Assembly (NCBI GenBank): GCA_026016245.1 | Contig: CP061211.1 | Span: 134,353 to 158,352 of the forward strand | Direction: 5' to 3' | Length of the DNA: 24,000 nt | From: Candidatus Pacearchaeota archaeon | Lineage (GTDB): Archaea; Nanobdellota; Nanobdellia; Pacearchaeales; UBA284 | Part shown: positions 1-24,000 of the stretch, in pieces | Position numbering within the stretch: the stretch's first letter is position 1 | Layout: each line of letters begins with the position of its first letter | Position numbers and translations under genes: made by a program | The notes under the pieces: model-generated | Databases searched by the model: none | What the model was told of the DNA's origin: nothing | The model's input: only the letters and a program-made list of their open reading frames with translations

Positions 1-167
1 GGATCTTTAAAAAATCCTAGAAGCATCAAAATAAAAAAGATAACAACATTCAAAATTATCAGTATTAAAACAGCGCTTATCTTTTTTCTAGGTTTTTTTC
101 TTGGTTTTTTGTAATGATAAGAATAAGAATAATAACCTCTTTTTGGATTTGATTTTCTTTTTATCAT
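1..167 (-). CDS. Partial CDS (N-terminal 55 aa, runs off the window): basic N-terminus followed by one hydrophobic TM-like helix
   Basis: Hand translation of the minus strand from ATG at 167-165 gives MIKRKSNPKRGYYSYSYHYKKPRKKPRKKISAVLILIILNVVIFFILMLLGFFKD with no stop before the window edge. It starts 1 nt after the tfe stop codon. Not in the ORF track because it is truncated. Confidence 0.4.
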   Translation of the reverse strand, partial: MIKRKSNPKRGYYSYSYHYKKPRKKPRKKISAVLILIILNVVIFFILMLLGFFKD

Positions 168-168
168 A

Positions 169-852
169 CTATCTTTTCTTTTTCTTTCTTTTTTTCTTAA
201 ATCTTTTCTTTGTCTTCTTTTTGACTTTCTTCTTTTTCTTTGTTATTTTTTTAAATTTTTTCCTTGGTTTTTTCTTTACTTTTTTGATTTTTATTTTTGG
301 TTTTGGAGTTATTTTTTCAAGTTCTTCCCTTATTATCTTAATTTCTTTTTTGAGTTGTTCTATTTTTATGGTTATTTCTTTAATTCTTTTTTCTTTTGGT
401 ATGATTTCAAGTAATTTAGCACATTCAGGACAAAGGAAGCTGTGATGCATGGCTGTTTCCTCACTCATTTCTATCCTATCTGCAGGGCATATGTAGAAAT
501 TTTTCATCTTTCTGCTTTTCAATAAAGCATACATCGCTCTGATATCCTTGAGTTTTAACCTAGCAAGAGTATTTAGGGCTTTTATATTATTCAAAGTCCA
601 GAAATAAGTATACCATCCTTTGCGTTTGTCTTTTTTTCTCGTGTAATCCATTATATTAAAATTAGAAATTCTATAAAGGATATTGCGGGTCTGATTTATT
701 GTTATACCTAATTTTTCAGCAATCTTGAACTCATTAATATTTTTCTTTTTGAATAAGATATCTACTATAGGTTCGGAATTCTTTCCAGCCACAATCCTAA
801 TTAATTCCTTAACCAAACTAAAAAGCCTTCTATCTTTCACCTTAATAATCAT
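169..852 (-). CDS. tfe: Transcription factor E alpha-like (TFIIE-alpha homologue) with a poly-lysine C-terminal tail
   Basis: N-terminal winged helix typical of TFE (EFKIAEKLGITINQTRNILYRISNFNIMDYTRKKDKRKGWYTYFWTLN). Zn-ribbon region is YICPADRIEMSEETAMHHSFLCPEC. The C-terminal ~45 aa are almost entirely K/R. Confidence 0.85.
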   Translation of the reverse strand: MIIKVKDRRLFSLVKELIRIVAGKNSEPIVDILFKKKNINEFKIAEKLGITINQTRNILYRISNFNIMDYTRKKDKRKGWYTYFWTLNNIKALNTLARLKLKDIRAMYALLKSRKMKNFYICPADRIEMSEETAMHHSFLCPECAKLLEIIPKEKRIKEITIKIEQLKKEIKIIREELEKITPKPKIKIKKVKKKPRKKFKKITKKKKKVKKKTKKRFKKKRKKKKR

Positions 853-929
853 TTTATCCCCTTTTATGATTTTGCTGTAACAATCTAATGAATAGAAATC
901 TTTTTATATTTTAAATAGTTTTCCGTCAT

Positions 930-1502
930 ATGCCTGTTTTAAAGAAAAAAAAGAAAAAAGAGGTTAAGATGCCAGAGACCCCAGAAATAGAGACCCCTGA
1001 GTTTTCATATCCTGAAATTGAAGAGATTAAGAAAGGAATAGAACCTATAACAGAAGCAGGAGTTTCAGAATTGCCAGAACTGCCAGAAATGCCTGAACTT
1101 CCTGAACTTCCGCAGATGGTAGAAGATGGTATTTCAAAGGAAGAGGAGAAAAAAATTAAAAAGAAACTTCCATCAAAACTTACTCAAGAGATAGGAATAC
1201 CAGCAAGGGCAAAGCTTCCAAAGAAAAAGCAGCCAAGAGCAAAAGAGATAAAAGAAATGGAAATAAAGATGCCAAAAGCTAGATCAAGGGCACTTTTTAT
1301 AAAAATTGATAAATTTAAGGAAATTCTTGCTAGTGTTGATGAAATAGAGAAAAGAATTCAGGAAGTTTCATCTGTCATAAGAAAATTAAAAGAAATTAGA
1401 GATAGGGAAGATAGTGAAATGGAAAAATGGGAGAGAGAGATTAGTGACATCAGGGCAAAATTAGAAACAATAGAAGAGACTCTATCAAAGGTTGAAAGTT
1501 AA
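930..1502 (+). CDS. Hypothetical protein with a PELPE tandem peptide repeat and a C-terminal coiled-coil-like region
   Basis: 190-aa ORF. LPELPEMPELPELPQ is encoded by a 9-nt periodic repeat around 1070-1115. The C-terminal half is heptad-like and charged. A TATA-like tttatatt lies ~25 nt upstream of the ATG. Confidence 0.6.
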   Translation: MPVLKKKKKKEVKMPETPEIETPEFSYPEIEEIKKGIEPITEAGVSELPELPEMPELPELPQMVEDGISKEEEKKIKKKLPSKLTQEIGIPARAKLPKKKQPRAKEIKEMEIKMPKARSRALFIKIDKFKEILASVDEIEKRIQEVSSVIRKLKEIRDREDSEMEKWEREISDIRAKLETIEETLSKVES

Positions 1503-1513
1503 ATTTTTCTAAA

Positions 1514-1897
1514 ATGGCTGTCTATGTCAGATTAGAGCCAAGCGAAGAATTAGCTATCAAAAAAGCTATTCACGAAGCTAGAAATTCTTCTATCATATTT
1601 GAAGAAAAAGGAAAAAATGTAGCTAAGCTCAAGAGAAGTAAGAAATATACTATAAGAGGTTTGGCAACATCTATGAAAAGTATTAGTGAGGAAATTGAGA
1701 AGATAAAAAATATGTTGCCAGAGCTCGAGAAAAAACAAATAAGAAAGAGAAAAAAAGTAAAAGTAACAAGGAAGAGAAAAAAAATAAAGACAAGGAAAGA
1801 AGAGAAAGTAAAAACAAAAAAGGCAAAGAAAACAAAAAAGGCAAAATATGAAGAAGAATTAGAAAGTATTAAGGAGAGGATAGCTGATCTTGGTTGA
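1514..1897 (+). CDS. Hypothetical lysine-rich protein
   Basis: 127-aa ORF starting 11 nt after the previous gene. Has a K-rich C-terminal half. No recognisable domain. Confidence 0.55.
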   Translation: MAVYVRLEPSEELAIKKAIHEARNSSIIFEEKGKNVAKLKRSKKYTIRGLATSMKSISEEIEKIKNMLPELEKKQIRKRKKVKVTRKRKKIKTRKEEKVKTKKAKKTKKAKYEEELESIKERIADLG

Positions 1898-2504
1898 GCA
1901 GGTCTAACAAACTTACAGAATCTTTTCCTACTTCTGTTATGTAATATTCATTATCTACATTAAATCTGATTGCTTCTTTATCATTATACTTATGTATGAA
2001 AATTTTTGCCCTTGGGAATAATGTACAGAGTATATCTGCAAAATTCTTAAAATTTTGTTTGTATTTTTTCCTATACTGTTCTTCATCCTCACCGCCTTTT
2101 GGTAAATAATCATCAGCCTGTCTGAACGCGACTAACACAGCTGAATCATAGTCTTGCATTTGTGGCCAGAAGTCTCTTACAATCCTGATAGTATTTAGAT
2201 GTTCGTCAACCTGTGTTGATTGATAATGTGACATAAGCCCAAACTTCTTTCCATCTTTTATATACAAACCTACAACACAAAAACAACCCCTAAGACCATC
2301 TGTTTCTAGAGTTCCTTTGGTCCATGTTTTTATGTCTGGAAAAGAAACTCGCCTTACTAATTCTCCTTTTTCACTTTCCTGTATTCTCTGTACGACTTTT
2401 ATGTCTAATTTATTTCCGTATTTATCTATGTATACTTTCTTTGCACAATCAATGCTTCCTAGAGTCAATAGTAATATTAAAGGTATGGATAATCTTTTTG
2501 CCAT
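1869..2504 (-). CDS. Hypothetical secreted or membrane-anchored protein with a CheD-like Cys/His motif (tentative)
   Basis: N-terminal signal/anchor MAKRLSIPLILLLTLGSIDC. Motif GLRGCFCVVGLYIKDGKKFGLMSHY has Cys76 and His93 17 residues apart, resembling the CheD deamidase active-site segment as I remember it. Confidence 0.6.
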   Translation of the reverse strand: MAKRLSIPLILLLTLGSIDCAKKVYIDKYGNKLDIKVVQRIQESEKGELVRRVSFPDIKTWTKGTLETDGLRGCFCVVGLYIKDGKKFGLMSHYQSTQVDEHLNTIRIVRDFWPQMQDYDSAVLVAFRQADDYLPKGGEDEEQYRKKYKQNFKNFADILCTLFPRAKIFIHKYNDKEAIRFNVDNEYYITEVGKDSVSLLDLLNQDQLSSP

Positions 2505-2553
2505 AGAACAAAAAAAATAGAAAGCTTTTATTTTTTTATGTGATTATCCTCTA

Positions 2554-3054
2554 CTATCTTCTACCTTCCAGAGCAAGAAATGATTTTGCTTGGGCAATAA
2601 CTTCATCTACTTCTGTTACAAGCCTGTCCTCGTAAGCTTCTATTCTGCTTGTTATTATATATTTGTCATAGATTCCTCTGAAGAACTTGGTTACAGGATT
2701 TACTTCCCATCTGTTTTCCCAGTCACGTTCAAGAAAACTATTAAATTTTATTTCCATCTCACCTTTATCTTTCTTTATTTTTGTTCCTCCTCTTGCAAGT
2801 TCTACTGTAGCCATGTGCAAAATCCTTATTGTTATCTTAACCCTGAATCTGAAATAATCACTTATCTTTCTCAAACAGAGCCATTCAATTCCAACATCCT
2901 TACCTTCTGCTTTTATTTTCTCGCTATACTTTTTTTCTAGAACAAGATAATCATAAGACTTAAACCACTCATACAAAAATCTATAGACATCTTTAAAATC
3001 AAAAAGCCCTTCATAAGCAACTTTACCCTCATATACTGGACTTAACTCTGACAT
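2554..3054 (-). CDS. Hypothetical protein (166 aa)
   Basis: Clean ORF with non-repetitive composition. The antisense ORF 2590-2940 is low-complexity shadow. No motif recognised. Confidence 0.6.
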   Translation of the reverse strand: MSELSPVYEGKVAYEGLFDFKDVYRFLYEWFKSYDYLVLEKKYSEKIKAEGKDVGIEWLCLRKISDYFRFRVKITIRILHMATVELARGGTKIKKDKGEMEIKFNSFLERDWENRWEVNPVTKFFRGIYDKYIITSRIEAYEDRLVTEVDEVIAQAKSFLALEGRR

Positions 3055-3146
3055 CTTCCACCTTTTTTCTATTTTGATAAGCTAAAGAGCATTTAAATAT
3101 TTTTTTGAAATAAGAATGCGCCAGCCGTGCAAGAGATCTTTAGTTT

Positions 3147-3533
3147 CTACGCTTTTTGAAGTAAACTTTCCGGCATTATTGGTTTTTGGTTCCCATGGCC
3201 AAAATAACCATAGAAAGTGTTATAATTTATGCCAGAAGAATGAGAAAATTCATGTAAGTATTTTTTAATTTTCTCTGTCTCTTTTAGGAAGTTAGAATTT
3301 AGTGCACAACCCAGCTGTCTTGTTTCTTCAGAAGTATTTTTCTCATGGCTTATCCATTCATCAATTATTGTCGCAATGTAAACCCCAGAGCAGATGACTC
3401 CAATTTCATGTTCATCTAATTTTAATCTATAACTTTTTCCCAAGATTTTATCAAGAATTCCTCTGTCTTGATTTAGATTAGCCACAACTTTTTCTAGACA
3501 TTCTTTCAATGATGTGTATGCTTTAACATCCAT
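3147..3533 (-). CDS. Hypothetical protein (128 aa)
   Basis: ORF with a TATA-like tttataaa ~25-30 nt upstream of the ATG. It lies just outside the left inverted repeat of the element. Confidence 0.55.
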   Translation of the reverse strand: MDVKAYTSLKECLEKVVANLNQDRGILDKILGKSYRLKLDEHEIGVICSGVYIATIIDEWISHEKNTSEETRQLGCALNSNFLKETEKIKKYLHEFSHSSGINYNTFYGYFGHGNQKPIMPESLLQKA

Positions 3534-3576
3534 AAAATTGTTACTATTTTATAGTTTATAAATGTTGTTATAATAA

Positions 3577-3602
3577 GGTTCTGTAAAGTTATCGGTTGGT
3601 AG
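3577..3602 (+). repeat. Left terminal inverted repeat (IS6-like GG terminus)
   Basis: Read directly from the sequence. Pairs with 9023-9048 in inverted orientation. Followed by the tandem AAGGTTAAAAGGTTAA at ~3605-3620. Confidence 0.6.
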
Positions 3603-3636
3603 AAAAGGTTAAAAGGTTAAACTTTCTTTAATTCTT

Positions 3637-3825
3637 ATGGCTACATTAAGCACAAGGAAATTAAATATAGCAAGACATAGGCAGGGTTGGTTTGCACACC
3701 AAGAAAGTGAAGAGAGAAAAAGAAGGTTAGAGGAACAGAAAAATAGAAAACCAGTAAGCAAAGAAGAACATAAAAGAAGGGTAGAAATGCTAAAGAAAAT
3801 TGGGTTGTTAAAAGAAAATGAGTAA
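3637..3825 (+). CDS. Hypothetical small highly charged protein (62 aa)
   Basis: ORF overlaps the next gene by 8 nt (ATGAGTAA), suggesting translational coupling. No HTH recognisable. Confidence 0.45.
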   Translation: MATLSTRKLNIARHRQGWFAHQESEERKRRLEEQKNRKPVSKEEHKRRVEMLKKIGLLKENE

Positions 3826-4453
3826 AGCCAAAGCGAAATTAAAGGGTAATACTATAATTTTACAATTACATTATTCTCAAGGTGGAACAAGAATTGCAGA
3901 TAAAGAGGGAAATCATCTTCCAAAGCCAACACAGGTAATAAATGATAAAAGATATTACATTGAATGGATGATAACTAATGATGAGATTAAGTTACTATCA
4001 AAACTTTTTAAGAAGGAAGAGGACATTACTGGTTTGATAAATTTATTACAAAAAATAAGTAAATTTGCAGAAGAAACAAAATACTCTAAGAGAACAACAT
4101 CTTTTGAGAAAAAAGAAATAGATAAATTTGAAGGTTTTAAGATATATCATTATACTGATGATTTTAATTCTTTTGAAAAGATTCTTGATTCTGATTTAAG
4201 AGTAAGATTAACCTTTAAATTAGGAGATTTTGGTGTTACGGCTCATCCTCATATGTATGTTTTAATTCCTTTTAATTTCAAATCATTAAAGATAAAAAAC
4301 ATAGAAGGCAAAGTTAATGAAAATAAGCCATTAGGAAAAGGTTGTTTTGGGGAATTAAATTTAAATGAAGAAGAACTCAAAGAAATAATCTTAACTCTTG
4401 CTCACGCTTCAAATAATCACAGAAATGCTTTAATTGAAATTCTTAAATCTTAA
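3818..4453 (+). CDS. Hypothetical protein (211 aa); candidate partner (nuclease?) of the adjacent methyltransferase
   Basis: Convergent with the MTase gene, with an 11-nt 3' overlap. Has a weak PD-(D/E)xK-like pattern (LGDFGVTA ... KNIEGKV). No family recognised. Confidence 0.55.
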   Translation: MSKAKAKLKGNTIILQLHYSQGGTRIADKEGNHLPKPTQVINDKRYYIEWMITNDEIKLLSKLFKKEEDITGLINLLQKISKFAEETKYSKRTTSFEKKEIDKFEGFKIYHYTDDFNSFEKILDSDLRVRLTFKLGDFGVTAHPHMYVLIPFNFKSLKIKNIEGKVNENKPLGKGCFGELNLNEEELKEIILTLAHASNNHRNALIEILKS

Positions 4454-5591
4454 TTTTAAAATCTAAAATATCAGATTTTTTTATTGATTTACTGCCAACT
4501 CTAATTGTAGAATTTTTAAAATGCTCTTGATTTTCATTTATCAATTTACATATTCTTTCCTTTAACTTTTTGTCTTTGTTACATTCTTCTTTAAATTCAA
4601 AGACAAAAAACATATCATTCAAAATATCTTCTTCTTTATTGATTAATCCTGTTTTCCCTACACTTACATTCCCAACTCTCACAACAGCAAGGTAATAATC
4701 AGAAACATTTTTGTCTTGTGGTATCTCTTGTCTTTCTAATATATTCGCCCCAGAAACATTATTGTTTTCATAACTCCTGTTATATTTCACTCTCCTCTCA
4801 GATAAGAATTTTGAAAGGGGTATGCCTTCTTGTTTGTTGTTTTTCTTGTATAAAAAAGATTGAGGTATTAATTCTTCTGTTGATAGTTCTTGTTTGTTTA
4901 ATATCTCTTTTACACTTTTATCATCTTCGTATAATAATATTATTTTATCTTTGTATTCTAGAATGTTTGTGAAAATAGCAAAACAGCAGGGGATTGGTTC
5001 ATCAAACCAATTTTTATCATTTTGATAAATAATAATTGTAGAAAAATTATTTATAATTTCTTTCTTAATTTCTTTGTTCTTTTTTGCTATAAAAAAAGAA
5101 ATAGGTAAAACGAAAGCGATAGAAGAATTTTTGTCCTTAAAATGTTTTATAGATTTAAGAATAAATACATTTTCCATTTGAATTTTTGGTTTTTTAATAA
5201 GAACATTTGTTAAATACTCTTCTGGCTTAATCTCCTTATTTTTATAATTATCTGAATAATAATAACTATTTTTAACATTATATTTAGTAAAGGGTGGATT
5301 TCCAATAATTAAATCAAATTTTTCTTTTAGAGGAAAAAGAAAGAAATCACAAGGGTTATTAGTTAAATCTGTGTCTATTTCACAATCCACTATATTTTTA
5401 AAATCCCTATCTTTAAGCCCTCTTACAAAATTTTTAGTGCCTGAAGATGGCTCTAAAATTCTTATATTTTTATCATACTTTTTATATTCTAATAACAAAT
5501 TTAAGACTCTCTTTACAATATTCCTTCTTGTGAAATATTGCCCCCAAACAAATTTCTTCTCTTTTTCCATATTGGGATTACGCTTTGCCAT
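4443..5591 (-). CDS. Gamma-class N6-adenine DNA methyltransferase (TaqI/Eco57I-like) with a C-terminal target-recognition region
   Basis: Motif order X-I-IV: VWGQYFTRRNIVKRVL; motif I ILEPSSGTKNF; motif IV FDLIIGNPPFTKY. The ~200-aa C-terminal region has no motif. Confidence 0.85.
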   Translation of the reverse strand: MAKRNPNMEKEKKFVWGQYFTRRNIVKRVLNLLLEYKKYDKNIRILEPSSGTKNFVRGLKDRDFKNIVDCEIDTDLTNNPCDFFLFPLKEKFDLIIGNPPFTKYNVKNSYYYSDNYKNKEIKPEEYLTNVLIKKPKIQMENVFILKSIKHFKDKNSSIAFVLPISFFIAKKNKEIKKEIINNFSTIIIYQNDKNWFDEPIPCCFAIFTNILEYKDKIILLYEDDKSVKEILNKQELSTEELIPQSFLYKKNNKQEGIPLSKFLSERRVKYNRSYENNNVSGANILERQEIPQDKNVSDYYLAVVRVGNVSVGKTGLINKEEDILNDMFFVFEFKEECNKDKKLKERICKLINENQEHFKNSTIRVGSKSIKKSDILDFKIKI

Positions 5592-5594
5592 TTT

Positions 5595-6512
5595 TTAATT
5601 CTTTTGACTTGCACAATATATCAAATCAAGCCATTTATTTTTACCAAGATTTAGATTAACCCCAGCTTCTTCAATAGGGGTTTTATTAATGCCCTGATGA
5701 ACACGAATAAAATTATAATAAACCACAAATAAAGATAATATTGCTTCTGCACTTTTCTTATCCTTAAAATTTCTCATAACTTTTATTCTTTGCCTAATTG
5801 TTCCTTGTATTCTCTCAACAATATTATTTCGTTTATCCTTATCTGCTTTTAATTTAATCCAAATTTTTTTGTCCTCTTTTCTATTTCTTGAACCCCAAAC
5901 TTTCCTAAATGCTTTATTATATGAAGGTAGAGAATCTGTAAATAGATTAATAGGCTTGTTTTCTGTTTTTAAGAAAAGTATTTTTGCAGATTGATAATCT
6001 CTTTTTTCTGAATAATGAGAAGAAACCAAAACTCTTGTTCCTTTATCAATCATATCCCAAAAATAATGCTGTTCTTTTTTACATTTAACAAAAATCTCGT
6101 CAGCATGATATTGTCCTGAAAGTTTTAAATCAAACTTTCTCTGAAAGTCTTTTAACAAGATAGCATATCTTCTTATCCAATTTAGAACAGATTGATGACT
6201 TACCCCATAATCTGAAAATTGATTAAAATGTTCTTTGATTTTTCTTAAACTTAATCCATTCATATAAAGAGAAATACATTGAGTTACAACTTCTTTTTTA
6301 TGTTTCATCTTGAAAAATCCATCATCAAGAGTAAATGTTTCAGAACAAGATTTACATTTCCATCTCTGTTTTTTTGTTGTATGATTAAATCTAAATCCCC
6401 ATTTAATTAAAGTTTTAGATTTACAGAAGGGACATGCCTTCGGCTTTATAACCGATACATTTTTATATTTCTTTGATTTATTGTTTTTGTATTTCATTAG
6501 CGTGGGATACAC
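5595..6512 (-). CDS. IS6-family DDE transposase with an N-terminal zinc finger
   Basis: CPFCKS...CKSC zinc finger. HTH region SLRKIKEHF...HQSVLNWIRRY. DDE segments YHADEIFVKCKKEQHYFWDMID, LFTDSLPSYNKAF and NNIVERIQGTIRQRIKVMRNF line up with IS26 Tnp (MDETYVKV / NTDKAPAY / NNVIECDHGKLKR, from memory). The track start at 6512 is GTG; ATG at 6497 (MKYKNN) is more likely. Confidence 0.85.
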   Translation of the reverse strand: MYPTLMKYKNNKSKKYKNVSVIKPKACPFCKSKTLIKWGFRFNHTTKKQRWKCKSCSETFTLDDGFFKMKHKKEVVTQCISLYMNGLSLRKIKEHFNQFSDYGVSHQSVLNWIRRYAILLKDFQRKFDLKLSGQYHADEIFVKCKKEQHYFWDMIDKGTRVLVSSHYSEKRDYQSAKILFLKTENKPINLFTDSLPSYNKAFRKVWGSRNRKEDKKIWIKLKADKDKRNNIVERIQGTIRQRIKVMRNFKDKKSAEAILSLFVVYYNFIRVHQGINKTPIEEAGVNLNLGKNKWLDLIYCASQKN

Positions 6513-6528
6513 AGCCCTTCGGGGCTGT
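6511..6528. promoter_or_regulatory. GC-rich perfect hairpin (7-bp stem, TTCG loop) directly 5' of the transposase start
   Basis: ACAGCCC-TTCG-GGGCTGT followed by TTTT on the plus strand. On the minus strand it sits 13 nt upstream of the ATG at 6497. It stands out against AT-rich surroundings. Confidence 0.5.
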
Positions 6529-6579
6529 TTTTATTTAATTATCTATTATTAGTTATTAACTAATTATATTAGGATATAC

Positions 6580-6810
6580 CTATTTATAAATCTTTCGGTT
6601 CAAACTGGCTAAAGAAAAAATCGTCAGAAATAGGTGTCTTTTTAGAATTAAATCTGATTCTTGCTTTAACCTTCTATCTAAAAATCTATTAAGTTTTTGA
6701 GAATAATCTTTAATATTTATGCCATGCTTTTTGTCAAATTCTTCTTTTAATAAAATTGCCTTTTCTCTTGTTTCCATAACTTTTAAATCGTGCTGATTCC
6801 AAAGATTCAT
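6580..6810 (-). CDS. Hypothetical 76-aa protein, downstream partner of the AbrB-like gene (possibly truncated)
   Basis: Its ATG overlaps the stop of the upstream 59-aa ORF (ATGA). Helical charged N-terminus and a hydrophobic, junk-like C-terminus (HLFLTIFSLASLNRKIYK). No PIN or MazF motifs. Confidence 0.45.
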   Translation of the reverse strand: MNLWNQHDLKVMETREKAILLKEEFDKKHGINIKDYSQKLNRFLDRRLKQESDLILKRHLFLTIFSLASLNRKIYK

Positions 6811-6986
6811 TTTTTCCTTTTCTCCTTTTTATTTTGTTGCCCAATTTTTTCTATAAACAGAATTTCTTCACCCTTGCTTTTTCCAACATAAACCTTATCT
6901 CCATTTTCCCACCCAGTCGCTTCTATTACGTCTTTAGGAATGGTTATTGTTGCTTGTCCATTTTTGTTTATAGTTAATCTTCCCAT
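6807..6986 (-). CDS. AbrB/SpoVT/MazE-type swapped-hairpin DNA-binding protein (59 aa), antitoxin-like; absent from the ORF track
   Basis: Hand translation: MGRLTINKNGQATITIPKDVIEATGWENGDKVYVGKSKGEEILFIEKIGQQNKKEKRKK. The GQxTIPKxxxxxxGWxxGDxV pattern is characteristic of the family. Confidence 0.7.
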   Translation of the reverse strand: MGRLTINKNGQATITIPKDVIEATGWENGDKVYVGKSKGEEILFIEKIGQQNKKEKRKK

Positions 6987-7015
6987 AACGTTATATTAAC
7001 GTTAAATTAACGTTA
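6986..7015. promoter_or_regulatory. Three TAACGTTA palindromes at exact 11-bp spacing (candidate operator) in a divergent promoter region
   Basis: TAACGTTA at 6986-6993, 6997-7004 and 7008-7015. The first abuts or overlaps the AbrB-like start codon. A TATA-like TTTATAA lies at ~7013-7020 on the minus strand. Confidence 0.6.
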
Positions 7016-7078
7016 TAAACCTTTCTATTCTCAAATTTTTCCAAAAGGTTTAAATAGCCATTTGCTAATTATATTAGT

Positions 7079-7357
7079 ATGGCTAAAGCAATTCCAAAAT
7101 GGGTGATGGAAAGGTTATCACGACTTTGGAAAAAGTATGGCGATAGTCAAGCAATAACTTTCAAACAAATAAAGGATGTTTTAAAGATGGATGACGAAAA
7201 CACAATAAGGGTATTCATAAATGAATTGAAAAAAGCAGATTGGATAGAAGTTCAATTAAGCCCAGAAAGTTCAAGAGAAAGAATCTATATTCTGAAAGAA
7301 CCAAATAAAATTATGATGGAGATTGTTTCAAATGGAAATAAAAGAAGTAAAGGTTGA
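7079..7357 (+). CDS. Small winged-helix DNA-binding protein (92 aa)
   Basis: ITFKQIKDVLKMDDENTIRVFINELKKADWIEVQ...RERIYILK fits a helix-turn-helix plus wing pattern. A TATA-like gtttaaata lies ~25 nt upstream. Confidence 0.55.
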   Translation: MAKAIPKWVMERLSRLWKKYGDSQAITFKQIKDVLKMDDENTIRVFINELKKADWIEVQLSPESSRERIYILKEPNKIMMEIVSNGNKRSKG

Positions 7358-8444
7358 ACTTGTTGATAAAAATTCAAGATTTGTCCTTAAAAAGATAATA
7401 ACTAATAAAGGGGAATTTTATAATAGGCAACTTGCAGTATCAAATTCTATTTATGCTTGTGAGAAAAAAAGATTAATTTATGGAAAAGCTTTATTTGATT
7501 CTATTTTTCAAACTTTTCATATAATGTGGAATAGTGATGAAGAAGAATGGGATTTTATAGGATTAAAAAAAGCAAAAGAACACTCAAAAAATAATGGAAG
7601 AATTTTTATCCCATACAAACAAAGAAATGAAAAGCAGTGGAATGAATTAACTTGGAAAGAAGCCGAAGAAGAATTTAAGAAATTTCAGAAAAAAGTAAAT
7701 ATTGTTCCTTATCCAATTCCTTTAAATGCTTCTTTAGAAGAATGGAGAATAAAGAAAAAGGAAGCATTAGGATTATTAGAACCAAATCAAAAACTAATTT
7801 CTATACTTTCATCTAAACATCATAATATTAATAATTTCCTTTTATTAGTAAAAGAAGAATTAAAAAATTCATTTTTTCTTGGAATTTGTTGTTATGGATT
7901 AAGCACAACTTTAGAGAAAATAAATTTATCTTTACTTAATTCAATAAATTCCTCTTTTAATGTAGAAGATAAAACTGCTTTAATAGGTTATTTTGATTAT
8001 GCGAGGATGTTAATGAACCATTCAAATATCGCTGGTTCTTTCGCTTATTCTTGTTTTGCTGGAGATTTCTTTTCAGAAAAATCTTATTTTATTCCGAGAA
8101 TGTCTAAAAAAGCAAGAGAAAAAATGTTTAATAAAAAACCAGAGGATTTTTATTTTTATGATATAAAAGAAAAAAAATTCAATAAATCCCTTCCACAATC
8201 AGGATGGTATGGTTTTGATTTAACAAGAAATTCTCTAAAAATGATTTCTGTAAATGAAGGTTTAACTGGCTATCAAACAATAAAATGGATTAATCATTTT
8301 TTACAGCAGAGAGATTTAAAATTAATTAATGAACTTCTTATTTCTAAAAAGAATGTTCTTAAATCATTAAAAAATTATACTGGTTGGAATGTTTTTTGGG
8401 ATACAATAAAACCAAACTCCCCTGAAATTCAAAGAACTTTATAG
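7332..8444 (+). CDS. Hypothetical protein (370 aa) of unknown family
   Basis: The track ORF starts at TTG 7323; the first ATG is 7332. Overlaps the wHTH gene by 26 nt. No Walker, nuclease, recombinase or radical-SAM motif recognised. Confidence 0.6.
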   Translation: MEIKEVKVELVDKNSRFVLKKIITNKGEFYNRQLAVSNSIYACEKKRLIYGKALFDSIFQTFHIMWNSDEEEWDFIGLKKAKEHSKNNGRIFIPYKQRNEKQWNELTWKEAEEEFKKFQKKVNIVPYPIPLNASLEEWRIKKKEALGLLEPNQKLISILSSKHHNINNFLLLVKEELKNSFFLGICCYGLSTTLEKINLSLLNSINSSFNVEDKTALIGYFDYARMLMNHSNIAGSFAYSCFAGDFFSEKSYFIPRMSKKAREKMFNKKPEDFYFYDIKEKKFNKSLPQSGWYGFDLTRNSLKMISVNEGLTGYQTIKWINHFLQQRDLKLINELLISKKNVLKSLKNYTGWNVFWDTIKPNSPEIQRTL

Positions 8445-8468
8445 TCACGTGACGCAAAGGATAAAACA

Positions 8469-8510
8469 TTAAGGGGTTGCTTGTTCTTTCCAAGCAAGTT
8501 AATCCCTTAA
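8469..8510. terminator. Imperfect long hairpin between convergent genes (possible bidirectional terminator)
   Basis: TTAAGGG-g-TTGCTTG-ttctttc-CAAGCAA-gttaat-CCCTTAA. Preceded by the perfect palindrome GTCACGTGAC (8444-8453) and followed by a T-rich run. Confidence 0.35.
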
Positions 8511-8618
8511 CGCCTTCTTTAAATTATTAATTCTTTCTACCTTTTAATCTTTTCTATGATTTTGGCTTTGTATATAAAGTCTGAATAAGGGCTTACTTTT
8601 TAAACAAAATTTATTTTA

Positions 8619-8963
8619 TTATTTCAAGGTTAACATTTGTGCCATTATGACAAAATTAACTTTAAAAGATAATTCTGGAAAATCTTCTTTGATTTTATTC
8701 CATATCCACATTTCTTCTTCAAAATAAGGTATAAAATTTCCTTTATCTTTCTCTTTAAATGATTCTACTTGGTCTATTCCAAAAATTTTGTGATAAGCTT
8801 CATGTATTACAATAACTTCAATTGATTCTAAAGGATTATCCCTTCCAACCCATATTTCTTCTGGTTGAAGTGAAGCCCCTTCACCATCAACAATTTTTAC
8901 AGGAAATTCAAAATTGTATTTCTCTTTAAGTTTTTTCTTAGCAGATTCTATTTCTTTTTTCAT
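8619..8963 (-). CDS. Small putative zinc metallopeptidase (HExxH), 114 aa
   Basis: VIVIHEAYHKIFG contains HExxH in a hydrophobic helix context. It is the last gene inside the right inverted repeat. Confidence 0.5.
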   Translation of the reverse strand: MKKEIESAKKKLKEKYNFEFPVKIVDGEGASLQPEEIWVGRDNPLESIEVIVIHEAYHKIFGIDQVESFKEKDKGNFIPYFEEEMWIWNKIKEDFPELSFKVNFVIMAQMLTLK

Positions 8964-9022
8964 AACAAATAAAATATTCTCTCTACATATAAATTTTTTG
9001 ATTTAAATTATATAATTAAAAT

Positions 9023-9048
9023 CCACCAACCTAAGACTTTACAGAACC
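9023..9048 (-). repeat. Right terminal inverted repeat
   Basis: Its reverse complement matches 3577-3602 at 22/26 positions. It ends 10 nt from the 3' end of tRNA-Gly. Confidence 0.6.
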
Positions 9049-9058
9049 AATAAAAACA

Positions 9059-9169
9059 TGCGCCAGCTGGGATTTGAACCCAGGTAACAACCTATCTCCA
9101 AAGTTTAGGGTTGATAAGGGATATGCCCTTATTTGGGAGGGTTGTGTCTTACCACTGGACTACTGGCGC
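9059..9169 (-). tRNA. tRNA-Gly(CCC) with a 40-nt intron after position 37
   Basis: Hand fold: acceptor GCGCCAG/CTGGCGC, A73, T arm CTGGG-TTCAAAT-CCCAG, anticodon stem CAACC/GGTTG, loop CUCCCA|A. The intron is 9094-9133 and contains the AAGGG-CATAT-CCCTT hairpin. CTCCCAAA/TTTGGAG complementarity is consistent with a bulge-helix-bulge. No encoded CCA. Confidence 0.8.
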
Positions 9170-9240
9170 TTGCATAATTGAGAGCAAAAATGTTTATAAA
9201 TCTTGATTACTTTTAATATTGGAGGTTGAGGGAGAGAAGT

Positions 9241-9594
9241 ATGAGGATAAAGACAGCATACATGCTAATACCTGTTGGAACAAAACAGAGAGATGATCCA
9301 GGAGAATATATTGAATGTCCTAGAGAGAAGAAAGTTTTTGGGGAATCAAGACTAATTACTAAGAAAGGAAGAAATAAACACACTCAAAGTACTTTAGAAT
9401 GTCAATGTTTTATTGTTTTATCTAACACTCTTGATGCAAGACTTATAATTGAATTTGAAAAAAGTGTTAATTTACAAATGTGTCGTGCTGCTGTTCATTA
9501 TGAAAGAGATAGAGATGTAGAAAGCATAGAAAAAATTTTAAAACCTATTAGTGTTTATGGGGCTGAGTATAAGAAGGCTGGGGAAGGAAAATGA
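9241..9594 (+). CDS. Hypothetical protein (117 aa from the ATG), first gene of a three-gene operon
   Basis: The track ORF starts at TTG 9226; ATG is at 9241. TATA-like tttataaa at 9193-9200 and GGAGG at 9221-9225. The stop overlaps the next start (ATGA). Confidence 0.55.
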   Translation: MRIKTAYMLIPVGTKQRDDPGEYIECPREKKVFGESRLITKKGRNKHTQSTLECQCFIVLSNTLDARLIIEFEKSVNLQMCRAAVHYERDRDVESIEKILKPISVYGAEYKKAGEGK

Positions 9595-10739
9595 ATGTAT
9601 GGGATAGAATAATTGATGCTAGCAAACTACCAAATATAAGTGATTTTTCTACAGTTTATGATATGAATGAAAATGAGGAAATGGAAATAAAAGAATCAGG
9701 CAAACCAACACTTGAGCAGACTGTTGAAATATTGCATTTAGTGGCTGTGCTTGACAGTGAATCTGCTATTATTTTACCTAATGGTTTTACTTATAGGGTT
9801 GATGCTCGCACAGTAAGGAAGAATGTAAGGCCTATAATGTTAAAAAGAATTAGAACTAAAAGGGAAGCTATTGAACAAGAAATTACACCTAGCAAACTTG
9901 CCAGAGAAAAAATAGAGAAGATGCGTTTTAGGTATCAAATAAAGCCAGAAACATTAAGGGAGGATTATGCTGGTATTAATTTTGTTGGTATAACTGACAA
10001 GAAAATCAAGAATTATTTGATTTCTGACGCAATTGAAGGTTATTTACATGCAAAAAATGCTAGCAGTTTAATTGAAATCCAGAGATGGGATACACTTGAA
10101 AGTCTTTTGAAAGAAAGGAAATACCAAGAAAGATTATCTTTTCAAGAAAAACTGGCATTAAAACGTGTTACTATGAGGAAAGAAATCCTTAAGATGGGGT
10201 CTAGAAAAAAGACCCTGACAGAAGTTCCAGAAAAACCTCGCAGAATTATTTTAACAAGAGAAGCAGTAAGGGTTGCTAAGAAAGTTCCATCCACAAGTGA
10301 GAGGGGAAAATTTTACAAGGAAATAAGATTTAGAAGACTTCCTGAAGTGTTTCCAGATAATGAATATCCAGAACTTAACAAGGAATTTTATGCTGCATGG
10401 ACAGATTTTTGGATAGAGCCACCTTGTACATGTCAAGACAAGACATGGTTCATTTCTTACATAAGGCCTAATCAAGTATGGTATTGTATTCATGAAATAG
10501 CTGCTTTTAGAAAGGCTTTGAGCATGGATTGGCAAGAAGGTAGACCAGTAACTTATCCTGATCCTTATATTGCCACATCTCCTTTTTTGAGACTGTCACA
10601 AGATTACATTAATTATTATATGAAATGGAAAAAGCAAGTATTTATTAAAAAAAGAAATAGTTATCAACACCTTGCCAAAGTTTATCTTGATATATGGCCT
10701 GAAAAACAAGTTAGGCGGGGAAAAATAGAATTATTGTAA
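9591..10739 (+). CDS. SWIM zinc-finger domain protein (382 aa)
   Basis: C-x-C-x17-C-x-H: PPCTCQDKTWFISYIRPNQVWYCIHEIAAF (nt 10425-10493) matches the SWIM CxCxnCxH signature. The rest is unrecognised. Confidence 0.7.
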   Translation: MNVWDRIIDASKLPNISDFSTVYDMNENEEMEIKESGKPTLEQTVEILHLVAVLDSESAIILPNGFTYRVDARTVRKNVRPIMLKRIRTKREAIEQEITPSKLAREKIEKMRFRYQIKPETLREDYAGINFVGITDKKIKNYLISDAIEGYLHAKNASSLIEIQRWDTLESLLKERKYQERLSFQEKLALKRVTMRKEILKMGSRKKTLTEVPEKPRRIILTREAVRVAKKVPSTSERGKFYKEIRFRRLPEVFPDNEYPELNKEFYAAWTDFWIEPPCTCQDKTWFISYIRPNQVWYCIHEIAAFRKALSMDWQEGRPVTYPDPYIATSPFLRLSQDYINYYMKWKKQVFIKKRNSYQHLAKVYLDIWPEKQVRRGKIELL

Positions 10740-10741
10740 AA

Positions 10742-11077
10742 ATGACAAAATTTTTTAAGGTTAAGGCGGAAGAAGGATCACTTATTTATTTTTTAGACCT
10801 CTATAATTTTTTAAAAAGAAATGATTATTTTCAGGTTGCTGTTCCAGAAAATAAAGAATATCATCTTGATGCTGTTTTTTCAGCATTATGTCGTATGGGT
10901 AGTCTTCCAGATAATCCTTCTGAAATATCTTTTTTTGAGCAACATAATGAGCTTGTAGGAAAAGTCTTGACAACTTACAAGATTTTAAAAGATGGTATGG
11001 TTACTAGCGTGAGAAGCATCATAGAGATAGCAGAACTTCTAAATATAGATATGAATCATCAATTAGAGAAATTTTAG
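10742..11077 (+). CDS. Hypothetical protein (111 aa)
   Basis: Starts 2 nt after the SWIM gene stop. No motif recognised. Confidence 0.5.
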   Translation: MTKFFKVKAEEGSLIYFLDLYNFLKRNDYFQVAVPENKEYHLDAVFSALCRMGSLPDNPSEISFFEQHNELVGKVLTTYKILKDGMVTSVRSIIEIAELLNIDMNHQLEKF

Positions 11078-11123
11078 TTTTTATTTAAGAAACTTTTTTA
11101 AGTCTCTTTCTCTTGGATTTTTT

Positions 11124-12626
11124 ATGGCAAAGAAATTTTATATAACGACAGCAATAGACTATGTGAATGATGAGCCTCATATTGGCCATGCCTATCAAAA
11201 AATCATAGCTGATGTTCTTGCAAGATGGCATAGAATTATAGATGATAAAGTTTTTTTTCTAACAGGTACTGATGAGCATGGGCAGAAGATTGCAAGAAGT
11301 GCCTCTGAAAAGGAAAAGGAGCCAAAAGAATTCTGCGATGTTATGTCTAAAAAATTTAAAGAGGCATGGAAAGCCCTAAATATAGAATATGATAAGTTTA
11401 TCAGAACAACAGACTCAGATCATGAAAAATTTGCTCAAGAATTCATTAAAAAAGTAGATAAGAAGGGAGATATCTACAAAGGAAAATATGAAGGATTATA
11501 TTGTGTTTCTTGTGAGGCTTTTTATACAGAGAAAGATCTTGTTGATGGAAAATGTCCCATTCACAAAAAACCTGTTGAAGAAGTAAGTGAGGAAACTTAT
11601 TTTTTTAAATTAAGTAAATACAAAGAAAAACTTCTTGAGCATTATAAAAAAAATCCTATTTTTATTTTGCCAGAATCAAGGAGAAATGAAATTATAAATA
11701 GGGTTAAGGAAGAACTGAAAGATTTAAGCATAACAAGAACAACCCTTAAATGGGGAATCTCTTTTCCACTTGATAAAAAACATGTTATTTATGTTTGGTT
11801 TGAAGCTCTGTTGAATTATCTTTCAGGAGTCCAGGGAAAAGATTTTTGGCCAGCTGATGTTCATGTTCTTGGAAAAGATAATGGGTGGTTTCATGCTGTA
11901 ATATGGCCAGCAATGCTACTTTCAGCTGGTTATGAGTTGCCTAAAACTGTTTTTGTTCACGGTTTCTTGACATTTAATGGAGAAAAGATAAGTAAGAGTT
12001 TGGGTAATGTTATCTCTCCTAAAGTCCTTGTTAAAAAATATGGGGCTGATAGTGTGAGATATTTCTGCTTGAGGCAGATCCCTTTTGCAGAAGGAAGAGA
12101 TGGTGATTTCAATGAGAAGGCTTTGATAGAAAGACATAACAATGAATTAGCAGATAAGTTGGGTAATCTAATTTCAAGAGTCAGTGCATTAACAGAAAAA
12201 TATGGATTAGAAAAAGAAGAAAATAAACTTCTTAAGGATTTAAAACTCCTAGAAATTGAAAAATATGTTGAAAATTTTGAATTTGATAAAGCCTTAAATG
12301 AAATTTTTTCTTTTATAGATAAGTGTAATGCATATGTGCAGAAAAAACAGCCTTGGAAGACAGGAGACAAGAAAGTTTTGTATGAGCTAGTTGATTCAAT
12401 TAAAGCTATTGCAATCTTATTATGGCCTTTTATTCCTGAAACAAGTGAGAAGATATCTAAAACCTTGGGTTTTGAGATTAAATCTTTAGGACAGATTAAA
12501 GAATCTCTTGAAGTAAAAAAAATTAAAAAGAGTGAAATTCTATTTAAAAAAATAGGTTTAGAAGATGGATTAAAGAAGGGTTTGAAAAGAGGAGAATTAA
12601 AAAAAGGCCTTAGAAATGGATTATAA
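11124..12626 (+). CDS. metG: Methionyl-tRNA synthetase core (no fused C-terminal tRNA-binding domain)
   Basis: HIGH motif (PHIGHAYQ), KMSKS variant (GEKISKSLGN), zinc knuckle CVSCEAF...GKCPIHKK and an anticodon-binding helical region. Ends in the G-L-K-K-like repeat GLEDGLKKGLKRGELKKGLRNGL. Confidence 0.95.
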   Translation: MAKKFYITTAIDYVNDEPHIGHAYQKIIADVLARWHRIIDDKVFFLTGTDEHGQKIARSASEKEKEPKEFCDVMSKKFKEAWKALNIEYDKFIRTTDSDHEKFAQEFIKKVDKKGDIYKGKYEGLYCVSCEAFYTEKDLVDGKCPIHKKPVEEVSEETYFFKLSKYKEKLLEHYKKNPIFILPESRRNEIINRVKEELKDLSITRTTLKWGISFPLDKKHVIYVWFEALLNYLSGVQGKDFWPADVHVLGKDNGWFHAVIWPAMLLSAGYELPKTVFVHGFLTFNGEKISKSLGNVISPKVLVKKYGADSVRYFCLRQIPFAEGRDGDFNEKALIERHNNELADKLGNLISRVSALTEKYGLEKEENKLLKDLKLLEIEKYVENFEFDKALNEIFSFIDKCNAYVQKKQPWKTGDKKVLYELVDSIKAIAILLWPFIPETSEKISKTLGFEIKSLGQIKESLEVKKIKKSEILFKKIGLEDGLKKGLKRGELKKGLRNGL

Positions 12627-12631
12627 TAAAA

Positions 12632-12967
12632 ATGACTGAAACAATACCATTCAAAGAATGGCAAAAACTTAACTTGAGAATTGGAAAAATTCTTGATGTG
12701 AAAGACCATCCAAATGCAGAAAAACTTTATTTGCTTGATGTTGACTTAGGAACTGAAAAAAGAACTCTTGTAGCTGGTCTAAAGCAATACTACAAACCAG
12801 AAGAGTTGAAAGGTAAGCAGTGCGTGATATTCACAAATTTAGAACCAGCGACTATCAGAGGAATTAAGAGCGAAGGTATGATACTGGCTGCTGTCAGTAA
12901 AGACAAGAGCAAAGTTATTTTAATTAGCCCTGAGAAAGAGGTTGATTTGGGAAGTAAGGTTGAGTAG
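12632..12967 (+). CDS. Stand-alone tRNA-binding domain protein (Trbp111/EMAP-II-like OB fold, equivalent to the MetRS C-terminal domain)
   Basis: LNLRIGKILDVKDHPNAEKLYLLDVDLGTEKRTLVAGLKQYYKPEELKGKQCVIFTNLEPATIRGIKSEGMILAA is the classical motif set. It starts 5 nt after the metG stop, in a different frame. Confidence 0.9.
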   Translation: MTETIPFKEWQKLNLRIGKILDVKDHPNAEKLYLLDVDLGTEKRTLVAGLKQYYKPEELKGKQCVIFTNLEPATIRGIKSEGMILAAVSKDKSKVILISPEKEVDLGSKVE

Positions 12968-13112
12968 GTTTATAATCTGGATGCTTTTTACAATTGATAT
13001 CATAACCATCACAACTTATACAGTTTAATTTCTGCTTATTAACATCATCTTCAGTTATAGAACCATTATCTAAACCTATTCTCCATATGCATTTTTCTAT
13101 TCCATTTTTCAT
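12924..13112 (-). CDS. Doubtful small Cys-containing ORF (62 aa)
   Basis: C-x22-C-x2-C-x6-C. Starts 9 nt downstream of tRNA-Val. Its last 44 nt are antisense to the tRNA-binding-domain gene. Confidence 0.25.
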   Translation of the reverse strand: MKNGIEKCIWRIGLDNGSITEDDVNKQKLNCISCDGYDINCKKHPDYKPTQPYFPNQPLSQG

Positions 13113-13120
13113 TTTAGTGA

Positions 13121-13193
13121 TGGGCCTGCTCGGAATTGAACCGAGGATCTTTGCTGTGTGAGAGCAACGTCCTAACCATTAGACCACAGGCCC
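13121..13193 (-). tRNA. tRNA-Val(CAC)
   Basis: Hand fold, 73 nt: acceptor GGGCCTG/CAGGCCC, D stem GTCT/GGAC, anticodon stem TTGCT/AGCAA with loop CTCACAC, T arm CTCGG-TTCAATT-CCGAG, A73. No intron and no encoded CCA. Confidence 0.9.
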
Positions 13194-13231
13194 TGTTACG
13201 ATTAGATATAGAGAATTTAAAAATTATATGA

Positions 13232-13966
13232 TTATCCTTTGTAGATTATTATATTGCCTCTTCCTCTCTTGATTTTTTTAACCTTGCCTTGGTCTTCAAG
13301 GTCTGCTATCACAAGACTTGCTTTTGCTTCACTTATTCCTAATTCCTTTCTTATAGCTTTTTGCGTGACTCTTTTTTCACGCTTGAGTATTTTTAATACT
13401 GCTGTCATAACTTCATCACCTACAGGTTTTATTTTTTCTTTAACTTTTCTTTTTTTCTTTCTTTTTTTAATCTTTTTTTTGCTTTTTGATTTTCTGGATA
13501 TAAGATAGATAATAAATCCTATAATTGTGATTGCAATAATTATTCCTATAATCAACCAGATATTAACTTTTGATCTTTCTTTTAACAAATCTTCAATCAT
13601 CTTAAGTTCTGATTCATCAAATTCAAGCTCTTCTATGTCTAGAGTTTCAAACAAAATCAAATCAAGGACAAAATTACCTTCTGCTGGTAAAGTAATTGTT
13701 TCTTTATCATAAAGTAAAATACCTTGAGTTGAGTAAAAAGCTTCAATTTCATAAGTACCTTCAGGAACAGTGAAAGAATATGTACCATCATGAGCAACAA
13801 TGCTTTGTTTTGGGGTGCTATTTATTTCTACTATAGTTTTTATTGCCAACTCAAGATCAGGGCCATAGATACTGCCGTAAACAGTCGCAGCTTGAGCTTG
13901 TGTTAACAGAATTGTGAATAGAAAAATGAATGCAATTATTCCTATCATTCCCTTAGCCTTTATCAT
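13232..13966 (-). CDS. Membrane-anchored transcriptional regulator: signal/TM, extracytoplasmic beta-sandwich (CarboxypepD_reg-like), TM helix, K-rich linker, C-terminal winged helix
   Basis: N-terminal MIGIIAFIFLFTILLTQAQA. G-x-Y-x-F-x-V-P-E-G-x-Y-E-I pattern (DGTYSFTVPEGTYEIEAFY). TM helix VNIWLIIGIIIAITIIGFIIYLI. KSKSKKKIKKRKKKRKVKEK linker. wHTH VTQKAIRKELGISEAKASLVIADLEDQGKVKKIKRGRGNIIIY. Confidence 0.7.
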   Translation of the reverse strand: MIKAKGMIGIIAFIFLFTILLTQAQAATVYGSIYGPDLELAIKTIVEINSTPKQSIVAHDGTYSFTVPEGTYEIEAFYSTQGILLYDKETITLPAEGNFVLDLILFETLDIEELEFDESELKMIEDLLKERSKVNIWLIIGIIIAITIIGFIIYLISRKSKSKKKIKKRKKKRKVKEKIKPVGDEVMTAVLKILKREKRVTQKAIRKELGISEAKASLVIADLEDQGKVKKIKRGRGNIIIYKG

Positions 13967-14097
13967 AACATTAAAAATCGATGATGCTTTAAAAACTTTA
14001 CCAAATTTTGTGGATATAAAGCTTAAAAAAGCATTTTTTAAGTTTCTTCTGAAAGTTTATTTATAAATTAAATAAATTATACAAAATTGTGAAAAAG

Positions 14098-14109
14098 CTG
14101 GCTAGCCAG
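14098..14109. promoter_or_regulatory. Perfect GC-rich 12-bp palindrome CTGGCTAGCCAG between a TATA-like box and the first ATG of the five-gene operon
   Basis: Read directly. TATA-like tttataaatt at ~14059-14068; ATG at 14130. The palindrome is 8/12 GC in an AT-rich intergenic region. Confidence 0.45.
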
Positions 14110-14129
14110 TGCCGGCTTTCATAGTTAAA

Positions 14130-14597
14130 ATGGAACAAAACATAATAACACCCCCATACGAAAAAGAATATCTAGATATAACAGATTTAGAATATCCAGA
14201 TATAACAGATTTTGGTATCCCGATGCCTTCAAAACCTTATGAATCAGTAGAGCTTAGAGTACTTGGTAGAGAAAAGAAGATATCTCTCTTAGAAACATTC
14301 GTGAATATAGAAAAAAGATTTAGTGGATTTGTTTGGTTTAGAGAGAATGAAAAAAACGGAAGAAAAGTGACTTTACAATGTGTGAATGGTTATGTGTATG
14401 ATATTAGAGAAGAAAGTAAAAGTGTAGTGGATGATTCTGAAAACGGGGCTAGAATTTATGAAGCACTTGAATACCCAATTTTTGGATATATCAAAAAAAA
14501 TAACAAGTATGAGGGAGCCCCCAAACTAAAACCAGGTCTTCATTTAGCAAGCGTGGTAAGTAAATTAAAAAAGGCATTAGAATTTGATAAACTTTAA
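14130..14597 (+). CDS. Hypothetical protein (155 aa from the ATG), gene 1 of a five-gene operon
   Basis: The track ORF begins at GTG 14109, inside the palindrome; ATG 14130 (MEQNIITPP) is more likely. Contains a short duplicated peptide, LDITDLEYPDITDFG. Confidence 0.55.
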   Translation: MEQNIITPPYEKEYLDITDLEYPDITDFGIPMPSKPYESVELRVLGREKKISLLETFVNIEKRFSGFVWFRENEKNGRKVTLQCVNGYVYDIREESKSVVDDSENGARIYEALEYPIFGYIKKNNKYEGAPKLKPGLHLASVVSKLKKALEFDKL

Positions 14598-14617
14598 GGG
14601 ATTGGGAGAAAATTAAA

Positions 14618-15418
14618 ATGGAAATAGATGAAATAAATCAAGAAGCAATAAATTTAGATGAACTTTTAGGGAAAGGGGAGATTAAGAAAGAAGAGATAGA
14701 TAGGCAGATTCAAGAAATGGAGAAAGAACCACAAAGAATTTTTTACAAACATGAAAATTTGGATGAAATTGAAAAGAGTGTTGAATCTGAAGAAGAGGAT
14801 CCTACTTGGGGAGGACCAGTAATCCAAAAACCAAAAAAAGAACTAGAAAGAATAATGTTTTGGTTTTCTGATAAGTTAAAAGTTGAGGATCATGAATTCG
14901 AGGCTCTGAGAAGATTGTTTAGATATAAGGGGGTGGGTACATTTCTGATTTATAAACGAGAGATATGTGATAGTTTTTCAAAAATATACAAAAGAAAACC
15001 AGAAGAAAAAATCCCTATTGCTGTACTTGGTGATCAAGATATCCTTAGTGAACAAGAGATTTATAATTTTTTAAATGAAAAAGATAATGAAGCAATTTAT
15101 GTGCTCTTGAAATATGAGAATCCTAGACAATTTCTGAGAGAATTTAATAGATATTATCAAAAAACAGGTATTGAGATAAGAGTTAAGAGTATTAGAGAGG
15201 AAAGAAGATGTGAGGGTAATTTTGAGGAGGAAAATAAAAAGATAAGAGAAGAGATAGAATTAATTGGTGATAAGAGTATTATTGACCTTGATAAAACTAA
15301 AAAAAAGCCAAAAAAAGATTTTGTTGAAGAAATTCTAAATGAAAATGTTAGTGAGATTGAAGATATATTTGGAGATAAAAAAAGTAAATCAGATTCAGAT
15401 AGAGTGAATTATATTTAA
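14618..15418 (+). CDS. Hypothetical acidic protein (266 aa)
   Basis: ORF with GGGAG ~10 nt upstream. Highly acidic N- and C-terminal regions flank a central region that looks globular. No motif recognised. Confidence 0.6.
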   Translation: MEIDEINQEAINLDELLGKGEIKKEEIDRQIQEMEKEPQRIFYKHENLDEIEKSVESEEEDPTWGGPVIQKPKKELERIMFWFSDKLKVEDHEFEALRRLFRYKGVGTFLIYKREICDSFSKIYKRKPEEKIPIAVLGDQDILSEQEIYNFLNEKDNEAIYVLLKYENPRQFLREFNRYYQKTGIEIRVKSIREERRCEGNFEEENKKIREEIELIGDKSIIDLDKTKKKPKKDFVEEILNENVSEIEDIFGDKKSKSDSDRVNYI

Positions 15419-15419
15419 A

Positions 15420-16421
15420 ATGGTAGATGAAAAGAAAGAGACAAGTAGACCAAATATCCCTGGATTTCAAACAGAAGAAGAGTTATTAGCAGAGATGCTT
15501 GGTGGTGCAAATGTTAAGAGACATACAGTGACACGTTATGAAAAGAAAATTCCTATGAGCAGGGAACAAATAGAGAGTCTAAATTTAGCAGCTTCTAAAT
15601 TAAGTAAATTATGGCCAGGATATGAAATAGAGACTTCTTTTCGCGATTCAGTTAATGTAAGTACTGGCTATGGAATGAGTGAAGTAGTACCTGCCACTTC
15701 CTACTTTACTAAATGGAAGGGAAAGCTGACCCAAGATAAATTAAGCATTGGTTATAATGAAGAAAAAAATATTGGAGCTATAAAATTTGAAGCTGATGGT
15801 AACAGAGAAATAAGAGATACAGGAGTTTATTATTTATCCAATGTCATAAATCTTATTGTTTTTAAAGGACGTAGGTTGGATGAGTCTAATTTGGATAGGT
15901 ATACAAATCCCCTCATAAAAGAAGCTTTAGAAATTTTAAGAAAAGATCTTGAACCAGTAAGGACAAACAGAACAATTCAACAAGTAATAGAAAATACAAA
16001 AATAGATGAGCCTGAGAGATTAAAGTGCGAACCTAAAAAATTTGATTTTTTGGGGGAACTAGGAGACTTGGTTGGATATATGGATAATCTTGTTGCAGAG
16101 AAAGGTGGGTTTGCTGGCATGAGCATAGTTGATCAGCAATATGAGGCTCCTGACAACAAGAATGCTGGAGAAATTATTATTAAAAAGAGATCTGAAATTT
16201 CAGATTTTGTTGATAAGTATCAATTAAGTGAGTTAGGTGCAATAGCCAAAGGAGCGATCATTATTAATGCTCTTCTTGAAAGCAGGATAGATGAAGCTCT
16301 AGCTCTTGCTAAGTATCTTCCTGATAACTATAAAGAAAAAGTTTATTCAATTGTTGAGGATATCCAACAGAATTATTCTCAAAATAATAAATTAAATCAA
16401 AACAACTTGAAAGGGGGTTAA
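15420..16421 (+). CDS. Hypothetical protein (333 aa)
   Basis: Starts 1 nt after the previous stop. Non-repetitive composition. No motif recognised. Confidence 0.6.
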   Translation: MVDEKKETSRPNIPGFQTEEELLAEMLGGANVKRHTVTRYEKKIPMSREQIESLNLAASKLSKLWPGYEIETSFRDSVNVSTGYGMSEVVPATSYFTKWKGKLTQDKLSIGYNEEKNIGAIKFEADGNREIRDTGVYYLSNVINLIVFKGRRLDESNLDRYTNPLIKEALEILRKDLEPVRTNRTIQQVIENTKIDEPERLKCEPKKFDFLGELGDLVGYMDNLVAEKGGFAGMSIVDQQYEAPDNKNAGEIIIKKRSEISDFVDKYQLSELGAIAKGAIIINALLESRIDEALALAKYLPDNYKEKVYSIVEDIQQNYSQNNKLNQNNLKGG

Positions 16422-16424
16422 AAA

Positions 16425-17312
16425 ATGAAATTTATAGCTTTATTAATGGCCCTTGTTTTAGTAATTGCAATGCTTCCTTCAACTTTTGCTGTTGGAGTAA
16501 AGCCTATATGGACAACTGAAAGTGTTAAAAGTATAAGAGAGAAATTTACAGAGCAGAGCACTTTTAGAGAACAAATCAAGCAGCAGATTCAGGATTGTAA
16601 AGACAGGGAGGATGAAGAGTGTATGGCTATAAAAGAGGCTGCTCAACAACTTACAAAAAATATTCTTTTGAGAGTATGTTCAAGAAGTGAGGATATTTTT
16701 GAGAGGTTTGAAGATAGGATAGAGAAGGATCCAAAACTGACTGAGGAAGAGAAAGATGTATTGAAAGAATCTCTACAGAACCAGAAAGACCAATTAGAAG
16801 AGATCTGCGAAGATATTGAAGATGCAGATGAAGAAAGACTTAAGGAAATTGTTGCAGAGATTAGGGCCTTGATAAAAGGAACTCATCTGAAATTTAGGAT
16901 TGCAAGAAAACTTGTCCTTTTGCATAGAATGGGCTTGATTATTGAGAGGGCTGAACATCTTGAAACAAAACTAGATGATTTTATAGAGAAATGGAATTGT
17001 ACAAATACAACCAACATAGATCCTCTTGTAGAACAATTTAACAGCCAGATAGCAGAGGCAAGAGAATCTTATAATGAAAGCAGAGATTTATGGGGCCAGT
17101 TTATAGAAACTGTACAAAATCATGAACCAGACACTGAAATACTTAGAGAAGCTCAGTCAAAGATGCAAGAAGCTCAGTCAAAGCTAAAAGAAGCTCATAA
17201 AACTCTTAAAGAAATAATTCAGGAATTAAGAAAGTGTAGAGAAGCTAGTGGAGAGGAAGAAGAGCCTGAAGAAGAACCAGAGGAAGAGGAAGAAGAGGAG
17301 CCAGAAGAGTAA
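16425..17312 (+). CDS. Secreted coiled-coil, Cys-containing acidic protein (295 aa)
   Basis: Signal peptide MKFIALLMALVLVIAMLPSTFA. Long helical charged regions and a duplicated EAQSK(M/L)(Q/K)EA motif. C-terminal EEEEPEEEPEEEEEEEPEE is encoded by a ~65-nt purine tract. Confidence 0.65.
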   Translation: MKFIALLMALVLVIAMLPSTFAVGVKPIWTTESVKSIREKFTEQSTFREQIKQQIQDCKDREDEECMAIKEAAQQLTKNILLRVCSRSEDIFERFEDRIEKDPKLTEEEKDVLKESLQNQKDQLEEICEDIEDADEERLKEIVAEIRALIKGTHLKFRIARKLVLLHRMGLIIERAEHLETKLDDFIEKWNCTNTTNIDPLVEQFNSQIAEARESYNESRDLWGQFIETVQNHEPDTEILREAQSKMQEAQSKLKEAHKTLKEIIQELRKCREASGEEEEPEEEPEEEEEEEPEE

Positions 17313-17320
17313 ATAAGAAA

Positions 17321-17530
17321 ATGGAATCAAGAATACTTATGATAGTTTTAGTTATTATGCTCCTCTTGACACTTTTTCTTGTTTCAGGTGCTGGTTGTGG
17401 TGAAGAAGAAGTCAGTGCAGAAAGTCTAGATTCAGAATTAAGTGATTTGGAAAGCATGAGTCAGGCTCTTAATGATTTGGAGTTTGATATGAATGAATCA
17501 GAGTTAGATGATTTAGAAGGGATTATCTAA
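17321..17530 (+). CDS. Small secreted or lipoprotein-like acidic protein (69 aa)
   Basis: Hydrophobic N-terminus ILMIVLVIMLLLTLFLVSGAGC followed by an acidic tail. The Cys directly after the h-region is lipobox-like. Confidence 0.5.
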   Translation: MESRILMIVLVIMLLLTLFLVSGAGCGEEEVSAESLDSELSDLESMSQALNDLEFDMNESELDDLEGII

Positions 17531-17900
17531 TCTCTTTCTTTTTATTTTTATAAATACCCTCAACTATCCCTTCTGCGAATTTTTTTGAATCTTTTGGGGT
17601 TGAGTCATAAAAAGAAATTTTATATTCATGAGGAATTTCACTTAATATCCCCCATAATTCATTTTTTGTTAAATCAGAAGGCAAGGCTATATATGCATTT
17701 CCTATTATATAAGCTGTAATGTCTCTGTCATTTCTAGTTCCAATAGTTTGAGGATTAAATACATGAATATCTTTTACTTTTACATCAATCCCCCTGCCTA
17801 AAGTTTCTTTTATATTCCATATCACTACTCCTTTCCAATTAAAATTAAGATCAAGACCTATCTGGATAAAATTCCGTAATTCTTCAATTAGATTTGTCAT
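17523..17900 (-). CDS. Hypothetical protein (125 aa) downstream of nrdG
   Basis: ORF starts 43 nt downstream of the nrdG stop on the same strand. No motif recognised. Confidence 0.5.
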   Translation of the reverse strand: MTNLIEELRNFIQIGLDLNFNWKGVVIWNIKETLGRGIDVKVKDIHVFNPQTIGTRNDRDITAYIIGNAYIALPSDLTKNELWGILSEIPHEYKISFYDSTPKDSKKFAEGIVEGIYKNKKKEIR

Positions 17901-17943
17901 TTTTATTTAATTATAGAAATACAAGGAAGAAATTTTTAAAGAT

Positions 17944-18642
17944 TTATATTCTAAGATGTATCTGTTCAAAATAAGGTTTAAGTGCTTTCTGAAATTTTTT
18001 AAGCTCTTGTTTTGTATAAGGTTCTATTTTTTCATAGTGCTCGATTAGTGTGTTTTGTGGCTGGAATTGCTGTAAAGAGAATAATTTGTTTGCTTGACTT
18101 TCTTTCAGATATTGTGCTATTTCCATCAGCTTTTCTTCTGTAATGATCCCTGGCACGCAAGTAGTTCTAAACTCATAATTTTTTATTTGTTTGATGATTT
18201 CTATTGATTGTTTTATTTGCTCTATATCTATTATTCTTTGGGCGACTCTTTCATAATCATCTTGCTTTATGGTTGTTTTAATGTCCATTGCTATGTAATC
18301 CACAAGTTTGTTTTTTATTAGGGTTTGAAGCATTTCTGGATTTGAGCCATTTGTATCTATCTTAATTAGGAATCCTAGTTCTTTGATTTTCTTGCAGAAT
18401 TCTGGCAAATCATTATAGATTGTGGGCTCTCCTCCACAAATAACGACTGCATCAATGAATCTTTTTCTTTTTTCCAGATAAGAGAAAATTTCTTCTTCAG
18501 ATATTGCTGGCACTTTTTTTAGCACAAGCTGGGGATTATAACAGAAAGGGCATCTAAAATTACAGCCTTGGACAAAGATTGTTGAGGAAATTTTTTTAGG
18601 ATAATCTATTAAAGTAACTTTTTGAAAACCACCTATTATCAT
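17944..18642 (-). CDS. nrdG: Anaerobic ribonucleoside-triphosphate reductase activating protein (radical SAM)
   Basis: N-terminal GGFQKVTLIDYPKKISSTIFVQGCNFRCPFCYNP contains CxxxCxxC. GGEPT motif present. Lies 19 nt downstream of nrdD. Confidence 0.9.
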   Translation of the reverse strand: MIIGGFQKVTLIDYPKKISSTIFVQGCNFRCPFCYNPQLVLKKVPAISEEEIFSYLEKRKRFIDAVVICGGEPTIYNDLPEFCKKIKELGFLIKIDTNGSNPEMLQTLIKNKLVDYIAMDIKTTIKQDDYERVAQRIIDIEQIKQSIEIIKQIKNYEFRTTCVPGIITEEKLMEIAQYLKESQANKLFSLQQFQPQNTLIEHYEKIEPYTKQELKKFQKALKPYFEQIHLRI

Positions 18643-18661
18643 TCTTTCCTTTTTCTTTCCT

Positions 18662-21600
18662 TTAATCTTTTATAGGGATTGTTTTAAGTGTTGTATCAAA
18701 AGTTTTTCTGTCAGTGAATTCTGTTCTCTTTCCATTGTTCCATTGATCTACTGGTCGAAGATAGCCAACAACTCTAGAATAAACCTCACACTTATTTTTG
18801 CATTGCGGGCATAGGAAATGTTGTCCAAAAAAGTAGCCATGTTTGGTACAGATGCTGAATGTTGGTGTTATAGTGAAATATGGAAGTCTAAAGTTTTCGC
18901 AAACTTTTTTTAATAGAGCCTTGATTGCTTCTTTTGATGGCATGCTCTCCCCAATAAAAGCATGAAAAACTGTTCCTCCAGTGTATTTTGTTTGTAATGG
19001 ATCCTGTAGTTCTAAAGCAAGAAAAAGATCATTAGTGTAGTTAACTGGTAGATTTGTTGAGTTAGTATAATAAGGGTCAGCCCCATTTTCCACTGCAGCA
19101 TTGTTAGCTACAATTATATCAGGAAATGCTTTTTTGTCTATCTTTGCTAATCTATAACTTGCTCCTTCAGCTGGCGTAGCTTCTAAATTGTAAAGATCAT
19201 TTGTTTCTTTTTGATATTTTATTATTTCTCCCCTCATAAAGTCAAGAACTGATTCAGCAAATTTCCTACCTCTTTCTGTTCCAATATCCAGATTAAATAA
19301 ATTCATACAAGCTTCATTCATTCCTAATAAGCCAATAGTTGAGAAATGATTCACCCAGTATTTATTATAAACTTTTTTTATTTCCCTCAAATAGAATTTT
19401 GCATAGGGATACAAGCCTCTGTCAGTAAATTCCTCAAGAACCTTTCTTTTTATTTCTAGACTTTCCTTTGCTATATTCATTAACTTTCCGAGTTTTTCAA
19501 AAAATTCTTCCTCGTTTTTTGTCAAATAACCTATCCTTGGCAAATTTATTGTTACTACTCCTATTGAATTACCGCACCAGCTAACTTTTCCATTTCTTCT
19601 AACAAAGACGGTGTGATTTTTTACTTCACAACAATAGATTTTTCCTTCATAATAAGCTTTTTTGATATTTCTTTTTCTTAGCCTATAATGTTTTGCTTTT
19701 TGAACTCCAAGAACATAAATAACCCCAGCTTTTATTTTCCTTCCTTTGATTTGAGAAACTTTTTTCTTTTGAGATATACTTGTTCCTAGCCATCCTAATT
19801 TCATAATTATTTCCTGTAAATCATCTGCTAATCTTTTAGAAGGAGTCCAATAATTTATTTGACCAGTAATTTTTCTAACATAACCATCACCTTTTACCAT
19901 CCAATCAAATAAGATTTTCAACTGTCTTTTACTTAATCTTTTAATTTCCTTTGGGATAAACTTTTCATATTTATTTCCAAATTGTCGTAAATAAGTCCAT
20001 AACTGCTTATTACAAATTACAAAATTTATTGCCCTTTCTATATAATAATTAAAAGGTAAAGAGTCTAAAACTCTTTTAATCTCTTCTTTTTTCTTTTTAT
20101 TTACTTGGCTAATCACAGTCCTATAACCATGGTTTTTAGCACTTTTTTCATTATCAGTACATCCTTCAGCTAACCAGAATCCAAAGAAGCGCAGCCAATT
20201 ATCCATCTCAATTTTTAAAGCATCTCGATACACCTTGTAAGGAGTTCTTCCCTGCCTTCCATATTTTGTAAATTTAATTCCAGGCAAAATAAACCATGTT
20301 GTCTCTTCTCCTCTCCAAATACCTTGTTTTGGGATACGTTGATTATTAAAATCAAAATCTTTTGCTTCTACAAACTTTCTTTTACCACTCCCTACTTGGT
20401 CTACTACCATTCGATGATTTGGGGTGACTAATAAATCCATGGATTTTGTTTTAAATTGGCACATTTCTCCTTTATGGTTATATTTGAAAAGTTTTTTTGG
20501 TTTATGCAATTCAATTTCATTATTCCTAACTAATGTAAATATCATTTCATTTTTGGTTAAATCTTTAAAAAGTTTCCAGCCATTTTCTGTTAAAATTTCT
20601 GTTTTTTCATCATAACAACCAGTCAAAGGATTTGCTCCGAATAATCCCCCCCCTCTTTTAACAAGCTCTCTGTTATCTAACCTTAAGCGGCAACACATAC
20701 TTCTCGCATCTTCTGGTTTCATATCACTATTAATGAAATTTGAAAAATAAGGTATACCATATTTTGCTGTCATTTCCCATATTTTGTCATATTTTGGACT
20801 GTTCCATGCAAAATCTTTTGTGATGTTGTATGTGGGAATAGGAAATGTAAATACTCTATCAACATCATCACCACCAGTATAAACTTCAGTGAGAGCCTGA
20901 TTAAAAATATCCATCTCTTCCTGGAAATCACCATAAGTTTCTTTCATTGGGTTTCCTCCTATAATTACTGGCTCGTTTCTCATGAATTCTGGCACTTTCA
21001 AATCAAGAGTTATATTTGTGAAAGGTGTATTTCCTGTTATGAATACCTTGCCATTTCTTCTTGCAATAACTGTTCCGTTTTCAGTATTAGGACACCAGAT
21101 TGTTCCTAAGTATCTTATCTTTTTGATTTTATTTATGTAAGTATCCTTGTGTTTTATCAGCCTTAGCACATAAATGGTTTTGGTTCCAATTGTTGGTTTT
21201 CTTTCTAAAATAGTTGACCCATATCCTGCATTTGATGCAATTGCCTGTAAATCATTTAAAATGTCTATGTTAGAAGTTGCAATCTTACAATTCTCAGAGC
21301 CTTCAGCTTTCAGGTAATTATCTATAAACAATTCAGACTGACGCTGGCTCATATCTAATAGAATTTTTGGAATAAAGCTAATACTTGCTTTACTGAACCA
21401 TTTATGTATTATTTTTGATGATGCAGCATTTAATCTTATTCTCTGAACTGGTTTTCCTAAGCCATGTTGAGTATATTCAGAATACTTTAATTTGAAATGT
21501 TTTAGCAATTTTTTTATTTCTTCATAATTTTTCTTGTTTTTTATTTCTGATTGATAAATACTAACTCTATAACAGCATCTGTGTTTGCCTGGTTTTTCTA

Positions 21601-22813
21601 TACTCCCTTCTCCAATTATCCATGCTATTAATTTAATTTGTTCATCACTTACTGGAATGTCTTTCTTAGAATTTTTAGCTGCTATTGGTACAATAAAATG
21701 TGATTTTAATTTTATGACTTTTTCAATTGGTTCTAAAACATAATTATTAGTATTAAATTTTTTTCTTACGACTTTATGTCTAGGGGAAATTAATTGGTCT
21801 TGTATCCTATTTTTTAAATTATACATAACCCCTTCATATTCCTTTTTAAATACACTATTTACTTTTGTGTTTTCTATCACTTTTTTTTCTATATTGAATG
21901 TTTTTATTATCATATCTTTTTTTATTTCATTATATTTTTTCCATCCATTAATAGTCAGTATTTCTGTATCTTCTGAAATACACTGAAATCCTACACGAGT
22001 TGGAACATTTACATTAAACATGAATTCCTGCAAAGCTTGTTTAACTTCTTTATAACCTAAACCATCATATCGAATAAATGGCGCTAAAAGAGTATCAAAG
22101 TTTGATAAAGCTTGGGCACCTGCAGCTTCTCCTTGAAGTGTATAGAAAAAATTAACAACTTGGCCTAAAGCTACTTTGAAGTGTTTTGCTGGTTTACTAT
22201 CTATTTTTCCATAAACACCTTTGAATCCTGTCAAAAGCAAATCTTTAAGATCCCATCCAACACAATATGGAGCAAGAACACCTAAATCATGAACATGAAA
22301 TGTTCCACTTGTGTGGGCCTCTCTTATTTCTGGGGGATAAATCTTTTTTAGCCAGTATTGTGATGTTATGAAAGAAGAGACATGATAATTAAGTCCTTGA
22401 AGAGAATAAGCCATGTTAGAATTCTCCTTGATACGCCAGTCCTGACCCGTCAGATATTCCTCTACTTTTTTTGTATTTGTCAAGAGTTCAGAAACTTTTC
22501 TTATGTCCTCGTGCTGTTTTCTGTAAAGAATGTAAGATTTGGCTGTTTCAACATAATTATTTCTCATTAAAACTCTCTCAACAACATCCTGGATACTTTC
22601 AACACTAGAGATTTGGCCAGGAGCAAGCTGGTCTTCTATTATGATAGTAACTTTATGTGCAAGAGTTTCAGCTATCCTCTTGTTTTCTATTTCATCTTTC
22701 CCAGTCTCTTTTGTAGCATTAAGTGCTTTTTCAATAGCAACAGCTATTTTTCCAAGATTGAATTCTGCGATAGAACCATCTCTTTTACGAATCTCTTTTA
22801 AAATTTTAGCCAC
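18662..22813 (-). CDS. nrdD: Anaerobic (class III) ribonucleoside-triphosphate reductase containing two inteins (715-aa mature extein)
   Basis: N-terminal ATP-cone (IRKRDGSIAEFNLGKIAVAIEKAL). Catalytic SMCCRLRLD. C-terminal Cys cluster CTKHG...CPQCKNKC. Glycyl-radical motif RVVGYLRP (Gly codon 18764-18766). The start is GTG 22813 embedded in AGGAGGTG, 10 nt after the nrdR stop. Confidence 0.95.
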   Translation of the reverse strand: MAKILKEIRKRDGSIAEFNLGKIAVAIEKALNATKETGKDEIENKRIAETLAHKVTIIIEDQLAPGQISSVESIQDVVERVLMRNNYVETAKSYILYRKQHEDIRKVSELLTNTKKVEEYLTGQDWRIKENSNMAYSLQGLNYHVSSFITSQYWLKKIYPPEIREAHTSGTFHVHDLGVLAPYCVGWDLKDLLLTGFKGVYGKIDSKPAKHFKVALGQVVNFFYTLQGEAAGAQALSNFDTLLAPFIRYDGLGYKEVKQALQEFMFNVNVPTRVGFQCISEDTEILTINGWKKYNEIKKDMIIKTFNIEKKVIENTKVNSVFKKEYEGVMYNLKNRIQDQLISPRHKVVRKKFNTNNYVLEPIEKVIKLKSHFIVPIAAKNSKKDIPVSDEQIKLIAWIIGEGSIEKPGKHRCCYRVSIYQSEIKNKKNYEEIKKLLKHFKLKYSEYTQHGLGKPVQRIRLNAASSKIIHKWFSKASISFIPKILLDMSQRQSELFIDNYLKAEGSENCKIATSNIDILNDLQAIASNAGYGSTILERKPTIGTKTIYVLRLIKHKDTYINKIKKIRYLGTIWCPNTENGTVIARRNGKVFITGNTPFTNITLDLKVPEFMRNEPVIIGGNPMKETYGDFQEEMDIFNQALTEVYTGGDDVDRVFTFPIPTYNITKDFAWNSPKYDKIWEMTAKYGIPYFSNFINSDMKPEDARSMCCRLRLDNRELVKRGGGLFGANPLTGCYDEKTEILTENGWKLFKDLTKNEMIFTLVRNNEIELHKPKKLFKYNHKGEMCQFKTKSMDLLVTPNHRMVVDQVGSGKRKFVEAKDFDFNNQRIPKQGIWRGEETTWFILPGIKFTKYGRQGRTPYKVYRDALKIEMDNWLRFFGFWLAEGCTDNEKSAKNHGYRTVISQVNKKKKEEIKRVLDSLPFNYYIERAINFVICNKQLWTYLRQFGNKYEKFIPKEIKRLSKRQLKILFDWMVKGDGYVRKITGQINYWTPSKRLADDLQEIIMKLGWLGTSISQKKKVSQIKGRKIKAGVIYVLGVQKAKHYRLRKRNIKKAYYEGKIYCCEVKNHTVFVRRNGKVSWCGNSIGVVTINLPRIGYLTKNEEEFFEKLGKLMNIAKESLEIKRKVLEEFTDRGLYPYAKFYLREIKKVYNKYWVNHFSTIGLLGMNEACMNLFNLDIGTERGRKFAESVLDFMRGEIIKYQKETNDLYNLEATPAEGASYRLAKIDKKAFPDIIVANNAAVENGADPYYTNSTNLPVNYTNDLFLALELQDPLQTKYTGGTVFHAFIGESMPSKEAIKALLKKVCENFRLPYFTITPTFSICTKHGYFFGQHFLCPQCKNKCEVYSRVVGYLRPVDQWNNGKRTEFTDRKTFDTTLKTIPIKD
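19568..20617 (-). mobile_element. nrdD intein 2 (350 aa) with a LAGLIDADG homing-endonuclease domain
   Basis: Inserted at GANPLTG|C...GN|SIGVVTINLPR. Starts CYDEKTEILTENGWK, has block B LVTPNHRM, LAGLIDADG motifs FFGFWLAEGCT and LFDWMVKGDGYV, and ends RRNGKVSWCGN with +1 Ser. Codon positions were checked on the nucleotide sequence. Confidence 0.9.
21029..21982 (-). mobile_element. nrdD intein 1 (318 aa) with a LAGLIDADG homing-endonuclease domain
   Basis: Inserted at PTRVGFQ|C...GN|TPFTNITLD. Starts CISEDTEILTINGWK, has block B LISPRHKV, LAGLIDADG motifs LIAWIIGEGSI and FIDNYLKAEGS, and ends RRNGKVFITGN with +1 Thr. Codon positions were checked on the nucleotide sequence. Confidence 0.9.
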
Positions 22814-22823
22814 CTCCTAACTG

Positions 22824-23261
22824 TTATTTTTTCCCTAACTCTTTTATTGTTTTTCTAAAATCCCCAATATCCTCAAATTCTCTATATACAGAAGCAAATC
22901 GAATATAAGCAACTTTATCAATCTTTTTCAATTTTTTCATGACCATTTCTCCTATGATTTTGCTTGGAATTTCAGGGCCATATCCCCTGATTCTTGTCTC
23001 TATCTCTGCAACAGCCTTTTCTATCGTTTCCTGACTTACAGGCCTTTTTTCGCAAGCTTTCATCATCCCTATCAAAAGCTTCTCTCTATCAAAGGGTTCT
23101 CTTCTCTCATCTTTTTTTATTACTCTCATATTTGTCTCTATCCTTTCATATGTGGTAAATCTCTTTTTACATTTCAAACATTCACGTCTTCTCCTAGTGA
23201 TGTTTTCTGTATCTCTTTTATCCAAAACTTTTGTATTTCCAGAGCAATAAGGACATTTCAT
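22824..23261 (-). CDS. nrdR: NrdR transcriptional repressor (zinc ribbon + ATP-cone)
   Basis: MKCPYCSGNTKVLDKRDTENITRRRRECLKCKKRFTTYERIE is the canonical NrdR N-terminus. It is followed by an ATP-cone (VIKKDERREPFDREKL...). Confidence 0.9.
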   Translation of the reverse strand: MKCPYCSGNTKVLDKRDTENITRRRRECLKCKKRFTTYERIETNMRVIKKDERREPFDREKLLIGMMKACEKRPVSQETIEKAVAEIETRIRGYGPEIPSKIIGEMVMKKLKKIDKVAYIRFASVYREFEDIGDFRKTIKELGKK

Positions 23262-23280
23262 TTTTGATTTATTTTTAAAA

Positions 23281-23296
23281 ACACAATATCTTGTGT
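23281..23296. promoter_or_regulatory. NrdR box 1 (ACACAATATCTTGTGT)
   Basis: Matches the 16-bp NrdR-box consensus acaCwAtATaTwGtgt at 15/16 positions. Starts 20 nt upstream of the nrdR ATG. Confidence 0.7.
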
Positions 23297-23312
23297 CCTC
23301 TTTTAATATAAA

Positions 23313-23328
23313 ACTACATATAGTATGT
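23313..23328. promoter_or_regulatory. NrdR box 2, degenerate (ACTACATATAGTATGT)
   Basis: About 11/16 to the consensus. Contains the palindrome ACATA-TAG-TATGT. It is separated from box 1 by exactly 16 bp (centres 32 bp apart) and is flanked by the palindromic TATA-like TTTATAAA at 23331-23338. Confidence 0.45.
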
Positions 23329-23442
23329 TATTTATAAACTTTGTGGTTTTAAAATTCAAAGGTTTAAAAGAATATTGTTTTATTTTGTATATTTTATAAT
23401 GTGATAAAACTTATAAAAATCTTTGTATGATAGACCTATATT

Positions 23443-24000
23443 ATGAGATTTCCAATTACAACGGAAAAAACTGAATTTGAGTCAACTAATTTTGTAAATT
23501 TATCGGAAGCATTGCAAGAATCTTTACAAGATATGGATATAATTAACCCCAAAACTTATGAAGCTAAACAAAAATATTTTGATTTGCCTATTGAAGAAGG
23601 GCTCATGTTAAAATGTTTATCTAAATTTTTTGATCTTACTAGTAATTTTCATGTTGGCTGCTCTGCTGATATAAGACCACCAAGTTTTGCTTTTTATATG
23701 TTTAAAGGTTCGGCTGACACAAGAGAAGGTGCATTTAATTTTTATTATCGAAGAATGCTTAAATTAAGTACTTTTTTAGAAAATACTTCTTTTAGAAATG
23801 AAAGAGGTGTCAGAGATCTAGAATCACTTGCAAGGGCTTATAATCAAAGAGAGAATTATGGAGAAAAAATAGGTATCAGTTGGAACGGTTGGACTGGAGA
23901 TGAAGATAAACAATTTGGCAAAACTGGTTTTTCTGGTGCTAATATTAGCCTAGAATTTGATAGTAATTTTTTAAAAGAATTTGATGGAGTTGATGATTTA
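23443..24000 (+). CDS. Partial CDS (N-terminal 186 aa, open to the window edge), unknown function
   Basis: Hand translation from ATG 23443 (MRFPITTEKTEFESTNFVNLSEALQ...FHVGCSADIRPPSFAFYMFKGSADTREGAFNFYYRRM...) is stop-free through position 24000. Not in the ORF track because it is truncated. Confidence 0.6.
   Translation, partial: MRFPITTEKTEFESTNFVNLSEALQESLQDMDIINPKTYEAKQKYFDLPIEEGLMLKCLSKFFDLTSNFHVGCSADIRPPSFAFYMFKGSADTREGAFNFYYRRMLKLSTFLENTSFRNERGVRDLESLARAYNQRENYGEKIGISWNGWTGDEDKQFGKTGFSGANISLEFDSNFLKEFDGVDDL

Follow-up and report, generated by a model that had tools for sequence, protein, structure and literature searches.

Results

Organization of the abrB-p76 locus

The window, that is, the whole stretch of 24,000 nucleotides analyzed here, belongs to a Candidatus Pacearchaeota genome that consists of a single contig of 710,724 bp with 32% GC. 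It contains two short genes on the minus strand, abrB and p76, which are preceded by three copies of an 8-bp palindrome and surrounded by the genes and terminal repeats of a transposon (Table 1). The 59-aa frame of abrB was found at the position and with the sequence given in the original prediction, and its translation reads MGRLTINKNGQATITIPKDV... (MGRLTINKNGQATITIPKDVIEATGW...), as the minus strand and the list of open reading frames confirm. The TGA stop of abrB and the ATG of p76 overlap as ATGA at 6807-6810; this arrangement, which had also been predicted, is kept in the relatives.

Table 1. Features of the abrB-p76 cassette and of the transposon around it. Positions refer to the window; a dot marks features without strand.
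Feature	Position	Strand	Basis or remark
Left terminal inverted repeat, GGTTCTGTAAAGTTATCGGTTGGT	3577-3600	plus	
Convergent ORF of 211 aa (cargo), candidate restriction endonuclease partner of the methylase	3818-4453	plus	Role suggested by position
N6-adenine DNA methyltransferase (cargo)	4443-5591	minus	PF02384, PF07669; PADLOC MTase_II, E = 3.5e-22; starts 3 nt after the transposase stop
IS6-family DDE transposase with N-terminal zinc finger, 300 aa from the ATG at 6497	5595-6497	minus	PF13610, NF033587
GC-rich hairpin, ACAGCCC-CGAA-GGGCTGT, between p76 stop and transposase start	6511-6528	minus	Conserved, covarying
Near-palindrome of CTAATATAATTAG type, just downstream of the p76 stop	6560-6572	.	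Partner of the copy at 7065-7077
p76, conserved basic protein of 76 aa, predicted two-helix hairpin with hydrophobic C-terminal helix end	6580-6810	minus	Homologues, AlphaFold2
abrB, AbrB/MazE/SpoVT-type DNA-binding protein of 59 aa, type-A regulator of the element family	6807-6986	minus	E-values of PF04014 and TIGR01439
GGAG, Shine-Dalgarno-like, within the Lys-rich 3' end of abrB	6822-6825	minus	11 nt upstream of the p76 ATG; putative function
Operator array (putative), three 8-bp palindromes TAACGTTA	6986-6993, 6997-7004, 7008-7015	.	Sequence; positional conservation in relatives
TATA-like box TTTATAA, putative abrB-p76 promoter, preceded by AGAAAGG	7013-7019	minus	33 nt upstream of the ATG; in all type-A elements
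Second copy of CTAATNNNATTAG, between the wHTH TATA box (7049-7056) and start codon (7079)	7065-7077	.	
wHTH, winged-helix-like protein of 92 aa, divergent, conserved backbone	7079-7357	plus	Weak wHTH/MarR-type Pfam matches, E~0.03
Backbone protein of 370 aa, predicted beta/alpha barrel remotely like tRNA-guanine transglycosylase (TGT)	7332-8444	plus	AlphaFold2, pLDDT 71.5
Right terminal inverted repeat, GGTTCTGTAAAGTCTTAGGTTGGT	9025-9048	minus	

The pair lies in the backbone of an IS6-type unit transposon

abrB and p76 are backbone genes of an IS6-type unit transposon of 5.5 kb (3577-9048). The element is bounded by inverted repeats beginning GGTTCTGTAAAGTT... at 3577 and 9048, and the homology to G055, a genome of a different family in the same order, has a sharp start and a sharp end. 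Inside the inverted repeats, the genes for the 370-aa protein and the wHTH protein occupy one strand, and the regulator, p76, the IS6-family transposase and a variable restriction-modification (R-M) cargo occupy the other. The elements of this family are 3966-5472 bp long (3966-5249 bp in the relatives) and carry 6-8 ORFs within the repeats. Target duplications of 9 bp (ACGGGACAG, CTATACTCC, AACCCATAG and CTACTATAA) flank four independent insertions (L017, L021, L024 and L028), in contrast to the norm of 8 bp for the IS6 family; the copy in the window has no flanking target duplication.

The transposase matched PF13610 with E = 4.3e-19 (69.5 bits against a cut-off of 27) and NF033587 with E = 4.7e-34, the latter at 117.9 bits and thus below its cut-off of 125. 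A second IS6-like transposase in the genome, with 65% identity, is accompanied neither by matching inverted repeats nor by p76. In the cargo, the 211-aa ORF had no family match and adjoins the methylase also in G055, L024 and L037. Related loci were found in assemblies designated "Nanoarchaeota archaeon" and "Candidatus Pacearchaeota archaeon", in one case next to the archaeal genes for EF-2 and EF-1alpha. Searches of viral contigs, PLSDB plasmids and GenBank phages yielded no relatives, which leaves an origin from a plasmid or virus unsupported.

The 59-aa protein resembles AbrB-type regulators by profile E-value

Profile searches with the 59-aa protein gave E = 8.9e-5 and 22.8 bits for PF04014 (Pfam MazE_antitoxin; gathering score 24.7) and E = 5e-6 and 26.1 bits for TIGR01439 (AbrB family; cut-off 28.3). 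It was therefore accepted, on profile evidence, as a member of the AbrB/MazE/SpoVT superfamily at the level of E-values, with the curated cut-offs narrowly missed, in agreement with the AbrB-like identity proposed earlier. A large protein database held 28 close homologues of 51-59 aa; in their alignment the N-terminal 29 residues are near-invariant and the C-termini are variable, and 26 of the 28 matched PF04014 at E<=0.01 (best E = 4.9e-6). The type-B regulators that occupy the equivalent slot in other elements exceeded the PF04014 gathering score, with 25.6-36.7 bits. A PDB sequence search with the 59-aa protein returned no significant AbrB structure, the matches to "addiction module antidote" chains having E = 0.17-0.96, and the profile of type-A orthologues, which was too narrow, matched no solved structure. 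The dN/dS of abrB was 0.04-0.17. Across the elements, the regulators are 48-59 aa long, and the part beyond about position 46 is variable and Lys-rich, or missing (L033).

Phased palindromes cover the putative abrB promoter region

The three copies of TAACGTTA lie exactly 11 bp apart and extend from the TATA-like box as far as the start codon of abrB, as had been described in the original prediction. The upstream sequence reads AGAAAGG-TTTA-TAACGTTA-ATT-TAACGTTA-ATA-TAACGTT-ATG, in which the A of the start codon is the final A of the proximal palindrome and TTTATAA (7019-7013) directly adjoins the distal one. The expected count of the octamer was 0.09, and at least three copies occurred in 0 of 100 dinucleotide-preserving shuffles of the window; in the entire 710,724 bp there are three copies, all in this array.

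The hexamer AACGTT occurs 44 times genome-wide. The other CG-centred palindromes counted were also rare, so that its rarity can be assigned to a general CG depletion. The depletion makes the TAACGTTA cluster more conspicuous.

The promoter context was analyzed with the 424 ORFs of >=200 aa of this genome. The motif TTTAWA peaked sharply at -29/-30 relative to the ATG, where 51 and 16 cases stood against 2-5 in the background, and no Shine-Dalgarno enrichment was detected, which indicates that the promoters of this genome are archaeal and mostly leaderless. The TATA-like box of abrB at -33 is 3-4 nt farther from the ATG than the genomic mode, and given the peak at -29/-30 its position is plausible for a promoter.

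The octamers were present at -29, -18 and -7 in every type-A element (the window, L024, L031, L032, L033 and L034/35). Five independent relatives (L024, L031, L032, L033 and L034) keep the three palindrome positions, and their 3-nt spacers differ. Variable columns amounted to 3/24 in the palindromes versus 6/6 in the spacers (hypergeometric p ~1.4e-4, calculated by hand and indicative only, as the sequences are related). The synonymous sites of the type-A relatives are near or at saturation; between the window and L031, pS reaches 0.83 in the adjacent gene, yet the three octamers are identical.

Promoter repeats change with the regulator type

The same slot was compared across independent elements of the transposon family, and at least four regulator types were found to occupy it. 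Type-B AbrB proteins are accompanied by promoter repeats GTAGGTATTAA...TTAATACCTAC in L026, L029 and L030 and by ATATATATTAA-N7-TTAATATATAT in L021. A 53-aa regulator in L018 and L028 has TTATAAGTAG-N7-CTACTTATAA, and a fourth type, in L036, has two GTAGTGCC direct repeats at its promoter. The 53-aa protein is termed only "non-AbrB"; a ribbon-helix-helix reading of it had no Pfam or PDB support.

The repeats of the other regulator types occupy the equivalent promoter position. They do not track the wHTH protein, given that L018, whose wHTH is the closest (80%), has another operator, and they do not track the family of the cargo methylase, which is Eco57I-like, EcoRI-like or C5 in the type-A elements. 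The fixed positions of the palindromes despite saturated synonymous divergence, and the presence of other repeats with other regulators, support the reading of the TAACGTTA array as the cognate operator of the 59-aa regulator, which would imply autorepression. By sequence comparison, regulator and operator behave as an exchangeable cassette within the transposon backbone. The array had originally been proposed to be an operator of this kind, and the comparison of the elements supports that proposal.

p76 represents a rare family of full-length, predicted helical proteins

Sixteen close homologues of p76 were identified, with 69-100% identity and lengths of 73-76 aa throughout. A p76 profile searched against 1.84 billion representatives recovered 32 clusters, whose members have 57-90 aa except for one protein of 2552 aa; the latter was matched in 18 stretches, and this match was taken as spurious, presumably caused by repeats in the protein. 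The dN/dS of p76 was 0.13-0.25, indicating purifying selection. The conservation of the 76-aa frame, on which the original prediction had made its own validity depend, was thus observed.

AlphaFold2 predicted two long helices (residues 3-29 and 36-75; pLDDT 82.5), which would form a hairpin without a match to a known fold. In the broad alignment, hydrophobic and charged positions are conserved and one Tyr is near-invariant, and no catalytic-looking motif was found. No significant match was obtained in Pfam, NCBIfam, PHROGs, PADLOC, the PDB sequence profile search or Foldseek against PDB, so that the absence of PIN or MazF features noted before extends to any toxin family or fold searched here. 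The earlier suggestion that the partner is truncated and ends in a non-native hydrophobic tail did not hold, as the close homologues of 73-76 aa are full-length and retain the C-terminal hydrophobic segment. Judged from these sequences, p76 is a real, rare full-length family and its hydrophobic tail is native. Truncation by a downstream insertion sequence was ruled out, with gene order, length and hydrophobic tail being alike in all relatives.

A covarying hairpin and bracketing repeats lie next to the cassette

The GC-rich hairpin between p76 and the transposase gene was compared across 10 elements, in which 100% of the cells were paired and both sides had changed in 3 of the 6 pairs; the covariation score was reached by 0 of 500 shuffles. 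One G-U pair of this hairpin counts as a standard pair in the sense strand only, and no T-run terminator was found 3' of p76. Both observations fit read-through with attenuation, or a protection of the mRNA end, as possible functions of the hairpin. No TATA box was found at -29 of p76 or of the transposase gene. The TATA-like sequence TTAAATAA precedes the transposase ATG by 41 nt, and the transposase gene may thus have a promoter of its own that escapes control by AbrB.

The cassette is also bracketed by CTAATNNNATTAG. This sequence has three copies genome-wide, two of which are located on either side of the cassette, at 6560 and 7065, and both positions are kept in L018, L024, L026 and L028. 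It may serve as a site for one of the conserved backbone proteins.

p76 co-varies with the wHTH and 370-aa backbone genes

The wHTH gene is kept in every related element, and in the window its TATA box, TTTAAATA, lies at exactly -30 (7049-7056). For the 370-aa protein, the top Foldseek matches of the predicted structure in PDB were all TGT (E 2.5e-4), a weak likeness at TM 0.33-0.49; the TGT zinc motif was not evident among the invariant residues, and no convincing viral match of the model was found. The 370-aa family comprises only 31 protein clusters, all annotated as hypothetical.

Pairwise identities of p76 among 11 elements were correlated with those of the 370-aa protein (0.70), the wHTH protein (0.68), the transposase (0.46) and the regulator (-0.10); the 11 elements are related and not independent, and the values could reflect recombination breakpoints rather than function. 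One lineage of p76 is paired with three unrelated regulator types. In L026 the transposase is replaced, and p76, the wHTH gene and the 370-aa gene are still together. The most divergent element, L036, has the order regulator-p71-wHTH-365 aa on one strand and no transposase after it. Among the elements examined, the pair was not found apart from the wHTH and 370-aa genes or outside this one transposon family.

Discussion

From the sequence features, the family assignment, the conservation and covariation and the boundaries of the element, we infer a scheme for DNA binding, repression, co-transcription and the role of p76. The reading that we favor, and hold to be reasonably probable, is a swappable autorepressor cassette that drives the conserved helical p76, and possibly the transposase and methylase, in the backbone of an archaeal IS6 unit transposon. 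The 59-aa AbrB-type repressor would bind the three TAACGTTA dyads, and since these 8-bp dyads are spaced by one helical turn, three dimers could be placed on one face of the DNA. The bound dimers would cover the stretch between TATA box and start codon in the promoter of the repressor itself, which is archaeal and essentially leaderless, and their occupancy would block TBP, TFB and RNA polymerase and so lead to negative autoregulation. p76 would be carried on the abrB transcript and be translationally coupled by the ATGA overlap and the internal GGAG. The transcript probably continues into the genes for the IS6 transposase and the adjoining methylase, with attenuation at the conserved hairpin, because neither a canonical promoter nor a T-run terminator lies between. 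p76 would act as a non-enzymatic two-helix partner that is functionally grouped with the divergent wHTH and 370-aa genes. An element entering a naive cell would then produce a burst of expression, followed by shut-down.

The repressor part of this scheme resembles the autorepressors of the AbrB/MazE/SpoVT superfamily (AbrB, MazE, PrlF, AbrB-type VapB and MraZ) in its small domain, of swapped-hairpin type by profile match, and in short repeated sites that are phased at about one helical turn and overlap its own promoter. MraZ recognizes three repeats with a periodicity of ~10 bp that precede its own operon, and the promoters of MazE and VapB contain palindromes to which these proteins bind. In contrast to these systems, the promoter here is archaeal and leaderless and the sites are perfect 8-bp dyads at 11-bp spacing; the protein consists only of a DNA-binding domain with a short variable tail, and regulator and operator form an exchangeable cassette of a transposon.

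Other readings of the locus were weighed against the favored one. AACGTT-type palindromes are typical R-M targets and the methylase of the element is co-oriented with the transposase, as would be expected if the TAACGTTA cluster were a set of recognition or methylation sites of the R-M cargo that serve as a methylation-sensitive promoter switch and not as a repressor operator. This is highly improbable and was rejected, since the sites track the type of regulator and not that of the methylase: the palindromes persist with Eco57I-like, EcoRI-like and C5 cargo methylases and are absent from G055 and L037, whose methylase type is that of the window, and the scarcity of AACGTT is common to the other CG-centred palindromes counted. 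The original prediction had seen in the pair a classic toxin-antitoxin (TA) arrangement, and for the gene layout, with two small co-oriented genes, an ATGA overlap and the DNA-binding gene first, this stands. A type II addiction pair, in which an AbrB-type antitoxin and autorepressor would be combined with p76 as a new non-enzymatic or membrane-active toxin that stabilizes the transposon, would also be consistent with the PrlF-type antitoxin annotation that some sources give to homologues, with the swapping of the DNA-binding partner between folds, as in TA families, and with the basic character and hydrophobic C-terminal helix of p76. The location of the pair just upstream of the transposase in a conserved module is like that of TA pairs in Tn3 transposons (PMC7157771). 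Against this, none of the toxin families, defence models, solved structures or folds searched matched p76, which also has no conserved residues of catalytic type. The regulators consist of a DNA-binding domain and a Lys-rich tail; this tail is variable, overlaps GGAG and is absent in L033, and with only 48-59 aa the regulators leave no room for a neutralizing segment. The same p76 lineage occurs with three unrelated regulators without co-evolution (identity correlation of -0.10), and among the elements examined the pair occurred in one transposon family only, always with the wHTH and 370-aa genes. We therefore regard the classic type II TA reading as disfavored, and the addiction pair as unlikely, since p76 tracks the wHTH and 370-aa genes and not the regulator, and the regulators lack room for a neutralizing domain.

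The grouping of p76 with these two genes also suggests a module in the style of omega-epsilon-zeta, which has its DNA-binding regulator as a separate small protein, acting on short repeats in arrays, beside a small all-helical protein and a larger enzyme. Here the small swappable regulator would be only transcriptional, p76 would be a helical neutralizer or adaptor, and the wHTH protein with the 370-aa barrel would be the effector, be it a toxin, a DNA-modifying enzyme or an accessory enzyme of transposition. The co-variation of p76 with the 370-aa and wHTH proteins (r ~0.7) but not with the regulator, the co-directional string of regulator, p71, wHTH and 365-aa genes in L036, the persistence of the three genes together in all contexts, even with the transposase replaced (L026), and the likeness of the 370-aa model to an enzyme fold would agree with it; the likeness to TGT is, however, weak (TM 0.33-0.49, pLDDT 71.5, zinc motif not evident among invariant residues), and the correlation of p76 may stem from linkage alone. 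We judge this reading about as unlikely as the addiction pair. The locus has in common with omega-epsilon-zeta a regulator predicted to act on a repeat array and, downstream of it, a small, probably all-helical protein that lacks DNA-binding features and is linked to a larger enzyme-like protein; it differs in the lack of a zeta-kinase homologue and in the nature of the larger protein, a TGT-like barrel with a wHTH partner that is usually divergent. A more far-reaching version, which is speculative and in our view improbable, would make p76 the small helical neutralizer or adaptor of an undescribed multi-component accessory system in IS6-type unit transposons of DPANN archaea. The active components of that system would be the wHTH protein together with the TGT-like barrel of 370 aa (they might exchange or modify DNA bases, act as a toxin, or serve a dedicated cointegrate processing not known from IS6 elements), and interchangeable small repressors, AbrB-type or other, with their own operators would serve as plug-in switches.

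The favored autorepressor cassette can further be compared with the TA pairs that Tn3-family transposons carry inside their transposition module, with toxins of the ParE, PIN, Gp49 and HEPN types (Lima-Mendez et al. 2020, PMC7157771). In both cases a small two-gene unit lies in the transposition backbone, near the transposase and away from the variable cargo, and could regulate downstream transposon genes; autoregulation is predicted here from the sequence. The present pair differs in that p76 belongs to no recognized toxin family, that the host element is an archaeal one of IS6 type and that p76 tracks other backbone genes and not the gene before it.

As to the element itself, the IS240/IS6-type DDE transposase with its zinc finger, the terminal inverted repeats beginning GGTTCTGT and the short target duplications are those of the IS6 family. 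A simple insertion sequence has ~0.7-1.8 kb and the transposase as its sole gene, whereas the elements described here have 4-5.5 kb, 6-8 genes within one pair of inverted repeats, a conserved accessory backbone of four genes and R-M cargo. The members listed in the IS6 review reach at most ~1.76 kb, and just one of them, ISDsp3, carries a passenger gene, a single one (Varani et al. 2021, PMC7986276); judged by this review, IS6 transposons with several genes and a conserved accessory module seem not to have been described so far.

Taken alone, an autorepressor of AbrB type that has phased palindromes as operators would be ordinary; what is notable is its setting, a plug-in cassette of which at least four types replace one another in the conserved backbone of an archaeal family of IS6-type unit transposons. 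The pairing of a small DNA-binding protein with an ATGA-coupled small ORF also calls for caution, as it need not be a TA system. The locus offers a clean candidate pair of archaeal repressor and operator, as far as sequence can tell, and highlights three orphan protein families, p76, wHTH and the 370-aa protein, in elements that move R-M cargo through the tiny genomes of Nano- and Pacearchaeota.

Organization of the transposon

The entire block containing the AbrB-type regulator gene abrB and its 76-aa helical partner p76 was identified as a 5472-bp unit transposon of the IS6 type. Its terminal inverted repeats (IRs) are GGTTCTGTAAAGTT..., and it carries a restriction-modification system as variable cargo. 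Its relatives are 3966-5249 bp long with perfect 9-bp target duplications; no target duplication was found at the window copy. A 114-aa ORF with a HEAYH (HExxH) motif lies within the transposon in the window copy only, had no family match and is not present in the copy of G055, a genome from a different family of the same order. A 111-nt intron-containing tRNA, found with Rfam and not detected by ARAGORN, is located 10 bp from the right IR. The source genome (G000) encodes a second IS6-like transposase, 65% identical, which has no recognizable IRs of the unit-transposon type and beside which the p76, AbrB, winged-helix-like (wHTH) and 370-aa genes are all absent.

Coordinates of the transposon and its features (window positions unless prefixed G000).
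Feature	Position	Strand	Location or remark
IS6-type unit transposon	3577-9048		entire block
GC-rich hairpin, invariant CGAA loop	6511-6528	minus	between p76 stop and transposase start
CTAATNNNATTAG copy	6560-6572		directly beyond p76 stop
CTAATNNNATTAG copy	7065-7077		wHTH transcription start region
370-aa protein gene	7332-8444	plus
114-aa ORF	8619-8963	minus	within transposon
tRNA	9059-9169	minus	near right IR
Second IS6-like transposase	G000:C1:652830-653720

Sequence elements around the cassette and possible cassette exchange

Only three copies of CTAATNNNATTAG exist in the entire genome; two of them flank the abrB-p76 cassette, at positions that are both kept in several relatives. The hairpin is 100% paired in 10 elements with both-side changes in three of its six pairs, and none of 500 shuffles equalled the observed result. 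Its plus-strand form would be C(UUCG)G followed by TTTTT.

In the most divergent relative (L036:120-1894) the gene order is altered, and one strand holds a non-AbrB 50-aa protein, the p71 homologue, the wHTH and the 365-aa gene, with two GTAGTGCC direct repeats upstream of this gene string. At another related locus (L023:4317-4610), on a scaffold containing a run of N, a type-A-like operator remnant (TAATGTTA and TAACGTTA) was observed 5' of a type-B AbrB gene. Either this remnant is what a cassette replacement left behind, or the assembly is chimeric here.

The 370-aa backbone protein

The 370-aa protein probably starts at the ATG at 7332 rather than at the TTG at 7323. Its predicted model is a beta/alpha barrel, for which the best PDB fold matches were all tRNA-guanine transglycosylases (E 2.5e-4, TM 0.33-0.49). 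The family comprises only about 31 clusters from Nano/Pacearchaeota, every one annotated as hypothetical.

Genome-wide palindromes and promoters

Across G000, CG-centred 6-bp palindromes (AACGTT, 44; ATCGAT, 21; TACGTA, 15; TTCGAA, 67) are rarer than most non-CG palindromes of equal base composition. Most genes of this genome appear to be leaderless, because the genome-wide distribution of TTTAWA relative to start codons has its peak at -29/-30 and Shine-Dalgarno enrichment was not seen.

Follow-up and report, generated by a model that had tools for sequence, protein, structure and literature searches.

CpxP, which accompanies cpxRA and the lipoprotein NlpE in Escherichia coli, and Spy, which accompanies BaeSR, are exported all-helical proteins encoded divergently from their own regulators. 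In the CpxP/cpxRA system the lipoprotein joins the same envelope-monitoring circuit, and the same feedback logic is proposed here, by analogy, for an archaeal locus. One-component regulators of the ToxR-ToxS and CadC type offer a second parallel. They too are winged-helix proteins tethered in the membrane that expose a domain to the outside, and, as in our locus, a neighboring gene encodes a small partner that is exported or anchored in the membrane. A third and weak likeness is to DUF1542 (PF07564), a helical repeat of Gram-positive surface proteins that is extracellular and helical like the g4 family described below.

DPANN archaea need contact with other cells but, to our knowledge, hardly anything has been learned of the way in which their envelope is built or monitored. 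We analyzed a window of 24,000 nucleotides from a Candidatus Pacearchaeota archaeon, in which five co-directional ORFs (g1 to g5, plus strand, 14130-17530) are separated by successive spacers of 20, 1, 3 and 8 nt and a gene for a membrane-tethered winged-helix (wHTH) protein points in the opposite direction (Table 1). With moderate confidence, we regard this operon as a composite, consisting of a regulator-controlled envelope core with CpxP-like logic and of cytoplasmic genes that were inserted later under its promoter. The locus differs from the described systems in several respects. Unlike CpxP and Spy, g4 has neither sequence nor fold membership of such a family; unlike cpxRA and BaeSR, the regulator is a single membrane-tethered wHTH protein with no kinase and response regulator; and unlike E. 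coli, the host is an archaeon without an outer membrane. Compared with ToxR and CadC, the predicted topology is reversed (N-terminal ectodomain, C-terminal wHTH), the wHTH is DUF7343/MarR-like and not of the OmpR type, and the partner genes are divergent and not downstream in the same operon.

Table 1. Features of the locus, in positions of the window.
Feature	Position	Strand	Remark
Membrane-tethered winged-helix regulator	13232..13966	-	Pfam DUF7343 E=1e-13, residues 189-240
Tandem TAAAGC motif (TAAAGCTTnnnnAAAGC type)	14017..14032	.	Cross-locus comparison upstream of wHTH genes
BRE/TATA block GAAAGTTTATTTATAAA, predicted operon promoter	14051..14067	+	Unique in genome
GC-rich leader hairpin	14086..14125	+	dG -17.8 kcal/mol; at predicted transcript 5' end
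g1	14130-14597	+	155 aa counted from ATG
g2	14618-15418	+	266 aa
g3	15420-16421	+	333 aa
g4 Shine-Dalgarno (SD) site GAAAGGGGGT	16409..16418	+	Overlaps final g3 codons, encoding LKGG
g4	16425-17312	+	295 aa
g5	17321-17530	+	69 aa
Oligo-T tract	17531..17551	+	Directly after g5 stop codon

The tight packing described in the first-pass annotation was borne out, and all five ORFs are genuine genes. Their coding scores in the annotated frame (0.42-0.51) compare with a genome mean of 0.42 +/- 0.08, the remaining reading frames score about -1.2 to -2.2, and codon usage is native throughout. For a 155-codon open frame in DNA with 31% G+C, the chance is estimated at about 3e-6 per start; an alternative GTG start at 14109 would extend g1 to 162 aa. 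The proteins of g1 to g3, for which that annotation could place no motif, indeed remain without one, as none of g1 to g5 has a significant match in Pfam, PHROGs, PADLOC or NCBIfam, and neither do the fused forms discussed below or the longer distant homologs of g4. Sequence profile searches against the PDB with the g4, g3 and g2 families also gave no matches.

The five co-directional genes look like one transcription unit; a single conserved BRE/TATA element lies upstream, a conserved SD site precedes g4 and an oligo-T tract follows g5. The BRE/TATA block (AAAGTnTnTTTATAAA) recurs in 19 of 32 homologous regions versus 2 of 1116 controls. The window and a number of further loci, some of them from other families, have it exactly 35 nt past the tandem TAAAGC motif. 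The latter is present upstream of wHTH genes in 15/32 homologous regions and in 1/1116 control windows; its significance comes only from this cross-locus comparison, since within the 710-kb genome it is not over-represented (two copies, 1.2 expected). It could be an operator of the regulator, the opposite-strand TATA/BRE of the wHTH gene, or both. The leader hairpin begins 25-40 nt downstream of the TATA element, bears a conserved GCCAGT motif in its loop and is followed by a U-tract. Equivalents occur in loci L019 (dG -23.0) and L022 (dG -20.5), with G-U and compensatory changes. It matches no Rfam family, and a reading as a genomic repeat was rejected as it occurs once in the genome. Ahead of the g4 ATG, TTGAAAGGAGGTTAAA is present in all loci with genes in the slot between promoter and g4, regardless of the upstream reading frame; the 3' end of the 16S rRNA reads ...GGATCACCTCC. 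T-rich tracts lie 3' of g5 in all nine loci inspected, and the oligo-T tract is a probable archaeal terminator at the end of the operon.

The conserved partner of g4 and g5 is the divergent wHTH gene, which the first-pass annotation had left out of its gene set. The protein is predicted to consist of a signal/anchor, an extracellular beta-sandwich, a TM helix, a Lys-rich linker and the C-terminal DUF7343 wHTH; one hydrophobic segment is N-terminal and another lies around residue 138. It is 59-69% identical in relatives, and residues of both ectodomain and wHTH are invariant across the class (alignment A6). Of the 401 genomes of the class that were surveyed, 80 carry g4, in single copy. A full-length wHTH gene is present in 71 of these 80, no more than about 2 kb from g4 in 66, and is lacking in nine; some 35 genomes have the regulator and no detectable g4. 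All loci inspected have the two genes in divergent orientation. The regulator and the two exported proteins occur in about a quarter of the good-quality genomes sampled from the class, with conserved promoter elements, which makes them a concrete candidate, open to testing, for a system that senses or maintains the envelope. The regulator gene sits just outside the interval 14130-17530 to which the earlier gene set was confined. We found no publication that names DUF7343.

The 295-aa g4 protein has the features first ascribed to it, namely a signal peptide (residues 1-22, TFA|V, Sec/AxA type), six Cys and a C-terminal tail rich in E and P. It is acidic (25% D+E) and predicted to be all-helical, with an AF2 model of six helices (pLDDT 78). 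The cysteines comprise an invariant CX7C pair and further Cys. A search found 21 homologs, and the family was aligned (A2). The positions conserved class-wide are helix-packing residues together with C58, C66, E109 and E177, and they form no catalytic-looking set. A metal-binding reading was dropped, as His178 and His258 are conserved in the family but not class-wide. The AlphaFold and Foldseek check was run and yielded no significant structural neighbor for g4, its model matching only generic long helical bundles in the PDB (E>=0.39, TM<=0.33); a confident match to an unrelated housekeeping function was not seen either. The match of g4 to Metal_resist (PF13801) stays below threshold (E=0.039, 14.6 bits versus a cut-off of 29.2) and does not recur across the family. 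On reading the g4 sequence, the LTxxQ motif of CpxP, Spy and ZraP is absent, with LTKNI and LTEEE present. Residues ~93-161 of the g4 family match DUF1542 weakly in 11 of 20 members (best E=1.3e-6); one member, homolog P0021, scores above threshold (28.8 versus a cut-off of 24.3), and g4 of the window has no match at E<=0.05. Unlike DUF1542 proteins, g4 has a single such segment, no repeat array and no cell-wall anchor.

The small g5 protein has a hydrophobic N-terminus with the motif VSGAGC and a C-terminal ESELDDLEGII motif; downstream of its Cys it contains 37% D+E and no K or R. It adjoins g4 in every near locus, and a g5-type ORF, bearing a canonical lipobox there, lies 3' of g4 in 17 of 20 distant loci. 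With a lipobox defined as a signal peptide ending in [LVI][ASTVI][GAS]C, 18 distant loci were counted with a canonical one (LTGC, ISGC, LVGC and others). The V-S-G-A-G-C motif of the window and its family has Gly at -3 and is non-canonical, and it is absent from L018 and L021. The lipoprotein lipidation enzyme AliA (arCOG02177) has been reported in DPANN 'with some gaps' (PMC12462473). Export of g4 and g5, as initially suggested, is plausible, each having one N-terminal hydrophobic segment, and a role as envelope or surface components is plausible too.

In the composite reading, the old core would be a bidirectional unit, in which the membrane-anchored regulator faces the promoter of g4 and g5. 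Its beta-sandwich ectodomain would sense a condition of the envelope or the outside, and the regulator would set transcription from the divergent promoter. The g4 protein may be exported by the Sec route and form a helical scaffold that is stapled by disulfides and has a polyanionic tail; located outside the membrane, it would have a binding or structural role and no enzymatic one. The g5 protein would be its small acidic partner, lipid- or membrane-anchored and docking via the acidic amphipathic motif at its C-terminus. The two proteins may in turn act back on the regulator ectodomain, a mechanism proposed by analogy with CpxP acting on CpxA. It is unlikely, in our estimation, that g4 and g5 are instead purely structural or cation-binding parts of the envelope (e.g., an acidic layer or an anchor between membrane and S-layer) that exert no feedback, with the wHTH protein as their transcription factor or as an unrelated neighbor. 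The strong conserved SD of g4, which suggests abundant translation, the polyanionic tails of nearly all g4 homologs, the scaffold-type conserved residues and the weak resemblance of some homologs to the DUF1542 repeat of bacterial surface proteins would suit such a role. The regulator ectodomain, however, is itself highly conserved, and the persistent back-to-back placement of the regulator suggests more than chance neighborhood.

The remaining genes have a different distribution. Most genomes having the pair carry g4 and g5 without g1 to g3, and no gene occupies the slot in L025, L018, L021 and most distant loci; in 13 of 17 distant loci with an adjacent wHTH gene, the gap between that gene and g4 is less than ~420 nt. 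Filled slots elsewhere contain g2 alone, g2 and g3, a fusion of the two, a family of 86-94 aa, or unrelated ORFs (153, 168 and 234 aa). The genes g2 to g5 are syntenic in relatives, in line with the synteny expected from the first-pass annotation, and its proposal of a single five-gene module finds partial support in the apparent transcription unit and the plausibly exported pair, but the five genes do not make up a single conserved machine: g4 and g5 mostly occur without the other three, g2 and g3 are limited to the window's family, and g1 has no homolog even in its own genus. Judged from sequence comparison, only g4 and g5 are the old unit, common to the class together with the neighboring membrane-anchored regulator, and g1 to g3 are a recent lineage-specific insertion. 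We therefore consider it very unlikely that the five proteins form one dedicated apparatus for surface structure, secretion or cell-cell contact, with g1 to g3 as its cytoplasmic and g4 and g5 as its exported parts. The very tight packing under one promoter speaks for it, as does the position of g2 and g3, which in all genomes searched lie nowhere but in the slot immediately preceding g4, on the g4 side of the conserved promoter. Against it, most carriers manage without g1 to g3 (a same-genus genome has g4 and g5 but lacks g1 and g3), and g1 is unique to this genome. Moreover, no secretion ATPase, polytopic membrane platform or class III prepilin signal peptide was found in g1 to g5 or their neighbors, pilin and secretin signatures are likewise absent, and g1 to g3 contain no hydrophobic or TM segment.

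By blastp, g2 matches the N-terminal halves of the fused proteins L024_a580 and L023_b599, and g3 matches residues 226-576 of L024_a580 (E=1e-22). On these alignments, g2 and g3 are two halves of one ~590-aa protein that is fused in relatives. The predicted cytoplasmic g2 comprises an alpha/beta receiver/flavodoxin-like core and an acidic linker with a DFVxxIL motif (alignment A4). Its AF2 module (residues 68-190, pLDDT 77-91) is a predicted alternating beta-alpha domain that best matches receivers of the CheY-like fold, the top domain-level hit being the CckA receiver domain 6tne (prob 0.96, TMt 0.53), at E=0.04 only. Unlike CheY-like receivers, g2 has an invariant Gly (Gly138, its sole invariant residue) and not the receiver Asp at the phospho-acceptor position after strand 3, and none of 11 g2-type proteins matches PF00072 or any other Pfam family. 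The g3 protein, also predicted to be cytoplasmic, has an alpha+beta domain, an invariant loop (EYKAPDSxNAGEI) and a helical domain (alignment A1); the AF2 modules span residues 280-410 and 490-565. An exhaustive HMMER search for the g3 family among 1.84 billion proteins returned 18 representatives, none of them outside the family; word-index searches with g3 retrieved almost nothing, and scans across genome and metagenome contigs added no further lineages. Foldseek with the fused g2 and g3 model gave nothing at E<=1e-3 against the PDB. Three BFVD matches (E<1e-3) were discarded as meaningless, since TM was at most 0.13 and the rmsd above 23 A.

Since g2 and g3 are located in this slot only, they may have a real functional tie to g4 and g5. 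In the composite reading, a cytoplasmic gene or genes would have been inserted between promoter and g4 in the window's family, the ~590-aa protein would have split later into g2 and g3, and g1 would have been gained in this genome alone; placed between promoter and g4, all three would be co-transcribed with g4 and g5. They may act as a lineage-specific intracellular output of the regulator's signal. A bolder version, which we hold only tentatively as rather unlikely, is that the wHTH regulator, g4 and g5 constitute an undescribed class-wide DPANN envelope-signalling circuit, a one-component analogue of Cpx or ToxRS, to which g2 and g3 were recruited in this family as a new cytoplasmic pseudo-receiver. 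If true, the window would show a signalling module that gains an intracellular branch by insertion and fission.

It is distinctly unlikely that the slot is merely a permissive insertion hot spot, in which g1 to g3 are unrelated fast-evolving cargo (e.g., for conflict or host interaction) using a strong regulated promoter. The slot content does vary among close relatives, g2 and g3 show rapid divergence (25-48% identity, compared with 45-73% retained by g4) and g1 is an orphan. Defence or mobile-element signatures and significant repeats flanking g1 to g3 were nevertheless not found, and the repeated occurrence of a g2-type domain in the slot of several genera speaks for selective retention. 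PADLOC defence profiles have no matches in g1, g2, g3, g5 or the fused forms and only coiled-coil noise in g4. A viral, defence or mobile origin of g1 to g3 was rejected, as PHROGs, PADLOC and repeat checks revealed no signature of it. A 26-nt inverted repeat around g1 to g3 (14016-14041 / 16418-16443) is not significant against simulated sequences, of which 6/30 reach at least 21/26 and 2/30 reach the observed best of 22/26.

The window's lineage illustrates how new genes, a split gene and an orphan, can be wired under an existing regulated promoter. The orphan g1 is, by homology searches, restricted to this genome, with no homologs in 60 relatives, its own genus included, or in the syntenic loci. 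The predicted cytoplasmic protein contains an internal 8-residue tandem duplication, encoded by a 24-nt tandem repeat at 14165-14212.

Five co-directional ORFs, g1 to g5, lie on the plus strand with spacers of 20, 1, 3 and 8 nt. This arrangement, described in a first-pass annotation, is borne out by an ORF check and by codon usage, which is genome-normal in the annotated frame only, g1 included. The protein features were also read correctly: g1, g2 and g3 contain no hydrophobic segment, in line with cytoplasmic proteins without a recognizable motif, g4 combines a signal-type N-terminal segment with six Cys, a D+E content of 25% and an E/P tail, and g5 has a hydrophobic N-terminal segment, then Cys26 and an acidic tail with 37% D+E and no K or R. 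Profile searches of g1-g5 against Pfam, PHROGs, PADLOC and NCBIfam gave no significant matches. The host is a tiny-genome DPANN archaeon, in which a single contig of 710,724 bp contains the window, and wherever a homolog of g4 or g3 is named, its source is a "Candidatus Pacearchaeota archaeon" MAG. Divergent from g1 is the gene of a membrane-tethered winged-helix (wHTH) protein of 244 aa, the regulator. From its N-terminus, this protein consists of an anchor, an extracellular domain, a TM helix (near residue 138) and a linker rich in Lys, and it ends in a DUF7343 winged helix (E=1e-13). The wHTH gene is preceded by MetRS and a tRNA-binding protein; g5 is followed by a convergent ORF and nrdG-nrdD-nrdR.

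Positions of the features in the window, or in the loci of relatives (L0xx) where named
Feature	Position	Strand	Remark
wHTH gene	13232-13966	minus	244 aa
Inverted repeat, first arm	14016-14041		at conserved upstream motif
Tandem TAAAGC motif	14017-14032
BRE/TATA block	14051-14067		AAAGTnTnTTTATAAA
Hairpin	14086-14125		predicted transcript 5' end
g1	14130-14597	plus	155 aa
Tandem duplication in g1	14165-14212		encodes EYLDITDL/EYPDITDF
g2	14618-15418	plus	266 aa
g3	15420-16421	plus	333 aa
Region of the g4 Shine-Dalgarno	16407-16424		doubles as final codons of g3, LKGG
Inverted repeat, second arm	16418-16443		at g3-stop/g4-start junction
g4	16425-17312	plus	295 aa
g5	17321-17530	plus	69 aa
Convergent ORF	17523-17900	minus	125 aa; 8-nt overlap with g5 end
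86-94 aa family	L017:4777-5046, L019:4645-4929, L023:1605-1865		start MSFDV..IRK
MetRS-g4 stretch	L018:5781-6000, L021:4982-5218		putative opposite-strand tRNA gene, judged by eye
g4 homologs with beta-rich domain	L054:4792-6252, L055:4366-5889, L059:4657-6318		distant homologs

The first-pass annotation had taken the five genes for a single functional module of a surface-structure, secretion or cell-cell interaction type. A synteny set, consisting of the contigs around ten g4 homologs and further loci from relatives, gives good support to a composite block instead. The adjacency of g4 and g5 is found in every locus of this set and the order g2-g5 is kept in the same-genus locus G002/L020 (wHTH, a 262-aa g2-like gene, g3, g4, g5), but g1 occurs in no syntenic locus. 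The slot between the conserved promoter and g4 varies in content: the same-genus locus G001/L033 has a 201-aa g2-like gene between wHTH and g4-g5 and lacks both g1 and g3, L017 and L019 insert a protein of 89-94 aa between g2 and g3, L023, L024 and L028 carry a single ORF of 580-599 aa (with an additional 86-aa protein ahead of it in L023), L022 has an unrelated protein of 153 aa, and in L025 the wHTH gene is directly followed by g4 and g5. Four further loci (L018, L021, L034 and L035) have g4 and g5 without an adjacent wHTH gene. For g4, identity to relatives is 73% in the genus and 45-47% between genera; it is 38-51% for g5, 25-48% for g3 and ~30% for g2. A single five-part apparatus is therefore very unlikely, as both the phyletic pattern and the absence of secretion or filament parts argue against it. 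The 86-94 aa proteins form a cytoplasmic family, absent from the window, whose members are found at this slot in other genera, where they lie ahead of the fused gene or separate g2 from g3. The lineage without an adjacent wHTH gene has a putative tRNA gene between MetRS and g4.

Judged by sequence, g1 is an orphan, with no homologs among 60 relatives (three of the same genus included) or in the syntenic loci. It is most likely a real gene because its codon usage is that of the genome, and its near-perfect 24-nt tandem duplication is a hint that g1 is young and has recently grown in sequence.

The alignment of split and fused forms (A3) indicates that g2 and g3 are the halves of one split gene: the fused proteins, single ORFs of ~590 aa in relatives, match g2 in their N-terminal part and g3 in their C-terminal part. 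Split g3 proteins start at a conserved KPNIEGF-TDEE motif, and in some fused forms this motif sits within the linker. A fused member modelled with AlphaFold2 (mean pLDDT 64.7) shows three confident modules with disordered linkers between them: the g2 core forms an alternating beta/alpha domain (pLDDT 77-91), the N-terminal part of g3 a beta-alpha-beta4-alpha2 domain (pLDDT about 90) and the C-terminal part of g3 a helical domain. In g3, conservation is highest in the stretch G-x-AG...EYKAPDSxNAGEI, which the model covers with low confidence. Foldseek returned no PDB match at E<=1e-3 and nothing meaningful in BFVD, and the g2 family has no Pfam or PDB sequence matches. At domain level, the g2 core resembles only receiver/flavodoxin folds, with 6tne at prob 0.96, TMt 0.53 and E=0.04. 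The phospho-acceptor of receiver domains is an Asp; the sole invariant residue of the g2 family is a Gly at this position, and g2 is at best a pseudo-receiver. The g3 family counts 18 representatives among 1.84 billion proteins and adjoins g4 in every genome searched, while neither g2 nor g3 was found in 20 distant g4 loci. That g1-g3 are unrelated cargo in a permissive slot, for which the varying slot content might speak, is quite unlikely.

The conserved core of g4, g5 and the wHTH gene is class-wide. Profile searches detected g4 in 12 of the 23 genomes of the window's family, in 4/4 of a second family and in only 2/256 of the order's largest family; across the class it is present in 80 of 401 genomes (77/282 of those of good quality), almost always as a single copy matched over most of its length. 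Among the 20 distant loci, 17 have a divergent wHTH gene adjoining g4 and 17 a g5-type ORF after g4, an 18th having a larger lipobox protein there. All of these g5-type ORFs start with MKK and continue with a hydrophobic helix, a canonical lipobox and an acidic tail in which ELDxLE-like repeats occur. Cross-tabulated by hand from the wHTH and g4 profile results in the same sample, a full-length regulator occurs in 71 of the 80 g4 carriers (in 66 on the contig of g4, at a distance of up to about 2 kb) and about 35 genomes have a regulator without detectable g4, counts that represent a pattern rather than a statistical test because the sampled genomes are related to one another.

The model of g4 comprises a signal peptide, six helices and a disordered tail and is confident (mean pLDDT 78, core 85-93), yet no significant structural neighbour was found. 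Its class-wide conserved positions are Leu/Ala/Phe/Ile packing residues, a CX7C pair and two Glu, a pattern that points to a scaffold or binding protein and not an enzyme. A weak DUF1542-like segment is seen at residues ~93-161 in 11/20 family members. The homologs nearly always have a D/E/S/T-rich C-terminal tail, and a few add Cys-rich (L066, L069) or beta-rich C-terminal domains. The beta-rich domains start with a common CWEDRP...DLG(Y/F)F(I/V)WQ motif; the extra domains of distant homologs have no Pfam matches. In g5, the invariant part is a C-terminal acidic amphipathic motif, and the lipobox in the window's family is non-canonical, with Gly at -3. AliA, the enzyme for lipoprotein lipidation in archaea, has been reported in DPANN, with gaps (PMC12462473).

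The divergent intergenic region contains two conserved elements, often exactly 35 nt apart. The tandem TAAAGC motif is found in 15/32 homologous regions vs 1/1116 control windows, and may act as operator of the regulator, as TATA/BRE of the wHTH gene on the opposite strand or in both roles. The BRE/TATA block, which occurs once in the genome, is found in 19/32 regions vs 2/1116 controls. The stable GC-rich hairpin that follows (dG -17.8 kcal/mol) has a conserved GCCAGT motif in the loop and a U-tract downstream. Equivalents with G-U and compensatory changes are present in L020, L017, L019, L022 and L014 and were not found in L023, L024 or L025; the hairpin has no Rfam match and no second copy in the genome. 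It could be a leader/attenuator element or a protein-binding site. A strong Shine-Dalgarno sequence, TTGAAAGGAGGTTAAA, precedes g4 wherever upstream genes are present. Because its nucleotides are kept in relatives regardless of the upstream reading frame, the ribosome binding site constrains the C-terminus of g3 and not the reverse. Behind g5, every locus inspected has an oligo-T tract. These features are most simply read as one transcript from ~14090 to ~17550, in which g1-g3 would have been inserted behind an ancient regulated promoter. A 26-nt inverted repeat (81% complementary) brackets g1-g3 but is not significant: at least 21/26 was reached in 6/30 simulated sequences, and the observed best of 22/26 in 2/30.

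We prefer to read the locus as a regulator-controlled cell-envelope module, whose composite anatomy is well supported and whose function, as inferred here, is somewhat probable. The membrane-tethered wHTH protein would sense an outside or envelope condition and control the divergent promoter, g4 would be a non-enzymatic helical protein acting outside the membrane with the membrane-anchored g5 as its partner, and g1-g3 would provide a lineage-specific intracellular output. The protein CpxP exerts feedback on CpxA, and g4/g5 might similarly feed back on the regulator; by analogy, the regulatory logic would resemble that of bacterial envelope circuits. An envelope role that is purely structural or cation-binding and involves no feedback, with which the acidic tails would be compatible, is unlikely. 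Comparison with known systems assigned the module to none of them, its protein families are all uncharacterised, and a literature search found no mention of DUF7343. The module is real, widespread in DPANN and undescribed, and its cis elements are testable.

The convergent 125-aa ORF downstream of g5 has no family match, and the one relative detected, with 29% identity, belongs to the same genus. Different small genes take its position in other genera.

Follow-up and report, generated by a model that had tools for sequence, protein, structure and literature searches.

The window, a stretch of 24,000 nucleotides from a 0.71-Mb DPANN-type archaeon (genome GC content 31.9%), carries nrdD, the gene for the catalytic subunit of class III ribonucleotide reductase (RNR), between nrdR and nrdG. 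Two inteins divide the nrdD reading frame into three extein pieces. All features lie on the minus strand and are given below in the direction of reading.

22824..23261, minus strand: nrdR, 10 nt upstream of nrdD (TIGR00244, 186.8 bits; cut-off 124.65)
18662..22813, minus strand: nrdD precursor ORF, class III ribonucleotide reductase catalytic subunit with ATP-cone, 1383 codons plus stop
21983..22813, minus strand: N-extein, aa 1-277, ending ...PTRVGFQ, joined to the next extein piece in intein-less relatives
21029..21982, minus strand: intein 1, 318 aa, aa 278-595, allele of NrdD site 277, with Cys1 and block B LISPRH, ending ...FITGN before a +1 Thr
21602-21637 and 21296-21337, minus strand: LAGLIDADG motifs of intein 1
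20618..21028, minus strand: middle extein, aa 596-732, with the catalytic SMCCRL loop (nt 20684-20701) and GANPLTG
19568..20617, minus strand: intein 2, 350 aa, aa 733-1082, allele of NrdD site 414, with Cys1 and block B VTPNH, ending ...SWCGN before a +1 Ser
20159-20194 and 19880-19921, minus strand: LAGLIDADG motifs of intein 2
18662..19567, minus strand: C-extein, aa 1083-1383 plus stop, with Zn ribbon and glycyl-radical domain
17944..18642, minus strand: nrdG, radical-SAM activase of NrdD, directly downstream of nrdD (TIGR02495 NrdG2, 210.9 bits; cut-off 131.15)

The nrdD frame begins with GTG and contains no internal stop codons. Its product matches PF13597 (603 bits), PF03477 (the ATP-cone) and NF006126 (1012 bits against a cut-off of 548), and the motifs CVGWD, SMCCRL, CPQCKNKC (Zn ribbon) and RVVGY (glycyl radical) were all found. 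The family HMMs, the glycyl-radical motif, the active-site Cys loop and the adjoining NrdG gene identify the protein as a class III NrdD. The C-extein aligned to the NrdD chains of PDB 8P23, 4COI and 1H78. A phmmer search with the 137-aa middle extein found no match among PDB sequences; in relatives this piece is matched as a single block with 57-73% identity (50% in one partial match). RNR genes rank among the most intein-rich hosts known (PMC4760082).

Inteins account for 668 of the 1383 codons. Excision of both rebuilds PTRVGFQ|TPFTN and GANPLTG|SIGVV, and both junctions are uninterrupted in relatives of the same genus and of the same order whose nrdD has no intein, as in FNVNVPTRVGFQTPFTNITLDLT (G001) and GGLFGANPLTGSIGVVTINMP (G027); at the excision points the host sequence of intein-less relatives reads ...PTRVGFQTPFTN... 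and ...GANPLTGSIGVV... The nrdD genes of the same-genus genomes G001 and G003 are both without inteins. The empty sites agree exactly with the boundaries proposed in an earlier note made from the sequence, and the N- and C-terminal strings that it quoted are present in the inteins. One distance needed adjustment: intein 2 begins 22 residues past the end of SMCCRL, rather than 20. Insertion sites were mapped by score-optimised spliced mapping and flank mapping, which replaced plain BLAST HSP boundaries. The C-terminus of intein 2 is weakly similar to extein residues 384-414, and because of this similarity the plain boundaries ran too far into the inteins. Both insertion sites lie within the 98th-99th percentile of extein conservation.

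Splicing residues, endonuclease motifs and predicted fold

The residues associated with splicing are conserved in both inteins. The nucleophile Cys1 (Cys278 in intein 1, Cys733 in intein 2) is present in 140 of 140 sampled site-277 alleles and 106 of 106 site-414 alleles. The (S/T)xxH motif of block B is kept as SPRH in intein 1 and TPNH in intein 2, and its His is invariant at both sites (H69, 140/140; H68, 106/106). The C-terminal junctions are ...TGN|T and ...CGN|S, respectively. The terminal Asn occurs in every allele (140/140 and 106/106) and is preceded by Gly in all 140 alleles at site 277; the +1 residue is Thr (105) or Cys (35) at site 277 and Ser (106) at site 414. The penultimate His of block G:6, which assists splicing but is not strictly required, is absent, its place being taken by Gly in both inteins, and the block F His is missing in intein 1. 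Judged by the sequences of the family, in which 471 of 498 members end in Gly-Asn, this ending is a family rule and not a sign of decay. Splicing without the penultimate His is documented (PMC4031507, its ref. 74; PMC5050341). A Cys in block F raised the class 3 inteins as a candidate, which are defined by a missing N-terminal nucleophile and a Trp-Cys-Thr triplet; the Cys1 of both inteins ruled these out. Cys is a common class 1 variant at the F:4-like position (PMC4031507), where intein 1 has C297, intein 2 has C329 and 31 of 140 site-277 alleles have Ser.

Both inteins retain both LAGLIDADG motifs, as the earlier note had stated, with their acidic residues intact. The helices end in ...IIGEG and ...LKAEG in intein 1 and in ...WLAEG and ...VKGDG in intein 2, and the acidic residues are conserved in 138 and 136 of 140 alleles at site 277 and in 103 and 101 of 106 at site 414. 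Each intein exceeds the PF14528 cut-off of 22.5 bits (29.1 for intein 1, 34.8 for intein 2). The whole precursor scores above the cut-offs of the splicing models PF14890 (39.4 bits, cut-off 35.8) and TIGR01445 (27.6, cut-off 24.5), whereas the inteins scored singly fall below both cut-offs, with 18.1 (intein 1) and 25.3 (intein 2) for PF14890 and 22.8 and 23.7 for TIGR01445. The note's reading is thus supported in so far as the protein is a class III RNR and its two insertions are genuine LAGLIDADG inteins that belong to one broad family; both have their splicing nucleophiles.

An AlphaFold model of intein 1 (pLDDT 91.8) predicts a HINT fold. Foldseek matched the model to 7QSU (TliVMA) and 1DQ3 (PI-PfuI), and its endonuclease domain to I-DmoI. 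Solved inteins, namely PI-PfuI of the P. furiosus RNR (1DQ3), TliVMA and PhoVMA (7QSU, 7QSS, 7QST), PI-PkoII (2CW7) and PI-SceI (1VDE), likewise have a two-motif LAGLIDADG endonuclease nested within a HINT splicing domain, and the model resembles them with query-normalised TM-scores of 0.69-0.72 and E-values of 1e-13 to 4e-15. They differ from the nrdD inteins in host protein and insertion site and share only 9-14% sequence identity. A phmmer search of PDB sequences with each intein singly gave no match; a profile of 21 family members matched 2CW7 at E 1e-11.

Two site-specific lineages

To place the inteins we used a sample composed of the best matches to inteins 1 and 2, in which NrdD hosts and relatives of intein 2 are over-represented. 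It includes 140 alleles at site 277 (VGFQ|T/C), the nearest 77.5-79% identical to intein 1, and 106 at site 414 (PLTG|S), the nearest about 79-80% identical to intein 2. The nearest alleles reside in separate one-intein hosts (P0004 and P0128) and exceed the exteins of these hosts in similarity by 10-20 percentage points. An IQ-TREE analysis (LG+C20) recovered a site-277 clade with SH-aLRT support of 100 and a site-414 clade with support of 95; the latter was sister to the inteins of NrdD site 229 (93). A joint clade of the 277 and 414 alleles was rejected by the AU test (p = 1.55e-5). The alleles of intein 1 come from a mixture of Aenigmatarchaeota, CPR bacteria and others, with at least three domain changes on the tree; the labels of MAG bins are the submitters' own. 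The trees are unrooted, and the larger ones were made by quick or FastTree methods.

We consider it very likely that nrdD holds two independent class 1 LAGLIDADG inteins, each the local copy of a separate, widespread site-specific lineage (277 and 414), and we infer that both splice and retain endonuclease activity. Each intein would leave the 1383-aa precursor in four steps. After an N-S acyl shift at Cys1, transesterification would involve the +1 residue, Thr for intein 1 and Ser for intein 2; the terminal Asn would then cyclise, and an O-N shift would complete the reaction. The spliced product would be a 715-aa NrdD that is activated by NrdG. In homing, the two-motif endonucleases would each cleave nrdD alleles that lack the intein, at a highly conserved site of their own, and repair would copy the intein in; the empty sites of relatives are candidate targets. 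Such homing would account for the sporadic, cross-domain distribution of the alleles.

Two experimentally studied systems are comparable. The intein of mycobacteriophage Bethlehem gp51 (RDF) resembles the nrdD inteins in being class 1 with Cys1 and a penultimate Gly, although its host is a phage protein; it spliced completely in experiment, and a Gly-to-His change made it splice more slowly (PMC5050341). The double inteins MCM-a and MCM-d of haloarchaea are likewise two independent homing-endonuclease inteins that lie close together in one essential gene, each with its own target, and their phylogenies did not support co-homing (PMC10643990). They belong to another host gene and organism group, and their homing was shown in vivo.

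Public genomes already contain the two-intein arrangement, and the nrdD described here is an ordinary further member of the group. Inteins at both 277 and 414 occur in 19 other sampled NrdDs, including those of Thermodesulfovibrio yellowstonii (P0122, with sites 229, 277 and 414) and Halanaerobacter jeridensis (P0178, sites 277 and 414), and further allelic inteins are found in Desulfonema magnum (P0137) and Aenigmatarchaeota MAGs (L029, L031). Host protein, insertion points, lineages, Gly-Asn end and two-motif LAGLIDADG domain are all as here; the present case differs in its 0.71-Mb DPANN-type host, the same-genus relatives of which are without both inteins. InBase presumably lists the class III RNR inteins of M. 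jannaschii and T. yellowstonii. Literature searches gave no usable match for the NrdD inteins named by InBase (Mja RNR, Tye RNR) or for inteins in DPANN or CPR organisms.

The value of the locus as a discovery is small. It is of use for annotation: sampled NrdD homologues with an intein at site 277 only (about 1000-1050 aa) bear no Pfam intein domain in precomputed annotations. Since DPANN archaea and CPR bacteria both harbour close alleles, the inteins also serve as a marker of exchange among these ultra-small organisms.

Alternative explanations

The double insertion might have arrived ready-made, if nrdD in its entirety, or the operon nrdR-nrdD-nrdG, had been transferred horizontally from a donor already carrying both inteins, with no separate homing into a resident gene. 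Such donors are conceivable in view of the 19 other double-intein NrdDs. A FastTree analysis of exteins placed the nrdD extein outside its same-genus relatives, in a 13-row clade (support 99) with P0004, P0005, P0150 and others, and its identity to exteins of the same genus (about 65-71%) does not exceed that to distant hosts (68%). However, that tree was made by FastTree only and the branch of the window's extein is long (0.42), and the closest alleles of inteins 1 and 2 are in different one-intein hosts. Moreover, in the double-intein proteins P0023 and P0025 the identity is 62-64% for intein 1 and 73-76% for intein 2, and the two histories are therefore out of step. We regard transfer with both inteins as possible but doubtful. 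The GC contents of the inteins (27.5% and 29.4%), extein (34.4%) and genome were also considered as a sign of recent import and proved weak evidence.

The inteins might be not purely selfish, serving as redox-conditional splicing switches that keep NrdD, an oxygen-sensitive enzyme, in the form of an inactive precursor until the surroundings become reducing. This was considered because the inteins are rich in active-site cysteines (Cys1 and the F:4-like Cys in each, and a G:5 Cys also in intein 2) and because the closest alleles are better conserved than the exteins of their hosts; we think it improbable.

Still less probable is that the inteins have decayed and no longer splice, leaving nrdD dead and a class II enzyme, NrdJ, to supply dNTPs. 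The genome does encode a second reductase, an intein-free nrdJ (G000:C1:539475-541610), and the penultimate Gly of both inteins, the missing block F His of intein 1 and the low scores of the single inteins in splicing HMMs could be read as decay. Against this, a frame of 1383 codons is unbroken in a genome of 32% GC, the nucleophiles and block B residues are all kept and are invariant across the 140 and 106 alleles, the Gly-Asn ending is the family norm and is compatible with efficient splicing in a tested intein (PMC5050341), the catalytic motifs of the exteins are all intact, and nrdG and nrdR adjoin.

We give almost no credence to the earlier note's proposal that one intein duplicated and entered a second site of the same nrdD, which would make inteins 1 and 2 each other's closest relatives: their homology extends from end to end (BLASTP, 28% identity, 93 bits, E 5e-26) and they have motifs in common (N-terminal C..E.TEILT.NGWK, C-terminal RRNGK....GN), but these motifs are family-wide, each intein has far closer same-site alleles elsewhere, the joint clade is rejected, and a DNA comparison of the two found no significant similarity (best E-value 0.035). 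The phylogeny of the two inteins thus gave the outcome, separate allele clades, that the note itself had named as contrary to its claim. Intein 1 is less similar to intein 2 than are the NrdD inteins of site 229, an intein in the endonuclease Q (EndoQ) of this genome (43% identical to intein 2) and many inteins of other proteins: more than 2000 cluster representatives in other proteins match intein 2 at E <= 1e-30, whereas intein 1 scores just 68 bits. The resemblance of the two inteins does not reflect duplication in nrdD but membership in one very large Gly-Asn-ending family that is spread over many sites and proteins, and likeness of motifs between two inteins of one gene is not proof that a duplication took place there. 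That the site-414 clade is sister to the site-229 clade suggests an earlier switch of sites by this family inside nrdD.

The nrdD gene and its two inserts

The nrdD reading frame lies in a reverse-strand cluster, and the genome carries two further loci of interest outside the window:

18662-22813, reverse strand: nrdD, class III ribonucleotide reductase catalytic subunit, 1383 codons without interruption
21029-21982 (aa 278-595), reverse strand: intein 1, 318 aa
19568-20617 (aa 733-1082), reverse strand: intein 2, 350 aa
22824-23261, reverse strand: nrdR, flanking nrdD (TIGR00244, 186.8 bits, above cut-off)
17944-18642, reverse strand: nrdG (activase), flanking nrdD on the other side (TIGR02495, 210.9 bits)
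G000:C1:539475-541610 (L048:476-2611), reverse strand: nrdJ, intein-free class II B12-dependent ribonucleotide reductase with ATP-cone (TIGR02504, 721 bits)
G000:C1:422293-423381 (L006:1501-2589), reverse strand: third intein of the same family, in an endonuclease Q (EndoQ)-like PHP protein

Domain searches identified the nrdD product by PF13597 (603 bits), an N-terminal ATP-cone and NF006126 (1012 bits vs. a cut-off of 548), and the solved NrdD chains 8P23, 4COI and 1H78 can be aligned to it. The extein, 715 aa in total, retains CVGWD, SMCCRL, the zinc ribbon and the glycyl-radical motif RVVGY. Because the genome also encodes the intein-free NrdJ, NrdD is not its sole source of dNTPs. The genome is a single contig of 710,724 bp (31.9% GC) whose SSU rRNA gives a higher score with the archaeal model (1299 bits) than with the bacterial one (1012 bits). 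With nrdR in the nrdR-nrdD-nrdG cluster, this archaeal genome encodes an NrdR regulator.

Both inserts are real inteins, and the boundaries proposed for them in the earlier note are exact. In the intein-less nrdD genes of relatives both junctions are uninterrupted: two same-genus genomes, G001 and G003 (ORFs of 712 and 709 aa), read ...NVPTRVGFQTPFTNI..., and the relatives G027, G036, G058 and G060 carry both ...PTRVGFQ/TPFTN... and ...GANP[LQ]TG/SIGVV... intein-free (slash, insertion point). GC content is 27.5% in intein 1, 29.4% in intein 2 and 34.4% in the extein (GC3 19.5%, 20.6% and 23.9%). The C-terminal 27 residues of intein 2 (aa 1056-1082, 19568-19651; ..YCCEV..RRNGK..GN) weakly resemble the part of the extein that immediately precedes the insertion (aa 704-732, 20618-20710; ..MCCRL..KRGGG..TG), enough to pull BLAST HSPs over the splice junction; this likeness is probably due to chance.

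Splicing and endonuclease residues

Cys1, the block B motif (S/T)-P-x-H and the terminal Asn are present in both inteins, followed by a +1 nucleophile that is Thr after intein 1 and Ser after intein 2. The two LAGLIDADG motifs that had been read in each intein were found, as helices ending in an acidic residue and Gly. Intein 1 has IIGEG and LKAEG at these helix ends, and intein 2 has WLAEG and VKGDG. The acidic residues are kept in 95-99% of alleles at the two insertion sites, a retention that is consistent with, but not proof of, active endonucleases. Scored alone, each intein exceeds the PF14528 cut-off of 22.5 bits (29.1 and 34.8 bits for inteins 1 and 2), whereas splicing-domain models exceed theirs on the whole protein and fall below for each intein alone. 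Modeled with AlphaFold (pLDDT 91.8, pTM 0.89), intein 1 matched the TliVMA intein 7QSU (E 4e-15, TM-score 0.69), PI-PfuI 1DQ3 (TM-score 0.72), PI-SceI and PI-PkoII in structure searches, its endonuclease domain matching I-DmoI; a profile from 21 family members also matches PI-PkoII (E 1e-11).

The penultimate residue of both inteins is Gly, where most inteins have the His that assists splicing (PMC4031507). Decay is rejected as the cause: Gly-Asn ends 471 of the 498 full-length family members extracted (His-Asn, 2) and is invariant in the 140 alleles at site 277 and the 106 at site 414. The mycobacteriophage Bethlehem gp51 intein likewise has a penultimate Gly and splices completely, and its replacement by His slows the reaction (PMC5050341). 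The Cys that both inteins have at the block F:4-like position is a frequent class 1 variant (PMC4031507), and neither intein belongs to class 3, because Cys1 is present.

Two allele lineages in one gene

Although homologous, the two inteins are only distantly related, at 28% identity (93 bits; 68 bits by phmmer), and comparison of their DNA gave nothing significant (best E 0.035). The intein 1 region matched 689 of 5.8 billion proteins, the best 120 of these all being NrdDs 59-78% identical to it; some of these are about 1000-1050 aa long, the length of an NrdD with one intein, and others are longer. For the intein 2 region there were 1223 matches, with identities up to 79% in NrdDs and weaker ones in PolB, portal, GARS and glycosyltransferase proteins. 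When cluster representatives were scanned exhaustively, 10,748 relatives of intein 2 emerged, 2045 of them at E <= 1e-30 and in host proteins of every length; all 2045 would rank above intein 1 as its kin.

The earlier note had proposed that one intein duplicated and invaded a second site in the same gene. In a FastTree phylogeny of all 498 inteins, the 140 at site 277 form one clade that includes intein 1 (nearest alleles P0004, 77-79%, and P0005, 77%), intein 2 lies among those of site 414 (nearest P0128, 79-80%), and many inteins of other hosts separate the groups. An IQ-TREE analysis (LG+C20) of 80 representatives supported site 277 at 100 and site 414 at 95, with site 229 rather than site 277 as the sister of site 414 (93), and an AU test rejected a tree uniting 277 and 414 (lnL difference 91.7, p = 1.55e-5). 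Each intein therefore groups with a different set of alleles, an outcome that the earlier note had named as a refutation, and duplication within nrdD is rejected. The 414/229 pairing (93 SH-aLRT in the mixture-model tree, less clear in the full-set FastTree) is a hint that this pair arose by a switch of site within nrdD.

Without that proposal, the only interesting one, the inteins of the window's nrdD are further copies of known lineages, a soundly annotated but ordinary case. Few host proteins are as rich in inteins as ribonucleotide reductases (PMC4760082), phage NrdD inteins are on record (PMC3653736), and MCM offers a studied archaeal case of two independent inteins in a single gene (PMC10643990).

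Insertion sites and route of arrival

Spliced mapping of 221 NrdD homologues gave about 12 extein insertion positions (183, 229, 236, 277, 337, 372, 388, 389, 414, 550, 612 and 651). The family of inteins 1 and 2 holds sites 183, 229, 271, 277, 414, 583 and 651, with 141 copies at site 277 and 108 at site 414. These two sites lie at the 98th and 99th percentiles of conservation among 16-residue extein windows, which is typical of homing-endonuclease targets. Some inserts in the sampled homologues (P0002-P0235) lack a Cys or Ser start, among them TYYGKE...NHN/C at about site 183 and PL...THN/CRL at site 389, between the two catalytic cysteines. Aligned along its whole length, the EndoQ intein (host frame 421624-423960; end ...VWCGN/S) shares 43% identity with intein 2 (E 3e-71); in the first 207 nt, the two are 72% identical in DNA.

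The nrdD gene is free of inteins in genomes of the same genus and in most of the same family; of 60 relatives, just three show inserts, namely G059 (a site-277 allele), G013 and G040. The nearest alleles of the two inteins occur in different hosts with one intein each, whose exteins (68% and 60% identity) are less similar than the inteins. When genomes of named species are compared, the best matches to intein 1 are Aenigmatarchaeota alleles (76-78%), followed by those of Paceibacterota and other CPR bacteria (49-65%), with only 42% to Woesearchaeota and Nanoarchaeota; a careful tree of its alleles contains at least three changes of domain, MAG labels being the submitters' own. Homing elements that spread horizontally would be expected to show such a distribution.

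A transferred gene may have brought both inteins at once, or the two may have homed separately into a resident gene. In favor of joint arrival, 19 other sampled NrdDs, among them the T. yellowstonii, H. jeridensis and D. magnum proteins, carry both inteins, and the FastTree placement of the window's extein, apart from same-genus exteins and with other hosts, suggests horizontal transfer of the nrdR-nrdD-nrdG operon. The site-277 allele of G059, a same-order relative (G059:C10:20347-22524, L018), is 61% identical over aa 2-732; one TAA flagged within the match may mean that this allele has decayed, or may stem from the edge of the alignment.
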